A stretch of 64,000 bases of DNA from an uncultured Alphaproteobacteria bacterium (lineage in GTDB: Bacteria; Pseudomonadota; Alphaproteobacteria; RF32; CAG-239). Below the pieces are notes generated by a model. The model was not told the DNA's origin, made no database searches, and saw nothing but the letters and a program-made list of their open reading frames with translations. This document shows positions 1-64,000 of the stretch, one piece after another. The DNA lies in assembly GCA_944392275.1 (NCBI GenBank), contig CALXWA010000001.1, forward strand, positions 4,737-68,736. Direction: 5' to 3'. How positions within the stretch are numbered: position 1 is the first letter of the stretch; each line of letters begins with the position of its first letter. A program made the translations under genes and the position numbers.

Positions 1-230
1 TTGCTCCGGATTATATTTTTACCTTAGGGGGCAGTGCGGCTAATGCTTTGTTAGAAAGTGCCGAATCAATTTCCAGATTAAGGGGAAAATGGATGGAATA
101 TAAAAGAGAAAATGGATCTGTTTCTAAGGTTTTGGCCAGTTTTCATCCGGCATATTTGTTGAGGAGCCCCGGCCAAAAGGCAAAAGCATGGGCAGATTTG
201 TTACGCTTATCTAAAGCAATAAATTCGTAA
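1..230 (+). CDS. Uracil-DNA glycosylase family 4 (C-terminal part; 5' end lies outside the window)
   Basis: Frame 3 is open from nt 3 (APDYIFTLGGSAANALLESAES...). The C-terminus HPAYLLRSPGQKAKAWADL matches the family-4 UDG (phage-polymerase-related) C-terminal motif. Confidence 0.55.
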   Translation, partial: APDYIFTLGGSAANALLESAESISRLRGKWMEYKRENGSVSKVLASFHPAYLLRSPGQKAKAWADLLRLSKAINS

Positions 231-325
231 ATTGTTATTAAATAATTTACTGTTTGTTGCTATTATAAATAAAATTGTTAATATTATCAAAAGTGAGATT
301 CTAAATTCAGAGTAAGGAAAAAGAC

Positions 326-1060
326 ATGAGAAAATCCCAGATTTTATTTTTACAAATATTAAGTGCGGCTTTTTTACTTAATACAACACCGACCTTTGCT
401 CAAGTGGAAGGGGAGGAAGAAAATTCTTTTGAAGAAGGAATTCTTTTTAAGATTCATAATGTTGTTCCTGTAAAAAATTCTTCGGGATTGATTGCTTCCT
501 GTGATTTTTCGGCAACTTTTTACAATCGCACCCAAAAAACAATTTCAGATGCACAATTAACCTTAATGTGGGAAGACGAAGCCATTGATGATGTAATTAA
601 CTTGGAAAAAAGAGACGCAAAAGAGAATTTACGCACTCGGAAAACAAATGTTTCACGTTATTCAACGTCAAGCTTTACATCGTCTTCTCTGAGTATGCCG
701 CTTCGTTTGCCAACTATCAAGCCGGGACAACAAGTAACTCTGAAATCAAAAATCAATACGGATAGATGTTTCTTACTTTTGAACAATGTAGAAGTTAAGG
801 TTAATAAATGTCGTCTTAAAGAAGCCGGAACTGATAAAAAGAAAGCTACCATCAACAGTAATTCATCTGCATGTACGGGGATGTTCTTGTTTGTATCTGA
901 CAAAAATCCGGAATATTACTCCGAATTTAAAGAAATTTCGGTTAACGCTGAAAACATTAAAGAAAAAGATGACTTTACAAAACAAAGAGAAGAACTGGAA
1001 AATCTGTATAGTATAACGGCCAATAGCCTAAATTCTTTAGCCGATTCTTTGAAAGATTAA
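326..1060 (+). CDS. Secreted hypothetical protein, tandem paralog A
   Basis: AAGGA ribosome-binding site before the ATG. N-terminal signal peptide (LSAAFLLNTTPTFAQ). C-terminal region shares motifs with the next ORF (DRCFLLLNNVEVKVNKCRLKE versus NRCRVKGMSAAQC; LTLMWEDEAI versus VKLVWPLMTT). Confidence 0.45.
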   Translation: MRKSQILFLQILSAAFLLNTTPTFAQVEGEEENSFEEGILFKIHNVVPVKNSSGLIASCDFSATFYNRTQKTISDAQLTLMWEDEAIDDVINLEKRDAKENLRTRKTNVSRYSTSSFTSSSLSMPLRLPTIKPGQQVTLKSKINTDRCFLLLNNVEVKVNKCRLKEAGTDKKKATINSNSSACTGMFLFVSDKNPEYYSEFKEISVNAENIKEKDDFTKQREELENLYSITANSLNSLADSLKD

Positions 1061-1063
1061 AAA

Positions 1064-1759
1064 ATGTTGCAAAGGGTAGGTTGGCTTGCATTGGGATTGA
1101 CCCTAATGGTTTCTGCTTCGTCAAAAGCTCAATCTTTTGGCCAAGATTCAGAACTGGCAACAGCCCGCCCCGCCATAACATCGGTAAGAATGAATTCATC
1201 TTTGCCGCAAACGCAGTCATCATCGGCCAGCTTACAAGATATTCTTTCTCAACGCTATCAAGCAGAGACGAAAGCAGAAGACAAAGAGGAATTCTTCATG
1301 CCGAAAGATGCTTTAGCGCAAATGAAACAGCCTACAACAGATGGCTCCATTCGTGGGACATCAACAATACAAATGGTGAATAAGGTTAACAAAAAAGATC
1401 CAAACGAGCCGGAAATTTTTCTGTTTTTGGATCGTTTTACCATTGGAAGAAGCCTTGGTGGGCAGAGTAGCTGTGATATCCGTTTTGTTGTCTTAAGCCG
1501 CTTGGATAAAAGATTAACATCACTGGATGTAAAATTAGTTTGGCCTTTAATGACAACAGTGCTTTCGTTTAACAATGTGGTTCCCAACACGTTAACATAC
1601 CAAGACTACACGTTAGTTGGGGATGGGTGTTATTCCATTGATCAAATTCCAAATATTGTTGTGAACAGGTGTCGAGTTAAAGGGATGTCTGCGGCACAAT
1701 GTGCCTCAAAAATTACGTGGATTAAACCGATTAATAACCAAGTCCAAGGGAGGCCCTAA
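1064..1759 (+). CDS. Secreted hypothetical protein, tandem paralog B
   Basis: Signal peptide (LALGLTLMVSASSKAQS). Similar length and shared Cys-containing C-terminal motifs with 326..1060. The stop overlaps the start of the next gene (TAATG). Confidence 0.45.
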   Translation: MLQRVGWLALGLTLMVSASSKAQSFGQDSELATARPAITSVRMNSSLPQTQSSSASLQDILSQRYQAETKAEDKEEFFMPKDALAQMKQPTTDGSIRGTSTIQMVNKVNKKDPNEPEIFLFLDRFTIGRSLGGQSSCDIRFVVLSRLDKRLTSLDVKLVWPLMTTVLSFNNVVPNTLTYQDYTLVGDGCYSIDQIPNIVVNRCRVKGMSAAQCASKITWIKPINNQVQGRP

Positions 1760-3507
1760 TGTCTTTTAAAAAGACAATGGCGGCACTATTGAGCTTTTTT
1801 TCCTTGTCTTTGCAAACGGCAGGTGCTGCCGAATGTAATATTGATATTATCAATCCGGTAACGTATAATAAAATTTTAGATTATTTACTGATTGATAAGT
1901 CAGATGTCCGAAACTATAAATATGCCTTTTCGGCTTTGGAACAAAATGACTTTGAAGAAGCAGACAACTACCTGCAAAAAATTGACAGTAATATTATCAT
2001 GGGCCATGCCTTGGCACAAAAATATTTATCCCCGAAATACAAAACAAAATATGCAGAATTGAAAGAATGGCTTGAAGAGTATAATGATTTGCCAATGGCC
2101 GGAAAAATTTATAAATTGGCCGTAAAAAAAGGTGGAGCCAAAGGTTTGGTAAAACCCAAAAAACAAAGGGAAGCCTCGTATATCAGTGGTTGGAAAAATG
2201 AAGATATTGATCACTTAAACGCATCGGATAAAAAATATATCCGCCAACAAGTCGTAAAGTTTAGAAAAAATCTCAATAAAGGAAAAACCAAGATTGCCCG
2301 CCAAGTTTTAGAACAAAAACGATTTCGGATGAAGGCTCCCAACAAATATTGGGACGACATGGCCGCTACTTTATCAATGAAATACTTGGTTGATAATTAT
2401 TTACAACTTGCTTTCAAATGGTCAAGCAAAGCCGCCGCCCGAGGAACATCCGGTATGGGGGCTTGGGTCGCAGGTTTATCATCCTGGCAACAAAAAAAGT
2501 ACAAAACAGCTGCAAAATATTTTGATAAATTGGCTTCTTCATCAAATTCGGATGAATGGTTGGTTTCTGCCGGAGGCTATTGGGGCTATCGGGCTTATGA
2601 AAAGTTAAAAAACTCGGTTAAAGCCAAACAGATGTTACAAAAAGCCGCAAAATATAAACATACGTTTTATGGAATTTTGGCGGCCTATCAATTAGGCGAG
2701 CCAATGGATTATAATTGGGATGCGGTCACATATTTAAACAATTTTGATTCTTATGATTATGTTTATGAACTGTTAGCATCACCTTCCATACGTCGAGCCG
2801 CAATTCTGCTCCATGCAGAACAGGTGGATTTGGCGGAACAAGAATTGCGTTTTGGTTATAATGATATGACCGATAAACAAAAAGAAGCAACAATTTATAT
2901 TGCTAATCAGTTTGGAATGCATGCGTTAGCCATTTATGCCTGCAATCAAAGCAAAAATATTGAAGATAATATCAGTTACGATGGTGTAGCTTATCCTATC
3001 CCGGAATTTTTACCGATAAGTGGCTGGAAAGTGGATAAAGCTTTGGTCTTGGCTTTAGTTCGGCAAGAATCTTCGTTTCGTCCGGAGGCACAAAGTCCGG
3101 CAGGAGCCAGAGGGCTAATGCAATTGATGCCCAATACCGCTTACCACATTACCAAAGATGTTTCCGTCAAAAAAAATAAAAATGTTTTATTAGACGCCGA
3201 ATATAATTTGGAATTAGGGCAAAAATACGTCAACTATCTGATGGAAAAGTCGTTCATAGATGGGAACTTATTTTACATGATGACGGCATATAATGCCGGA
3301 CCGGGAAATTTGGTAAAATGGAAAAAACAAGCCCGTTATCAAGATGATCCTTTAACCTTTATAGAAGTTATTCCCTCTGCAGAAACCAGAATCTATATTG
3401 AAAGGGTAATGGCAAATTATTGGATCTACAATTTTCGGTTTGGACTTTCTAACCCGACCATCCGCCAGCTGGCAGAAGGCAAATGGCCAACTCTTGATAA
3501 AAATTAA
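1759..3507 (+). CDS. slt: Soluble lytic murein transglycosylase (Slt family)
   Basis: Signal peptide, then the classic SLT-domain motif LVRQESSFRPEAQSPAGARGLMQLMPNTA with the catalytic Glu, followed by AYNAGPGN. Confidence 0.75.
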   Translation: MSFKKTMAALLSFFSLSLQTAGAAECNIDIINPVTYNKILDYLLIDKSDVRNYKYAFSALEQNDFEEADNYLQKIDSNIIMGHALAQKYLSPKYKTKYAELKEWLEEYNDLPMAGKIYKLAVKKGGAKGLVKPKKQREASYISGWKNEDIDHLNASDKKYIRQQVVKFRKNLNKGKTKIARQVLEQKRFRMKAPNKYWDDMAATLSMKYLVDNYLQLAFKWSSKAAARGTSGMGAWVAGLSSWQQKKYKTAAKYFDKLASSSNSDEWLVSAGGYWGYRAYEKLKNSVKAKQMLQKAAKYKHTFYGILAAYQLGEPMDYNWDAVTYLNNFDSYDYVYELLASPSIRRAAILLHAEQVDLAEQELRFGYNDMTDKQKEATIYIANQFGMHALAIYACNQSKNIEDNISYDGVAYPIPEFLPISGWKVDKALVLALVRQESSFRPEAQSPAGARGLMQLMPNTAYHITKDVSVKKNKNVLLDAEYNLELGQKYVNYLMEKSFIDGNLFYMMTAYNAGPGNLVKWKKQARYQDDPLTFIEVIPSAETRIYIERVMANYWIYNFRFGLSNPTIRQLAEGKWPTLDKN

Positions 3508-3585
3508 AAAGGCTCTGCCTTGAAAATATCTTCACCTTCATTATATCAAAAATAATTAATGTAATAACGGATGAAGGAGAAGATT

Positions 3586-3906
3586 ATGGAACTCTATTTG
3601 TTTTTATCATTTGTGGTTATTTATCTCATTTCTTCTTTTTTTATTAGTAAACAAGCCTTGCATAAAATATGGACATTAGCCTTTATTTTGTCGTTTATTG
3701 CGACCTCAATCGCCATAGCTTTTTTGAGAATGAATAATCAAGATGTGATGATGAATGCCGATCAATTGAATTGGTATTATATACTCTATTTGTTTGGTTC
3801 AATGTCGGTTGTGCTCGGAGTGATTAACCTCTGGATGTACCGAGGCCCGTTGTGGAGAAATCTTTTTGGTAAAGACGAGGAAGAAGAGGACGACAACAAC
3901 GTATAA
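3586..3906 (+). CDS. Small integral membrane protein, hypothetical
   Basis: Three predicted transmembrane segments and an acidic C-terminal tail (EEEEDDNNV). GAAGGAGAAG ribosome-binding site before the ATG at 3586. Confidence 0.35.
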   Translation: MELYLFLSFVVIYLISSFFISKQALHKIWTLAFILSFIATSIAIAFLRMNNQDVMMNADQLNWYYILYLFGSMSVVLGVINLWMYRGPLWRNLFGKDEEEEDDNNV

Positions 3907-3970
3907 ATCGCTTTTCTTTTAACGGAATTTGGTGTATGAATCTTTTATCACAAAAAATGAAAGATAAAAG

Positions 3971-5560
3971 ATGTTACGTTTTAGCAATATCAAAATTCCG
4001 GTTGATGCAGGAAAAGAAGTTTTAGAGCAAGAAATTCAAAAACAAATCGGAGCCCATAAAATAATCCATTGGCAATTGGTCAAAAAAGCAATTGATGCCC
4101 GGAGTAGGGATTGTATCTATTTTGTGTATACGGTTGATGTTGATGTCGCAGATGAAGATGAGGTTTTAGCAAAAAGCCCATGGAAGTACATTGAAAAAGC
4201 CCTTCCCAATCTTCCTCTACAAATCAAAAAAGTCACAAGCTCTAGCATCCGTCCTTTGGTTGTCGGAAGTGGACCGGCAGGAATGTTTGCGGCTCTTGTT
4301 TTGGCACAAGCCGGGTTAGAGCCATTGATTATAGAAAGAGGATCGGAAATTTCTCGCCGCCACCAAGAAGTGGATACCTTTTGGCAAAAAGGAAAATTGA
4401 ATCTAAATTCAAATGTCCAGTTCGGAGAAGGAGGGGCCGGAACATTTTCTGATGGAAAACTGATGACCGGAATAAAAAAAGATGCTCACACAGCGTATGT
4501 TTTACAAACTTTTGTGGACGCCGGAGCACCCAAAGAAATTTTATTTTTGGCAAAACCCCACCTCGGAACCGATAATTTAATCAAAATTGTGGCCAATATC
4601 CGAAAAAAAATTGAAAGTCTCGGTGGTGAATATCGTTTTAATACCCAATTAAAAGATATCTCCGTAAAGGACGGAAAAATCGTTTCGGCCATTGTGTGTG
4701 ATGCCGCCGGAAGAGAAGAGGAAATCATAACCAACGCAATTATTTTGGCAATTGGCCACAGTGCCAGAGATACCTTTGAAATGCTGTATAAACGCCAAGT
4801 TCCGATGACGGCAAAACCATTTTCGGTCGGGGTTCGGATTGAGCATCCGCAAAGTTTAATCAATAAAGCACTTTACCACAAATACTGGAATAGTCCCTAT
4901 TTAGGAGCCGCCGATTATAAAATGTCGGTCCATTTGCCAAATGGCCGTTCGGCTTATACTTTTTGTATGTGTCCGGGGGGCGTGGTTGTTGCCGCTGCCT
5001 CAGAACAAAATGCCGTAGTGACCAATGGAATGAGCTATTATGCCAGAGACAAACAAAATGCCAATTCGGCTTTGTTGGTTGGTGTTACGCCGGAGGATTT
5101 TGGAACATCGCATCCGCTGGGCGGCATGTATTTTCAAAGAAACATTGAACAAAAAGCCTTTTTAGCCGGGCATAAAACCTATCAAGCTCCGGCACAAAAA
5201 TGTGGCGATTTTTTAAAAAATATTCCCTCACAATCCGCAGGAGAAGTCCATCCAAGCTATAGTTGCGGTGTTATATGGGGAAATTTAGATACGGTGTTCC
5301 CTGATTATGTAACCGAAACGTTACGTTTGGCAATTAAAGAGATGGATAAAAAATTACACGGATTTAATTACCCGGATGCGGTCTTAACCGGAGCCGAAAC
5401 CCGAAGCTCCTCTCCGGTTAAATTTTTACGAGGAGAAGATAATCAGAGCCCGGTTTTAGGCTTGTATCCTTGCGGAGAAGGGGCAGGCTTTGCCGGCGGA
5501 ATAATGTCTGCCGCCGTTGATGGTATAAAAACGGCCTTAAATCTACTCAAGCAAAAATAA
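3971..5560 (+). CDS. FAD-dependent protein (uncharacterised FAD-dependent dehydrogenase family, COG2509-like)
   Basis: Rossmann dinucleotide motif VVGSGPAGMFAAL. The ~530-aa length and a conserved C-terminal block (LYPCGEGAGFAGGIMSAAVDG) fit this family. Confidence 0.55.
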   Translation: MLRFSNIKIPVDAGKEVLEQEIQKQIGAHKIIHWQLVKKAIDARSRDCIYFVYTVDVDVADEDEVLAKSPWKYIEKALPNLPLQIKKVTSSSIRPLVVGSGPAGMFAALVLAQAGLEPLIIERGSEISRRHQEVDTFWQKGKLNLNSNVQFGEGGAGTFSDGKLMTGIKKDAHTAYVLQTFVDAGAPKEILFLAKPHLGTDNLIKIVANIRKKIESLGGEYRFNTQLKDISVKDGKIVSAIVCDAAGREEEIITNAIILAIGHSARDTFEMLYKRQVPMTAKPFSVGVRIEHPQSLINKALYHKYWNSPYLGAADYKMSVHLPNGRSAYTFCMCPGGVVVAAASEQNAVVTNGMSYYARDKQNANSALLVGVTPEDFGTSHPLGGMYFQRNIEQKAFLAGHKTYQAPAQKCGDFLKNIPSQSAGEVHPSYSCGVIWGNLDTVFPDYVTETLRLAIKEMDKKLHGFNYPDAVLTGAETRSSSPVKFLRGEDNQSPVLGLYPCGEGAGFAGGIMSAAVDGIKTALNLLKQK

Positions 5561-5573
5561 ACAGGAGGAAAAA

Positions 5574-6323
5574 ATGGAAAATAACACAAAATCACAAGAA
5601 AAATGTTTTTGCCGCTACGCTTCGTCTTTAACTCTGGCAATCGGCCTGGTATTGGCCGGATTCTTTCCGGGATATTATTACTACAAAAGTAAAACATCGG
5701 CTAATTTTGTGAGTGTGAAAGGATTGGCAGAAATGAATGTTAAAGCCGACTTAGCGGTTTGGAAGATTAAATTTGTGACCACCAATAATGATTTGCTCGC
5801 GGCACAACAAGAAATAGAAAGACAAAAGCAACTGGTCTGGGATTTTTTGTTAAAACAAGGTTTAGCAGAAAAAGACATTAATGAAGGCCGTGTTGAAACC
5901 AATGATCTAATGGCAAGTCCATACCGCGGAAGCAATGATATGACCTCTCGTTTTATCTTGAGTCAAACCTTAACGGTCCGCACAGAAAATGTTGATATTG
6001 TTGAAGAAGCATTAAGCAAAAGCAGTGAGCTTGTAGCAAAAGGCGTTATTTTTGATGCCCAATCCTATGGTTCACCGGTAGCCTATATTTTTACCAAATT
6101 AAATGAAATCAAACCTCAAATGTTGGAAGAAGCCACTAAAAACGCTGCCGAAGCCGCGGCCGAATTTGCAAAAAGTTCTAAATCAAAAGTTGGAAAAATT
6201 CGCAATGCCAATCAAGGTGTCTTTACAATTTTGCCGGCAGAAGAAACTCCGGATGCCATACAGTCGCAACAAATTAATAAAAAAGTTCGTGTTGTTTCAA
6301 CCATTCAATATTGGTTGGAATAA
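5574..6323 (+). CDS. SIMPL domain (DUF541) protein, membrane-anchored
   Basis: N-terminal transmembrane anchor. The spacing of conserved residues resembles YggE/SIMPL 26-kDa periplasmic proteins (VKGLAEMNVKAD..., ...TLTVRTENVD..., C-terminal VVSTIQYWL). Confidence 0.5.
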   Translation: MENNTKSQEKCFCRYASSLTLAIGLVLAGFFPGYYYYKSKTSANFVSVKGLAEMNVKADLAVWKIKFVTTNNDLLAAQQEIERQKQLVWDFLLKQGLAEKDINEGRVETNDLMASPYRGSNDMTSRFILSQTLTVRTENVDIVEEALSKSSELVAKGVIFDAQSYGSPVAYIFTKLNEIKPQMLEEATKNAAEAAAEFAKSSKSKVGKIRNANQGVFTILPAEETPDAIQSQQINKKVRVVSTIQYWLE

Positions 6324-6417
6324 GTTGCTTGAAGAAACAATTTTTACTTTACAAGAGCAACAGACGTGTTAAATATACATGTATAAGTTTTATTATTAAT
6401 AAATTAAATTAAAAGTC

Positions 6418-6687
6418 ATGAGCAAAAAGAAAATTGATTTTGAGAAAGTGTTTATAAATTTTCAATCAACACTTGTCTTGTATTTTTTGATGTACATTGT
6501 ATCGGTTTTATTTCAAGACGGGAGATCCCTCTGGAGTAGAATTATATTTACCGGAATGACGGTACTGATTGGAGGAATTTTCTTAAAGAACTATGGTTGG
6601 AAACGGTTTATTCCAATTTTTATTCTGTCGTTAATCTTGACGATCCTTACCTGTCTTTTCATGACAAACAAAACGCCTCTTTTTTAA
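6418..6687 (+). CDS. Small membrane protein, hypothetical
   Basis: 89 aa with two or three hydrophobic helices. No recognisable motif. Confidence 0.3.
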   Translation: MSKKKIDFEKVFINFQSTLVLYFLMYIVSVLFQDGRSLWSRIIFTGMTVLIGGIFLKNYGWKRFIPIFILSLILTILTCLFMTNKTPLF

Positions 6688-6721
6688 AAGGGGCGTTTTT
6701 TGTTATTAAAGTTAGAAGATA

Positions 6722-7369
6722 CTAGATATCGGCAATAACCGTCATGCTGATAATCTCATCAGGGTTATCGACCGCTCCGTTAGGACCAGTCCCTTTTTTA
6801 ATATTATCAACATATTCCATTCCGGAGGTAACTTCTCCCCAAACTGTATATTGTCCGTTCAACCAAGCACAGTCGGCAAAACAAATAAAAAATTGGCTAT
6901 CGGCAGAATCCGGCATCATGGCCCGAGCCATAGAAACGGTTCCTCTTTTATGAGGGCGGGTATTAAATTCAGCTTTTAATTTTTGGCCGCTTCCACCGGT
7001 TCCCGTCCCGTAAGGACATCCGGTTTGTGCCATAAATCCGTCAATCACCCGATGAAATTTAAGTCCATTATAAAAACCGGCTCGAACCAATTCTTTAATC
7101 CGGGCAACATGGTTCGGAGCAACGTCAGGAAACATTTCAATCACAACGTCACCATCTTTTAGTTTAAGCAACAGAGCATTTTCAGGATCCTTAACTTGAT
7201 AAGAATGTTTAATCTTTTTAGCTCGGGTTTTGCTGATGGTCAATTTGGGTGTTTCGGCTTTTTTCAAACCTTTTGTTTCAGCTTTTGCCAGCTTTTTTGC
7301 TTCAGTGTTTTTTAACAGTTTTGTTTCCTCTTTTGGAGTTTTCGTTTTAGTCTTAATATCTTTAGCCAT
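6722..7369 (-). CDS. Peptidyl-prolyl cis-trans isomerase, cyclophilin type, with a Lys-rich N-terminal extension
   Basis: Cyclophilin signatures: FHRVIDGFMAQTGCP, GTVSMARA, SQFFICF, WLNGQYTVWGEV. The start MAKDIK has a GAGAGGA ribosome-binding site. Confidence 0.8.
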   Translation of the reverse strand: MAKDIKTKTKTPKEETKLLKNTEAKKLAKAETKGLKKAETPKLTISKTRAKKIKHSYQVKDPENALLLKLKDGDVVIEMFPDVAPNHVARIKELVRAGFYNGLKFHRVIDGFMAQTGCPYGTGTGGSGQKLKAEFNTRPHKRGTVSMARAMMPDSADSQFFICFADCAWLNGQYTVWGEVTSGMEYVDNIKKGTGPNGAVDNPDEIISMTVIADI

Positions 7370-7440
7370 AATATCCTCTCTATCAAAAAACAACAATTCT
7401 TTTAATATAATATAGGGATAAAAAAACGAAATTGCACTGT

Positions 7441-8400
7441 TTAAAATTTCGCTTTATTTAACAAGAACTCAATTCGCTCTTCCGGAGAAAGATTTTTGGG
7501 AAACTTTTTATCAACCAACTTCAACCGATCAATCAGCCCAATTCCGTTTGCTATTTGGATAGCCAACCCCGGTCTTGCATTAAGCTCCAACATCATAGGA
7601 CCTCGGTTTGCATCAAGAACAATATCAGCTCCTAAATATCCCAAACCGGTCATCTCAAAAGCTTTTGCTCCGATGAGTAAATGTTCTTTCCACATTGGAA
7701 CTTCAATTTTACTTAAATCGGCCTGCGTATCCGGATGAAGCAAAATAGGTTTGTTGTACATCACCGCTTTTAGAGATTTTCCGGTTTGGATGTCCAAACC
7801 AACTCCGACAGCTCCTTGGTGCAGATTAGCTCTTCCTCCGGAAGCTTTGGTCGACAATCTTGTCATCGCCATTGCCGGATATCCCTTATAGACAATCAAT
7901 CGCACGTCCGGAACACCCTGATAGCTATAATCCTTAAAAATATTTGAGAAATGCACCATTTCTTCAATCAAGGCAACATCATACTTTCCGCCCAAGCTGT
8001 ACAGACCACTCAAAATATTAGAGATATGCTTATAAATATCTTTGTAACCCAAGACTTTTCCGGAAGGTTGAATAAATTTTTCGCCATCGTGTTGGGCAAT
8101 AACCAAGACCCCTTTGCCCCCACTACCATGGGCAGGCTTGATAACAAATTCCTTAACCTCCTGAACGAGATTGACAAAGTTTTTAACTTCGTGTTGAAAC
8201 TCAATTGTCCCAATCATCTTAGGGGTATTAATTCCGGCTTTTTGTGCCAATTGTTTGGTTTGGACTTTGTCATCAACCAAAGGGTACAACCGCCGCTCAT
8301 TATACTGAGAAATAACCTTAAAATTTCTTCGATTCATTCCCATAACCCCGCTTTCGCGAAGTCTTTTAGGGGAAACATAGTTTTTAAAAGGATTCCACAT
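7441..8400 (-). CDS. Alpha-L-glutamate ligase-like ATP-grasp protein (RimK-related)
   Basis: ATP-grasp layout: KPAHGSGGKGVLVI, ...DVRLIVYKG..., GADIVLDANRGPMMLELNARPG. It is the last gene of the three-gene minus-strand operon 10477->7441. Confidence 0.65.
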   Translation of the reverse strand: MWNPFKNYVSPKRLRESGVMGMNRRNFKVISQYNERRLYPLVDDKVQTKQLAQKAGINTPKMIGTIEFQHEVKNFVNLVQEVKEFVIKPAHGSGGKGVLVIAQHDGEKFIQPSGKVLGYKDIYKHISNILSGLYSLGGKYDVALIEEMVHFSNIFKDYSYQGVPDVRLIVYKGYPAMAMTRLSTKASGGRANLHQGAVGVGLDIQTGKSLKAVMYNKPILLHPDTQADLSKIEVPMWKEHLLIGAKAFEMTGLGYLGADIVLDANRGPMMLELNARPGLAIQIANGIGLIDRLKLVDKKFPKNLSPEERIEFLLNKAKF

Positions 8401-8401
8401 T

Positions 8402-9958
8402 TTATTTCTCTTTAACTAAAGGAGCAAAACGTTTTAATTCGGTCAGACGGTACCCGGTGTAGGTTCCAAGCAGCATAACAACACACAAAATAACCAAATT
8501 AAATTCGTTGAAAGCAAACATAATATGACGAATATATTCATCATTAATAATAAAGTAGGTAACAATCGCCGCAATCAAACTATAAAAGATTTCTCTTCCG
8601 GCGTTGGCAGCTCCGTCTTCTTCCCAAGTAATAGAGGCGCGTTCAATAATCCACGCCATAATAATGATAGGGAAGAACACGGCCGATTGGGCAATGGTAA
8701 AGTCAAACTGATATCCGGCCACCGTCAAAAATTGCATAATCAAAATCACAAAAATAACAACGGCCGAAATTCTCGGAACCAATAACAAGTTCAGCTTAGA
8801 AAGAATAAACCGAATGGTAAGTCCCACAGCAACAATTAATGTAAAACAGATTAATCCGGGCCAAAATCCGGTTTTGACCAATGCCAAAGAAATTAACATT
8901 GGAGTAAAGGTCCCCATTGTGTTCAAGCCGACAATATTACGAATTAAAACAATAACCAAAATTGCCAACGGGAAAATGGTCAGCCATTTCAAGGTGCTCT
9001 GTTCGGCAAGGGGCAAACTATAGATAGAATAATCAAACCATGACTTATGTCCGGTTAACTTTGCTCGTTTTTCAGCAAGGCTTAAAGAAGAGGTAATCGA
9101 TTTTAAAACCGTAAATTTGACACTGGAATTTTCGCCTCCCTCAATATCAAGCAAAGATTCTCCGCCTCTTTGGAACAAAATAAAATTATCGGGAAGCCCT
9201 TTTTCTGCCGTAACAATATTATAAATCATCCATTTGTTGTTCAAATAAGCTTCCAACATCAAATCCGGATTAAAAGATCTCCGATCTTCTTCCAGTTTAA
9301 AGCCACGGACAACCCGATTAGGAATACCGTTATAAGACAAAATAAGCCGCAAGTTTTCCATCAATTCTTTTTGTGTCTTTTTGACCGGCATTAAAGCTTT
9401 AACAGCCGGAGAGCCAGGAACTTGGTTGAGTTCTTTAATAATCTGCACAACCTTGTTTCCTTCTTGTTTTTTCGCCAAATCGGAGATTTGTTTAACCAGG
9501 GCTTCGGTTTGTTCTTCTAAAACAGGCTTTTCCGGAGCTTGAGGTTGTTTGGCATAGGTTTTTCCTTTTGCATCCACATTATCAAACAACATCACACGAT
9601 AATAAACGGTTTGCGGTCCTTCTTTAGCCGGAGAAGTAATTTGCATCCGTTCGGTATCTTTAACAATTTTTTTTGATTTATATCCTTCAGCCGTAACGTT
9701 TTCTTCCAAAACCTTAAACTGTTCGGAAGTTTTAGGGGTTGTCAACAAAATTTTGATAGGTTCTCCGGTCGGGTCAAAATTGATACTGGCCTCAATTGTC
9801 CAAATATCCGAATTTTGATTCGGAGCAAAATTAAACCCCCAATAGCGAATTTTGTAATAAGCACTAAAAGAGGCATAAATTAAGGATAAAAAGAGTAAAA
9901 CAGTTAAAAAGAAACGAGTTGTAAGATAATTTTTCAGCATGGATTCAAACTTTAACAA
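8402..9958 (-). CDS. Inactive-transglutaminase-like periplasmic domain fused to 7 transmembrane helices (UUP1-type membrane protein)
   Basis: One N-terminal transmembrane helix, a ~300-aa soluble domain, then seven C-terminal hydrophobic helices. Its start is 1 nt after the upstream gene and its stop 1 nt before the downstream gene. Confidence 0.5.
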   Translation of the reverse strand: MLKFESMLKNYLTTRFFLTVLLFLSLIYASFSAYYKIRYWGFNFAPNQNSDIWTIEASINFDPTGEPIKILLTTPKTSEQFKVLEENVTAEGYKSKKIVKDTERMQITSPAKEGPQTVYYRVMLFDNVDAKGKTYAKQPQAPEKPVLEEQTEALVKQISDLAKKQEGNKVVQIIKELNQVPGSPAVKALMPVKKTQKELMENLRLILSYNGIPNRVVRGFKLEEDRRSFNPDLMLEAYLNNKWMIYNIVTAEKGLPDNFILFQRGGESLLDIEGGENSSVKFTVLKSITSSLSLAEKRAKLTGHKSWFDYSIYSLPLAEQSTLKWLTIFPLAILVIVLIRNIVGLNTMGTFTPMLISLALVKTGFWPGLICFTLIVAVGLTIRFILSKLNLLLVPRISAVVIFVILIMQFLTVAGYQFDFTIAQSAVFFPIIIMAWIIERASITWEEDGAANAGREIFYSLIAAIVTYFIINDEYIRHIMFAFNEFNLVILCVVMLLGTYTGYRLTELKRFAPLVKEK

Positions 9959-9961
9959 AAA

Positions 9962-10477
9962 TTAGTGAAGGGTATTTTCAATAGACGGATCAACCATAAA
10001 ACGCCCGTTTAGAACATTTCGACCGATTAAAGCCTGATAGGTAAATTTTTCACGATTAGCGAGGGAAAACTCAGCATTTATAAGGTTGCTTCCGATTTTA
10101 ATGTCCATATTAACGACCAAGCGTTTTTCGTCTTTATTAATACGAGTAATATTAACTTTACGTGTTACTTTTTTTTCAAAATGGTGTTTTTCGCCATTTT
10201 CATCATGTTTTAGGTCAAAAGAAACCCACTTTTCGCCATCTCTTTCAAATTGGTGCAGATTCGCTACATCAATAGACGATGTTTCGGCTCCGGTATCAAT
10301 TCTGGCAGCAAAAGGCACCTGCATCGGTAAAAAATAAATCGGTTCCACACCTCCGATAACTTCCAACGGCGTGCTGGTCTTTTTTACCTCAACACCGGGA
10401 ACCAACTCGGGTTTAACGTTATTCTGACAAGAAGAAACCATAAAAATCAATCCTAGAAGCAATAAATATTTTTTCAT
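9962..10477 (-). CDS. Retropepsin-like 'ATP-dependent zinc protease' family (DUF785) lipoprotein
   Basis: Lipobox signal (LGLIFMVSSCQ). Aspartic-protease-like motif ARIDTGAETSSIDV. It is the first gene of the three-gene operon. Confidence 0.6.
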   Translation of the reverse strand: MKKYLLLLGLIFMVSSCQNNVKPELVPGVEVKKTSTPLEVIGGVEPIYFLPMQVPFAARIDTGAETSSIDVANLHQFERDGEKWVSFDLKHDENGEKHHFEKKVTRKVNITRINKDEKRLVVNMDIKIGSNLINAEFSLANREKFTYQALIGRNVLNGRFMVDPSIENTLH

Positions 10478-10629
10478 TTTCCTACGTCTGCAAAAATTTA
10501 AACCAAAACTATTAAGTCTCAAATTCCCAAAATTGTAAAGATAAAAAAAATTAAATGACAACATTTTTTTTAATGAAAAAACAATAATTTTATGTTAATC
10601 TAAAACAAAATAGACAAAAGGGGCAAAAA

Positions 10630-11688
10630 ATGTCAAGAAAAGCAAAATTGGCCGGAATTAAAACGAAAATAAAGTTACTAATGCATCGCTATGCCATGAA
10701 AGTAGCTTCTTTTTCGGAAAAACTGCCGCACACATCACAAAAAGTTTTGTTAAAATGTACGGTTCCGTTGGTAATGGGTTTTGCTCCGGCGGGTGTTTTT
10801 TCGGCCTATAGCCAAAGCATTAGAGAAGCTCCAAAAAAAGAATTAATTGCAAAATTTGCCTCAACGGCTCCGGCTCAGGCTCATGCCATAGCAGCTAAAT
10901 TTAATCATGAGCTAAACAGCCGCGTTGATGAAATGCAGGGAGAGCTTTTTTTAGCTTATGCAGCCGAAATGAGCCGGACCATTAAAGAAATAAAAGCCGC
11001 CGCTAAAAGAAAAAGAAAATCCGTTTATCTGAAAAAAAGAGGAGCCACGAGTAGTCGTTATTACTGTGGTTTGAGTTTTCGGATTTTAGGAGAAATTGCT
11101 CAAGAATGCGGCTTATCGGAAGAGTATCAGGCCGTCTTGTCCAGGGTTAAGAATCCCGATGCATGCTTGAGTATCATTGAAGGTCTGAAGGAAGAGGACC
11201 AAAAGATTAATGGAGATATTTTATCAACCCTTGAACAGGGACTGGATGAAGATTCTTCTCAATGTGCCGTTGTTGTTCACAAATCTAGGGGGAATACCTC
11301 CAGTGGCTACCATGTTGTTGTGGTGGTAAAAGACAAAGTTTATGCCTTTAATGGGGAAAAAGACGGCGTCAGTATATACGAATACTTCAAGGGAGAAAGA
11401 AATACCGGTTATTTTTTCAATATCGGAAAAAGAGCGGAAGAAAAATACCGAGAAAAAGAAATTGATCGCTTTTGGGAAAAATATTATCAGCAATATCCGC
11501 AACATGAAGAAATGTATAGAAGAGCAGTTATTTCCAGTAATAATATCAGGCAAGAAATTATGCAATCATCTCTTGAGTTAGACGCTTACCGCCAAGCCAT
11601 AGCTAAACATACAGGCCCGCTTGAGGTAACGGATAATCAAGGCAAAAAAACGTTGGTTAATGCTTTTCAGAATGCTCGTCTTTCTTAA
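10630..11688 (+). CDS. Hypothetical protein, possible Cys/His hydrolase fold
   Basis: No signal peptide. The spacing YYCGLSF ... SGYHVVVVV ... D resembles a papain-like nucleophile/His arrangement. Followed by an intrinsic terminator. Confidence 0.35.
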   Translation: MSRKAKLAGIKTKIKLLMHRYAMKVASFSEKLPHTSQKVLLKCTVPLVMGFAPAGVFSAYSQSIREAPKKELIAKFASTAPAQAHAIAAKFNHELNSRVDEMQGELFLAYAAEMSRTIKEIKAAAKRKRKSVYLKKRGATSSRYYCGLSFRILGEIAQECGLSEEYQAVLSRVKNPDACLSIIEGLKEEDQKINGDILSTLEQGLDEDSSQCAVVVHKSRGNTSSGYHVVVVVKDKVYAFNGEKDGVSIYEYFKGERNTGYFFNIGKRAEEKYREKEIDRFWEKYYQQYPQHEEMYRRAVISSNNIRQEIMQSSLELDAYRQAIAKHTGPLEVTDNQGKKTLVNAFQNARLS

Positions 11689-11691
11689 TAA

Positions 11692-11718
11692 AAAACTCCC
11701 CAAAAGGGAGTTTTTTTT
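11692..11718. terminator. Bidirectional intrinsic terminator
   Basis: AACTCCC-CAAAA-GGGAGTT hairpin flanked by an A-run upstream and a T-run downstream. It lies between convergent genes 10630..11688 (+) and 11722..12972 (-). Confidence 0.6.
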
Positions 11719-11721
11719 AGA

Positions 11722-12972
11722 TTAAAAGAAGATGGTACTGCGAAGCGTAAAGACCGTTGCATAATCTGATTTAGGATTTTCAGCCGGATCAAAATAAAAC
11801 TGAATATCCGGTGTTATAATCATCCATTTAGATACCCCGAAAGACCAATAAGCTTCTAAAACTTTTTCGGCGCTGTTGGCAAGGTTTTCACCGACGGCAG
11901 TTTCATTAATTTTGTTATAAGCCCCCGCAAACCCAATTTGATCCAAAGGGTTTCGATCAAAAGGATTGTTTAAAACCATACCCAAAACATAAGATTGGTC
12001 AATATCAATCATATCACCGGAAACCCCGTTTGCACGAGCAAAAACGGATAACACATCGCCAAAATCTTGACTTAAGTTTAAAGACCATCCGTTTGTTGTT
12101 TGCGGTTGTTCTTCCACTCCGGGTTGGTTATAGAGCAAAATTGAATATTGTCCGTCCCCAAGTTTGCCGATTGTCGGTGTATAAGAAAGAGAGGCAAAAG
12201 TTGTATAGTGTTCCTCTCCCAAATGGGCTGTAGAAATACTGTACCCGTCAATATTGGTAGCATCTTGAGCCCCAAAGGCAAAGTTCCATTCCGGATTAGG
12301 CGAAATTTGCATATATCCGCCAAGGGATGCCGAAGGGTAAGACGAGGAGGCATTTTGCGATAAGGCATAGTTAATAAAGTTAACTTGTTGGTTGGCATCA
12401 TAAGTCGTTCCGTCAAAATTATATATTGGAAATTGCCCCAAGGCCACCGTCAACCAATTGGCTTTACCGGGGAGTTGATAGCTCAGATATAATTCATCAA
12501 AAGTATTTGAAGGCGAATCATAGTCATTAATATCGGTCGCAACTCCGATTCGGTTTTGGAGCGTTTGAGCTTGCGTTCCGCTATAGCGAACAATACTATA
12601 AGCCGCGTTAAAAGAGAGATTTCCGTTTTCATTATTAAAAGCCGTCCAGGTCACAGAAGGATATATTGCGGTCTGAATAGCGGCTTTTTTCCCGCTCGGG
12701 GCTCCATATTGGGGCATATAGGAGATATCGACCGAATAATCCAAGTTATATTTACGGCTTAACATATTTTTAAAGTCGGTATAGGTTTGACCAAGATGTG
12801 TAAACGGATTATTACGCCGTATTTTGTTACTTTCAATTCTTTGTTTACCGCTTTTTGCCCCGCTGGCTTGAATTTCATCAGCATTATTTTCTTGAGCCAT
12901 TACATCACAAAAGCCAGAAAATCCTCCCAAACACAGGGCAGAACTCAAAGCCAAAACCCGAAACCATTTCAT
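11722..12972 (-). CDS. Outer-membrane beta-barrel porin (OprB-like carbohydrate porin family, tentative)
   Basis: Signal peptide. Alternating amphipathic strands rich in Y/G/N/S. C-terminal ...TLRSTIFF with the terminal Phe typical of outer-membrane beta-barrels. Confidence 0.5.
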   Translation of the reverse strand: MKWFRVLALSSALCLGGFSGFCDVMAQENNADEIQASGAKSGKQRIESNKIRRNNPFTHLGQTYTDFKNMLSRKYNLDYSVDISYMPQYGAPSGKKAAIQTAIYPSVTWTAFNNENGNLSFNAAYSIVRYSGTQAQTLQNRIGVATDINDYDSPSNTFDELYLSYQLPGKANWLTVALGQFPIYNFDGTTYDANQQVNFINYALSQNASSSYPSASLGGYMQISPNPEWNFAFGAQDATNIDGYSISTAHLGEEHYTTFASLSYTPTIGKLGDGQYSILLYNQPGVEEQPQTTNGWSLNLSQDFGDVLSVFARANGVSGDMIDIDQSYVLGMVLNNPFDRNPLDQIGFAGAYNKINETAVGENLANSAEKVLEAYWSFGVSKWMIITPDIQFYFDPAENPKSDYATVFTLRSTIFF

Positions 12973-13155
12973 TTAATATCTCCTAAAAGTTGCTTGTTTA
13001 TGCCAAAGAAATAGATACGATTTCATAAAATTGAAGAGGAATATTAAAAATTTTTGATTAGACAAATGGTGTTTTTTTGTGTTGACTTTTGTCTATAATG
13101 CGAATATGATAAAGCCATAAAAAATATTTTTATTAACTTATTAATTTTTTTTCAT

Positions 13156-13539
13156 ATGAAATTGAAAATAAAAAACGAGGAACGCTCATGGACAGAGACA
13201 CCTCAGGAAATTAAAGAAAAGTTGGCCGGAATTTTTCCCAACATTGAAGATTTGTATGAAATCGGCGAAGGTGTAGTTGCGGTAATTGACAACGCTTTAC
13301 AGGAAAAACACAAGCAAGCGATGGTTTTTCCGTTACGGGATAAAGAAAGTGGCTGTATTGATTTTATAGCCTATTATCCAATTCGGGATAATTATATCTT
13401 GCATCCTAAGCTTCAGTACACTCCTATCACTACAGCCGGAGAAACCTTCAAGACCAAGCGTGGTCTTATGACCATTGTTGCAAACGGAACAAGCTTTGCT
13501 TATCAGTATAGTAAAGTTCTTTCCAAAGTTGGGATCTAA
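13156..13539 (+). CDS. Hypothetical protein
   Basis: 127-aa ORF with no recognisable motif. First of a pair of small ORFs. Confidence 0.35.
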   Translation: MKLKIKNEERSWTETPQEIKEKLAGIFPNIEDLYEIGEGVVAVIDNALQEKHKQAMVFPLRDKESGCIDFIAYYPIRDNYILHPKLQYTPITTAGETFKTKRGLMTIVANGTSFAYQYSKVLSKVGI

Positions 13540-13570
13540 ATTCGAAGTCAAATTTTTAAATTTTTTAATC

Positions 13571-13945
13571 ATGAGCACCGCAGAAAATAGAACTGTAGGA
13601 ACAGGTTCTTTCAAAAAAGAGATTAAACATACCCCGCAGATAATGAGTAGTATTTTTGATGCTATGTTGGGAAGAAGATTGATGTTATATGCCTCAGCTT
13701 CCAATCCATATTTAGGGGTAATAGATCATGTTGAAGGCCCGGTGTGGGTTATGGATTTGTGTGTAGGCAAATATGTGCACTATGCCATATTTGAAGAGTT
13801 TACCAACACCATCTACATCTACATGGGTCCCTTGCGAGCCAAACCGATAATTGACATTGGTCAGTTCTATGAAAATAAATACTTGTTTGCACAGGTATAT
13901 TCGGACAAACACGAAAATGTTTGCATCTCAATCGGCGTCAAATAA
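13571..13945 (+). CDS. Hypothetical protein
   Basis: ATG at 13571 (MSTAENRTVG...). Chosen because the longer upstream ORF start overlaps the preceding gene. Followed by a hairpin plus T-run near 13958-13992. Confidence 0.35.
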   Translation: MSTAENRTVGTGSFKKEIKHTPQIMSSIFDAMLGRRLMLYASASNPYLGVIDHVEGPVWVMDLCVGKYVHYAIFEEFTNTIYIYMGPLRAKPIIDIGQFYENKYLFAQVYSDKHENVCISIGVK

Positions 13946-14034
13946 GTTCCTCCAAACAAAGAAAAGGGTTACCATCAAGGTAATCCTTTTTTGTTATCTG
14001 ATAACAAATTTTGTCCTCATTTTGTTTTAATACA

Positions 14035-14063
14035 TTGACATGTAAGGGAAATCAGGGTAAAAT
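14035..14063 (+). promoter_or_regulatory. Sigma-70-like promoter (TTGACA-N17-TAAAAT), with an upstream 17-bp perfect palindrome TTGTTATC-t-GATAACAA at 13991-14007
   Basis: Hexamers read directly from the sequence, about 120 nt upstream of the start of the large LRR gene. GGAGGG ribosome-binding site 7 nt before the ATG at 14188. Confidence 0.45.
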
Positions 14064-14187
14064 AGATGTGTAATGTGCGGAAAGATAAAAGCTATCCATA
14101 TATCACACACATACATATTTCAACAGCTTTTATAAAAAATATCGCTTTCCGCCATTACGCCGGTTAAGGATTGTGGAGGGCGGTGTC

Positions 14188-16722
14188 ATGCAGAAGCGTA
14201 TCTTAGGATTGATAGGAATCATCGTATTATGGTCAAATTTAGCTGAAGCATCAATTGTATCTTTGCCTCGATATACGGGAGATATCAGTTCCCGATATAA
14301 TGAAGCCAATATTGGCAAGACGGAAAAATTGAGTTGTGCAGAGCGAGGCAAAGTTGATAAGCCAAGTGATAGCTGTCAAAAGTGTGTTAACGAATATGCG
14401 GGATGTTGTGATTATATTGAATGTAGCACCGCTTCCAATTGTTATAAATATACTTCGGCTGATGCAGAAAAATATACCTGTGCGTCCTCGTGTCAAGATC
14501 GGTCTGGAAAACATTACAAAGATTGTCGTTATCAGTTAACGTGTAAAGATGTCTTGGGGATGACCACGGAAGAAGCCAGTCCGTATATAGCGGCGGGATT
14601 TTATTGCTCTCAAGCAAAAACAACATGTAAGATTGTAAATGGAACGACCCTTGGATCCTGTAAGCAATCTTCAGTATCATTAGGTGGAGAGAGTAACAGT
14701 GGTTCTTTAGGAGGAATGACTTCCGGAGGCAGTACCTCAGAACAAAGTATTATTTGTTATACCTGTGCGTGTCCGGAAGGGACCTATAATACTGTTCAGG
14801 GAGGAAAAAGCTGTACGGTTAGCCACCAAGTTGGTAACAGTAAATGTTATACGTGTGGCTGTCCGGCCGGAACCTATGGAGAAGATTGTAAGGCTTGTCC
14901 GACGGGGAGTTACAGCAGTACGGCAGGAGCCTCTACGTGTAGAGGATGTCCGGCAGGATATGGGTCTAAGACAGGGGTAACGGGAGCCACCAGTCAGGAA
15001 GCAGCATGTTCAATTTGTCCGCAAGGAACGTATAAAGCCAATATTGGCCCGGGAAGTTGTACCCCTTGTCCGACCGGGTATGAAGCCATTGCCGGAGTAA
15101 CCGGAGCAACCAGTGTTACGCAGGCCTGTGCACGGTCTTGTGTCCAATGTAGTACGGCAATCTATCCATTATTAACTTGTCCAGATAATGCGGTGTGTGA
15201 AAGCTGCACCCCACAATATTGTAGCGATAACACCACACGTTATAAAATAACTTCTTGTGATGATGGATATACTCTATCTGGGAATGTTTGTGTTGAAAAT
15301 AAAATTGAATATACCGGAGCCATCAAATTTGTAATAGATACCAGTTTGAATAAGTCGTTATCGTTTAACGTGGGAAATGCAACAAATATTAATTTTAATA
15401 TTAACTGGGGAGATGAAACTCAGGAAAATATTTTTTCTTCTGGAACGGTTTCTCATACCTATGCAAGTAGTGGTAAATATACAATTACAATTGAAGGCAA
15501 TTTACCAGAAATGGGACAAATAACTACATACAATATTGTTGAATTAAAACAATTAAATCTTTCAACTGTAAAAGCTTTTAAGTCGACTTTTACTGGGCAA
15601 AGAAATCTGACGGGAACCATACCGGAATTACCGGATAGCTTGGAGAATGGAAGATCTATGTTCTCTGGTTGTAGCGGGTTGACGGGAACTATCCCAGCAT
15701 TACCGGATAGTTTGACCAATGGATCTAATATGTTCTATGATTGTCGTAGTTTGACGGGAATGACCTCTCATATTTCAACAAGCTTGACCAATGGATCTGA
15801 TATGTTCGCTCATTGTAAAGGCTTAACGGGGACCATCCCAGCATTACCGGATAGTTTGACGAATGGAAGTTATATGTTCTCTGGTTGTAGCAGCTTAACG
15901 GGAACTATCCCAGCATTACCGGATAGCTTAGAAGATGGAAGGTATATGTTCCGTGGTTGTAGCGGGTTGACGGGAATGACCTCCCATTTACCGGCTAGCT
16001 TGGAGGATGGAAGTTGGATGTTCGAAGGTTGTAGCGGATTGACGGGAACCATACCGGCCTTACCGGATAGCTTGACCAAAGCTGCTGGTATGTTCAATGG
16101 TTGTCGTAGTTTGACGGGAATGACCTCTCATATTTCAACAAGCTTGACCGATGGATATATTATGTTCGCTGATTGTAGTGGTTTGACGGGAACCATACCG
16201 GCCTTACCGGATAGCTTGACCAGAGTTACTGGTATGTTTTTTCGCTGTAGTAGTTTGACGGGAATGACATCCCATTTACCAACTAATTTGACCAATGGAT
16301 TTGAGATGTTCCGTGATTGTAGTAAATTAACAGGAAGCATTCCAACATTACCAACAAGCTTGGAGAGTGGAAGTTCTATGTTCCGTGGTTGTAGCAAGTT
16401 GACAGGAACTATCCCAGCATTACCGGATAGCTTGACCAGTGGAGATAATATGTTCTCTGGTTGTAGCGGATTAACCGGAACCATACCGGTATTACCAGAT
16501 AGTTTGACCCATGGATCTGATATGTTCAATGGTTGTCGTAGTTTGACGGGAAAAATACCATCCTTACCAAAACGCCTCGCTAGTGGAAGTTCTATGTTCA
16601 ATGGTTGTAGCGGGTTGACGGGAAAATCACCTAAAAAACCATCAGGTATAACTTTTTATACAGATATATTCCGAGGTACACAAGTGACCAATGATGGTTC
16701 TTGGCCGGAGGGTGCTTGGTAA
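14188..16722 (+). CDS. Large secreted surface protein: Cys-rich ephrin-receptor-like (GCC2/GCC3-type) repeats + PKD-like module + ~14 BspA-type leucine-rich repeats
   Basis: Signal peptide. Repeated CxxCxCP(E/A)GTY...C modules (CYTCACPEGTYNT, CYTCGCPAGTYGEDCKACPTGSYSS, CSICPQGTYKAN, CTPCPTGYEA). PKD-like INWGDETQE...VSHTYASSGKYTITIEG. Then ~40-aa units F.GCSGLTGTIPALPDSLTNGS.MF repeated about 14 times, also visible as repeats in the DNA. Confidence 0.7.
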   Translation: MQKRILGLIGIIVLWSNLAEASIVSLPRYTGDISSRYNEANIGKTEKLSCAERGKVDKPSDSCQKCVNEYAGCCDYIECSTASNCYKYTSADAEKYTCASSCQDRSGKHYKDCRYQLTCKDVLGMTTEEASPYIAAGFYCSQAKTTCKIVNGTTLGSCKQSSVSLGGESNSGSLGGMTSGGSTSEQSIICYTCACPEGTYNTVQGGKSCTVSHQVGNSKCYTCGCPAGTYGEDCKACPTGSYSSTAGASTCRGCPAGYGSKTGVTGATSQEAACSICPQGTYKANIGPGSCTPCPTGYEAIAGVTGATSVTQACARSCVQCSTAIYPLLTCPDNAVCESCTPQYCSDNTTRYKITSCDDGYTLSGNVCVENKIEYTGAIKFVIDTSLNKSLSFNVGNATNINFNINWGDETQENIFSSGTVSHTYASSGKYTITIEGNLPEMGQITTYNIVELKQLNLSTVKAFKSTFTGQRNLTGTIPELPDSLENGRSMFSGCSGLTGTIPALPDSLTNGSNMFYDCRSLTGMTSHISTSLTNGSDMFAHCKGLTGTIPALPDSLTNGSYMFSGCSSLTGTIPALPDSLEDGRYMFRGCSGLTGMTSHLPASLEDGSWMFEGCSGLTGTIPALPDSLTKAAGMFNGCRSLTGMTSHISTSLTDGYIMFADCSGLTGTIPALPDSLTRVTGMFFRCSSLTGMTSHLPTNLTNGFEMFRDCSKLTGSIPTLPTSLESGSSMFRGCSKLTGTIPALPDSLTSGDNMFSGCSGLTGTIPVLPDSLTHGSDMFNGCRSLTGKIPSLPKRLASGSSMFNGCSGLTGKSPKKPSGITFYTDIFRGTQVTNDGSWPEGAW

Positions 16723-16840
16723 TTTAGAAGAGTAGGGTGGTTGGTAAAATAAAATTTCCTTCAGAGTTTTTCTGAAGGAAATTTTTGTTGCAAAATTTTG
16801 CGTTTTGGCGTAATCATAAGCCAGATTGAAAGGCTGTATA

Positions 16841-17377
16841 ATGAATTCAAAATTTTTGCTTCTTTCTTGTTGTGCTCCGTGTTCCTGTGCTGTGATTGCC
16901 AAATTGGCGGAAGCTAAAAAAGATTTTTCCGTCCTCTTTTACAATCCCAATATTCGCCCCTATGCGGAATATGAAAAAAGAAAACAAGAAAATCAGCGTG
17001 TTTGTGAACAATATCACGTTCCCTTCATTAGTCTGGAATATGATAATGATCGCTGGTGCAAGTTAACAAACGGGATGGAAAATATGCCGGAACGCTCCAT
17101 TCGGTGCTCCGTTTGTTTTCACATGCGTTTGCAAAGGGCCATGGAATATGCCAAAGAAAATGGTTTTGCAGCGGTTGCTTCCGTTTTAGGCGTTTCTCGT
17201 TACAAAAACTTGGCTCAGGTCAACCAAGCCGCTGCCAAAGCATCGGCCGAAACAGGGGTCCCGTATTTGGAGATTGAAGGCCGCAAAGGCGGAATGCAAG
17301 AGCTACGGATGGCCTTGATTAAAGAGTTGAACCTTTATTCGCAAACCTATTGCGGATGCAAACCCAGACAGGAATAA
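16841..17377 (+). CDS. queH: Epoxyqueuosine reductase QueH (DUF208)
   Basis: LLLSCCAPCS motif and C-terminal YCGC. The ORF track gives a TTG start at 16826; the ATG at 16841 has a better ribosome-binding site. Confidence 0.7.
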   Translation: MNSKFLLLSCCAPCSCAVIAKLAEAKKDFSVLFYNPNIRPYAEYEKRKQENQRVCEQYHVPFISLEYDNDRWCKLTNGMENMPERSIRCSVCFHMRLQRAMEYAKENGFAAVASVLGVSRYKNLAQVNQAAAKASAETGVPYLEIEGRKGGMQELRMALIKELNLYSQTYCGCKPRQE

Positions 17378-17381
17378 ACCC

Positions 17382-18170
17382 ATGCGAAAATTCGGTATTA
17401 AAATCTGGTCAACAGATGTCTTAAAAAATCCGCATTTTGTAACGGAATGTGTTAAAGCCGTTAAAGATGGAAAATTTGGCTATGTGGAATTATTTGCTCT
17501 TCCGGAGACTTTTCAAGAAACGGCAGCAAAATTAAAAGCCGAGATTGGACAAGAAAAAGTGATTATCCACGCACCGCATTCAAAATTTGGGGTTGATACC
17601 GGTACGGCCGATGCCTATACGGATAATTGTAAAAAATTAACATCATCTTTTCAGTTTGCCGATTTATTGTCGGCAGAAATAATCATTCTCCATGCCGGCT
17701 GTGGGGAAGGGGACGCTTTTGTAGACGAAACCATTCGTCAGTTTAATTTGTTGCATGATTCGCGGTTGTGTGTTGAAAATTTGCCTTATTTTTGTACGGC
17801 AACCGGCAAAATTTTGCATGGCACCTCGCCGCAGCAAATTGCCCGTATTAAGGCAGAAACCGGATGCGGCTTTTGTTTTGATTTTTCGCACGCGGTCTGT
17901 GCGGCCAACCACTATCACCGAGATATTTGGAAGGATTTGCAACAATATGCGTCACTAAAACCATCAATGTATCATTTATGCGATGGTGATTTTGCCGAAA
18001 CCGCTGACAAACATCTGCACTTTGGGGAGGGAAATTATAATTTGCAACGCCTACTCCAAGATTATACCACGCAAGATGCCCTCATAACCATGGAAACCGG
18101 ATACGGAACCCCAAACGGCATAGAACCATGGTTAAAAGACATTGATTATATTCGGCTTTTAGAAAAATAA
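17382..18170 (+). CDS. Xylose-isomerase-like TIM-barrel protein (sugar phosphate isomerase/epimerase or AP endonuclease 2 family)
   Basis: YVELF, IIHAPH, VENLPY, MYHLCDGD metal-ligand spacing typical of this fold. Specific function unknown. Confidence 0.4.
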   Translation: MRKFGIKIWSTDVLKNPHFVTECVKAVKDGKFGYVELFALPETFQETAAKLKAEIGQEKVIIHAPHSKFGVDTGTADAYTDNCKKLTSSFQFADLLSAEIIILHAGCGEGDAFVDETIRQFNLLHDSRLCVENLPYFCTATGKILHGTSPQQIARIKAETGCGFCFDFSHAVCAANHYHRDIWKDLQQYASLKPSMYHLCDGDFAETADKHLHFGEGNYNLQRLLQDYTTQDALITMETGYGTPNGIEPWLKDIDYIRLLEK

Positions 18171-18179
18171 CGATAAAAC

Positions 18180-19226
18180 TTATTTTTTTGATAACGACCG
18201 CAAGTAATCTCCGTGGCAACCATAGTCGGGACTAATACTCCGACCGATGGAACGAAATTTATTTTGCAAATCAACAAGCCCGTTCCGCAAAGAATCATAA
18301 GCCTTTTCTTTTCCCGGGTAGAGGTCGTAACGTTTACGCAAGGCCTCCGTATTCAAATTCGGCATAACAACATTCGCCCCGCATTGCAAAGCAAGCAAAC
18401 GCCCTTGCGGATGCAAAGCCTCCATTGCGGTTGTCGCCGGAATATTAATATCTGGAAGCAAAAGTCTGGCCAAAGCCATCACCTTGAGAGATAAAACAAA
18501 GGCTTTCCCCGGAGCATCCTTGAGCGGTGTATCCGGATGCGGAATAAAAGGTCCGATACCGGCCATATCAATCTTAAGTTCCTTAAAAAATAAAAGATCA
18601 TCGGCAATTGTTTCTAGGCTTTGTCCCGGTAACCCGACCATAGAGCCGGAGCCGACCTCATAGCCCAACGCTCTGAGATCAAGCAGGCATTGCCGTCTTT
18701 TTTCCCATTGCATTCCGGGGTCCAATTGATGGTATAAATCTTTATCGGTTGTCTCAATCCGTAGCAAATAGCGATCGGCTCCGGCTTCTTTATAGGCCTT
18801 ATATTCCGCAAAACTTTTTTCCCCGATACTGAGGGTGACTTTCATACCATTTTTTTTAATCCGCGAGATAATGTCTTGCATTTTAGGGATGTCAAAATAC
18901 AAATCTTCTCCCGATTGCAAAACAATTGTCTTAAAACCAAGCTCTTTGGCGTGAGCAGAGAGGTTGACAATATCGTCGGCTTCCATCCGATAACGAGATA
19001 CATTTTTATTATCGCGACGAATGCCGCAATAACAACAATTGTTTTTGCAAATATTAGAAAATTCGATTAATCCGCGTAAGTAAATCGCATCACCGACAAA
19101 TTGCTTACGGACGGTATCCGCCGCAACAAAAAGATCGTCGTTTATTTGCTTCTCTCTCAACAAAAAAACAAGCTCTTCTTTGTTTAGAGAATGTGTTTTG
19201 AGTGCTTTTTCAATAAGTTGATGCAT
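18180..19226 (-). CDS. HydE-like radical SAM protein (HydE/PylB/BioB subfamily)
   Basis: IEFSNICKNNCCYCGIRRDNKNVSRYRM (CxxxCxxC cluster) and long blocks I recall from HydE (TIVLQSGED, GADRYLLRIET, GSGSMVGLPGQ, IGPFIPHPDTPL, IPATTAM, CGANVVMPN). Confidence 0.6.
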   Translation of the reverse strand: MHQLIEKALKTHSLNKEELVFLLREKQINDDLFVAADTVRKQFVGDAIYLRGLIEFSNICKNNCCYCGIRRDNKNVSRYRMEADDIVNLSAHAKELGFKTIVLQSGEDLYFDIPKMQDIISRIKKNGMKVTLSIGEKSFAEYKAYKEAGADRYLLRIETTDKDLYHQLDPGMQWEKRRQCLLDLRALGYEVGSGSMVGLPGQSLETIADDLLFFKELKIDMAGIGPFIPHPDTPLKDAPGKAFVLSLKVMALARLLLPDINIPATTAMEALHPQGRLLALQCGANVVMPNLNTEALRKRYDLYPGKEKAYDSLRNGLVDLQNKFRSIGRSISPDYGCHGDYLRSLSKK

Positions 19227-19228
19227 AG

Positions 19229-20305
19229 TTATTCATCTTTATCAATAATCCCGCCACCCAAAACCAGACCATCTTGGTAAAAGACAACAGATTGTCCGGG
19301 AGCCAGAGCTTTTTGCAAATTTTCAAACTCAACTTTAACAGAACCGTCCTCCATTGGGGTAACCAAAACCTCAGTCGGCTGTTGCGTTGACCGAACTTTT
19401 GCCAAACACCGAAACGGAGCCTCTGGCCTAGGGACAGAAAGCCAACAGAGATGATCTGTGGTTAAAGATTTTCGTAGAGAATCATCATCAAAACCTAAAA
19501 CAACTTCATTTTTCTCAACATTAAAACCAATCACATAAAGAGGTTTTTCGGCAGAAATCCCCATGCCGCGGCGTTGCCCGATGGTAAAGTTCCAAATCCC
19601 GTTGTGCTGGCCTAAAATTTTACCTTCTTTGGTAACAAAATTTCCCGGTTGGGGTGGAACTTGTAAAATATCATTGACACTTCCGCTGTAAAAATCTTGG
19701 CTGTCCGGTTTTGTGGCAACTTCTAACCCGGCTTCAAGAGCAATGTCTCGAATTTGGGCTTTGTCATAATCTCCCAACGGCATCAAAACTTGCGATAACT
19801 GTTCCTGACTAAGACGGTACAAAAAATAAGATTGGTCTTTTTTGGGGTCGGCTCCGCAACCAAGCTGCCACCGATTTACTTTTTCATTAAAGCAAACACG
19901 GGCATAATGTCCGGTTACAAATTTATCAAACACCAATCCGTTGAGCCGAGCCGTTTGCGGCAAAGCATCAAATTTAATGGTGGAATTGCAAATAACACAA
20001 GGGTTAGGTGTTCTACCGGATAAATATTCTTGCTTAAAATTGCTAAGAACGATTTTGCGATAGGATTCGGAACAATCAAAGACATAATATTCAATCCCGA
20101 GTTGTTGGCAAATATGCCTAGCGGCTTTAATATCCTCTTCTTGATGAGGACTGAAACATCCGCTGTTCCCCGTAATGTTTTTAAAATCATTTTGCTTATC
20201 CCAGATGGACATCGTAGCCCCGATGACCTCATGTCCGGCTTTTTTTAACAAATAAGCGGCAACGGAAGAATCAACTCCGCCGCTCATTCCGACAAGTACT
20301 TTCAT
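19229..20305 (-). CDS. mnmA: tRNA 2-thiouridine(34) synthase MnmA
   Basis: PP-loop MKVLVGMSGGVDSSVAAYLL and the overall MnmA architecture. Confidence 0.85.
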   Translation of the reverse strand: MKVLVGMSGGVDSSVAAYLLKKAGHEVIGATMSIWDKQNDFKNITGNSGCFSPHQEEDIKAARHICQQLGIEYYVFDCSESYRKIVLSNFKQEYLSGRTPNPCVICNSTIKFDALPQTARLNGLVFDKFVTGHYARVCFNEKVNRWQLGCGADPKKDQSYFLYRLSQEQLSQVLMPLGDYDKAQIRDIALEAGLEVATKPDSQDFYSGSVNDILQVPPQPGNFVTKEGKILGQHNGIWNFTIGQRRGMGISAEKPLYVIGFNVEKNEVVLGFDDDSLRKSLTTDHLCWLSVPRPEAPFRCLAKVRSTQQPTEVLVTPMEDGSVKVEFENLQKALAPGQSVVFYQDGLVLGGGIIDKDE

Positions 20306-20483
20306 TTTTCCCTCTAAGTGAAATGGTAATTTTTTTTCACAAAGAAACTTAAAAATTCAAAGTTCTTAATTTCTTTGACATCACAGCATAAAACAAAAAA
20401 TTTTTAAGTTAAAGCAAAAAGAGATTTTATGTTTGACTTATTGTGCCAATTGATTAAATTAAAACCAAAAAAAGGAAAGAAAA

Positions 20484-21134
20484 ATGAAAGTTTTCGGGGC
20501 GTTATTAACATTGTTTTGCCTGAGTGCCTGTGTGTGGTGTTCTCCGGAATGTCCGTCCGTACCTTCATTAGAAGGGCCGACACCGGAAAAAGCCATAAAG
20601 GTCTCCGTCAAAAAAAAGTTTAACGAATACACCTTAGGCGGAAATTTCAGCAAAATATACACGGATTTTCTGATTGCAGAATTAAAAAAGCAAGATTCTT
20701 TAATCTATGTTGAGCAAACAAAAGATGCCGATTTTGAAATCGATTTGCATGCCTATGGCTCTTACCAACCCAAAGAACGCCAGTTTTGCAATTATGTTGC
20801 AATCTTAAGTGTCGGCTTAATTCCTTGTTGGGATAACAACACGTTGTTTTTCAATATTGATATCACAGACAAAAAAAGTGGGTTAACCGAAGGGTTTACT
20901 TGGCAGCAAGACACGGTCAAAATGTTTCATCTGTTTGCTCTGATGCCCCGTTACCTCAACCCGGAGGTCTATTCGGAAACAGCCGTACAAAAAAGAATAA
21001 CCACGCAACTTCTCAAACAAATCCAAGATTATGTTTATGATATCAACAAAAATGAGGACGGCATTATTGCCGGAGAACAAAGTGTGGAAACTTTATCTTC
21101 TGCCGCTCCGATAGAGGCCGTTATTAAAGAATAA
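20484..21134 (+). CDS. Hypothetical lipoprotein
   Basis: Lipoprotein signal LTLFCLSACVWC. No other motif. Confidence 0.4.
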   Translation: MKVFGALLTLFCLSACVWCSPECPSVPSLEGPTPEKAIKVSVKKKFNEYTLGGNFSKIYTDFLIAELKKQDSLIYVEQTKDADFEIDLHAYGSYQPKERQFCNYVAILSVGLIPCWDNNTLFFNIDITDKKSGLTEGFTWQQDTVKMFHLFALMPRYLNPEVYSETAVQKRITTQLLKQIQDYVYDINKNEDGIIAGEQSVETLSSAAPIEAVIKE

Positions 21135-21143
21135 GAGGCCATA

Positions 21144-21617
21144 ATGGAAGTTAAAACAAATGTTATGCGGATTTTAGATAAGCATAAAATCACCTATCGG
21201 CATTATAGCTATGATGCTACCCAGGCCATTAACGGGGAGGAGGTCGCATCGGCTTTGGGCCAAAATCCGGCACAGGTTTTCAAAACCTTGGTAACCATGA
21301 GCAAATCAAGACATTACTACGTTTTTATGCTCCCGGTTAATCAAGAGTTAGATTTGAAAAAAGCGGCCGCCGCCGTTGGGGAAAAAGCCGTTGATATGCT
21401 AAAATCTAAAGAACTTCTTCCGACAACCGGTTATATTCACGGAGGCTGTTCCCCGATTGGGATGAAAAAATTTTTCAAAACGGTTATTGATATCTCCGCC
21501 CAAAACTTTCCAACCATAATTTTCAGTGCCGGAAAAATCGGTTATCAGGTTGAAACCTCTCTTGATGCTTTGGCAAAAGTAATTACATATAGTTTAGAAG
21601 ATATTGTCGCCAAATAA
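21144..21617 (+). CDS. ybaK: Cys-tRNA(Pro)/Cys-tRNA(Cys) deacylase YbaK
   Basis: YbaK/EbsC family length and blocks (VFKTLV...YVFMLPVNQELDLKK, GGCSPIGMKK). Confidence 0.7.
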   Translation: MEVKTNVMRILDKHKITYRHYSYDATQAINGEEVASALGQNPAQVFKTLVTMSKSRHYYVFMLPVNQELDLKKAAAAVGEKAVDMLKSKELLPTTGYIHGGCSPIGMKKFFKTVIDISAQNFPTIIFSAGKIGYQVETSLDALAKVITYSLEDIVAK

Positions 21618-21632
21618 ATCAGGGATAACGAA

Positions 21633-22103
21633 ATGTTTACAAATTTTTTTACCACAGCAAAAGAAGAAAGCCGCTGGTTTTTGCTTGATGAAAGAATACG
21701 CTTTATCATTGTCGGTATGGGCAACACGCTTATTCGCTACCTCATTTTTGTTGCCATGGGAATAGCTTTGAGTATCAGTCATTATCAATTTATTTTAGCT
21801 TCTTCATGGGTTCTATCGTCGGTAACAGCCTTTTTTGCTTACAAAATTTTTGTTTTTAAAACCAAAGGCAATCACTGGAAAGAATACGGAAAATCGTTAC
21901 TCATATGGTCTTTAAGCTATCTGATAAATGCCGGTATATTAGAGCTGTTGGTTAAAGGTGTTGCTCTAAATCCGTATTTGTCCCAAGCAATAGCCATTCT
22001 TTTGATTACAGTTGTAAATTACCTTTTGTTTAAGCATTTTGCGTTTCGTCAACAAAAGAAACAAACCTTTTGGGAACGTCTTTACAATATTGTTGATCAA
22101 TAA
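21633..22103 (+). CDS. GtrA-family membrane protein
   Basis: Four transmembrane helices and the GtrA-like RFIIVGMGNTLIRYLIF N-terminal helix. Confidence 0.45.
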   Translation: MFTNFFTTAKEESRWFLLDERIRFIIVGMGNTLIRYLIFVAMGIALSISHYQFILASSWVLSSVTAFFAYKIFVFKTKGNHWKEYGKSLLIWSLSYLINAGILELLVKGVALNPYLSQAIAILLITVVNYLLFKHFAFRQQKKQTFWERLYNIVDQ

Positions 22104-22180
22104 AATACAAACATCAAATTGACAAAACAAAGAGAGCTCTTTACACTTGCCTTATAAAGGAAAAACAAAAAGAGGTACTC

Positions 22181-22669
22181 ATGAGTAAAGAATATAGTCA
22201 ACAAGACATAAAGGCCATGCAAGAAGCCATCAAGATGTCTTCTGTTTCCATAGAGGGAAAGGAGCTTTTAGGCGGACCATTTGGGGCCGTTATCTATAAA
22301 GACGGACAGCTAATAGCCAAAGGGTGCAACCATGTGCTGCACGATAATGATCCGTCGGCTCATGCCGAAGTTTATACGATTCGCCAAGCCTGCAGCCACT
22401 TAAAAACATGGGATTTGTCAGGATGTGTTTTGTATACGAGTTGTGAGCCATGCCCAATGTGCCTCATGACAGCCAAATGGGCAAATATTCAGCAAATATA
22501 TTTTGCCGCAACCCGTAAAGACGCGGCAGAAATAGGCTTTCGAGATGATGCTTTGTATGAGCTTTTAAAAACAGGCGTTTACGGAACGGCCATAGAAGAG
22601 TGTCGGGACGAAGCCCGTGAAGTCATGCAGCGGTGGTATGCCAAGTTTCAGGAACAAGGGAAATATTAA
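22181..22669 (+). CDS. Nucleoside/nucleotide deaminase (CDA fold; guanine or tRNA-adenosine deaminase-like)
   Basis: Zinc-ligand motifs HAEVYTIRQA and CEPCPMC. Confidence 0.7.
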   Translation: MSKEYSQQDIKAMQEAIKMSSVSIEGKELLGGPFGAVIYKDGQLIAKGCNHVLHDNDPSAHAEVYTIRQACSHLKTWDLSGCVLYTSCEPCPMCLMTAKWANIQQIYFAATRKDAAEIGFRDDALYELLKTGVYGTAIEECRDEAREVMQRWYAKFQEQGKY

Positions 22670-22674
22670 AGATG

Positions 22675-22706
22675 AAAAACTCCGTCAATTGATGGAGTTT
22701 TTTTTC
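22675..22706 (+). terminator. Intrinsic terminator after the deaminase gene
   Basis: AACTCC-GTCAATTGAT-GGAGTT hairpin followed by TTTTTTTT. Confidence 0.55.
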
Positions 22707-22788
22707 AAAGATGAAGGTAAAAGCTATTTTATTTGGTAGAGTTCAAAGAACAAAAAAGCGGAAGTTATAACAACTTCCGCCTTTTAAC

Positions 22789-22864
22789 TGGTGAGCGCGC
22801 CGGGATTCGAACCCGGGACCCTTTGATTAAAAGTCAAATGCTCTACCGACTGAGCTACGCACCC
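22789..22864 (-). tRNA. tRNA-Lys (anticodon UUU)
   Basis: Reverse complement folds as a cloverleaf: GGGTGCG acceptor, GCTC/GAGC D-arm, anticodon arm TTTGA-CTTTTAA-TCAAA, TTCGAAT T-loop, and an encoded CCA. Confidence 0.85.
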
Positions 22865-23030
22865 TCATTACTGGGCAAATGTATAATCTATAAAAAACAC
22901 ATAGTCAATAAAAAAATTAAAAAAAAAGAAAAAAATAAAAATGTCTAATATTTGTAGTATATTTATTAATAAATTCATGTTAAAATAACCGCAGAATTGA
23001 AAAACAAGCTTTGTAATTTGGGGTAAAATT

Positions 23031-23339
23031 ATGAGTAAAACAGGACAGGAAGGCAAATATAACATCTTACAAAATGAGGCCGGAGAGATATTAGTGATCA
23101 TTGATCAACGGCGTGGAGGGCCTGAAAATCCACGTTTTGTGTATGATGGAGGGGAAAGAGCTCTTCTTTACCGGAGTCGTGAAAGTGCGGTCTTTTTAAA
23201 TTCAATTGCCGTAGGAGCTCGCGGTCCGTTAAAATCAGTCGATGAGATATCCGTTGCAGAAGTTGATGGAGATGAAGTTGCCAGAGAGTACGTTGTCCCG
23301 GTCAGAATTGTTAAAAGTCTGAGTGCTTTAACACAATAA
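23031..23339 (+). CDS. Small hypothetical protein (paralog of 45089..45439)
   Basis: Shared motif EAGEIlvi...P..PR(f/i)(V/I)YDGgE(R/H)A(L/I)(L/F)LR with the 116-aa ORF at 45089. Followed by a terminator at 23370-23396. Confidence 0.4.
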   Translation: MSKTGQEGKYNILQNEAGEILVIIDQRRGGPENPRFVYDGGERALLYRSRESAVFLNSIAVGARGPLKSVDEISVAEVDGDEVAREYVVPVRIVKSLSALTQ

Positions 23340-23431
23340 TTATACACATAAACGGCTTGATAGAACTAATAAGGGCTTTAAAAGCCCTTATTTTTTGTTA
23401 TATTGGCAACCAATAGGCCTGTTGAAAGTAT

Positions 23432-25105
23432 TTGCAAATGATTTTACAGCTTTTTACCGTATTGTTAAGTTTATCCATCTTGTCCTTATTGTTCAAAAAA
23501 CGTCGGTACTTAAGAATATTTGAATTCTGCTTTTTTGTAACAATGGGGCTTTTGTGTTTTTATATCTGGAACAATCCTCTTAGCAAGCAAATATCACAAG
23601 ACTTAATCCCATGGCTTCCCTATGAAGGATTTAAGGCAAACCTTAATCTGTCATCTTCGGCAGAATTATGGTCCTTGATGTTTATTTTAACGGGAATGGC
23701 CACATTTGTTTTGGGCTTTAATTTTATGCTTCATACAGAAAAAAGGTATTCCCCGTTTTCCTCAATAGTGTTTATGAACTTGGCTTTTGCAATTCTTTTA
23801 TATAACAGTCAAGATTTTCTACAGTTGATGGCCGGCAGTTTCGGCATGACATTGTTGAGTTTTTATGGAATTGAAAACGCTCAAATTCGGACCAAATCGC
23901 TATATTATGGCTTTTTTACCGAGATGTGCCTGTTTAGTGCCTTAGCCATTGTTTTTAGCCGTCTGGATAATATTAATCTCAGTTCTTTGCAAGGTTTTAG
24001 CCAAAAGGGATACCATCGGGATTTGATAGCGATTCTGGTTCTGCTAACGGTTTTTGGCAAAGCCGGACTGATTTTGTTTCAAAACAAATTACTGGACATG
24101 AAAAAATTACCCTTTAGCCGGATTATGAACATTTGTTTTTTGGGAAATATTATCGGTTCGGTGATTTTGTTTGTAAAGCTTCAGCCTTTATGGCAAGCCT
24201 CAAAACTTTCAGAAATCATTATCCCGGCAATGTTGGGACTTTCATTGTTTTGGGGATTCTTTGGAGCGTTGATTATAGACAACATAAAAGCCAAGGCTCT
24301 GTATTTGAACCTGATGCTCTATAGCTTGGTATTTATGTTATTATACCACAACGGCGGTCACTGGGATGAAAGGGTGTTTTATCTTTTTCCGCTGGGAATG
24401 TTGCTCAATTTTTTGTTGGCAATACCGGTTATCTTTGCCTCAAATGAAGTCTATGTCTCTGAGATGGGCGGTTTTGCCAAGTATATGAAACGAAATTACC
24501 TGCTCACAATATTTGCCTGCCTTTGTTGGATGGTTTTCCTAAACCAAATCCGCCCGCAAGGGGAAGAAAACTACATTTATATCTATGAAGGTTTGGTTTT
24601 AACGGCTTTGGCCCATATTTTATACCGCATTTATTGGGGAAAAGAAAATTCCGGAGCTTATGTTATTGCGTTGCTGACAAATATGTCTACTCCGATTTGG
24701 GCTATTCTGATGCTAGGACTCGGATTCGGACTATGGCAATGCGGGGCGGAAACACCTTTGTTGATTTATGGCCTTTATGGGCTTTGGTTAGTCTTGAGTT
24801 GTCTTGGCATCTTTAGATTCCTGGAGCCGTTGGATGAAATGGAAATAATCCAAGATACGGACTTTTTTAAGGGCTTGTACCATTACGTGATTGTGGCTCC
24901 GATAAGTTTATTGGGCCGGATTTTATGGTTGAGTATTGACTTTTTGATTATTGAAAGGAGTGTCATCGGCGGTATTTCCGAAATGACAACCTTAGCGATT
25001 CGCGGATTGCAACGCATCCAAAACACCACTTGGCTCAATTATTTATTCATGCTTTTGGTTGGTTTAGCCATTATTCTTTTAGGGATAGGAAATTGTCATG
25101 ACTAG
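23432..25105 (+). CDS. Polytopic membrane protein, possible NuoL-like antiporter-family subunit (very divergent)
   Basis: About 16 hydrophobic helices over 557 aa. Sits first in an L-M-N-like tandem directly upstream of birA. Canonical NuoL motifs are not recognisable by eye. Confidence 0.3.
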   Translation: MQMILQLFTVLLSLSILSLLFKKRRYLRIFEFCFFVTMGLLCFYIWNNPLSKQISQDLIPWLPYEGFKANLNLSSSAELWSLMFILTGMATFVLGFNFMLHTEKRYSPFSSIVFMNLAFAILLYNSQDFLQLMAGSFGMTLLSFYGIENAQIRTKSLYYGFFTEMCLFSALAIVFSRLDNINLSSLQGFSQKGYHRDLIAILVLLTVFGKAGLILFQNKLLDMKKLPFSRIMNICFLGNIIGSVILFVKLQPLWQASKLSEIIIPAMLGLSLFWGFFGALIIDNIKAKALYLNLMLYSLVFMLLYHNGGHWDERVFYLFPLGMLLNFLLAIPVIFASNEVYVSEMGGFAKYMKRNYLLTIFACLCWMVFLNQIRPQGEENYIYIYEGLVLTALAHILYRIYWGKENSGAYVIALLTNMSTPIWAILMLGLGFGLWQCGAETPLLIYGLYGLWLVLSCLGIFRFLEPLDEMEIIQDTDFFKGLYHYVIVAPISLLGRILWLSIDFLIIERSVIGGISEMTTLAIRGLQRIQNTTWLNYLFMLLVGLAIILLGIGNCHD

Positions 25106-26525
25106 TCCGTTTGCCTTATTGTCTCTTATTATTGCTTTGCCGTTTTTGGGAATGCTGTTTGTCTTAACGGCAAAAGATGAAGAAAATACCGGCAAAAATG
25201 CCTTAAATGTCTGTATCTTTACGGTTTTGGCCAACATAACGCTAATCTGGCGTGTCTTTATGCTCATTGATGATAAAAAAACAACATTACAGCTGTTTGA
25301 ATATTTGAAATGGCTGCCGCGACCGCAAATTGATATTACACTGGCGGTCGATGTCTTTTCTTTGTTGTTGATTTTGGCAGTTCATTTAGCAATTTTAATT
25401 GGTTTGGTCGGGGTCAAAAACAATACGGTAAAACAAAAATCTCAAATGGTCTTTACCTTGTTATTTTTAAGCATGATAACCGGATTTTTTGTAGCGGAAG
25501 ATATTTTTTCTTTTTATATCTTTTTTGAGGCGATGCTCCTTCCGTTGTTTATGTTGTTGGGAATATCGGGGGGAATAAAACGTCAAGAACTTATTTATCG
25601 TTTTTTTCTGTATAATTTTTTTGGTGCTTTAATTTTGTTTGCCGCAACCATGACGTTGTATCATTATTACGGAACCATGACATTGCAACAGCTGCAAAAT
25701 CTAAAAATTAAAGACGAGATCGAATTTTATGTTTGGGGAGCAATCTTTATTTCCTTCTTATCTCGGATACCAATCTGGCCGTTCCACTACTGGATATCTT
25801 CCATAAATTCGGGGATTCGCAATCCATTGGTCTTTATCATTTGTTCGGTTATGCCGCTAACGGGCATTTATGCGTTTATCCGTTTTCTTCCATCGGTAAG
25901 CAGCCTTCCGGTAGAACTTTATTCAACATGGGTCAGCATTATCGGTATTATTACCATGCTCTTTATTTCTTTAATCGGGTTTATCAACAAAGATTCGCAG
26001 TACAAGATCTTTTCTTATATAACCGTGTGTTATATCCTGTATTTAATTGGGGTTTATACCTTAGATGAATTGATATTGCTTAATATTGGGTATTCGGCAT
26101 TTAGCTTTATTATTATTTTTGCCGCATTAGAAATTTTATCAGATTACATCTACCGCAAAGAAGACCAATACGGGAGTGGTACACTGGGGGCATTATGTAA
26201 GGTAAAAAGGCTCTCATTTGCTTATTCTTACTTGACCATTGCCGCCGTAGGAATGCCGTTATCCGCAGTCTTTATTAATAATTTTTTGATTCTTTCCAAA
26301 TTGTTAGAAACCAACCTCAGAATGGGAATGTTATTAATCGGAACCCTCTTTATGGTAGGGATAACCTTGCTACAAGAGCTGCATCGCCTAAAGACGGAAA
26401 ATTCTTCTTGTCGGATGAAAAAAGAAGATGATATTTCTCTTGCACTGTTTGCGTTTATGCTGGCGATAATGTTTATTTTATTTATGTCGTTTATCCGTCC
26501 GTTATGGTTTGTGCTAGATGCCTAG
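25098..26525 (+). CDS. NuoM/NuoN-family (complex I antiporter-like) membrane protein, divergent
   Basis: FYIFFEAMLLPLFMLLGISGG...YRFFLYNFFGALILFAATMTLYHYYGTMTL aligns with the NuoM N-terminal helices. The core block IPIWPFHYWISSINSGIRNP...TGIYAFIRF keeps the fold but lacks the canonical WLPDAHVEAPT residues. Confidence 0.5.
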   Translation: MTSPFALLSLIIALPFLGMLFVLTAKDEENTGKNALNVCIFTVLANITLIWRVFMLIDDKKTTLQLFEYLKWLPRPQIDITLAVDVFSLLLILAVHLAILIGLVGVKNNTVKQKSQMVFTLLFLSMITGFFVAEDIFSFYIFFEAMLLPLFMLLGISGGIKRQELIYRFFLYNFFGALILFAATMTLYHYYGTMTLQQLQNLKIKDEIEFYVWGAIFISFLSRIPIWPFHYWISSINSGIRNPLVFIICSVMPLTGIYAFIRFLPSVSSLPVELYSTWVSIIGIITMLFISLIGFINKDSQYKIFSYITVCYILYLIGVYTLDELILLNIGYSAFSFIIIFAALEILSDYIYRKEDQYGSGTLGALCKVKRLSFAYSYLTIAAVGMPLSAVFINNFLILSKLLETNLRMGMLLIGTLFMVGITLLQELHRLKTENSSCRMKKEDDISLALFAFMLAIMFILFMSFIRPLWFVLDA

Positions 26526-26535
26526 GAGTTAAAAA

Positions 26536-27963
26536 ATGTTTTTACAAAACTGGTTATTTTTATTACCCGAGTTATCCATCATAGGGGGAATTATTGTCAG
26601 TATAATGCTTCAGGCTTTGCGGAGTGAAAACACGCCGAAAACTTTTTTTACCGTTAGTAAATACAGTTTACTTGTGGCATTATTGTCCACCATAATCTTT
26701 TATAACAAAAGTGCTTTTCCGGCTCTGTGGCACAATACATATTACACCACTTTATTCAAAACGGTGTTGTTGTTTGTTGCGTTAAGCTGGTTTTATGTTT
26801 CCTCCAAGTGGTTCTTAGGCAAAAATAAATCTTCTTTTGACTTTTATACCTTAGCCATGACGGAAGTTTTGTTGCTGGAGCTGTTAATTTCGGCTCAACA
26901 TCTGTTATTGGCAATTATTTTAATGATAGGGGTTTGTTGGTTAACCGGACGTTTGTTAAGGCTTTATCAAGATCAAGAAGAAATTGCGGAACTAACAAAA
27001 CTATACGGCTTTTTTACAATCATTTTCAGCCTCTTGTTTTTAGGGGGATATTATATCTTATATCAAGAAGTTTTGAGCGGAGATTTATTGACCATTTCAC
27101 ATTACTTAGAACAGGCAACTCCACACCGTTATGAAACATATTTTGCCGTTGGAATGATTATAAGCGGCATGTTGTTTTTGTTGGCTCTGGCTCCGTTCCA
27201 TTCCTGTTTTGTCGCGATTGTATCAACGGCAATTTTACCGGTCAGCGGATTTGTGTCTTTGGTTCCGGTATTGGCCTATTGGGGATTTTTCTTGCCCTTG
27301 ATATTAAAAACATTTGCCCCGTTCCAATCCCTAATAACCGTAATACTCGTCTCCTTTTCGGGAATATCCTTGTTTATTGGAGCTTTTTCAGCCAATGGGG
27401 CTACCAATCTTCGCCGTTTATTTGCCTACAGCACGGTTTATCATATGGGGTTTATGGTTTTAGGCGTCTTAAGTTATAATAACGCTTCTTTATTAGCCGT
27501 ATTTGTTTATCTTTTGGTTTTTATAATGGCTATGTTTGGAATTTACAGCGGTTTTATGGGTTTTAAAAGTCGGGGAGAATATTTGGTAGATTTAGAGGAT
27601 ATCCGCGGAGCATCAAACGCCCGTCCTTATATATCGGCAGCGTTTTTGGTCTTTATGTTTTCCTTAATCGGTATGCCGCCGATGAGTGGTTTCTTGGGCC
27701 TGATATCCATCATTAATAATTTGATAAGCTCTCACGGATGGTTGATGCTGGGTATGGTCTTGTTGTCCTTGCTTTTAATGTCCAACGCCTATCTTCAGCT
27801 TATCCGCAAAATTTATTTTGAACCGCAAAATTTATCTTTTGACCGTACCGACAAAGCAATTTATATTTGCCTTTTGGTTAATATAATATTAGTTGCCACA
27901 ACCATGATAAATCCGTCTTTTTTATTTAAGGATGCGGCAAAAGTTTTGAGTGGAGGATTTTAA
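26536..27963 (+). CDS. NuoN-like antiporter-family membrane protein, divergent
   Basis: Third member of the tandem. Similar helix pattern (LAPFHSCFVAIVSTAILPVSGFVSLVPVLAYWGF). Its stop abuts the birA start. Confidence 0.45.
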   Translation: MFLQNWLFLLPELSIIGGIIVSIMLQALRSENTPKTFFTVSKYSLLVALLSTIIFYNKSAFPALWHNTYYTTLFKTVLLFVALSWFYVSSKWFLGKNKSSFDFYTLAMTEVLLLELLISAQHLLLAIILMIGVCWLTGRLLRLYQDQEEIAELTKLYGFFTIIFSLLFLGGYYILYQEVLSGDLLTISHYLEQATPHRYETYFAVGMIISGMLFLLALAPFHSCFVAIVSTAILPVSGFVSLVPVLAYWGFFLPLILKTFAPFQSLITVILVSFSGISLFIGAFSANGATNLRRLFAYSTVYHMGFMVLGVLSYNNASLLAVFVYLLVFIMAMFGIYSGFMGFKSRGEYLVDLEDIRGASNARPYISAAFLVFMFSLIGMPPMSGFLGLISIINNLISSHGWLMLGMVLLSLLLMSNAYLQLIRKIYFEPQNLSFDRTDKAIYICLLVNIILVATTMINPSFLFKDAAKVLSGGF

Positions 27964-28692
27964 ATGCCGGAGAGAATAGATAATTGGTGGTGGCAAGATT
28001 TTGCAACACTTGGCAGTACAAATGACAAAGCCATAGAACTAAGCTCAAACCCTCCGGCACCGTTTTTTGTGGTAACGGCGGCAGAACAAACAAAAGGACG
28101 AGGGCGACGCGGCCGAGAATGGCAAGGCTATAGCGGAAACTTGTTTATGTCGTTAGCCCTTCCGATAGCAACACAAGATTGGGGGCAGTTGGTTTTTGTG
28201 GTCTCTTTGAGCTTGCTTGAAACCATTAAGTTTTTTGAGGAAGGGGCACAGGTCTGTCTTAAGTGGCCAAATGATGTTTTGCTGAATGATTGTAAAATTT
28301 CGGGGATTCTGCTTGAAAAAGGGAGCGGAGAGTATATAATCATCGGCATTGGTGTTAATCTGACAGCAGCTCCGCAAAAGCTAGAGGCCGTTTTGTATCG
28401 GGCAACATCTTTGGCAGCAGAGGGCATAAACGTTAATCGGATTGATTTTTTGTGTGCTTATCTGAAACATTTTACCAAAAATGTATCTTTATGGAAGACG
28501 GAAGGCTTTGTAAAAATACAACAGTTGTGGCAACACAACGCCAAAGGTCTTAATGAAGAGATAACCGTCAATATGCCCAAAGAGCAAAAAAAAGGAATTT
28601 TCAGAGGGATCGATGAAAACGGTTTACTGAGATTGGAGCATTCCGGCATGATTGAAAAAATCTCTGCCGGAGACGTATTTTATAAAGAATAA
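27964..28692 (+). CDS. birA: Biotin--[acetyl-CoA-carboxylase] ligase BirA (no DNA-binding domain)
   Basis: GRGRRGREWQ motif and KWPNDVLLNDCKISGILLE. Confidence 0.8.
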   Translation: MPERIDNWWWQDFATLGSTNDKAIELSSNPPAPFFVVTAAEQTKGRGRRGREWQGYSGNLFMSLALPIATQDWGQLVFVVSLSLLETIKFFEEGAQVCLKWPNDVLLNDCKISGILLEKGSGEYIIIGIGVNLTAAPQKLEAVLYRATSLAAEGINVNRIDFLCAYLKHFTKNVSLWKTEGFVKIQQLWQHNAKGLNEEITVNMPKEQKKGIFRGIDENGLLRLEHSGMIEKISAGDVFYKE

Positions 28693-28708
28693 GGAAGAAT
28701 TTTAATCA

Positions 28709-30475
28709 ATGGATCATCAAGAAACACAATTAGAGCTTGATTTAAGCACGACAACAACCCCCGGCAACACGAAGGTCGAGTTTTTGCATCAACCGGGGAT
28801 ATATTTTGTTGCCTTAGGTGGTGCCGAAGAGGTCGGTTTTAATATGTACGCCTATATTGTCAACGGCAGAATTATTGTTGTTGACTGTGGTTATGGTTTT
28901 TTAAACGATGATTTTCCGGGGATAGAGTTGGGCTTAGCCGATGCCTCTTTTTTAGAAAATTATCAAGATTGTATAGAAGGATTATTCATAACCCACTCTC
29001 ACGAAGATCATTTTGGTGCGATTGCTCACGTATGGCCCAGATTAAAATGTCCGGTTTACGGTACGGCATTTGCTTTGGGGCATATTATGGACCGCCTGAA
29101 GGAATACAAATTGGATGAGGAAGTTGAATGTCATACCGTAAAAGACGGAGATGTTATCAAAGTTGCCGATTTTTCCGTAGAATACGCCTACTTGGTTCAT
29201 TCAACACCGGAAACATCGGCCCTAATCATCCGGACCCCTTACGGCAATATTGTCCATGCGACCGATTGGCGTTTTGATGATGAAAAAATGGATATTCTTC
29301 CGACCAATTGGAAAGCATTTAAAAAAGTAGCCAAAGAAGGCGTTGCACTATACGTCGGAGATTCGACCAATATGACCCATTTAACAGCCGAGCCGTCGGA
29401 AATGGAAATTCGGCAAAGTTTAATCGACTTGGTCCCAAAGTTTAAGAATACTTTGGTTGCAACCTGCTTTGCTTCAAATATCATGCGGATGGAAAGCTTG
29501 ATTATGGCCGCAGACAAGGCCGGGAGAACACCGGTCATTTCCGGTCGGAGCTTGAACCAAAACATGCGCTTGGCCAAAGAATGCGGATATCTGCAAAACT
29601 GCCCGCCTTATGCCGAATCAATTGATGCCAAAGATATTCCGTTAGATAAAATGTTATACATTTGTGCCGGTTCGCAAGGAAATTATCGGAGCGGACTTTC
29701 ACGTATTGTCAATGGCGAAAATAAAGATATTCAATTAGGCAAAGGAGACGCCATTATCTTTTCTTCCAAAATTATTCCCGGTAATGAGGAAAAAATTGAA
29801 AGAATGCAAGAAAAACTCCGTGATGCCGGTGTCGATGTCATAACATCGGAAGAATATTTGGTTCATACCTCCGGCCATGGTGGTAAGGAAGAAATCAAAA
29901 AAATGTATTCTCTCCTTAAGCCAAAATTAGTTATTCCGGTCCATGGTGACAAACGTAATATTCGTGAACAGAAAAGATTTGCCACGGAATGCGGCGTCAA
30001 AGATGTTCTGATTGCCCGCAACGGAGAGGTTGTGCTTATTGAGAACAACCATGCCGCAATTGTAGCCGAAGTCCCAACGGATATTCTTGGTGTAGACCGC
30101 CGCAACTTGACCAACCTCAGTTCCCCGCTTATCAAAAACCGCAAAAGAATAGCCTATAATTGCAGTTTGTTTATTAGCGTTGTTTTGGGAGAAGATTGGC
30201 AAGTAGAGGATTTGCAAATTTCTTCAAATGATATATTAGAAGAAAAAGCATTTGCCGATCTTGCTTCCCGCATCAAGGAGGAAATGATACCGCTTATTCC
30301 CGAAGAAGCTGCTCGCCTCAATTATCGTCAGGCTCAGATAGAAGAGTTCATTCGTTCGCGTATTCGCAAACTGATTTTTAAGGAAACCGACATCAAGCCG
30401 GTAACCACACTGCATTTTTATAAAAGAGGCATGATAAGCACGACCGACAGCGGAGAAGAAAGCGAAAATTTATAA
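28709..30475 (+). CDS. rnj: Ribonuclease J (metallo-beta-lactamase/beta-CASP RNA-processing family)
   Basis: HTHSHEDHFGAIAHV metal motif, beta-CASP middle region and C-terminal domain; 588 aa. Confidence 0.75.
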   Translation: MDHQETQLELDLSTTTTPGNTKVEFLHQPGIYFVALGGAEEVGFNMYAYIVNGRIIVVDCGYGFLNDDFPGIELGLADASFLENYQDCIEGLFITHSHEDHFGAIAHVWPRLKCPVYGTAFALGHIMDRLKEYKLDEEVECHTVKDGDVIKVADFSVEYAYLVHSTPETSALIIRTPYGNIVHATDWRFDDEKMDILPTNWKAFKKVAKEGVALYVGDSTNMTHLTAEPSEMEIRQSLIDLVPKFKNTLVATCFASNIMRMESLIMAADKAGRTPVISGRSLNQNMRLAKECGYLQNCPPYAESIDAKDIPLDKMLYICAGSQGNYRSGLSRIVNGENKDIQLGKGDAIIFSSKIIPGNEEKIERMQEKLRDAGVDVITSEEYLVHTSGHGGKEEIKKMYSLLKPKLVIPVHGDKRNIREQKRFATECGVKDVLIARNGEVVLIENNHAAIVAEVPTDILGVDRRNLTNLSSPLIKNRKRIAYNCSLFISVVLGEDWQVEDLQISSNDILEEKAFADLASRIKEEMIPLIPEEAARLNYRQAQIEEFIRSRIRKLIFKETDIKPVTTLHFYKRGMISTTDSGEESENL

Positions 30476-31144
30476 CTCAATCGTCATTCCCGGTTTGGCC
30501 AATCCGGCAAAGCCAAGCTTTCTGGCCTTATCTTCCAAAAAGTCATAATCTTGCGGAGCATAATGCGTAAGATAAGTCTTGGCTTTCATTTCCAAAGTGG
30601 CTTTTCCCAACTCATCTAATCCGACATGTCCGGAATTTCCGCTTTTGTGAACATCATGAATAATAATTTTTGCTTTTTGGGCAAACGGACTATCCAACAA
30701 AGAAAGAGAAGTATCTCCGCTGTAAAGAAGAGCTTCTTCAACAAATAAAGCCTTACAGTCCATGCCTTTTGCATGCGGAACTTCCATAGTTTCAATCTTG
30801 AGACCTTTTTTGGCCTGGACAACCATATCAAAGGCATCGTTCCCGTCACACAAACGCAAAAGTTTTTCCCAGCTAACCCCACCGACAAAAGTTTTTTGCT
30901 TCAAAATATTGTGCCGATACTCAAGTAAAGCAACAGCCGAGCCACAATGGTCCTGATGGGTATGGGATAATAAAATGGTGTTAATAAATTTGGCGTATTC
31001 TTTCTCTAAAATCACCGGAAAAACATTAAAACCGCAATCTAATAAAACAGCATTGTCTTTTTCCAGCCATAACAGAACCGAACTGTTTGTTGTGTTTTTG
31101 GCAAAAGCCGATCCGCTGCCTAAAATTTCTATTTTCATAATCAA
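30470..31144 (-). CDS. MBL-fold metallo-hydrolase
   Basis: HTHQDHCGSAVAL (HxHxDH) motif; 224 aa. Convergent with rnj, overlapping its end by 6 nt. Confidence 0.55.
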   Translation of the reverse strand: MIMKIEILGSGSAFAKNTTNSSVLLWLEKDNAVLLDCGFNVFPVILEKEYAKFINTILLSHTHQDHCGSAVALLEYRHNILKQKTFVGGVSWEKLLRLCDGNDAFDMVVQAKKGLKIETMEVPHAKGMDCKALFVEEALLYSGDTSLSLLDSPFAQKAKIIIHDVHKSGNSGHVGLDELGKATLEMKAKTYLTHYAPQDYDFLEDKARKLGFAGLAKPGMTIEL

Positions 31145-31158
31145 CAGTCTCCTTATCT

Positions 31159-32586
31159 TTATTGTTCTTGTTTTTCAGGAAGATAGATGGTAAAAGTTGT
31201 TCCGTTATATCCGTTAGAGTTAACGGTAAGGTTTCCTTGATGGCGAATGATAATTTGCTTTGCGATGGATAGACCTAATCCCGTTCCCTTAATATTCAAG
31301 TCTTTATGTTCCTGCATACGGTAAAAGCGTTCGGTCAAGCGGGCTAATTTTTCCGGTTCAATTTTAGGCCCTTTATTATTGACGGAAATGGCAATGCCAG
31401 CCCCGTGAGCCGTTTTAAAAGATTTTGATAACGGAATTTGCTCACATTTCTTGACCCTTAAAGTAATATCGCTTTTAGCAATACCATATTTCACGGCATT
31501 ATCCGTCAGGTTTTGCACAACTTGCTTAATTTGGGAGCGGTCGGCAATAATATCGGGCACATTCTCTTCACAGAAAATTTTAATGTTCATCTCTCGCTCT
31601 TTAGCTCGCAGAGCCAAAGCTTGAGCCACTTCTTCCACAATGTCTTCCGCATTAACCAAAGTATTGGGGAGCTGGTCTTGATTGAGCTCAATTTTAGACA
31701 AAGAGAGAAGATTCTCAATCAAAGAGGACATATATTCAGCCTGTTCTGCCATAATTTTCAAAAATTTCTCGGTAGCTTCGGGATCATCTTTGGCAGAGGT
31801 CCGTAAAGTTTCAATAAACCCGGAAAGGATGGACAAAGGCGTTCGCAGTTCATGGCTGGCATTAGCCACAAAATCCGATTGCATCTTTTCAATTTTAAAG
31901 GATTTTGTCATATCATAAATAGAGATAACGGCAATAGCTTTTCCTTTTGACAGCCAAGGGAGTTGCTTGATATGAGCATAAAGTTTTTGGGCGGACGGTT
32001 TTTCCAGATAAAAGACCAAATTTTCAGAGGTACTTTCTTTTTGTAAGACACGATTTACGGCATTAATAAAATTGTTGGATTTGAAAACTTTTTCAATATT
32101 TTTATTGGTAATGTTTTTGCCGAAAGTATTGCGAGCGGCCAAATTGGCCCCCAGAATATTTCCGGAGCGATCAATCATCATAATCGGATCGGGAAGGCTG
32201 TCCAACACGGCGGTATCGGAAATGGTTTGAGCTTCAAGAATATCGGCTTTTTGTGCCCAAAAACGATGCATGGCGTTCACGGCCTCAACAATCTCTTGAG
32301 TTTCTTTTTCAGATAAATTCATTGCCTTTTCATCAAGATTTTCCCCTTTTGCAAGAGACGTAACGTAGTGCTTAATTTTTTGCAATTCAAAGGTCAAAGG
32401 AAATAACATGACAATATTAAAAAAGATCACGGCAGCCAAAGACAAAACGGCCAATAACGGATCCACCAAATTAAAGGCCGCAAGAATAATAAAAACCAAA
32501 GCCGTCGGAAAACTTAAAAAGATAACTCTTTCGGCAAATTTATTATTCGGTTCAATACCTAAAGATTTTCGAGCTCTTTCAAACAT
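31159..32586 (-). CDS. Two-component sensor histidine kinase (two TM helices - PAS - HisKA - HATPase)
   Basis: H-box ASHELRTPLSILSGFIETL, N-box NLTDNAVKYG, G-boxes GTGLGLSIAKQII. Confidence 0.75.
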   Translation of the reverse strand: MFERARKSLGIEPNNKFAERVIFLSFPTALVFIILAAFNLVDPLLAVLSLAAVIFFNIVMLFPLTFELQKIKHYVTSLAKGENLDEKAMNLSEKETQEIVEAVNAMHRFWAQKADILEAQTISDTAVLDSLPDPIMMIDRSGNILGANLAARNTFGKNITNKNIEKVFKSNNFINAVNRVLQKESTSENLVFYLEKPSAQKLYAHIKQLPWLSKGKAIAVISIYDMTKSFKIEKMQSDFVANASHELRTPLSILSGFIETLRTSAKDDPEATEKFLKIMAEQAEYMSSLIENLLSLSKIELNQDQLPNTLVNAEDIVEEVAQALALRAKEREMNIKIFCEENVPDIIADRSQIKQVVQNLTDNAVKYGIAKSDITLRVKKCEQIPLSKSFKTAHGAGIAISVNNKGPKIEPEKLARLTERFYRMQEHKDLNIKGTGLGLSIAKQIIIRHQGNLTVNSNGYNGTTFTIYLPEKQEQ

Positions 32587-32681
32587 ACACAGTGTCCCAT
32601 AACTTGCAAATAATCCTAGACGGAAATTATAAATATATTATTATAAGACAAGTTTAAAAAAAATAAATATTTTGGAAGAAA

Positions 32682-35375
32682 ATGACGGAAGAACTTGAAA
32701 ATAATGCCAACATGACCCCCATGATGGCTCAATACATGCAAATCAAACGGGAACACAAAGATTATTTATTGTTTTACCGGATGGGTGATTTTTATGAATT
32801 GTTTTTAGAGGATGCCATTATCGCCTCAAAAGCCTTAGATATTGCTCTCACCAAAAGAGGCAAACTGGATAATCAAGATATTCCGATGTGCGGGGTCCCG
32901 TTCCATGCCTATGAAAGTTATTTGGCCAAGTTAATCCGCCAAGGCTATAAAGTCGCCATCTGTGAACAGGTTGAAGATCCGAAAGAGGCCAAAAAAAGAG
33001 GCTATAAGGCCGTTGTAAAAAGAGAAGTTATTCGCCTGGTAACGGCAGGGACATTAACGGAAGAGCCGTTATTAGAATCAAAAAAGAATAACTTTTTGCT
33101 CTGTTTAGCCAAACAAAATGATGCTTTGGGACTTTCTTGGCTAGATATCTCAACCGGAGATTATTATCTGCAAGAAATCAGTCTCAAAAACAAAGATGAG
33201 GCAGTTGTTGTGAACGGAATCTTATCACGCCTCAATCCGGTCGAAACATTGGTCGCAGACAATTTTTTGCAAAATCCCAATGTTTTCCGTGTTTTTAATG
33301 AATATAAGGATCAACTTTCCGTCATACCGCAAGCACGGTTTAACAGTGAAAATGCACAAAAAAGATTAAAAGATGTCTTTAAGGTTGAAACATTGGATGT
33401 CTTTGGCAGTTTTTCGCGAGCAGAAGTCACGGCGGCCGGAGTCTTGCTGGATTATGTAGAGACAACACAAAAAGGAAAAATCCCTCTAATCGCTAATCCG
33501 ATAAAAGTAACGGAAAGTCAGATTATGGAAATTGACGGAGCAACGCGTCGCTCTCTGGAATTGGTGGAATCAATGAGCGGAGACAAAAACGCAACGCTTT
33601 TAGGCGTGATTGATCGCACCGTAACCGGAAGCGGGGGAAGACTTTTAGCCTCTCGTGTGGCCAACCCGCTCAAAGATGTAAGCCTAATTAACCGCCGTCT
33701 GGATGTTGTTGAATTTTTTGTGACCGACAATGAGATTCGGCAAAAGATTCGTGAAGTCTTAAAATCCTCTCCGGATATTGAAAGGGCCGTTACAAGATTG
33801 AGCTTAGGCAGAGGCGGCCCCAGAGATTTGGCCAATATTAAAACGGCATTGGCTTTGGTCCCGCAGCTCAAAAATATTATAAAAGGATATAACGCGCAAA
33901 ATTCATCCCAGTTGTTAGAAAACATTCCGGAATCCTTACAAAGTATTTTACAAAATCTAGGGGATCATTCCGTCTTGGTCCAGACACTGGAACAAGCCTT
34001 AGCCGATGACCTGCCGCTGCTCGCCAGAGACGGAGGCTTTGTTCGTGAAGGGTATTATCCTCCGCTTGATGAGGTAAAGTCTCTCAAAAACGACAGCCAT
34101 CAGATGATTATCAGTCTGCAAAATAAATATGCGGAAGCTACGGGGATTTCCAACTTAAAAATTAAGTACAACAATGTGATAGGGTATTTTATTGAAGTTC
34201 AATCAAAATTTTCTCCACAATTGCTTGAAAATCCGGAATACATTCATCGGCAATCGGTATTAAATGCCTCGCGTTTTACCACGGTAGAGCTGACGGAACT
34301 TGAAAATAAAATTCGCGGAGCCGCCGATAAAGCTTTGGCGATGGAACAAGAGATATTTGAAAATTTGGTAACGGATATCAAAGCCGCATCAGAGGATATT
34401 CTGCGGACAGCTAAAGCCTATGCAGAGATTGATGTTGCAGCGTCTTTGGCAGATTTAGCGGTTGAGAAAAATTATTGCCGTCCGGTTGTTGATGATACGT
34501 TAGCTTTTGAGATTCAGGACGGAAAACATCCGGTTGTTGAGCATTCCATTCACCGTGAAAATGCGGGAAGCTTTGTCGGCAACAACTGCAATCTAGATGA
34601 AGAACATGGTCGTTTGTGGCTCTTAACCGGTCCAAACATGGCAGGTAAATCAACATTTTTGCGGCAAAACGCCATTATTGCGGTTATGGCCCAAATGGGA
34701 GCTTATGTTCCCTGTGCATCCGCCCATATCGGTGTGATAGATAAGATTTTTTCCAGGGTCGGAGCATCGGATGACTTGGCTCGCGGTCGTTCAACATTTA
34801 TGGTTGAAATGGTCGAGACCGCCGCAATATTAAATCAAGCCGACGAGCGTTCCTTTGTGATTTTGGATGAAATCGGACGCGGCACGGCAACCTTTGACGG
34901 ATTGTCGATTGCCTGGGCGGTTGTAGAACATTTGCACGAGGTTAACAAATGTCGTGCCTTGTTTGCCACTCACTACCACGAGCTAACGGCCCTCACGGCA
35001 AAATTGCCAAGCATGAGTTTGCATTGCATGAAAATCAAAGAGTTTAACGAACAAGTGATTTTTTTGCATGAGGTAATAGACGGAGCGGCAGACCGCAGCT
35101 ACGGAATCCATGTTGCAAAATTAGCCGGCTTGCCCAAAGTTGTGGTAAAAAGAGCCGAACAGGTTTTGCAATCTCTTGAACAAGACGGAAAACACGCTTC
35201 GGCAGCCAAATTAGCAGATGATTTACCACTGTTTGCGGCCATGCGTGAAAAAACAGAAAATGCTGTGATAAAATCGCCGGCACTGGAAGCTCTGGAGCAA
35301 CTTAATCCGGATGATCTGAGCCCTAAAGAAGCCTTAGAAAAACTCTATGCGTTGAAAGAATTGTTGAAAAAATAA
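32682..35375 (+). CDS. mutS: DNA mismatch repair protein MutS
   Basis: N-terminal mismatch-binding TPMMAQYMQIKREH...GDFYELF. Walker A TGPNMAGKSTFLRQ. Full 897-aa architecture. Confidence 0.9.
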   Translation: MTEELENNANMTPMMAQYMQIKREHKDYLLFYRMGDFYELFLEDAIIASKALDIALTKRGKLDNQDIPMCGVPFHAYESYLAKLIRQGYKVAICEQVEDPKEAKKRGYKAVVKREVIRLVTAGTLTEEPLLESKKNNFLLCLAKQNDALGLSWLDISTGDYYLQEISLKNKDEAVVVNGILSRLNPVETLVADNFLQNPNVFRVFNEYKDQLSVIPQARFNSENAQKRLKDVFKVETLDVFGSFSRAEVTAAGVLLDYVETTQKGKIPLIANPIKVTESQIMEIDGATRRSLELVESMSGDKNATLLGVIDRTVTGSGGRLLASRVANPLKDVSLINRRLDVVEFFVTDNEIRQKIREVLKSSPDIERAVTRLSLGRGGPRDLANIKTALALVPQLKNIIKGYNAQNSSQLLENIPESLQSILQNLGDHSVLVQTLEQALADDLPLLARDGGFVREGYYPPLDEVKSLKNDSHQMIISLQNKYAEATGISNLKIKYNNVIGYFIEVQSKFSPQLLENPEYIHRQSVLNASRFTTVELTELENKIRGAADKALAMEQEIFENLVTDIKAASEDILRTAKAYAEIDVAASLADLAVEKNYCRPVVDDTLAFEIQDGKHPVVEHSIHRENAGSFVGNNCNLDEEHGRLWLLTGPNMAGKSTFLRQNAIIAVMAQMGAYVPCASAHIGVIDKIFSRVGASDDLARGRSTFMVEMVETAAILNQADERSFVILDEIGRGTATFDGLSIAWAVVEHLHEVNKCRALFATHYHELTALTAKLPSMSLHCMKIKEFNEQVIFLHEVIDGAADRSYGIHVAKLAGLPKVVVKRAEQVLQSLEQDGKHASAAKLADDLPLFAAMREKTENAVIKSPALEALEQLNPDDLSPKEALEKLYALKELLKK

Positions 35376-35413
35376 AAAAAGGAGATATTGCGTATTGTAT
35401 AAGCAATATCTCC
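35368..35413. terminator. Hairpin terminator between convergent mutS (+) and a small minus-strand gene
   Basis: GGAGATATTGC-loop-GCAATATCTCC 11-bp stem preceded on the plus strand by an A-run, which gives the T-run for the minus-strand transcript. Confidence 0.5.
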
Positions 35414-35424
35414 TAACTCAAATT

Positions 35425-35652
35425 TTATTCCATAGAAGAGGACTTTCTGTTGGAATAGGTATTATTATAAGAAATAATACCGTTACTCGTTGTAAGAGTG
35501 CCTGATGTAAGTTGTTTTTTGAGCTCTGTATTTTCTTTTTTTAGAGCTTCAACCTCGTTTTTTAAACGGAGGCTGTTGATTGCCAAAACAATCAGACATA
35601 CTAAAGTTATCACTTGGGGGACAATTCCCCACCAAAATCTTTTTGTTTCCAT
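35425..35652 (-). CDS. Small single-TM coiled-coil protein (FtsB-like topology), hypothetical
   Basis: One transmembrane helix followed by a heptad-like segment (LKNEVEALKKENTELKKQL). Confidence 0.3.
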   Translation of the reverse strand: METKRFWWGIVPQVITLVCLIVLAINSLRLKNEVEALKKENTELKKQLTSGTLTTSNGIISYNNTYSNRKSSSME

Positions 35653-35989
35653 AATTTTATTTTTTAGAATTAATACTCAAATTGAAAAAATCTTACTATG
35701 TTTCAGCAAAGTATCAATTCAAAAAAAATGAAAACAATGCTAAATTTAATAAACAGAATAAGATTTTTAACAGCTACTTAATAGAATAAATTACAAATGT
35801 TGGCAAGAAAAAAGATTTCATTTTTTTAGGAAAGGATATAAAACAATAAAAATCAATATGTTAGCAAAGGGTATTATAATACCGCTTTTTAATATATTGA
35901 AAAATAATAAAATTTTCTTGTTGACAATAAGATTCTTTCCTGTATATTCAACACGAATTCAATAACCATCTTTTATAAAGAGAGAAAAC

Positions 35990-36454
35990 ATGAATACATA
36001 TGCAACAAAACCGTCTGACATTAATAGAAAATGGTATGTCGTTGACGCAAAAGGTATGATTTTGGGTCGTATGGCTGCAGAAATCGCCAAGATTCTCCGC
36101 GGCAAACATAAGCCAAATTTTGTTCCCAACCTTGATTGCGGTGACTATGTCGTTGTTATTAATGCCGACAAAGTAAGATTAACAGGTAAAAAATTGACCG
36201 ACAAAAAATATTACAAACACACCGGTTGGATTGGTGGTATCAAAGAAACCACAGCCGGCAAGATTTTGGATGGTCGTTTTCCTGAAAGAGTTATCATTAA
36301 AGCTGTTGAACGCATGATCAGTCGTAATCCGATGGGTCGTCAACAAATGACCAAGCTGAAAGTATATGCCGGAGAAAATCATCCGCATACAGCTCAAAAC
36401 CCAGAAGTTCTTGACCTTGCTTCAAGAAACCCGAAGAATAATAGGAGTAAATAA
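35990..36454 (+). CDS. rplM: 50S ribosomal protein L13
   Basis: [29 protein letters not shown]... Confidence 0.9.
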
Positions 36455-36456
36455 TA

Positions 36457-36939
36457 ATGGCTGAAAAAATCGAATCATTAAAAGATATCAAAGCTGCTGC
36501 AAGTTCAGCCAATTCTTCAGAAACGGTTGTACGTAAAGCAAAACGCGACAAATTCGGTCGTTCTTATGCTACCGGAAAGAGAAAAGATGCCGTAGCTCGT
36601 GTATGGATTAAGCCGGGTAAAGGAAACATCACCATCAATGACAAAACCATTGATCAATATTTTGCTCGTCCGGTTTTGAAGATGATCATCAATCAACCGT
36701 TTGAAGTTACCAATCGTGAAAATGAATTTGATGTAATCTGCACGGTTAAAGGTGGTGGATTATCTGGTCAAGCCGGTGCCATTAAACATGGTATTTCCAA
36801 GGCTTTGAATGAATATGAGCCGGAATTGAGAGCCGCTTTGAAGAAAGCTGGTTTCTTGACCCGTGATGATCGTACGGTTGAACGTAAGAAATATGGTAAG
36901 GCCAAAGCTCGTCGCTCTTACCAATTCTCTAAACGTTAA
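36457..36939 (+). CDS. rpsI: 30S ribosomal protein S9
   Basis: [22 protein letters not shown]...[19 protein letters not shown]...[17 protein letters not shown]. Confidence 0.9.
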
Positions 36940-36964
36940 TCGTTTACCGGAAAAAGTTATAAAA

Positions 36965-36993
36965 AGAGTTGTCGTAAGACAACTCTTTTTTTG
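36965..36993 (+). terminator. Intrinsic terminator after rpsI
   Basis: AGAGTTGTC-GTAAG-GACAACTCT hairpin followed by TTTTTTT. Confidence 0.6.
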
Positions 36994-37214
36994 TCTAAAA
37001 TTGTTGACAAAACAGTCGTTATGTGGCATAAAAAACAGGTATTTTAAGTATTTTGGTTATTACTATGTGGTTATCAACAATTGGATTTGTCCGATTAGGG
37101 TGAGTTAGCATAGGTTTCCATTTGCTTAAGACATAAGTTTTTTTATTAATTAACCAAAGAGGGAACGGGACGTGCTAAAAGGACACCCCCTCTATAAACA
37201 AACCCAGAAAAATT

Positions 37215-37586
37215 ATGGCAAAGTTAGAAATTTGTTCAAATGACGTGAAAGAGAGCATCAATGCATTAAAGCTTTTCCGTTCCGGTTGGGCCAATGATAT
37301 CCGAGAAGGATGGGATTGTTCAATACCTGGAGCCAAGGAGCTGACCTTTGAGTTGTATGAAATCTCCGGAAGCATCATTTTAGCCTTGGAGCAAGTATTG
37401 GCCGGGAATTATCGTGATAAAATGGCAATGCTCATGACCAAGGCTAAGCTTGAAAGACTTGTCAAGTCGGAAGATTTTGATCGTTTGTCAATCTTGAATG
37501 AAGCGGGACTTTCCCATGTTGTGACAAACGGAACAAAACATCATATTCGTGTGATGTTTGAATGTTTGGAAGTACTAACGGCATAA
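37215..37586 (+). CDS. Hypothetical protein
   Basis: 123-aa ORF followed by a strong terminator at 37602-37633 (AAGAGTGAGGA-GAAAA-TCCTCACTCTT plus T-run). No recognisable motif. Confidence 0.35.
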   Translation: MAKLEICSNDVKESINALKLFRSGWANDIREGWDCSIPGAKELTFELYEISGSIILALEQVLAGNYRDKMAMLMTKAKLERLVKSEDFDRLSILNEAGLSHVVTNGTKHHIRVMFECLEVLTA

Positions 37587-37754
37587 TTGCAAAACATTGC
37601 AAAGAGTGAGGAGAAAATCCTCACTCTTTTTTTGTTATAAAATAAAAATTTTACGACAAGCAAAAATTCCAAGTTGTACCCCGCTCTTTGTAAAAATCTT
37701 GCAAAAGGTGTTAAAGATTTTATACTCAATTTATCAAAACAAAAGGAGTGAGTA

Positions 37755-38105
37755 ATGAAAACATTAAAAATATTTGCGTTATCTGCACTATGCTTAGGTC
37801 TTGCCACCCCGGCAAAAGCTATTTTTGTTGGTCCGAGCAGTGCCGAAAGTTGCACGGTTGCACAAGCAAAAGAAATGAGAGACGAAAGTCCGGTTATGTT
37901 GATTGGCTTTATTGAAAATCATTTAGGGGGTGAGGACTATATGTTTAAAGATGCCACCGGCTCAATCAAAGTAGAAATTGATCAAGACGTTTGGCAGGGA
38001 ATAAATGTTACCCCGAGTGATAAGGTTGAGATAAAAGGTGAGGTGGATACACATATGTATAAACCAACCGATATAGAGGTCGAAAGTATTCGAATAGTAC
38101 GCTAA
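37755..38105 (+). CDS. YgiW/YdeI (BOF) family OB-fold periplasmic protein
   Basis: Signal peptide. BOF-family pattern TVAQAKEMRDESPVMLIGFI...FKDATGSIKVEID...VEIKGEVD. Terminator at 38111-38140. Confidence 0.6.
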   Translation: MKTLKIFALSALCLGLATPAKAIFVGPSSAESCTVAQAKEMRDESPVMLIGFIENHLGGEDYMFKDATGSIKVEIDQDVWQGINVTPSDKVEIKGEVDTHMYKPTDIEVESIRIVR

Positions 38106-38238
38106 TTACAAAAAAAAGCTCCCGAAAGGGAGTTTTTTTTGCAAAATCAACGTATAATTTTTTTATTCCTCTTTCTTGAAAAATATGCTATAATTGAAAG
38201 TACAAAAAAATTAAAAAGAAATTAAAAAACATATTATT

Positions 38239-38700
38239 ATGAAAACAATAAAATTTGTGATGTTGCTTTGTGTCAGCATCTTAGGCTTGAGTTCTTGCTC
38301 AACCTATCGGTTAGCCAACGGAGTTGCTGTTTTTGCTCGTTCGGGAGCTGCTGCAAAAGAAGTTTATGCCGGGCAAAATGTTGTAAACCGTTATAACCAA
38401 AATATGGGGGCCCGCATCAGTTATAGTACAAGGTTAAACTACGTCTATAACTTCAATTGTGGGTGGTTTTCGTTTGTATGCCACGGAGATAATATCTTTG
38501 TGTCATACAACAAAGGTTCTGAGACCGTATACAAATGGACGGCGGGAAAACGCTATTATTCAAACGGATATAAGCGTGTCATCCTCAACACTGGGCCTTA
38601 TATGTGTGAGGTCGTGGTTGAGAAAAAAAGCCCGACGACCCAAAATTGGGTGTTGGCAGGAAAGATGACAATCGATACAAGAAAAGGGAGGAGATATTAA
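38239..38700 (+). CDS. Hypothetical lipoprotein
   Basis: Lipobox LGLSSCS. Aromatic-rich, beta-rich sequence. Confidence 0.4.
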   Translation: MKTIKFVMLLCVSILGLSSCSTYRLANGVAVFARSGAAAKEVYAGQNVVNRYNQNMGARISYSTRLNYVYNFNCGWFSFVCHGDNIFVSYNKGSETVYKWTAGKRYYSNGYKRVILNTGPYMCEVVVEKKSPTTQNWVLAGKMTIDTRKGRRY

Positions 38701-38783
38701 TCTCCTTCTTTTTTTATTTTCTTTTTCCGATTTATTAAGGTTCTTTAGCTATAATGAAAAAAAATAAAGATTCGGAAAAATAA

Positions 38784-40454
38784 ATGAAAAGTGAAGAATT
38801 AGACATTAATTTAGCCATTGGGGCTCATTTGTCAGCGGATATTAAAATCGGCAACCAAATTTTCCCCCGAGGGTATGCCCTGACCAAAGAAGATGTTTTG
38901 GTCTTTAAAATGCAGGGAATTACAAAAATTTATGTCTTCTGGATGGAAGATGGCGATATAGATTATCAAACAGCCCTCGGCATTGTTAGTGCCAAATTGT
39001 GCGGAAACAATACGGCTTATGCTCTTGATTCCAAGGGAACGTGCCAAATTATTTCAACGGTTAATGGTGTTTTTATTAATAGTGATGACCGCGTCGGAAA
39101 GTTTAATCGTCTGCATTCAGAAATTGTATTAAATACCATTGAACCCTATTCTCAGGTCAAAGAAGGTGATGTTATTGCCAGATTGGAAATGTCATTGCCC
39201 CTGATCCCCCAGAGTGAAATCGATGATTTGATTTTCAAGTTGTCCGGCAACTCTCGCATGTTGGAGGTTTCGCCGTTATCAGAAAAAAAAGTCTGTTTTA
39301 TCTATGCTCGAATGCAAAATATTTCTGCCGAAAATAAAAGGTTTACGGCACAAGTCAAACGTTTAGTTAAAGATTTTAAAGGACTCCAATTTAATTTTAA
39401 TAAAGAAATTGATGCACAATACAATGTTGAAGCCATCGCTGATGCTCTGGATACAGCCCTACGCTCGGACAGTGATGTCATATTTATTTTGAGCCCGCTG
39501 CGAGGAGCCGGAGGAAAAGATGTTATTCCAACGGCCGTGGCAAAAATTGTGGACAATATTGCTTGTCTCCGTATGCCGCAAATCGGGGGAAGCGATTTAT
39601 TGATAGCCGAAAAAAATAACAAACGGATTATTTTGCTGCCCTACGATTATGATAAATTGGACGACACGTTTATCAATCGCTGTATCAAACAAGCGGCCTA
39701 TGCCGATAAAATCAACAGTTTCGATTTTTCTCGCCACCAAATTCCGAATGTCATCGGTAATCCAACCTTGCCGGAGGAATGTCGTTCATCTTTAGTTATG
39801 GCCGGAAATAATACCTCCGATGGCTCTCAGGCCAATATTGCGGCTGTTGTTTTGGCCGCAGGTATTGGTAGTCGTAGTGGACGAGATAAGTTGTTATCAG
39901 AGATAGAAGAAGATGTTCCTCTATTCTTAAAAGCAGTAAAGGCGGCCATAGCCTCACAGGCGTCTCCGGTTTTTGTGATTACCGGTTATCGCAATGAGGA
40001 GCTGGAAGCCTATCTGGAAGATGTAGATGTCAACATCATTTATAATCCGGCATATCGATCGGGGATAAAAACATCAATTTCATTAGGGCTGAAGTCTGTC
40101 CCGGGCTTTTGTGAAGGAGCAATGCTTTTGCCGGCAGATATGCCAAACATTACGGCAGAAGATATCAATAAACTAATCAAAGTTTATAAGCGAGGGGAAG
40201 AAAAGCAAGTCTGCATGTTTACGCATAACGGCCAAAAAAGCAACCCGATCATTTGGAGTAGCTCTTTGTATGGTGTTGCTGATATTGTTCCCGAAAATGC
40301 AAATTTGCGTCCGGTTTTTGTAGAACATTCTGATTACAGCAAATATGTTGAAATTGCCGATGATGATAAATTTTTTGATGTAACTTATCCGGCCGATATT
40401 GAATTGTTACAGAAAAAAATGCAAGAAAGTTCAAACAAAAAAAAGAAGCTATAG
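38784..40454 (+). CDS. Two-domain protein: molybdopterin-binding (MoCF-biosynthesis-like) region fused to a MobA-like nucleotidyltransferase
   Basis: C-terminal AAVVLAAGIGSRSGRDKLL (MobA/MocA-type NTP-transferase P-loop) with ...LLPADMPNIT.... The middle region ...IGGSDLLIAEKNNKRIILLPYD... resembles the GG...PG.P...LPG.P signature of molybdopterin-binding domains. The N-terminal ~180 aa is unknown. Confidence 0.4.
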   Translation: MKSEELDINLAIGAHLSADIKIGNQIFPRGYALTKEDVLVFKMQGITKIYVFWMEDGDIDYQTALGIVSAKLCGNNTAYALDSKGTCQIISTVNGVFINSDDRVGKFNRLHSEIVLNTIEPYSQVKEGDVIARLEMSLPLIPQSEIDDLIFKLSGNSRMLEVSPLSEKKVCFIYARMQNISAENKRFTAQVKRLVKDFKGLQFNFNKEIDAQYNVEAIADALDTALRSDSDVIFILSPLRGAGGKDVIPTAVAKIVDNIACLRMPQIGGSDLLIAEKNNKRIILLPYDYDKLDDTFINRCIKQAAYADKINSFDFSRHQIPNVIGNPTLPEECRSSLVMAGNNTSDGSQANIAAVVLAAGIGSRSGRDKLLSEIEEDVPLFLKAVKAAIASQASPVFVITGYRNEELEAYLEDVDVNIIYNPAYRSGIKTSISLGLKSVPGFCEGAMLLPADMPNITAEDINKLIKVYKRGEEKQVCMFTHNGQKSNPIIWSSSLYGVADIVPENANLRPVFVEHSDYSKYVEIADDDKFFDVTYPADIELLQKKMQESSNKKKKL

Positions 40455-40476
40455 AAATCTATAGCTTCTTTTTTTT
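40443..40476. terminator. Bidirectional intrinsic terminator
   Basis: AGAAGCTATAG-AAAT-CTATAGCTTCT hairpin with an A-run before and a T-run after. Lies between convergent genes. Confidence 0.55.
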
Positions 40477-40969
40477 ATCGGATAAGAAACCTTATCAAGA
40501 ATAAAAAGATAACCATTCCTACGACAATTAAGCATAAGTTTTTCCACTGTGTCTTATCAAGAAAGACAGAAAGATAATTCTCAGCTACGATTTGGCTCGG
40601 GGTTAACTTTTTTGAGCTTACAAGACACCGATCATTATAAAGTTCATAAAGGTAAACCTTATCTCCGACCATAACCGGTTTGCCGGTCTGAAAGTCATTG
40701 ATGCTGTATACCGTAAAGATTCGTTTATCCATTTTTACTTTCCAAGGGTATAAAAATGTATAAACATCCGTGTCATGAAAAGCTTCTGTACTTGGAGTAA
40801 TAGAGCCAATTGTTCCATAGGTACATTGATAAGAGTTGAGTTCGACAGCATATGTTTGTTTAAATCGGACAGGATCATTAATCCGATTATAACAAATAGA
40901 AAGCCCGATAAAGACAATACCGCCAATCAGGAAGCAAAATAAAAATGCTAAAAATTTTTTAGTTTTCAT
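40475..40969 (-). CDS. Hypothetical membrane-anchored protein
   Basis: N-terminal and C-terminal hydrophobic helices. No motif. Confidence 0.35.
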   Translation of the reverse strand: MKTKKFLAFLFCFLIGGIVFIGLSICYNRINDPVRFKQTYAVELNSYQCTYGTIGSITPSTEAFHDTDVYTFLYPWKVKMDKRIFTVYSINDFQTGKPVMVGDKVYLYELYNDRCLVSSKKLTPSQIVAENYLSVFLDKTQWKNLCLIVVGMVIFLFLIRFLIR

Positions 40970-41042
40970 AATGATAGGAATTAAATAATTAAAATATTAA
41001 ATCAAGCAATATTTCTTTTTTTTAATTTTGTCAAGTTTTATC

Positions 41043-41076
41043 AAAAAAAAGACCGATAAGTTCGGTCTTTTTTTTT
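41043..41076. terminator. Intrinsic terminator downstream of ctrA
   Basis: AGACCGA-TAAGT-TCGGTCT hairpin flanked by A- and T-runs. Confidence 0.55.
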
Positions 41077-41093
41077 GATAAATAGAGTAAAAA

Positions 41094-41783
41094 TTATTTT
41101 TTTACTTCATCCGGATCGCGTAAAACATAACCACGTCCCCAAACGGTTTCAATATAATTTTTACCGCCGGAAGCTTTTTCAAGCTTTTTACGGAGTTTGC
41201 AAATAAACACGTCAATAATTTTTAGTTCCGGTTCATCAATCCCGCCATAAAGATGGTTGAGAAACTGGTCTTTATTAAGCGTAGAACCTTTTCGTAAAGA
41301 CAAAAGCTCCATAATGCCGTATTCTTTTCCGGTCAGGTGCAAAGTTTTGTTTTTAACGGAAACGGTTTGGTTATCCAGATTAACTTCAACATCTCCGGTC
41401 CGGATAATAGAATTGGAGTGTCCTTTTGAACGGCGTACAACAGCCTGAATACGAGCCAATAATTCAGCCTTGTCAAAAGGTTTTGTCAAATAATCATCAG
41501 CCCCATAGCCCAAACCTTTAACTTTCTTGTCGGGCTCACTCAAACCAGACAAAATAAGAACCGGAGTGTTAATTTTGGAAGCGCGAAGGTTTTTCAAAAC
41601 CTCATAACCATTCATATCCGGCAACATCAAATCCAAAATGATGATATCATAATCGTAGAGTTTACCAATCTCTAAGCCGTCTTCGCCCAAGTCGGTTGTA
41701 TCAACAATCATTCCTTCTTTTTTGAGCATCATCTCAATACTTTGAGAGATGGCATAGTCATCTTCAACGAGCAATACACGCAT
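41094..41783 (-). CDS. ctrA: Cell-cycle response regulator CtrA (OmpR family)
   Basis: Near-identical runs to Caulobacter CtrA as I recall it: [112 protein letters not shown]. Confidence 0.85.
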
Positions 41784-41978
41784 TGTGAACTTCCCCCTTC
41801 AAATTAAATATAAGCTCATCTTAAACCCTAAAAATTAATTTGTTAACTTTTTTGATAGGGTTGTTAATAATTATTAACAAAAAAAGAATATTATTGTTAA
41901 TAAAAATAAAAAGGGCTGAAATTTTATCCAAGGAAGGTATATTAATAAAAGATTTGCAAAAAAAAGTAAGGATAATTC

Positions 41979-43319
41979 GTGACGGAAATACTGCCAAACA
42001 TATTACATGATATCAACAATCTGGAAACGGCCCAATATTACGGAAGTGTTATTGGCGTTCAGGGTTTGTTTGTGGAAGTTGGCGGAATTCGTCATCAATT
42101 ATCCATCGGAGACCGATGCAACGTTCATACCAACAGCGGAAAAATCGTTCCCTGTGAGATTGTCGGTTTTAATAATGATCGCTTAATGTTAATGCCCTAC
42201 GCCTCAATGGATGGGATCGGAAGGGGGTGTCGGGTTGATGTTGAAAATGCCAAACCGGTTATCTATCCGCATCCTTCATGGTTAGGGCGTACGATTAATG
42301 CATTTGGAGAGCCGATTGACGGTAAGGGGCCGTTATTAAAAGGTGCGATTCCGTATTTAATCAAAAATTCACCGCCGCCGGCTCAATTTCGGGATCGTGT
42401 GAAGGGCAAGGTTGATTTAGGTGTCAAAGCGGTTAATACGTTTTTGACCATATGTAAAGGTCAGCGTATGGGGATTTTTGCCGGTTCCGGTGTCGGCAAA
42501 TCGACCTTAATGTCCATGATGGCCAGACATACCAACTCGGATATTTCCGTAATCGGTTTGATTGGAGAACGCGGGCGAGAAGCAAAAGAATTCGTGGAAG
42601 ACGTTTTAGGAAAAGAAGGTCTGGAAAAATCAATTTTAGTCTTGGCAACCTCCGATGAAAGTCCGTTGATGCGTCGCCAAGCGGCTTATACCACCATGGC
42701 GGTTGCCGAATATTTTCGGGATCAGAAAAAAGATGTTTTATGCATGATGGATTCAATTACCCGCTTTGCAATGGCTCAAAGAGAAATCTCTTTATCGGTA
42801 GGAGAGCCTCCGGCTTCAAAAGGCTATACGCCGAGCGTTTTTGCCGAGCTGCCAAAATTATTGGAAAGAGCCGGCCCCGGAGCCGGAACCGGAACAATTA
42901 CCGGTTTGTTTACGGTTTTGGTAGATGGAGATGATCATAATGAACCAGTTGCCGATGCCGTTCGCTCAATTTTAGACGGACACATTGTTTTGGATCGAGC
43001 AATAGCCGAACGCAATCGTTATCCGGCAATCAATATTTTGCGTTCCATTTCTCGTACGATGCCCGATTGTGACACTAAAGAAGAATTTGCCTTGGTCTCC
43101 AAAGCCCGAAAATACATATCAACGTATGAAGACATGGCGGAATTAATCCGTTTAGGGGCTTATAAAAAAGGCTCTAACCGTGAGGTAGATGAAGCAATTT
43201 TCTATTATCCGAAGATTGAAGAATTTTTATCCCAAGGCAAACAAGAAAAATTTTCTCTGGCCGAATGTTATGAAATGCTCGGCAAAATTTTAGCTACTCC
43301 CTATGTTCCGGAAAACTAA
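41979..43319 (+). CDS. fliI: Flagellum-specific ATPase FliI (T3SS-type export ATPase)
   Basis: Walker A GIFAGSGVGKSTLMSMMAR. F1/T3SS ATPase core. Followed by a fliJ-like gene. Confidence 0.75.
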   Translation: MTEILPNILHDINNLETAQYYGSVIGVQGLFVEVGGIRHQLSIGDRCNVHTNSGKIVPCEIVGFNNDRLMLMPYASMDGIGRGCRVDVENAKPVIYPHPSWLGRTINAFGEPIDGKGPLLKGAIPYLIKNSPPPAQFRDRVKGKVDLGVKAVNTFLTICKGQRMGIFAGSGVGKSTLMSMMARHTNSDISVIGLIGERGREAKEFVEDVLGKEGLEKSILVLATSDESPLMRRQAAYTTMAVAEYFRDQKKDVLCMMDSITRFAMAQREISLSVGEPPASKGYTPSVFAELPKLLERAGPGAGTGTITGLFTVLVDGDDHNEPVADAVRSILDGHIVLDRAIAERNRYPAINILRSISRTMPDCDTKEEFALVSKARKYISTYEDMAELIRLGAYKKGSNREVDEAIFYYPKIEEFLSQGKQEKFSLAECYEMLGKILATPYVPEN

Positions 43320-43331
43320 AGGACATGAGAA

Positions 43332-43751
43332 ATGAAAGATTCTCTCCAAACACTCAGCCGGATTGAAAAATTTAAGATTGATGAGCAAAGAAAGCTCCTG
43401 ACAGAACAGCTGGAGCGGGAAGAAAAACTGCAAAAAGACCTAAAAATGTTGGAAACTCGCTATCAACAAGAAAAAGAGTTTCAAGCCCAAAATGAAGGAA
43501 TAGGGGATTTTGGGGCATATGTTAAAAGATATCTGGAAATCCGAACGGATTTGCAAGATAAAATTGCCGCCGTGCAAAAAAAAATAGAAGAAATCCGCGA
43601 TATTATTGCCGATATGTTCCGTTCGCAAAAAACATATGAGATTGTAGAAGCCAACCGGAAAAGAAAAGCTCAAAAAGAACAGGACGACAAAGAGCAAAAG
43701 ATGCTTGATGAAATCGGAACCAATACTTATATTAAAAACAAACAAAAATAA
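43332..43751 (+). CDS. fliJ: Flagellar export protein FliJ-like coiled-coil protein
   Basis: 139-aa all-helical coiled coil immediately downstream of fliI. Assigned on position and composition. Confidence 0.45.
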   Translation: MKDSLQTLSRIEKFKIDEQRKLLTEQLEREEKLQKDLKMLETRYQQEKEFQAQNEGIGDFGAYVKRYLEIRTDLQDKIAAVQKKIEEIRDIIADMFRSQKTYEIVEANRKRKAQKEQDDKEQKMLDEIGTNTYIKNKQK

Positions 43752-43768
43752 TTTTATAAGGAGAGACC

Positions 43769-44350
43769 ATGTTTAAAATGAAAGAGCTTCCTTACGGAGC
43801 CAATGCCTTAGAGCCCTATATTAACGCCGGAACCATAGAATTCCATTATGGCAAACACTATAAAACCTATGTTGACAATCTGAACAAGTTGATTGCAGGG
43901 ACAGAGTTTGAACATATGTCCTTAGAAGAGATTATCAAGAAAACGCATTCTCATCCGCAATATCAGGGCATTTTTAACAACGCCGGACAAGCCTGGAATC
44001 ATGAATTTTATTGGCAATCCATGAGCCCAAACGGTGGCGGACATCCCACAGGCGAACTAAAATCAAGAATTGAAAAAGATTTTGGTTCTTATGAAAAATT
44101 CCGCGAAGCATTCAAAAATGCGGCTGTTAGCCAGTTTGGCAGCGGTTGGGCGTGGCTGGTAGACAATAACGGAAAGCTTGAAGTTATCAAAACATCAAAC
44201 GCCGATACGCCGATAGCCCTAGGACTAAAACCATTATTGACGATAGATGTATGGGAGCATGCCTATTACCTGGATTATCAAAACCGCCGTGCCGATTATG
44301 TCGATAGTTTTTTGGATCATTTGGCAAATTGGGACTTTGCTGCCAAATAA
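43769..44350 (+). CDS. sodB: Fe/Mn superoxide dismutase
   Basis: LPYGANALEPYI..IEFHYGKHYKTYV, WNHEFYW, DVWEHAYYLDYQNRR. Confidence 0.85.
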   Translation: MFKMKELPYGANALEPYINAGTIEFHYGKHYKTYVDNLNKLIAGTEFEHMSLEEIIKKTHSHPQYQGIFNNAGQAWNHEFYWQSMSPNGGGHPTGELKSRIEKDFGSYEKFREAFKNAAVSQFGSGWAWLVDNNGKLEVIKTSNADTPIALGLKPLLTIDVWEHAYYLDYQNRRADYVDSFLDHLANWDFAAK

Positions 44351-44353
44351 AAA

Positions 44354-44392
44354 AACAAGAACTCCGTTTTCAAACGGAGTTCTTGTTTTTTT
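44354..44392 (+). terminator. Intrinsic terminator after sodB
   Basis: AACAAGAACTCCGTTT-TCA-AACGGAGTTCTTGTT 16-bp stem followed by a T-run. Confidence 0.7.
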
Positions 44393-44521
44393 AACGAAGG
44401 TTTAAGCTGTTTGGTATTATTATCAAAATAATTAGCAAGCGTTGTGCTTTTATATTGACTAATTTTGTCTAAAATGGTATGGTTAATTAAAAGAACAACA
44501 AAATAAGAAAGGCTCAAAGAA

Positions 44522-45088
44522 ATGACAAAAATGTATCCAAGCGGTGAAAATTGTGCAAATAGAACCGTTGATGAAAGCTTAAAGAAAGGTTGGGAAAAAG
44601 TCGAGCAAAAGGTTGGACGAGTAGTTGCATCCGCCGGCTTAACTGCAGGTGGATTAAAAGTTACGGAGCTTGGGTTTCGTTTAAATGAAAGTATGGTCAA
44701 TTTAGGCAATCATGCGGCCGATGTTGCAGACAAAGTTTTGGGAGGAGCCGGTGCTATCACAGGGCTTGGAATAAGCGGTGTCGGAGTAGCCATGACCGGA
44801 GCCGGAGTTTATCTGGGATATCGTTTAGCCAAAGACCATCGTTTGAAAGAAAAGTTTGTTAAAGCCTATAAGAACTCATCGACAAAAATTAAGACAAAGG
44901 TAACTCCTTTTGTTGCTAAAGCCAAAAAGACAATTGAAGAGTATCGAGAAGGTGTGGATATTACGGATGCCAAAGGGCGTTATACGGCAACATATGTCGG
45001 AAACGGAAAATATGTTGAACAACCGCTCAAAAAATTAAATAGTAATATAAAACAAATGTGGCAAAAATTGAAAGGGAATGTTCGTTAA
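44522..45088 (+). CDS. Hypothetical protein with a glycine-zipper membrane segment
   Basis: GGAGAITGLGISGVGVAMTGAGVYLG glycine-zipper helix. Translationally coupled to the next ORF (TAA then ATG, 0-nt gap). Confidence 0.4.
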   Translation: MTKMYPSGENCANRTVDESLKKGWEKVEQKVGRVVASAGLTAGGLKVTELGFRLNESMVNLGNHAADVADKVLGGAGAITGLGISGVGVAMTGAGVYLGYRLAKDHRLKEKFVKAYKNSSTKIKTKVTPFVAKAKKTIEEYREGVDITDAKGRYTATYVGNGKYVEQPLKKLNSNIKQMWQKLKGNVR

Positions 45089-45439
45089 ATGAGCGAATAC
45101 ACAACCGAGAAAAGTTTTATGATTGCGGAAGGTGAGGCTGGAGAAATTTATTTTTATCTCAAGGCTAAAAAAGATCACCCGACCACACCGCGTATAATAT
45201 ACGATGGCAAAGAGCATGCCATCTTTTTACGCAATAAGGATCAAAAGATTATTCTGGATTATATCAATCCGGAAGTTCGGGATAAGCTCCGCAAAAGCAA
45301 AGAGGTCATAATAGTTGAAACCATATTGGAAAATATCAAAGAGTGTTACATTGCCGACATGCAAATGGTAGACAATATTCCGCTAGACTGGTCCAAAATT
45401 GGTTTGTCAACGTGGGAAAAAGTTGCCCTTGGAAAATAA
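45089..45439 (+). CDS. Small hypothetical protein (paralog of 23031..23339)
   Basis: Shares EAGEI...P..PRIIYDGKEHAIFLR with the 23031 ORF. Confidence 0.4.
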   Translation: MSEYTTEKSFMIAEGEAGEIYFYLKAKKDHPTTPRIIYDGKEHAIFLRNKDQKIILDYINPEVRDKLRKSKEVIIVETILENIKECYIADMQMVDNIPLDWSKIGLSTWEKVALGK

Positions 45440-45602
45440 AAAAAAGAATGAAAATACTGTTTTTACTTTATGGTAAAAACAGTATTTTTTTGTCAAAAAA
45501 TGAAGTGGCAAAAAATAATTTATAAAAAATTTGACATCCTTTAAAATGTTACTATAATAAGTTTTCAAAAGAAATTATTGTTTAATCTAAATTTGTATAA
45601 TT

Positions 45603-46403
45603 ATGAATAAATTTGATTTTTTAGCGAAAGTTGACAGAAAAATTGCGGTTAAAAAACAGAGGGTAGCCGTAATTCTTGGTGAAAAAGGAAGTTTTACAAT
45701 ATGTAACGGCATCCTTCCCGGAGATTATCTGTTGTCAGATGGTTCCTGTTCTGCTTCTGTAGATCAAGGGGTTATAGGTATATTTGTTTCAAAAGACAAA
45801 TACATTCCCCTGTCATCGCTTACCTCAAAAGAGGCTTGTCCAATCAGTACCGACAACCTCCCGTCACAACAAGAGCTGGAAGATATCCAAGAGAAGAAGG
45901 AAATCATCAATAATAGTCTCTCAGCAATGGGGGCTGAAGATGTTCTTCTGCCAGAAGATGTTGTCGGAAGTTTTTTGTGTCGGGAAGATATTGGGGCAAA
46001 AGCACAGCAGAAAAACAGAACCTTAGCAATCAAAAAATATGATTCCTCAGGTCAACGTGATTTTCCGGAGGTTTGGGGTGGAATCTTAAGCGGAGATCCT
46101 AATGTTCCGCAAAACATTGACTTGCTTCTGATACACCAATTCTGCAAAGATCCGTTATGGTTGTTGCAAAAGATTACCGAGAACTGGTATTATGTGTTAG
46201 ATACCCGTCTAACCAGTAACCTCTTGCTCAACAACAAGTTTTATAACGGTCGTATTTATGAAAGTCAAGAGTGCTTGATTGTTGAAAATCCTTATGCGGA
46301 AGCCGGCAACGGAGAGGTATATACCTATTCAGTTGCATATGCTAAAGATGCACAGGGGCTCTACCGAAAGATTGATGCTTGGAACGGAAAGATCCCTGCT
46401 TAA
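45603..46403 (+). CDS. Hypothetical protein
   Basis: 266-aa ORF with no recognisable motif. Lies directly upstream of the acyl carrier protein gene. Confidence 0.35.
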   Translation: MNKFDFLAKVDRKIAVKKQRVAVILGEKGSFTICNGILPGDYLLSDGSCSASVDQGVIGIFVSKDKYIPLSSLTSKEACPISTDNLPSQQELEDIQEKKEIINNSLSAMGAEDVLLPEDVVGSFLCREDIGAKAQQKNRTLAIKKYDSSGQRDFPEVWGGILSGDPNVPQNIDLLLIHQFCKDPLWLLQKITENWYYVLDTRLTSNLLLNNKFYNGRIYESQECLIVENPYAEAGNGEVYTYSVAYAKDAQGLYRKIDAWNGKIPA

Positions 46404-46427
46404 ACCAGAAACGTAAACTCAAAGGAT

Positions 46428-46667
46428 ATGAAACAAAAAAAGTTATTAAAGCAGGTTGCAGAGTATTTTGCTAAAAAGTGTCATGTCCCGGCAGAACAAA
46501 TAAAATTTAATACGAATTTAAAAGACGATTTAGATTTAGACAGCCTGGACAAGTATGAAGTAGTCTATGATTTGGAGAATCAATACAAAATCCAAATTAC
46601 GGAAGAAGAGCAAGACAAAATGATAACCATTGAAGATGTTATCAATTGTCTCAACTCAAAACTCTAA
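46428..46667 (+). CDS. Acyl carrier protein (orphan)
   Basis: ACP helix II motif LKDDLDLDSLDKYEVVYDLE with the phosphopantetheine-attachment Ser in DSL. 79 aa. Confidence 0.6.
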   Translation: MKQKKLLKQVAEYFAKKCHVPAEQIKFNTNLKDDLDLDSLDKYEVVYDLENQYKIQITEEEQDKMITIEDVINCLNSKL

Positions 46668-46706
46668 GAAAAAAAACAACGACTTTAAAAAGTCGTTGTT
46701 TTTTTT
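46667..46706. terminator. Bidirectional intrinsic terminator
   Basis: AACAACGACT-TTAAAA-AGTCGTTGTT hairpin with flanking A- and T-runs, between convergent genes. Confidence 0.6.
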
Positions 46707-46708
46707 CT

Positions 46709-47257
46709 TTATCTCAAACGATGTTCCCAAAGCTCATCAAAAAGCTTGCTCCCGGATTTATCCATCCACTCAAACAAAACCATTTCTCTTGAGACAACAT
46801 CAATCCCATGTTGTATAAGCCGCTGAATCCCCAATGAGTTCTGATAACTGCTACGGGAAGAACAGCTGTCAGCTACAACAAACACCTCATATCCAGCATC
46901 ATGAAAATCAATAGCAGTTTGCAAAACGCACAAATGAGTTTCCAACCCGGCAATAACAAGTTGTTTTTTGCCGATTTTCTTTACGGCATCGCGGATTTTT
47001 TTATTTTTATAACAAGAAAAAGTATCTTTCTCATAATAGCAGGTATCTTTTTTCAAAACCTTACGCAAATCAATCATGGTTGAGCCAAAGACTTTGTGAT
47101 CTTGCTCGGCAATAATATACGGAATATTAAGTTCTCCGGCAACTTCCAACAAGGTAGAACAACCGTTTATCACACCGCGAGGGCTTTCTTGTACTGGGGT
47201 TAAATTTTCCTGAACATCAATAATCAAAAGAAGGGAATCTTTTTTATTTATGAGCAT
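46709..47257 (-). CDS. Isochorismatase-family cysteine hydrolase
   Basis: LLLIIDVQENL..., C-terminal catalytic-Cys region VVADSCSSRS. 182 aa. Confidence 0.65.
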   Translation of the reverse strand: MLINKKDSLLLIIDVQENLTPVQESPRGVINGCSTLLEVAGELNIPYIIAEQDHKVFGSTMIDLRKVLKKDTCYYEKDTFSCYKNKKIRDAVKKIGKKQLVIAGLETHLCVLQTAIDFHDAGYEVFVVADSCSSRSSYQNSLGIQRLIQHGIDVVSREMVLFEWMDKSGSKLFDELWEHRLR

Positions 47258-47423
47258 GGCCGCCTCCGTAAAATAAGAATAGATAAAAATAGGCTAAAAC
47301 CAAAATCTAAAAACAATATTAAAAAAATCAAAAATTTCATAAAATTTTTTATAAGGAGATTATTTCGCAACAGAAATCTTAAAAAAAGTCCGACAACTGT
47401 ATAAAACAGATGTCGGACCATTT

Positions 47424-47813
47424 TTAGCTGAAGAGTGCCTCGACGGCCTCATCAAAGTTCATAGGGTTAGGATTGTATCCCTTATACCAAGAACTTTTCT
47501 TTTCCCAGATATAAAGTTCTCGAGCATTTTCAGCTAAAGAACAATATTCAGAAGGATAAACCTCGCCGCCAAAAGCTTCTTGTAAAGCCTCAGCATGTTC
47601 TTTGCTACCTGCAAAGTACTGTCCGTCTAAGGATAAAAGCTCAAACTCTAATCCATAACGTTGCCCTAAGTGGTAAACAACATCACGAAGAACACATGCT
47701 CCCCCATAAAGAGAGAAAAAGACCTTTCCAATGTTTTTTACAAAACCATCAGGATTAACAGAAGATAACAGTTCTTTACGAATAGCATCGATTTTTTGTT
47801 TTTTTGTTTCCAT
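47424..47813 (-). CDS. Hypothetical protein
   Basis: 129-aa ORF with no recognisable motif. Confidence 0.35.
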   Translation of the reverse strand: METKKQKIDAIRKELLSSVNPDGFVKNIGKVFFSLYGGACVLRDVVYHLGQRYGLEFELLSLDGQYFAGSKEHAEALQEAFGGEVYPSEYCSLAENARELYIWEKKSSWYKGYNPNPMNFDEAVEALFS

Positions 47814-48039
47814 TTTTTTATGTTTTTATATGATTAATACTCCGTTTACTTCCAAATTTTATCAAGAAGGATATTTTCAAAGTAAAGGTAAAAACCATAA
47901 ACAAATGAAAACATGCATAAAATCTCTATAATAATTTGGAATACAACTTAATTATATCACAAAAAAAGCGATGAAGCAATGTTTTCTAAAAAACTTAAAT
48001 TGTTGAAAAACTCCAACTTCAGAAACAAAAAACAGCCGC

Positions 48040-48312
48040 TTAATTAACGGCTGTCTTGACGTAAGAGATATTTTTACGAACATTCATCGCATTAATTTCC
48101 TCGGAATTTCCGCGTTTAATTAAAGCCATTTCTGCTTCTTGATAAAGCAAATACTTATCAAGATAAGCCATAATTTCCTCATGGTGTCCTCGTTTAATTA
48201 AAGCCATTTCCGCTTCGGTATTAAGCAAATACTTATTAATATAAGCCATAATTTCTTCGTGGTTTCCACGAAGAATCATATCCATTTCTTGATTTGATCC
48301 TATTTTTTCCAT
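48040..48312 (-). CDS. Small protein made of three ~24-aa tandem repeats
   Basis: (E)AEMALIKRG(H/N)(H/S)EEI(M/N)AY(L/I)(D/N)KYLL repeated three times; the repeats are also visible in the DNA. Confidence 0.35.
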   Translation of the reverse strand: MEKIGSNQEMDMILRGNHEEIMAYINKYLLNTEAEMALIKRGHHEEIMAYLDKYLLYQEAEMALIKRGNSEEINAMNVRKNISYVKTAVN

Positions 48313-48482
48313 AATAATTAAATATTTAAATAATAAAATTTCCTAAAATAATTAAAATCAAAAGCAATTATAGCATAAAAATCTAAAATCACAACGCTTT
48401 TGTATAAATTGGACAAAAATTGTTATTCCTCAAATTCTTTGACAGAAGTCGGACCATTTTTTTTAGAGTTGTATTGGCACGA

Positions 48483-48625
48483 AAAAAAAGACCACCTTTT
48501 TGCACAAAGGTGGTCGGAGAGTTCGTAAATCACATTTCGCAAAATGATTCTCTTAGTCTTTAAAATCAAAAGATTTCTATTGTATACACTAAAAGCTCCC
48601 CGACCATAATCAGGGATATATTTAT
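48483..48625 (-). ncRNA. Candidate small RNA, copy A (conserved 5' block, variable middle, terminator hairpin)
   Basis: Minus-strand reading: GATTATGGTCGGGGAGCTTTT, then ~58 variable nt, then TGATTTACGAACTCTCCGACCACCTTTGTGCAAAAAGGTGGTC plus a T-run. A second copy lies at 51806..51940. Confidence 0.35.
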
Positions 48626-48853
48626 TGCCTTTTCGACTAAGGCAAATAACGGCATTATGATGATATGAGCTAATGAAAGTCCCTGCCACTCTCGTGATAC
48701 TAAACGCAGGCTTTTAACCCACGCCTATCTTCCAATATAAATGATTTTTCTTAAAATGAAATCAAGATGTTTATTGAAGCCAATGCAAGTAGGACAATTA
48801 AAATTCAATTGTAAAAAAATGTTTTATCTTTACTCAAATACACCATTAAAAAA

Positions 48854-51718
48854 TTAATTACTCTGAGAGTTTGACTGGCTGAATATTTTTCGTTGTATAA
48901 AAGACAACTTGCTTGGAGAAAAAGAAGCTTTTGCTCGAGGTTTTTCTTTGGTACTAATTCTTCCTTGTTTTTCCATAATCAGATTTTGTAATTTTTGAAC
49001 TTCTTCTTTTGAAAGTTTTTTATTAGTAGGCGTTCTTAAAGTAACAGTCTTTTTCTCGTGTTCGTCAGATTGTTCGGTTTGAGCCGATTGTTTATTTTTC
49101 GTGACAACCTCATTAATATCCTTTGCCGCCAAACCGACATCTATGGCGGTACTGACACCTGTTCCTACTCCGGGAAAACATCCTGCCACACCGGAAAGAA
49201 CTTCGCCGCAAGCACCTTTCCAATCGCCCTTTTTTATTCGATTAAAAGCAAAATAGCATCCGGCCGCGGCACTCAGAATTGGAATTTTTTTCAAAACAGA
49301 CTTACCGACAGCACTTCCGGCTGTTTTTGCAACAGTTTTAGTCACGGCCTTCCCGATAGCGGTTTGAGCAGCTTTTCCCGCCACTTTAGCCGTCGTCTTT
49401 TCAATAGCTTTAACGACTTTTGTATCTGCAACTTTTTCAGCTGCTTTCATATAGACTTTTCCGGCAGTTGTAGTATTTAGAACCTTACTGCCTTTTTCAA
49501 CGGTTTGTTCTATTGCCGTATTAATTACATTATCCGCTTTTGCAATACCGGACACTATTCCTTGTGCAGAATTTACACCGACATGAACTGCCGTTTTTGT
49601 TGCGGCTTTTTCGCTAACTTCAGCAACAGCTTGCCCGCATGAAAGAAGCTTTTCTTTCTTTTGGGCAAGGAAGTCAGGATCTCTGACTTGATGAATGATT
49701 CCTTTGTTTAATTCTTCCTTTTGTTTTTGTAATCGGGCATAAATATCTGGAGCGTTTCGATAAGTATCTTTCATATCAGCTTGCCGCGAACTAAGAATAT
49801 GTTTGGTTAATTTATCAGGATTCTCCGGGACAGGTATGTAAACATCTTTATAATGCATATCGTCTAATTCATAAGAAATATGCATTATTTTTGCTTTTAA
49901 CGGATTTTTTTCGGGGGTAACAAAAGTTTCGGCATCTGTTCTTTTAATATCATACTTTGATCCGTCAGTCAAAATATTCGAACCTGCTAAATAGCCGTTT
50001 AGTGCTTCTTCTTTTGTAATCATACGATCATTGGGAAAATTTCGAGAGCAGTCCTCCAATCCAAAATTTTTGAAAAATTTATCATCGGGACTTTGCTCAT
50101 AAATATTTATAAAACCAACACGGACATCCTTAACACCGTCAAACTTGCCAACCGACGAAGAAACATAAAAATCATTTGTTGCTGATTTTCCGTTTGGTAA
50201 TGATGCTCCATCATATACTGATGCATATTTTAAATGAGGTGTTGCATAAACCATTCCTGTTCGTCCCGGACGCTGACTAAACTGACAGAAATCATCAGAA
50301 GCGATACTTCCGGAAAACAAGTACTTATCTTTGGGATATTGGTGCGATAACTCATCAAGAGAATTGTATGATTTTGGAAGCTCATCAACAGAAGAAATTT
50401 CTAAACGCTGTAAAATAGCTTGTTGCTTTTCTTCCGGTATTGATAGTCCACTTTTGATTCTTTCTTTATATGCTTCGGCCAGATAGAGTTTACCTAATTC
50501 ATTGTTAATGACATCTTGAGGTAAACGTTCTCTTATTATATCTTTTAATAATTCTTTTGGTTTTATCGGAACAACGATACCTTGAGTAATATCAGCTTGA
50601 GCAAGATCATCAATCAGTTTGGGCATAATTTCTTTGGCTTCTTTGACGGTCATTGTGGGAGAAAAGACCTCAAATTTGAAGCTATCTGAAGTATAGCTCA
50701 TATCTTTATGCAGCAACCATTGATTTGTATCATCGCCAATTGATAAACCATTATATGCAAATATATTTTTAGCTGCATTACCGTCTTTTAAACGCAGATT
50801 AAACATGACAGTTTCATTGTCGGCCATATTATCAAGCCCTTCTATATAGTTAGAAACATTGTATGTCTTAGGGTTTTTTATGTCATTTTGTATCTCTTTT
50901 GCAAGAATTCTGATATTTTTATCTTCTTGTATATTAAAGTTACTGTTTTGAAAGTTAGTTTTAATATTTTCAATAGTCTGCACTTGAGTTTGAATATCTT
51001 TTTGTTGGTTGGATATTGTATTTTGCAAATTTTTATTTGATTCTAGATACTCTTGTGAAGCGGTTTCAATCTTTTTTTTATCTCGTTCGCCAATGGAATA
51101 AAACTTAGATTTAAGGGGATCGAAACAATTTTCTTTAGGAAGGTTATCAAGCTGTTCTTTTAAGTTATTTTCTTGATATTTTTCGAGAAAAACATTTAAC
51201 TGTTGATTAGCCTCTTCTATTTTTTTGCTGTTCCTTATTCGGTTAAGAAGGCCTTGCGGCTTTTGAGTTAAGGCATTAAAATAATATTTCTTATTTTCTG
51301 TGATGAACTTTCCTGTTTCAGTATAATTTGATAATAATTTTTTTAAGTGTTCCTGCCGTTCAGGAGGATATTTTGCAATCAGATCCTCTATATCTTTTTC
51401 AAAGCCATTCAATTTTTCATTAAAATCGGCAAATGCAGACTGATTTTGCTGCAAACTTAAAACTTTTTCAGATAATGCATTTAGCTTAGCATAACGAGAG
51501 GAAAGAACGTCTTTATAAAATTCGTCAGTAATTTTTTTATTTTTTTCCGTAATAAATTTTTCAATATCGCCATTGGTTTCAATTTGTTCAAGAAGATCTG
51601 AAGCCCAAGGCATTTTCCAAATCTCACTTTTATCAGTAAAAAGTCGGCCTTTTTCTTGAAACCAAAAAGGAACGACTAATGCATTGTCCAAATTTTCCCA
51701 ATAATCAGCATCACGCAT
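48854..51718 (-). CDS. Giant Asn/Lys-rich hypothetical protein (coiled-coil N-terminal half; glycine-zipper-like C-terminal segment)
   Basis: 954-aa ORF in a region much more AT-rich than its surroundings. C-terminal AAGCYFAFNRIKKGDWKGACGEVLSGVAGCFPGVGTGV. No recognisable enzyme motif. Confidence 0.5.
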   Translation of the reverse strand: MRDADYWENLDNALVVPFWFQEKGRLFTDKSEIWKMPWASDLLEQIETNGDIEKFITEKNKKITDEFYKDVLSSRYAKLNALSEKVLSLQQNQSAFADFNEKLNGFEKDIEDLIAKYPPERQEHLKKLLSNYTETGKFITENKKYYFNALTQKPQGLLNRIRNSKKIEEANQQLNVFLEKYQENNLKEQLDNLPKENCFDPLKSKFYSIGERDKKKIETASQEYLESNKNLQNTISNQQKDIQTQVQTIENIKTNFQNSNFNIQEDKNIRILAKEIQNDIKNPKTYNVSNYIEGLDNMADNETVMFNLRLKDGNAAKNIFAYNGLSIGDDTNQWLLHKDMSYTSDSFKFEVFSPTMTVKEAKEIMPKLIDDLAQADITQGIVVPIKPKELLKDIIRERLPQDVINNELGKLYLAEAYKERIKSGLSIPEEKQQAILQRLEISSVDELPKSYNSLDELSHQYPKDKYLFSGSIASDDFCQFSQRPGRTGMVYATPHLKYASVYDGASLPNGKSATNDFYVSSSVGKFDGVKDVRVGFINIYEQSPDDKFFKNFGLEDCSRNFPNDRMITKEEALNGYLAGSNILTDGSKYDIKRTDAETFVTPEKNPLKAKIMHISYELDDMHYKDVYIPVPENPDKLTKHILSSRQADMKDTYRNAPDIYARLQKQKEELNKGIIHQVRDPDFLAQKKEKLLSCGQAVAEVSEKAATKTAVHVGVNSAQGIVSGIAKADNVINTAIEQTVEKGSKVLNTTTAGKVYMKAAEKVADTKVVKAIEKTTAKVAGKAAQTAIGKAVTKTVAKTAGSAVGKSVLKKIPILSAAAGCYFAFNRIKKGDWKGACGEVLSGVAGCFPGVGTGVSTAIDVGLAAKDINEVVTKNKQSAQTEQSDEHEKKTVTLRTPTNKKLSKEEVQKLQNLIMEKQGRISTKEKPRAKASFSPSKLSFIQRKIFSQSNSQSN

Positions 51719-51805
51719 AATTCCTCTCCTGCTAAGGACAAAATATTCTATTTTACCTTATTTTACTATAAAAATTAAAAAGAGTAAACTAATTTAGAAG
51801 AAAAT

Positions 51806-51940
51806 AAAAAAAAACACCTTTTTGCACAAAGGTGGTCGGAGAGTTCGTAAATCATACAGCAAGTGATGACCTCTTGACCTTTAGGTAAAACCTTGGACAT
51901 ACGTCAAAAGCTCCCCGACCATAATCGGAGGCCTCATTAC
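51806..51940 (-). ncRNA. Candidate small RNA, copy B, with promoter-like hexamers
   Basis: Same conserved ends as copy A with a different middle. On the minus strand it is preceded by TTGAAT-N16-TACAAT (plus-strand coordinates 51947-51973). Ends in the hairpin ACCTTTGTGCAAAAAGGTG plus a T-run. Confidence 0.35.
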
Positions 51941-52003
51941 ACGCAAATTGTAACCCCAGTAAAAGAAAATTCAAGTGTTGTTTCCTCTTTTGCCAAAAAC
52001 GAT

Positions 52004-52040
52004 GATAAAAAAAAGCAGTCATTTTCATGACTGCCTTTTG
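52004..52040 (-). terminator. Intrinsic terminator downstream of tRNA-Glu
   Basis: Minus-strand GGCAGTCAT-GAAA-ATGACTGCC hairpin followed by TTTTTTTT. Confidence 0.6.
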
Positions 52041-52043
52041 TAT

Positions 52044-52119
52044 TGGTGATCCCAGCGGGAATCGAACCCGCGTTACCGCCGTGAGAGGGCGATGTCCTAG
52101 GCCGCTAGACGATGGGACC
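52044..52119 (-). tRNA. tRNA-Glu (anticodon CUC)
   Basis: Reverse complement GGTCCCATCGTCTAGCGGCCTAGGACATCGCCCTCTCACGGCGGTAACGCGGGTTCGATTCCCGCTGGGATCACCA. It aligns with bacterial tRNA-Glu and the anticodon loop CTCTCAC gives CUC. Confidence 0.8.
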
Positions 52120-52171
52120 CGTAAAACACTTGATTTAATAATCTATATTTTATTAACTTGCAAGCGTTTTT

Positions 52172-52711
52172 TTATAATATTTGTTTTAATCTTTCCAATC
52201 CTTGGCGGATAGACTCCAGAGCAATGTCTTCGGTTTTGACCTGAAAAGGATCAACAAAAACAATTTCAGAATTTTCGTTCAAATCCAATTGAAGGGGAGA
52301 GAGGTCTTCCACCCGACACAAAAAGAAAAAGTCCAGCGGATAAAGTTGAATCCCTTTATATTCATAATTATTAGGGATAGAAAATAAAAATTTTTCAATT
52401 TTTATATCAAGGTTGGTTTCTTCTTTGGCCTCACGCAAAACAGCTTGTTCAATACTTTCGCCAACTTCACAAAACCCACCGGGAACCCCCAACAGGCCTT
52501 TGCCCGGATTTTTTGCTCGACGGAGCAAAATCAAGCGATTTTGCGTATCAAACAAAAACGAGGCTGCCCCGATGGTCGGGTTTTTATACATTTCATAACC
52601 GCAGGCCAAACATTTGCGATACCCCGGTCGAGGAGCCGCCCATTCGGATTTTCCGCATTTGGGGCAAAACTTTAACACATCAAAAGGATCCATAATCTTC
52701 TCCGTTATCAT
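52172..52711 (-). CDS. NUDIX hydrolase with N-terminal zinc ribbon (NudC-like)
   Basis: CPKCG...CLACG zinc ribbon. Nudix box GVPGGFCEVGESIEQAVLREAKEETNL. Confidence 0.7.
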   Translation of the reverse strand: MITEKIMDPFDVLKFCPKCGKSEWAAPRPGYRKCLACGYEMYKNPTIGAASFLFDTQNRLILLRRAKNPGKGLLGVPGGFCEVGESIEQAVLREAKEETNLDIKIEKFLFSIPNNYEYKGIQLYPLDFFFLCRVEDLSPLQLDLNENSEIVFVDPFQVKTEDIALESIRQGLERLKQIL

Positions 52712-52883
52712 AAGAAACTTTCCTTATAATAAAGGCAAAAAAATTAAGGAATGGATAAAATTTAATCCCAAGAGAAAGGATTTTATTTTTTTTGAATTGA
52801 CTTTGTATCAAGTCGACAATTACAAAACAAAATAAAAAACATGTTTTTTTTGCCTAGAAAATGGATTTTTTTGTAATTCCGAC

Positions 52884-52912
52884 TTGACTCTCAAAGATTT
52901 TCCTTATATAAA
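52884..52912 (+). promoter_or_regulatory. Sigma-70-like promoter (TTGACT-N17-TATAAA) upstream of ffh, followed by a GC-rich structured leader
   Basis: Hexamers read from the sequence. The leader 52952-53010 holds the palindrome CACTCCAAGGAGTG and the stem CGCCAGT...ACTGGCG. Confidence 0.4.
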
Positions 52913-53020
52913 AAACACAAATTTTCATATTAAAAACGGGAAAATTTTATACACTCCAAGGAGTGCCGCCAGTCAGCGAGGGTTCGCACACTGGCGTGCA
53001 ATAGTATGTAGGAAAAGTAA

Positions 53021-54421
53021 ATGTTTGAAGCATTGAGCGACAAATTAACATCGGTATTTAATAAAATCACTTCACGCGGGGTTCTGAGTGAAGAAGATGT
53101 TAATGCGGCTTTGCGAGAGATTCGGGTTGCTCTTTTGGAGGCAGATGTTGCTCTTCCCGTTGTAAAAGATTTTATTGCCCATGTTAAAGAACAAGCATTG
53201 GGAGAAAAAGTTGTTCGCTCCATCCAACCGGGGCAGATGGTCATTAAAATTGTCCATGATGAGTTAGTAAAAGTTTTGGGCGAGGAAACCGCCGAGCTTA
53301 ACTTAAATGCAGTTCCTCCGGTATGTGTATTAATGGTTGGGTTACAAGGTTCCGGAAAAACAACTTCTGCCGCCAAACTTGCTCTCCGCCTGAAAAACAA
53401 AAATAAAAAGAAAGTCTTGCTGGTTTCGCTGGATATTTATCGTCCGGCCGCTCAAGAGCAGTTAGCTCAACTGGCCGCTAAAATAGGGGTGGCCTCTTTG
53501 CCGATTATAGCTGGGGAAAAACCGGCACAAACAACGCTTCGGGCTCTTGATTTTGCCAAAAAAGGCGGCTTTGATGTTATCATTTTAGATTCTGCCGGCC
53601 GCTTGCATATTGACCAAGCTTTGATGGATGAGGTGGTTGAGGTTAAAAATCTGGCTCACCCGACAGAAGTATTATTGGTTGCCGATGCCATGATTGGTCA
53701 GGATGCTTGCACTGTTGCCAAAGAGTTTAAGCAACAGGTCGGAATAAGTGGCTTGATTTTGACCCGAATAGATGGTTCGGCCCGTGCGGGTGCCGCCTTA
53801 TCCATGAAGATGGTTGCCGGTGTTCCGATTAAATATTTAGGTACCGGAGAAAAAGTAGAAGAATTTGAGGAGTTTCATCCGGATCGTTTGGCCGGAAGGA
53901 TTTTGGGGCAGGGCGATGTTGTTTCTTTTGTTGAAAAAGCAATGGACAACGTTGATCGGATGGAGGCAGAAAAAGTTGCCGCCAAAATGATGAAAGGCAA
54001 ATTTGACCTTGAAGATATGCTCTCTCAATTAAAACAAATTCAAAAATTGGGCAGTATCGGGAGTTTGGTCGGGATGTTGCCGGGCATGTCCAAAATCAAA
54101 AATCAGATAGAAGAATCCGGTATCGGTGACAATCTGATAAAAAAACAAGAAGCCATTATTCTCTCCATGACCAAACAGGAGAGAAGAAATCCGGATATCA
54201 TCAAAGCCTCTCGGAAAAAGAGAATTGCCAGTGGTTCCGGAGTAGAAGTTCATGAGGTTAACAAGTTGCTGAAGTCTTATGAGCAAATGTCAACCATGAT
54301 GAAAAAAATGGGTAAACTGGGCGGAATGAAAAGTCTGCTTGGTTCTGCCGCATTAAAAAAACTTCCGTTTGGCGGCGGTTTTCCGTTGCCGGGCGGAAAA
54401 GGTCCGAAATTTCCGTTTTAG
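53021..54421 (+). CDS. ffh: Signal recognition particle protein Ffh
   Basis: NG domain GLQGSGKTTSAAKLA, DSAGR, M domain with a Met-rich C-terminus. Confidence 0.9.
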   Translation: MFEALSDKLTSVFNKITSRGVLSEEDVNAALREIRVALLEADVALPVVKDFIAHVKEQALGEKVVRSIQPGQMVIKIVHDELVKVLGEETAELNLNAVPPVCVLMVGLQGSGKTTSAAKLALRLKNKNKKKVLLVSLDIYRPAAQEQLAQLAAKIGVASLPIIAGEKPAQTTLRALDFAKKGGFDVIILDSAGRLHIDQALMDEVVEVKNLAHPTEVLLVADAMIGQDACTVAKEFKQQVGISGLILTRIDGSARAGAALSMKMVAGVPIKYLGTGEKVEEFEEFHPDRLAGRILGQGDVVSFVEKAMDNVDRMEAEKVAAKMMKGKFDLEDMLSQLKQIQKLGSIGSLVGMLPGMSKIKNQIEESGIGDNLIKKQEAIILSMTKQERRNPDIIKASRKKRIASGSGVEVHEVNKLLKSYEQMSTMMKKMGKLGGMKSLLGSAALKKLPFGGGFPLPGGKGPKFPF

Positions 54422-54460
54422 GAAATTTTATTGTTAATAAAAAGAAAGGAAAAAAAATAA

Positions 54461-54850
54461 ATGTCAGTACGTATCAGACTATCTCGTGGTGGTTCTAAAA
54501 AACGTCCGTTTTACAAAGTAGTTGCAGCTGATCAGCGTGCTCCTCGTGACGGAAGATTTATCGAAAGACTTGGATCTTATAATCCGATGCTTCCGAAAGA
54601 CCATGCCGACAGATTTGTTGTTAATGAGGAAAGAGTAAAATATTGGCTTTCTCAAGGGGCTGAACCGACCGAAAGAATGGCTAAAATGTTAAGCGACTTA
54701 GGTTTGGTTTCTAAAGTAGCTCTTCGGGATCAACCGAAAAAATCTGCTCCGAAAGCCAAAGCTCAGGAAAGATTGAAAGAAAAAGAAGAAAAAGCTAAAG
54801 CTGCTGCAGAAGCTGCCGCTGCTCCGGCTGAAGAATCTTCTGCCGAATAA
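54461..54850 (+). CDS. rpsP: 30S ribosomal protein S16 with alphaproteobacterial Lys/Ala-rich C-terminal tail
   Basis: [42 protein letters not shown]. Confidence 0.9.
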
Positions 54851-54882
54851 TGTGAAAAAGATTTCTTCTGAAGGACTTTGTT

Positions 54883-55419
54883 ATGAAAACAGATAATCGG
54901 ATTTGTTTGGGAGCCATCGTCGGGGTCCACGGCATCAAAGGGGAGGTAAAGGTAAAAAGCTTTACCGAACATGAAAAAGATGTCGCCAAATACGGCGAGG
55001 TTGAAAACGAAGCCGGAGATAGAAAGTTTTCGCTCAAAGTCGTTGGTCACTCAAAGGAACTATTAAGGGTAAAAATAAAAGGTTGTGATGACAGAAACAC
55101 GGCCGAAACATTAATCGGAACCGGATTATATGTTTCCAAAGACGTATTACCGCAGCTTGAGGAAGAAGAATTTTATCATGCGGATTTAATTGGTCTGGAT
55201 GCAAAAGAGATTTCTTCCCAAAAAGTGATTGGTAAAGTGGATGCCATTTACAATTTTGGAGCCGGAGATTTGATTGATATTAAGTTTTCGGATGGCGGCA
55301 GTGAAGTGTTGCCGTTTACCAAAGAATATGTTCCTGAAATAAATATTAAAGATGGTTTTATTATTGTAAAATTGATTCAGTTTGCAGAAGATCCGGAAGC
55401 ACAGGCACATGAAGGTTAA
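54883..55419 (+). CDS. rimM: Ribosome maturation factor RimM
   Basis: ICLGAIVGVHGIKGEVKV N-terminus plus PRC barrel. Sits in the conserved operon position. Confidence 0.75.
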   Translation: MKTDNRICLGAIVGVHGIKGEVKVKSFTEHEKDVAKYGEVENEAGDRKFSLKVVGHSKELLRVKIKGCDDRNTAETLIGTGLYVSKDVLPQLEEEEFYHADLIGLDAKEISSQKVIGKVDAIYNFGAGDLIDIKFSDGGSEVLPFTKEYVPEINIKDGFIIVKLIQFAEDPEAQAHEG

Positions 55420-56098
55420 GGTTTTTACGATTTTTCCGGAGTTGTTTCCGGGATTTTTGGGACATTCCTTAACGGGGCGTGCATTAGACAAAGGGATATG
55501 GTCGCTAACAACCGTCAATATCAGAGATTATGCATTTGATAAGCACGGTTCGGTAGATGATACACCCTGTGGCGGTGGAGCCGGAATGGTGATGCGTGCT
55601 GACGTCTTGGGAGAGGCTTTACGAGCCAATTATCAGGGCGGACGACTGCTGAACATGAGCCCCAGAGGAAAACCTCTGACTCAAGAAATGGTTAAAGAAT
55701 TATCTCATGCTGAGACATTAGATATTATCTGTAGCCGTTTTGAGGGGATAGATCAAAGAGTTCTGGACGCTTATCATGCTGAAGATATCAGTATCGGCGA
55801 CTATATATTAACCGGAGGCGAGCAAGCGGCTCAAATCATGTTAGATGCCGTGGTTCGACTTCTTCCGGGGGTTTTAGGCAATAGTGAATCAATCAGACAA
55901 GAAAGCTTTGAAAATCATCTGCTGGAACATCCCCAATACACCCGCCCGATTGAATGGGAAGGTAGAACTGTTCCAGAGGTTTTGATGAGTGGACACCATA
56001 AAAAGATTGCCGAATGGCAGTTAAAAAAAGCAGAAGAAACAACGCAAACCAACAGACCCGATTTATGGAAAAAATATCTTGATTCTAAGCGGGTTTAG
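55409..56098 (+). CDS. trmD: tRNA (guanine37-N1)-methyltransferase TrmD
   Basis: MKVKVFTIFPELF...DYAFDKHGSVDDTPCGGGAGMVM...ICSRFEGIDQRV...DISIGDYILTGGE. The ATG at 55409 overlaps the rimM stop. Confidence 0.85.
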   Translation: MKVKVFTIFPELFPGFLGHSLTGRALDKGIWSLTTVNIRDYAFDKHGSVDDTPCGGGAGMVMRADVLGEALRANYQGGRLLNMSPRGKPLTQEMVKELSHAETLDIICSRFEGIDQRVLDAYHAEDISIGDYILTGGEQAAQIMLDAVVRLLPGVLGNSESIRQESFENHLLEHPQYTRPIEWEGRTVPEVLMSGHHKKIAEWQLKKAEETTQTNRPDLWKKYLDSKRV

Positions 56099-56140
56099 GT
56101 GTAAAAGTTAAACAAAATTAAATCAAAAAGGGTTAAAGTA

Positions 56141-56536
56141 ATGAACATTATTGAAAATATGGAAAAAGAGCAGGTTGCAAAGCTCACAGAAGGTAAAAAC
56201 ATTCCGAGCTTTAAGCCGGGCGATACTTTGAAAGTTCATACCAAAGTAAAAGAAGGCGACAGAGAACGTATTCAGGTATATGAAGGTGTTTGCATCGCTC
56301 GTAAGAATGACGGATTAAACTCTTCTTTCACGGTAAGAAAAATTTCTTTCGGTGAAGGTGTTGAACGTGTTTTCCCGTTATATTCTCCGAATGTAGCCAA
56401 GATTGAAGTTTCTCGTATTGGTAAAATTCGCCGTGCAAAACTTTACTTCTTGCGTGCATTACGCGGACGTTCAGCTCGTATTGCCGATGACTTGGCCGCT
56501 GCAGCAAAAGCTCGCGAAGATTCTAACAAAGATTAG
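56141..56536 (+). CDS. rplS: 50S ribosomal protein L19
   Basis: [33 protein letters not shown]... Confidence 0.9.
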
Positions 56537-56555
56537 TTTTCTAAGGACAAAAAAA

Positions 56556-56580
56556 GCCCCTCGACGGAGGGGCTTTTTTA
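56556..56580 (+). terminator. Intrinsic terminator ending the ffh-rpsP-rimM-trmD-rplS operon
   Basis: GCCCCTC-GACG-GAGGGGC hairpin followed by TTTTTT. Confidence 0.75.
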
Positions 56581-56707
56581 CGTGTAAAAAACATAACACC
56601 TTAAACATTAAGTCTTGTGGGTTATTTATAAGAGTTTCTTGTTTTTAAGCCCAAAAAGGTGTTATGATTTGCACAAATAAAAAAGTTTTTTTGATTTTGA
56701 GGTTAAA

Positions 56708-57706
56708 ATGACAAAATATGCAGTTATTGGTGTTTCGGAAAGTACGGGAAGAGAAATTCTCAGTGCGTTGTCGGAAGCGGGAATAAGTTCTAAAAATGTT
56801 TATGCCTTAGAGCCAAGATCGGCTTTGGGAAATATGGTTTCCTACGGAGAGGAAGATGAGTTGGATATTTTAGGACTGGATGGTTTTGATTTTTCCAAAG
56901 TAGATGTTGCAATTTTTACAACAGTAAAAGAAGTCTCTAAAAAATATATTCCGACCGCTGTAAAATCCTGTAAAGTAATTGATTGTTCCAATGCTTATTT
57001 TGGGGATCCGGATGTCCCGATGATTGTTGATGGCCTCAATGACCAAAATCTGTCCAAAGCCAAAAAAGGAATAATTTCTGTTCCAAGTGCCGATGTAACC
57101 CAACTCCTTTTACCATTAAAAAATATTAATGAAGAATATGGGATTAAAAGGATTGTTGTTTCGGTTTATACGGCGGCTTCGGTTTACGGAAAAGACGGAA
57201 TGGATGAATTGTTTAATCAAACCCGTAAGATTTTTATGAACGATACTTTGGTCGATGATCAAAAAGTTTTCAAAAAACAAATAGCTTTTAATGTTATTCC
57301 TCAAGTTGGGGAGTTCATCGGGGATGAAACTTCTGCGGAATGGTCTTTTAATTCAGAGGTCAAACAAGTATTAAATCCGGATGTAAAAGTCCATGCCAAT
57401 TGTGCGGTTATTCCGGCCTTTATCGGATGTGGGCAGTTTATAAATATAGAATGTGCCAAAGATATTGATGTTGAAGATGCCAGAAATCTCATGAAAAAAG
57501 TCCCCGGAGTTGTTGTCTTTGATAAGCATGTAGACGGCGGGTATGTTACCATCAATGATGTTCAAGGTGAAAATGACATTTACATCAGCCGCATGCGTCA
57601 GGATACATCGATAGAAAACGGTATCAGTTTTTGGTGTGTTGCGGATAATTTCCGTGCGGGAATGGCTCGCAATGTTTTATCTCTTGCTCAAAAATTAGTT
57701 AAGTAA
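56708..57706 (+). CDS. asd: Aspartate-semialdehyde dehydrogenase family protein (Asd-like)
   Basis: N-terminal NAD fold YAVIGVSESTGREILSAL. Cys-containing active-site region HANCAVIPAF. 332 aa. ArgC is not fully excluded. Confidence 0.55.
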   Translation: MTKYAVIGVSESTGREILSALSEAGISSKNVYALEPRSALGNMVSYGEEDELDILGLDGFDFSKVDVAIFTTVKEVSKKYIPTAVKSCKVIDCSNAYFGDPDVPMIVDGLNDQNLSKAKKGIISVPSADVTQLLLPLKNINEEYGIKRIVVSVYTAASVYGKDGMDELFNQTRKIFMNDTLVDDQKVFKKQIAFNVIPQVGEFIGDETSAEWSFNSEVKQVLNPDVKVHANCAVIPAFIGCGQFINIECAKDIDVEDARNLMKKVPGVVVFDKHVDGGYVTINDVQGENDIYISRMRQDTSIENGISFWCVADNFRAGMARNVLSLAQKLVK

Positions 57707-57716
57707 GGAGCTATAT

Positions 57717-60164
57717 ATGAAGAAGTTATTGTTGTTAATTACGGTATTGGCGTTTATCAGTTTTAACGCAAATGCACAAACTTCCTCCAATGTGACCAAC
57801 ATCAGTGCGGATTTGAATTATGCCGAAATCAATAATCGGCTGGCAACAATTACCAAAAGCCTTTTAAAATCAACTCCCAAACCGGAAGATGTTAAAGCCG
57901 ATGCACAATATATCGGAGATATTCGCAATCAACTTCTTTCAACGAAAAAAGATTTAGAACATAACCTTAAATATATTGAGAAAAAAATAGACGCACTCGG
58001 AGAAAAGCCCGAGGACGGGAGCAAAGAAGTTCCGTTAATTGCTCAAAAACGCAAAGAATTTAATGCGGAATTATCCACCCAAAAGGCTCGTATTGCCGAA
58101 GCGGATATTCTCTTAACCCGCTTAGATGAGGTTGATTTACAAATCATCAACTACAGAAATAGTGAGCTGTTGGATGATATTATGATTCGGACGGAACCTT
58201 TAATCTATCCGAGCGTCTTATTAAAGGGAACCGGAAGTTTTGTTACCTTTATTTGGGATATTATTAAATCACCGCTAAATTGGTACGACAGCCTGAATGC
58301 AGATGAGCAAAATACCTTAAAATCCAAAGGGATACCGGTACTGTTTTTGGTATTGTTGGTATCTTTGTTCGGGTGGTATTTAAGAACCTTGATTATGCGT
58401 TATTTTGGTTATTCTCCCGAGATTGATTTTCCGCGTTATGGCAAAAAAGTATCGGCCGCGGTCGCGGTGGCAATTGCCTATGGTGTTATTCCGGCCTTTA
58501 TTATCGGAACCTTTTTAGTTTTGTTATACAGCTTAGGCGTATTTAACTCTGATTTCTTTGGCAAAACATTGCTGAGCTTTTTATATTATTCATTATTTGT
58601 GATTTTGGGACGGGCTATTTCTCGGGTTATCTTTGCCCCATATAATGAAAGATGGCGTTTAGTTAATGTTGAAAATGAGAAGGCTCTTCGCGTAACGCAT
58701 GCTCTTTATTTTAGTGTTTTGGTAATTGGAATATCTTCTTTTTTAACTCATGTATCAACATTTGGAAATTACACAAACGGCCTTGTTCCGTTATTAACGG
58801 CAGTATCTTCGGGAATAAAGGCGTTTTGCATTATTTTGGTTGTTAAAAGATTGTTATGGGATAAACCTTCCTCAACCACCGACGAGGAGGAAGAGGATAA
58901 TGATGACGATACCTCGGAAGAAGCCGAAGGAGAAGACAATAAAGATGATAAGTTGGTTCGTTTTACCATAATTTTATCTTTATTTTTAATTGTTTCTTTC
59001 GGAATTTCGTTATTTGGGTATCCGTATTTATCGGCCTTTATTCTCAATCGTTTTATCACGTCAGTAATATTAATCGGTATTTTGATAGCATTGCGTAAAG
59101 TTTTTTATGATGCAATTCATCGTTTGTTGTTGTTACGCCTGTGGGTAAAGACGTTCCGGTTAAGACGCCGTCTTATTCGTAAACTTGATTTTTGGTCCGG
59201 AATTATTATTGATCCGCTATTTGTTTTGATAGGAGGATTCGTAATCTTATCTTTATGGGGCGTACCAACGGATATGCTGAGCAATTTAATTGTTCGTTTA
59301 TTTACCGGGTTTAAGATTGGCGGGGTTGAGATCTCCCTGATTGCAATCATTTTAGGAATTATTGCATACTTTTTAGTTATAGCCTTATTCCGTGGAATAC
59401 GTCGTCGTTTACAAGATAATGTCTTTTCCAAAATGGATATGGACGATGGAATTAAACACTCCCTAATTGCCGGAATAAGTTTTGTTGGTTACGTGATAGC
59501 GATATTAGTTGCAGTTTTAATCATGGGGGCGGACTTAAGTAACCTTGCCTTGGTAGCCGGTGCTTTATCCGTTGGTATTGGTTTAGGCTTGCAAAATATT
59601 GTTAATAACTTTGTTTCCGGAATTATCTTATTGTTTGAACGGCCGATAAAGGTCGGAGACTGGGTTTTAATTAACGGAGAGGAAGGCAAGGTAAAGCAGA
59701 TTAACATCCGTTCAACAGAAGTTGAAACATTCAAAAAGTCGAGCTTGATTATTCCGAACGCAACATTGTTATCCTCCTCAATAACCAATCTGACGCATAG
59801 CAACAATGCGGCAAGAATGTCTTTGATGGTTGGTGTCGCCTATGGTACGGATCCGCGAAAAGTCGAACAAATTTTGTTGGAATGTGCGGCAAAGCATCGG
59901 AGAGTCTTAAAAAATCCGGCTCCCTGCGTTATCTTTAAGGACTTTGGCGACAACAGTATGAACTTTGAATTAAGATGCCATACCAATGATATATGGAATG
60001 GGTGGAGTATTCCGAGTGATCTTCGCTATGAGATTGTTAAAAGATTTGATGAAGAGGGAATTGTTATTCCGTTCCCGCAAAGAGTCTTACATTTTGGAGA
60101 TATGGACAATACCCCTCTCAAAGTAGTTATTGATAAACAAAAGGACGAGTCAGATGTTGATTAA
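57717..60164 (+). CDS. Mechanosensitive ion channel, MscS/MscK family, with an acidic insertion
   Basis: Signal peptide, multiple transmembrane helices, and the MscS pore/beta domain GLQNIVNNFVSGIILLFERPIKVGDWVLINGEEGKV.QINIRSTEVETF. It carries an unusual DEEEEDNDDDTSEEAEGEDNKDD insert. Confidence 0.8.
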   Translation: MKKLLLLITVLAFISFNANAQTSSNVTNISADLNYAEINNRLATITKSLLKSTPKPEDVKADAQYIGDIRNQLLSTKKDLEHNLKYIEKKIDALGEKPEDGSKEVPLIAQKRKEFNAELSTQKARIAEADILLTRLDEVDLQIINYRNSELLDDIMIRTEPLIYPSVLLKGTGSFVTFIWDIIKSPLNWYDSLNADEQNTLKSKGIPVLFLVLLVSLFGWYLRTLIMRYFGYSPEIDFPRYGKKVSAAVAVAIAYGVIPAFIIGTFLVLLYSLGVFNSDFFGKTLLSFLYYSLFVILGRAISRVIFAPYNERWRLVNVENEKALRVTHALYFSVLVIGISSFLTHVSTFGNYTNGLVPLLTAVSSGIKAFCIILVVKRLLWDKPSSTTDEEEEDNDDDTSEEAEGEDNKDDKLVRFTIILSLFLIVSFGISLFGYPYLSAFILNRFITSVILIGILIALRKVFYDAIHRLLLLRLWVKTFRLRRRLIRKLDFWSGIIIDPLFVLIGGFVILSLWGVPTDMLSNLIVRLFTGFKIGGVEISLIAIILGIIAYFLVIALFRGIRRRLQDNVFSKMDMDDGIKHSLIAGISFVGYVIAILVAVLIMGADLSNLALVAGALSVGIGLGLQNIVNNFVSGIILLFERPIKVGDWVLINGEEGKVKQINIRSTEVETFKKSSLIIPNATLLSSSITNLTHSNNAARMSLMVGVAYGTDPRKVEQILLECAAKHRRVLKNPAPCVIFKDFGDNSMNFELRCHTNDIWNGWSIPSDLRYEIVKRFDEEGIVIPFPQRVLHFGDMDNTPLKVVIDKQKDESDVD

Positions 60165-61485
60165 GGACTTACAAGGCAAACGCATTACAATCTGGGGAAT
60201 GGGAACAGAAGGACAAAGCGTCAAAGAATATCTGGAAAAACATAAAATTCCCGCCGCATTATGGGAATACAATGATGCGGATGGTAATAAAAAATTAGAT
60301 AAGCTTTTAGAAAAAACAGATATCATCATCCGCTCTCCCGGGGTCAGCATCTATAAAGATGAAGTAAAAAAAGCCAAAGTTAGAGGGATTCAATTTACCT
60401 CGAGTTCGGATTTGTTTTTAAATGAAATGTTGACCAATCACCCGCAAACACAAGTCATCGGTATAAGTGGTTCCAAGGGTAAAAGTACCAGTGTCAGCAT
60501 GTTATACCATATCTTAAAATCTTTTGGCTGTAAGGTCGCTTTAGGGGGAAATATCGGAAAACCTTTGATAGACTTGATTGATGAAAAATACGATTTTGTT
60601 GTTGGGGAATTTTCGAGCTATCAGGCCAGTGATTTAACGGCATCACCGCAAATTGTAATGTTTACCAATTTATTTTCGGTTCATACAGATTGGCACCGTG
60701 GCCATGAAAACTATTGTTTAGATAAAATGCATTTGGCGGCTTATCAAAAAAACGGGGATATATGCTTTGTAAATGACCGTAACGAACAGCTCAAACATTA
60801 TGCAAAAGTTTTGCGTAATGTTTGTTATTATGATGTTAAAGAAGGCTTTCATGCCGAAGGCAGAGATTTATATTATGGAACGGATATTATTGCCAATATT
60901 AAAGATTTTAAGTTTAGCGGCAATCATAATTTAGATAATCTGTCCGGAGTTTTGAGCATTATTAAATATTTAGGTTTTGATATTCGATTAGCAATTAATT
61001 TTCTCAAGAGTTTTGAACCTCTGCCGCATCGTTTGCAAAAGGTGGCGACAATTGATGATGTCTTGTTTATTAACGACAGTATCTCTACGGCACCGGAAGC
61101 GGCTATCGGCGGAATGAAAAGTTTTGATGATCGAATGGCCATTATTTCCGGAGGGATTGAAAATCAACAAGATTATACCGAATATGCCAAGTACATTCAA
61201 GATAATCCCAAAGTAAAAGTTGCTGTCACGCTCTTTCAGTGCGGCAAACAGATTGCGGATGCCATTAAAACTTATGTAACTCGAAAAGATTTTGTTTTAA
61301 TTGAAGCGGAAAGTCTGGAAGAAGGGGTGGAAAAAGCCTTTATAGAATTAAAGAAAGTAAAAGGGACTTTGATTTTATTTTCTCCGACGGCTCCAAGTTT
61401 TGGGTATTATAAAAACTTCATGGAAAGGGGGGAGCATTTTATAAAAATTGTAAAGAATTTAGAGAAAAACAATCCTTCAAAATAA
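60154..61485 (+). CDS. murD: UDP-N-acetylmuramoylalanine--D-glutamate ligase (MurD-like Mur ligase), outside a dcw cluster
   Basis: N-terminal Rossmann-like KRITIWGMGTEGQSV...IIRSPGVS. Mur ligase P-loop GISGSKGKSTSVSM. The ATG at 60154 overlaps the channel gene by 11 nt. Confidence 0.6.
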   Translation: MLIKDLQGKRITIWGMGTEGQSVKEYLEKHKIPAALWEYNDADGNKKLDKLLEKTDIIIRSPGVSIYKDEVKKAKVRGIQFTSSSDLFLNEMLTNHPQTQVIGISGSKGKSTSVSMLYHILKSFGCKVALGGNIGKPLIDLIDEKYDFVVGEFSSYQASDLTASPQIVMFTNLFSVHTDWHRGHENYCLDKMHLAAYQKNGDICFVNDRNEQLKHYAKVLRNVCYYDVKEGFHAEGRDLYYGTDIIANIKDFKFSGNHNLDNLSGVLSIIKYLGFDIRLAINFLKSFEPLPHRLQKVATIDDVLFINDSISTAPEAAIGGMKSFDDRMAIISGGIENQQDYTEYAKYIQDNPKVKVAVTLFQCGKQIADAIKTYVTRKDFVLIEAESLEEGVEKAFIELKKVKGTLILFSPTAPSFGYYKNFMERGEHFIKIVKNLEKNNPSK

Positions 61486-61548
61486 AGTGAAAAAAGCAAT
61501 AAATAGTGCTTGCAATTTAAACAAAGTTATGTATTTTAATTAGCAGTT

Positions 61549-61606
<58 letters not shown>

Positions 61607-61624
<18 letters not shown>

Positions 61625-62000
61625 TAAAAATTCCCCGAGAGGGGATTTTTTTGTGCCAAAATAAAGACCGCTCGAACTACCGAGGAAGGAGTTCGACCAG
61701 GAGGAGCAGGCGAGACGGAAGTATCGCCGCCCTTGCGACGACGCAGCGACGCCGCTTTTATAAAAGCGAAGTCAGTCTACTAACCGGCACCATAAAAATT
61801 CCCCGAGAGGGGATTTTTTTGTGCCAAAATAAAGACCGCTCGAACTACCGAGGAAGGAGTTCGACCAGGAGGAGCAGGCGAGACGGAAGTATCGCCGCCC
61901 TTGCGACGACGCAGCGACGCCGCTTTTATAAAAGCGAAGTCAGTCTACTAACCGGCACCATAAAAATTCCCCGAGAGGGGATTTTTTTGTGCCAAAATAA
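61607..62000 (+). repeat. Tandem 168-bp direct repeats (2 full + 1 partial) starting inside the 3' end of tRNA-Thr
   Basis: Each unit is GTCTACTAACCGGCACCA (the tRNA 3' end), the terminator hairpin AAAAATTCCCCGAGAGGGGATTTTTTT, and a ~95-bp GC-rich module. Unit starts at 61607, 61775 and 61943. Confidence 0.85.
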
Positions 62001-62044
62001 AAAGCTTCATAGACTTTCTAAAAAAAATCCCTATAGTTGATAGT

Positions 62045-63052
62045 ATGACAAAAGAAAGTTTATCCGCCCAACTCCTAAATTGGTATCAACAAAACGGCCG
62101 GTCGCTACCGTGGCGACATAAAGGCGGAGCTCATCCGGATCCTTATACTGTCCTTGTATCAGAATTTATGCTCCAACAAACCGGAGTAAAAACAGTTATT
62201 CCCTATTTTCAAAAATTTATGGAACGTTTTCCGCAGATAGAAGATTTGGCCAACGCAACTCAAGAAGAAGTCTATTTGTATTGGCAAGGGCTAGGGTATT
62301 ATTCTCGGGCCAGAGCCTTGCATGCAACGGCTCAAAAGATTGTTCATGAGCTTTTAGGTAGTTTTCCTCAAAACCGTAAAGATGTCTTAAAACTTAAAGG
62401 GATTGGCCCCTATACGGCATCAAGTTTTTTGGCGTTAGCTTTTAATAAAGCAGAAACCGTTATTGATGGTAATGTTATTCGTGTCATTTGCCGAATGTAT
62501 CATTTAACACAACCCATTACGGAAATTATGGATGAAATTTATCAAAAAGCATCGCAACTAACCGATCAAAAATCTCCGGCCGACTATGCCTCTGCTATTA
62601 TGGACTTAGGGGCCATGATTTGTACCCCAAAAAATCCCCAGTGTTTACTTTGCCCATGGCAAAAAAGCTGCCAGTCAACGGGAAAAACAGATCTTGAAAA
62701 AATCCCGCAAAAGGCAAAATTAGCCAAAAAAGAAAGACAAGGAAGCGTTTATATAATCCGTAATGGTAAAGGGGAGATTTTTATTCGCAAAAGGACGGAG
62801 AAAGGACTATTGGCAGGGTTGTACGAATTTCCATGGTGCGAAGAAGGGCAAATTTGTATGGAAGCTCTGCCTCAAGACAGTGGCAAAAAAGTAACGCATG
62901 TATTTAGCCATTTTAAGCTAATTTTATCAATATATTTTGTTAATACGGAAAAGCAATTAACAAATGGCTTTTTCATTCCGGAAGCCAAATTAGCAAACTA
63001 TCCGTTTTCAACACTTATGAAAAAAGTTTACAATAAAATAAAAGCTCCCTAA
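62045..63052 (+). CDS. mutY: A/G-specific adenine DNA glycosylase MutY
   Basis: LLNWYQQNGRSLPWR, HhH-GPD region, 4Fe-4S cysteines (C...C..C....C), C-terminal NUDIX-like domain. Confidence 0.85.
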   Translation: MTKESLSAQLLNWYQQNGRSLPWRHKGGAHPDPYTVLVSEFMLQQTGVKTVIPYFQKFMERFPQIEDLANATQEEVYLYWQGLGYYSRARALHATAQKIVHELLGSFPQNRKDVLKLKGIGPYTASSFLALAFNKAETVIDGNVIRVICRMYHLTQPITEIMDEIYQKASQLTDQKSPADYASAIMDLGAMICTPKNPQCLLCPWQKSCQSTGKTDLEKIPQKAKLAKKERQGSVYIIRNGKGEIFIRKRTEKGLLAGLYEFPWCEEGQICMEALPQDSGKKVTHVFSHFKLILSIYFVNTEKQLTNGFFIPEAKLANYPFSTLMKKVYNKIKAP

Positions 63053-63071
63053 GAAGGGAGCCTTATTGAAT

Positions 63072-63947
63072 TTATTGAAAAGTACTGTTAAATAAGGGGA
63101 TTCCCTTTTCCATCTTAATTCGTTGTTGCTCTAAAATAGTCGCCAGGTTTAATTTTCCGCTCCGAATCATTCCGCGAACCTGACAGCTCTTGGTCGTATC
63201 CGGATTGGCAAAAAGATAATTAACCATAGCTCTTTTGGGAGCCCCGTACAAAATTTGATGCAAACAAACCAACAATCCGTTACCAACCAAATCATAGGCC
63301 ATATCTTCACTAATGCCGGTTGCTGCAGAATATTTAACCAAAGCATTAACGGCATCGGCTACATTGTTAGCATGAATGGTGGAAATAACCAAGTGTCCGG
63401 AAGTTGCGGCTCTTAAAGCCTCGCTGGCAACTTCAGGCGTCCGGATTTCACCCAACAAAATGTATCGTGGTTTAGAACGCAAAGCCGATTTCAAACCTTC
63501 TTCCCATTTTCCTTCAGGAGGAACGGTTTGTTTGCATAACCCAAGCTCCCCATTAACAGCAAGATACTCATTATCCAAAGGCATCTCAATCGGATCTTCA
63601 ATCGTAAAAGCGTATCCGCCTTTTTGTCTAAGATATTCTTTGAGTAAAGAAGAAGCCGTCGTGCTTTTTCCCGATCCGGTAGCTCCGGCCAACAAAATCA
63701 AGCCGGAAGCACCAGCTAAAGAAACCAATTGGTTATAAACATTTTTAGGCAACCCCAATTGCGACAAGTCAGGAACTTCAATAGGCATTTTACGGGCACA
63801 AAATTGCTCTCCGTTAAGAGCAATAGTACGCTCAATACGATAATTTCTTCCTCTATAAGGCAAAAGGTAACTAGGATTTTTTCCGTCATAATGTTGCAGT
63901 AATTCTTGATAAAAATCGTTAAAATCATCAAAAACAATTTTCATCAA
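63072..63947 (-). CDS. PilT/VirB11-family secretion NTPase (short form)
   Basis: Walker A LLAGATGSGKSTT, Asp box, LLGEIRT and His box VISTIHANN typical of T2SS/T4P/T4SS ATPases. Confidence 0.6.
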   Translation of the reverse strand: MMKIVFDDFNDFYQELLQHYDGKNPSYLLPYRGRNYRIERTIALNGEQFCARKMPIEVPDLSQLGLPKNVYNQLVSLAGASGLILLAGATGSGKSTTASSLLKEYLRQKGGYAFTIEDPIEMPLDNEYLAVNGELGLCKQTVPPEGKWEEGLKSALRSKPRYILLGEIRTPEVASEALRAATSGHLVISTIHANNVADAVNALVKYSAATGISEDMAYDLVGNGLLVCLHQILYGAPKRAMVNYLFANPDTTKSCQVRGMIRSGKLNLATILEQQRIKMEKGIPLFNSTFQ

Positions 63948-64000
63948 TCCGCATGTTGATTTTCCCGTCCAAATATAACATAATTTTTCAGGGGTAATAT

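Follow-up and report, generated by a model that had tools for sequence, protein, structure and literature searches.

Two related repeats, referred to here as copies A and B, lie on the minus strand of the window (the whole 64-kb stretch of DNA analyzed) on either side of a 954-aa ORF (Table 1). Copy B adjoins a tRNA-Glu gene, and copy A is followed by a 90-aa ORF on a 1,036-bp segment that is missing from some strains. The 954-aa protein has no Pfam match and belongs to an orphan family; among its 21 homologues, the sole informative source name is Alphaproteobacteria. An original prediction, made from the sequence, described two minus-strand copies with common end blocks and a terminator, which we located at 51926..51806 and 48611..48484. 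The 5' block GATTATGGTCGGGGAGCTTTT occurs exactly twice in the 64 kb, at 48591-48611 and 51906-51926 (0.01 expected by chance), as does the 3' block CTCTCCGACCACCTTTGTGCAAAAAGGTG, at 48493-48521 and 51815-51843 (0 expected). A repeat search aligned copy A with copy B over 28 nt at 89% and over 49 nt at 96%. The predicted Rho-independent terminators were recovered as terminator-like hairpins followed by T-runs (48515..48490 and 51834..51815), and the proposed end pairing of GGUCGGGGAG with CUCUCCGACC is present in the minimum-energy folds of both copies (-36.3 and -36.1 kcal/mol; z = -4.2 and -3.0). The middle had been read as differing completely between the copies. Instead, A and B form the same helices, with compensatory changes (the P2a helix is CUUUUAGU/ACUAAGAG in A and CUUUUGAC/GUCAAGAG in B) and a common internal loop, GUAU...AAAG.

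Table 1. Features of the two repeat copies and their flanking genes in the window
Feature	Position	Strand	Basis and details
tRNA-Glu(CUC) and its terminator	52044..52119	-	Immediately upstream of copy B; marks a strain-variable hotspot
Copy B promoter-like site, TTGAAT-N16-TACAAT	51947..51974	-	Consensus scan; directly after the tRNA-Glu terminator
Copy B degenerate anti-P1 box, CCUCCGA	51925..51931	-	Sequence compared with the family box (consensus UCCCCGA)
Copy B three-way junction (3WJ)	51834..51920	-	Fold; P1 51911-51920 with 51834-51843, P2a/P2b loop GUAUGUCCA/AAAG, P3, J3/1 UUACGAA
Copy B intrinsic terminator	51806..51834	-	Short stem CACCUUU/AAAGGUG and U9 tract; lacks the GGUC extension of copy A
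954-aa ORF assigned to copy B control	48854..51718	-	SD AGGAGAGG; start codon 115 nt past the end of P1
Putative copy A promoter, TTGATT-N18-TTTATA, overlapping TATATT	48734..48765	-	Read from sequence at the family promoter position; exact TSS inferred
Copy A upstream module	48624..48728	-	Alignments; H1 ~48704-48724, H2/H3/H4 ~48653-48702, H5 UUGCCUU...AAGGCAA 48625-48645
Copy A conserved box AAAUAUAUCCCUGAU	48609..48623	-	UCCCUGA (48610-48616) can pair with the P1 5' strand (anti-P1)
Copy A 3WJ	48512..48605	-	Fold; P1 48596-48605 with 48512-48521, P2a/P2b loop GUAUACAAU/AAAG, P3, J3/1 UUACGAA
Copy A intrinsic terminator	48482..48515	-	10-bp stem GACCACCUUU/AAAGGUGGUC and U8 tract
90-aa ORF downstream of copy A	48040..48312	-	Internal 26-aa repeats

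The element is not confined to two copies, as first supposed. We found 124 distinct cores in public data, namely in gut and rumen alphaproteobacterial MAGs, in human-gut metagenomes and in four phage-like (viral) contigs. Loci from low-GC alphaproteobacterial MAGs account for 72 distinct cores, along with copies that have a variant P1 and tandem arrays. When metagenome loci were selected solely by an upstream hairpin, H4, the junction was present ~60-70 nt downstream in 99 of 100 loci and then in 20 of 20. At the gathering score, the only Rfam 15 matches across the window and 18 loci were tRNAs. With permissive settings, the window locus and one canonical full leader gave nothing above noise (PyrR, 25 bits where the gathering score is 54; isrD, 19 against 37; SNORA5, 13 against 30). 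The family is an undescribed, widespread and probably cis-regulatory RNA that is absent from Rfam 15.

From 5' to 3', a canonical leader consists of a promoter, hairpins H1 to H5, a box (AAUAAAUAUAUCCCCGAU), a linker of 4-25 nt, the 3WJ, an intrinsic terminator, an SD and the gene. The 3WJ is built from P1 (GGUCGGGGAG/CUCUCCGACC), P2 (split into P2a and P2b) and P3. We estimate the length of the canonical leader at roughly 300 nt, of which the repeat element would be the 3' third. Canonical members are predicted to be transcribed from their own sigma70-type promoter, whose position in the family is ~170 nt upstream of the junction and whose -10 column is conserved in the alignment. According to this architecture, the promoter originally proposed for copy A (TTGCCT-N17-AATATA) is misplaced, since it falls within conserved leader sequence that is predicted to be transcribed, in hairpin H5 and the AAUAAAUAUAUCCC box. 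The one proposed for copy B (TTGAAT-N16-TACAAT, 51974..51947) is plausible by consensus scan, yet it is not conserved in the family.

The original prediction had named covariation across copies and relatives as a check, and P2a and P2b covary strongly. In a P1-unbiased alignment, 98% of cells are paired, compared with 31-51% in slid controls, and 10 pairs are doubly changed; the covarying pairs comprise all six of P2a and four of the five of P2b. An alignment of H2 to H4, whose covariation was also tested, is 96.5% paired with 10 doubly changed pairs. None of 500 shuffles reached the observed covariation values. P1 is 100% paired, each change in it keeps a wobble pair, and one G-U pair is invariant; as it has no double compensatory change, the case for a P1 helix comes from perfect complementarity and wobble-only variation. 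The conserved nucleotides of the 3WJ lie in the P2 internal loop and in J3/1, with P1 also conserved in sequence, and the P2b and P3 loops are variable, unpaired and the least conserved parts. Against the covariance model R1, copy A scores 86.6 bits (E = 2.5e-17) and copy B 79.2 bits (E = 1.1e-15), both copies being part of the seed alignment; the reverse strand scores far lower (22.8 versus 86.6 bits). Further upstream, the H4 loop GGAUAU can pair with AUAUCC of the box in canonical members, forming a pseudoknot whose variation is wobble-only. Compensated variants of this loop-box pairing were spotted by eye, uncounted, in loci L037 and L110.

Next to genes, the family has a consistent position. 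In 74 of 80 copies, a same-strand ORF starts a few dozen nucleotides past the terminator, which is followed by an SD and a start codon; the remaining six copies are at contig ends or before another leader copy. Genes upstream of the leader are of mixed orientation and separated from it by at least 149 nt. Single genes, rather than long operons, follow most leaders. The downstream genes encode surface proteins, LPS/capsule enzymes and restriction-modification or nuclease proteins; the products recognized were type IV pilin-like proteins and lipoproteins, autotransporters, Bor, OMP barrels, PMP repeats, GT2, Caps_synth, DegT, epimerase, RgpF, Acyl_transf_3, LicC/APH-like, SNase, Type ISP and EcoRI methylases, PDDEXK, PLD and SLOG. 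They have no common metabolic theme that would point to a ligand, and the gene set suggests no metabolite. A subgroup preceding LysR genes has no terminator at all. Overall, the leaders seem to control whether transcription proceeds into surface and other accessory genes in uncultured alphaproteobacteria of the gut.

The terminator and the junction share sequence: 97 of 105 scorable copies draw 3-4 nt of the terminator stem from the P1 3' strand, and the mean terminator dG is -10.6 with these P1 nucleotides and -3.2 without them. We found the anti-P1 box in 122 of 138 copies; its duplex with the P1 5' strand has an energy of -14.9 kcal/mol, compared with -7.7 kcal/mol for shuffled sequence. 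The OFF fold, with the box paired, is the more stable one in 64 of 73 non-redundant leaders, by a median of 6.7 kcal/mol, and in predicted folds the terminator pairs drop from 6.5 to 2.2 upon P1 closure; the energy model behind these values takes no account of pseudoknots, proteins or co-transcriptional kinetics. The leaders combine a 5' UTR position, a covariation-supported structured domain and an expression platform in which the sensor helix takes part in mutually exclusive structures, as in cis-regulatory attenuators. We consider it likely that each repeat is the terminator-proximal part of a structured 5' leader RNA, and that the RNAs of this family act in cis as transcription attenuators.

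Such an attenuator would operate through four competing segments: the UCCCCGA box (1), the P1 5' strand (2), the P1 3' strand (3) and the terminator 3' arm (4). In the proposed default state, 1:2 and 3:4 pairing would form the full terminator and leave the downstream gene silent. Pairing of 2 with 3, with P1 closed and the junction formed, would keep ACC/GACC from the terminator stem beside the U-tract and let RNA polymerase read through. Switching on would require the box to be removed or outcompeted, and the trigger might be a ligand or protein that acts either on the junction or on the pseudoknotted domain upstream of it (H4 loop GGAUAU:AUAUCC). As the overlap between P1 and the terminator is just 3-4 nt, both could coexist with a shortened P1.

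The two copies in the window differ in this regard. Copy A, which precedes the 90-aa ORF, is a full leader that has partly degenerated: its H2-H4 region is degenerate, the outer 4 bp of its terminator take GACC from the P1 3' strand, and its OFF fold is the more stable one (-72.0 versus -63.8 kcal/mol for ON). Its putative promoter region is ~93% identical to the promoter/H1 region of a single leader in a sister lineage (contig L256). Copy B is without the upstream module of the family, and with its weaker box the closed P1 is the minimum-energy fold (ON, -37.1 kcal/mol; OFF, -34.9 kcal/mol). It is a 5'-truncated and probably de-repressed derivative of the leader; given its own predicted promoter, weak box and shortened terminator, the 954-aa gene is probably expressed largely constitutively.

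The order of A, the 954-aa gene and B is circularly permuted relative to the one leader-gene unit of L256; the leader there corresponds to copy A at the 5' end and to copy B in the 3' flank. The permutation indicates that leader copies have recombined, and the flanking arrangement in the window is a product of recombination between them. In addition, the linker and terminator-loop sequences, which vary across the family, are the same in A and B, suggesting gene conversion. Ordinary homologous recombination between dispersed repeats explains the permutation. These same features could be expected of a selfish or recombinational DNA element (a MITE, an RPE-like palindromic repeat or an att/attC-like site), which would be recognized at its inverted ends at the DNA level and shuffle gene cassettes, with the RNA fold incidental: inverted repeats enclose a variable centre, a single gene is flanked by the copies at a strain-variable hotspot next to a tRNA gene, and tandem arrays occur. 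Yet the copies have a strongly biased orientation to the downstream gene and a fixed place between promoter and SD, nearly all of them carry a U-tract terminator, and the structure is strand-specific, as seen in the invariant G-U pair and the reverse-strand score. None of 155 leaders has both attC core sites (R'' RYYYAAC and R' GTTRRRY), and no integrase or recombinase gene was called by Pfam match within ~10 kb, which bears out the original view that this is not an att duplication. With position and orientation fixed and no target-site duplication noticed in an informal reading of the flanks, the repeats are neither IS ends nor MITE ends, and the many copies retain a conserved, covarying structure. 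A DNA element is thus very unlikely. Nor is ribosome-mediated attenuation any easier to support, although an AUG in the loop GUAUGUUCA lies ~10 nt after GGGGAG of the P1 5' strand in 113 of 124 distinct cores, so that GGGGAG could serve as an SD and translation of a leader peptide could decide the fate of the terminator. The resulting ORFs span 2-76 codons with scattered stops and no conserved peptide across the 124 cores, and 11 cores, copy A among them, have no such AUG. P2b indels are not multiples of three, substitutions track base-pair covariation rather than codons, and the SD would be buried in either alternative helix. We regard this reading as highly improbable.

The original interpretation, a small-RNA family with copy-specific targeting loops, was right about a structured minus-strand RNA, its conserved scaffold, its closing helix and its intrinsic terminator; the stand-alone sRNA gene is what fails, since the repeats form the 3' module of a longer leader that in most copies runs directly into a gene. 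As a trans-acting family, each copy would be an independent gene giving a terminated transcript of ~120-300 nt that pairs with targets through its variable loops. Consistent with this, the default fold is the terminated one, which means that strong promoters would yield mostly short terminated transcripts, and the P2b and P3 loops are variable and unpaired. Moreover, locus L105 has four complete tandem promoter-leader-terminator units, three of which lead into another leader rather than a gene, an arrangement that is hard to explain by pure cis control. Against it, sRNA seeds are normally the most conserved part of the molecule, whereas the loops are the least conserved here, and the variable middle consists of covarying helices with free peripheral loops; a conserved single-stranded seed and a stand-alone position, as in Hfq/ProQ-type sRNAs, are both absent. 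Target prediction from the middle gave no preference for the own downstream mRNA (-20.5 kcal/mol, compared with -20.6 for the mRNAs of other leaders; p = 0.43). The conserved P1-terminator overlap and the anti-P1 box would have no role in a pure trans model, and there is no likeness to any Rfam sRNA. A trans-acting family is therefore unlikely, though the terminated transcripts may have a secondary role in trans. Another scenario is an unregulated processive-antitermination or protective leader (HK022 put RNA, EAR, or loading of a NusG paralogue such as RfaH, UpxY or LoaP), in which polymerase is let through horizontally acquired surface genes and the terminator is merely a checkpoint. The gene set (LPS, capsule, adhesins, pili and mobile-element genes) resembles established RfaH/UpxY regulons, the leader moves along with accessory genes and is also present in phage-like contigs, and H4 (CGGUGUUAGG) is loosely ops-like at best. 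Yet the ops element GGCGGTAGnnTG, expected in the transcribed leader of RfaH-dependent JUMPStart systems, is absent from all 155 leaders and from the window. No NusG-like gene was found among the scanned downstream genes, and no NusG/RfaH-like ORF in the window, although the latter is uninformative for the whole genome. The prevalence of single genes over long operons also argues against it, and the conserved, mutually exclusive pairings suit a structural switch better; we consider unregulated antitermination quite unlikely.

Among known systems, the proposed attenuator is close in layout to transcriptional ON riboswitches with a 3WJ, such as the pbuE/ydhL adenine riboswitch of the purine class. 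Both have a P1-closed three-helix junction in the 5' UTR with covarying peripheral helices and a conserved core loop, and a P1 3' strand common to the intrinsic terminator, such that closed P1 would favour read-through. The leader has no sequence or model similarity to the purine riboswitch and no Rfam match. It also differs in that its conserved nucleotides lie in the P2 internal loop and J3/1 rather than in a purine-type junction with kissing loops, P1 is sequence-conserved, there are an extra 5' anti-P1 box and a ~170-nt upstream domain, the terminator overlap is just 3-4 nt, and the gene set lacks a metabolic theme. The logic of 1:2 and 3:4 termination versus 2:3 antitermination, with termination the thermodynamic default, resembles the trp/his and PyrR/TRAP attenuators. 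The present leaders have no conserved leader peptide, and their segments 2 and 3 are parted by two covarying hairpins that form the junction; the match to the PyrR model is at noise level, as noted above.

Other resemblances concern genomic distribution. The c-di-GMP-I (GEMM-I) riboswitch has many copies per genome before adhesin, pilus, exopolysaccharide and unknown genes and is present in phage genomes, a multi-copy, surface-gene and phage-contig pattern shared by our family, although the two differ entirely in architecture and no Rfam model matches. RfaH/ops (JUMPStart) in enterobacteria and UpxY for Bacteroides capsules act on long 5' leaders of LPS, capsule, adhesin and horizontally acquired operons whose expression needs termination to be overcome, either within the leader or past it. 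The present leaders are likewise long, precede surface or acquired genes and would have termination to overcome; they differ in being covarying structured RNAs with a dedicated intrinsic terminator directly before the start codon, with ops absent and no NusG paralogue beside the leaders examined. Bartonella Brt RNAs are ~200 nt, multi-copy and alphaproteobacterial, with a terminator directly upstream of trp regulator genes; they are genus-specific, and all precede one family of small HTH regulators. Our family is also an alphaproteobacterial multi-copy, structured, leader-like RNA with a terminator upstream of a gene, yet its sequence is unrelated and it precedes dozens of unrelated surface and accessory genes.

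To our knowledge, nothing is known about gene regulation in the uncultured, presumably RF32-like gut and rumen alphaproteobacteria of this group. With the leader as a marker, a regulon can be recognized from sequence alone, comprising autotransporters, pilins, lipoproteins, OMPs, LPS/capsule enzymes and restriction-modification or nuclease genes that are apparently off by default. As a large covariation-supported family missing from Rfam, it is useful for annotation and as an orphan riboswitch or attenuator candidate. It is possible, though rather unlikely, that it represents a new riboswitch-like sensor class, in which a small molecule (a second messenger or a host- or diet-derived signal) bound by the upstream pseudoknotted domain, the 3WJ or both would switch on a surface-antigen, pilus, LPS-capsule and defence regulon. 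If so, the portable leader would be a means of placing newly acquired accessory genes under one signal. Regulatory leaders that move with accessory genes and recombine with one another are one route for acquired genes into host control. Across 14 strains, a leader is without indels while the downstream passenger domain diverges to 61%, which is consistent with selection on the leader.

Two minus-strand copies of the element, copy A and copy B, are present in the window, as the original prediction held. They share a 21-nt 5′ block and a 29-nt 3′ block, each found exactly twice in 64 kb (expected 0.01 and 0), and both end in a terminator-like hairpin followed by a T-run; a repeat search of the window aligned 28 nt at 89% and 49 nt at 96% between them. 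Copies A and B fold alike as a three-way junction of helices P1 (GGUCGGGGAG/CUCUCCGACC), P2, and P3 (z = −4.2 and −3.0). The middles had been described as completely different, yet the changes in P2a are compensatory (AGU/ACU in A and GAC/GUC in B), and the internal loop GUAU...AAAG is kept in both. Copies A and B share the same linker (GAUUAU), joining segment J3/1, and terminator loop (GUGCAA), although all three vary across the family, which points to either recent gene conversion or common ancestry of the ends.

To define the family, we scanned species-representative genomes for GGTCGGGGAG-N50-80-CTCTCCGACC, which returned at least 118 stretches. After chance matches in high-GC phyla were discarded, at least 72 distinct cores were left, all from low-GC loci. 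Nearly all of these carry the labels of uncultured alphaproteobacterial (or proteobacterial) MAGs from gut or rumen, among them Proteobacteria bacterium CAG:495, uncultured Rickettsiales UMGS1453, and the RUG and RGIG rumen bins. On the fetched loci, a covariance model trained on these distinct cores (R1) recovered additional copies with variant P1 helices, as well as tandem arrays, and genuine copies lie on four IMG/VR contigs. In the window, R1 matches only copies A and B; a third candidate, upstream of a NUDIX gene (15 bits), was rejected as an AT-rich imperfect palindrome (AGUCGGAAUUAC...GUAAUUGUCGACU) without the conserved loops of the family. Neither the window, 18 loci, nor one canonical full leader matched Rfam at the gathering score or in permissive mode, and nothing relevant emerged from the literature, whether searched by sequence string or by topic. 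Taken together, the comparison indicates that the element belongs to a new and widespread family of structured, putatively attenuating leaders located before surface and accessory genes. Typical leaders also occur on two contigs with the record labels Bacteroidaceae and Holdemanella biformis (L025 and L060); judging from their content, these are probably mis-binned alphaproteobacterial contigs. At two loci, complete promoter-leader-terminator units are repeated in tandem before a single gene, an arrangement that pure cis control does not explain.

The element as first reported is only the 3′ third of this leader; conservation extends about 170 nt upstream of the junction, to a −10 box; the promoter originally proposed for copy A falls within conserved leader sequence. 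Upstream of the junction, the full leader consists of a sigma70-like promoter, a variable H1, the hairpins H2 (GUACC/GGUAC), H3 (GGAGC/GCUCU), and H4 (CGGUGUU-AGGAUAU-AACAUCG), a variable H5, a box (AAUAAAUAUAUCCCCGAU) able to pair with the 5′ strand of P1, and a linker of 4 to 25 nt. A metagenome scan with the H4 sequence alone, with no constraint on the junction, returned at least 120 stretches, many of them labelled human gut metagenome. Among the matches listed, the junction lay about 60 to 70 nt downstream of H4 at 99 of 100 and then at 20 of 20 loci. In the P1-unbiased set, 98% of the cells are paired versus 31 to 51% in slid controls; ten pairs show double changes, with covariation at all six pairs of P2a and four of the five of P2b, while P1 is 100% paired, its sole changes keeping a wobble pair. 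For H2 to H4, pairing reaches 96.5%, and 10 pairs are doubly changed. The H4 loop (GGAUAU) could also pair with AUAUCC in the box in 98% of cells, showing wobble-type variation only.

Positions of the features discussed (window coordinates unless a contig is named)
Feature	Position	Strand	Remark
Copy A	48611..48484	-	
Copy A, promoter-like site	~48734-48765	-	
Copy A, box	48609-48623	-	
Copy A, junction	48512-48605	-	
Copy B	51926..51806	-	
Rejected third copy	52811-52884	-	upstream of NUDIX gene
954-aa ORF	48854-51718	-	follows copy B
188-aa ORF	44522-45088		
90-aa ORF	48040-48312		follows copy A
78-nt tandem repeats	48093-48248		within 90-aa ORF
1,036-bp segment	47426-48441		
Direct repeats	47406-47425 and 48442-48461		ACAGAWGTCGGACCATTTTT
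24-nt inverted repeat	47185-47208 / 51945-51968		
Extra genes in L002	L002:8167-9668		versus window 52005-52142
Tandem leaders, L105	L105:6174-7242		four units, period ~328 nt
Tandem leaders, L022	L022:2625-3015		two units

The two copies had been read as small RNAs with copy-specific targeting loops, an interpretation that is correct only in part. A structured element with a terminator stands; its position argues for a cis leader rather than a trans-acting RNA, because 74 of 80 copies are closely followed by the start of a same-strand ORF of 70 aa or more, and the remaining six lie at contig ends or next to a further leader downstream. The ORF is preceded by an SD and typically starts 35 to 60 nt from the end of P1; upstream neighbours are at least 149 nt away and, in about one-third of cases, on the opposite strand. 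No copy-specific pairing was found between a variable middle and its own mRNA. Sequestration of the SD by the P1 3′ strand was also considered as the main platform: complementarity of at least 6 nt is enriched (20% of copies versus 8% of control genes; p = 5e-4) but is confined to a minority of copies, so it is better regarded as an auxiliary feature.

Other readings of the leader were likewise set aside. Control by a leader peptide had no support and was rejected. The ends GGUCGGGG...CCGACCACC might suggest a tmRNA- or tRNA-like molecule; ARAGORN finds only three tRNAs. An invertible promoter would leave inversions, and none were seen in groups of up to 18 near-identical strain contigs, nor in the conspecific contigs L001 to L006. 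Phase variation at homopolymers was rejected as well: one leader shows no indels across 14 strains, and another differs by a single T indel in two of eight. The ops and attC motifs are absent from the leaders, and no homologues of NusG, RfaH, CsrA, Hfq, or ProQ were found among the ORFs of the 64-kb window, a stretch too short for this result to be informative.

The pairings available to the leader suggest how it may act. In 97 of 105 scorable copies, the terminator stem draws on the P1 3′ strand for its final 3 to 4 nt (ACC or GACC), and the mean stability of the stem is −10.6 kcal/mol with these nucleotides and −3.2 kcal/mol without them. A UCCCCGA box (at most one mismatch, within 45 nt upstream of P1) is present in 122 of 138 copies, and its duplex with the P1 5′ strand reaches −14.9 kcal/mol versus −7.7 kcal/mol for shuffled sequence. 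By constrained folding of 73 non-redundant leaders, the OFF fold, in which the box pairs with the P1 5′ strand and the terminator is full, beats closed P1 in 64 (median, 6.7 kcal/mol); upon P1 closure, terminator pairs fall from 6.5 to 2.2. From these mutually exclusive pairings and the stability of the OFF fold, we infer a four-segment attenuator whose default would be termination; all that is said here on transcription, the direction of the switch, and its trigger is drawn from sequence. Expression would then depend on some input, either releasing the P1 5′ strand or stabilising the junction. Copy A is a complete leader, with H1 to H5 and a 10-bp terminator, and, like the family as a whole, favours the OFF fold (−72.0 versus −63.8 kcal/mol). 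Copy B is reduced to a degenerate box (CCUCCGA), the junction, and a shortened terminator, and its predicted promoter is a different one that adjoins the tRNA-Glu terminator. For copy B, closed P1 is the minimum-energy fold (−37.1 versus −34.9 kcal/mol), so this copy is probably largely de-repressed.

The downstream genes fall into three groups. The surface group includes autotransporters, OMP beta-barrels and Opacity-like proteins, Bor lipoprotein, PMP-repeat and type IV pilin-like proteins, and lipoproteins; the polysaccharide group, family-2 glycosyltransferases, capsule-synthesis proteins, DegT aminotransferase, an epimerase, RgpF, an O-acyltransferase, and a LicC/APH-like enzyme; and the mobile-element and defence group, SNase, PDDEXK and PLD nucleases, Type ISP and EcoRI-type methyltransferases, and an SLOG protein. 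One autotransporter with an identical leader keeps its signal peptide between strains, while its passenger domain has diverged to 61%. In a separate subgroup (L027, L041, L051, L065, L103, and L113), the junction lacks both terminator and H4 hairpin and immediately precedes the SD and start of a conserved LysR-type regulator; the variant may be translational, or the LysR protein may itself control the regulon.

The 954-aa protein encoded after copy B belongs to an orphan family of 21 homologues, with Alphaproteobacteria the one informative source name, and has no Pfam match. It lacks a signal peptide and has a Gly/Ala-rich amphipathic or hydrophobic C-terminal end; a Gly-rich hydrophobic stretch like it occurs in the nearby, also unannotated, 188-aa protein. 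Both could be membrane-inserting effectors or toxins. No leader was found at orthologues of 35 to 49% identity, even when search filters were turned off, indicating that the association is lineage specific. An 86% orthologue on another contig (L256) lies in a different neighbourhood, where a single full leader precedes the gene and none follows it. In its terminator and 5′ UTR, this leader is almost the same as copy B; in its promoter and H1, it matches the sequence preceding copy A at about 93% identity. In L256, the order runs promoter, upstream module, junction, terminator, and gene; in the window, it runs junction B, terminator, gene, promoter, upstream module, junction A, and terminator, and the latter is a circular permutation of the former. 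The simplest explanation is leader-leader recombination, through either a circle that was excised and reintegrated or tandem duplication with subsequent deletions. A 24-nt inverted repeat (21 of 24 matching; two observed versus 0.03 in shuffled sequence) links the copy B promoter to the first codons of an isochorismatase ORF 4.7 kb away; it is found in conspecific contigs and absent from L256, and extends no further.

The surrounding genes (a CtrA-like response regulator, FliI/FliJ, Ffh, S16, RimM, TrmD, and L19) point to a low-GC alphaproteobacterium as the source of the window. One metagenome contig (ERZ24773240 NODE_973) shows full identity to the window across the 12 kb that were compared. 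Conspecific contigs vary at the locus: L002 and L006 precisely lack a 1,036-bp segment that carries the 90-aa and 129-aa ORFs. This segment is flanked by 20-nt direct repeats, and the indel polymorphism starts about 20 to 40 nt downstream of the copy A terminator. The 90-aa ORF matches no Pfam family above its cut-off and contains two tandem 78-nt (26-aa) repeats of 83% identity (EAEMALIKRG-HEEIMAY--KYLL). Copy B is closely preceded by a tRNA-Glu gene, and between the two, L002 has an extra MarR-family regulator and a nitroreductase; the tRNA 3′ end/terminator region is found on both flanks of this insert (92% identity), as expected of an island integrated at a tRNA.
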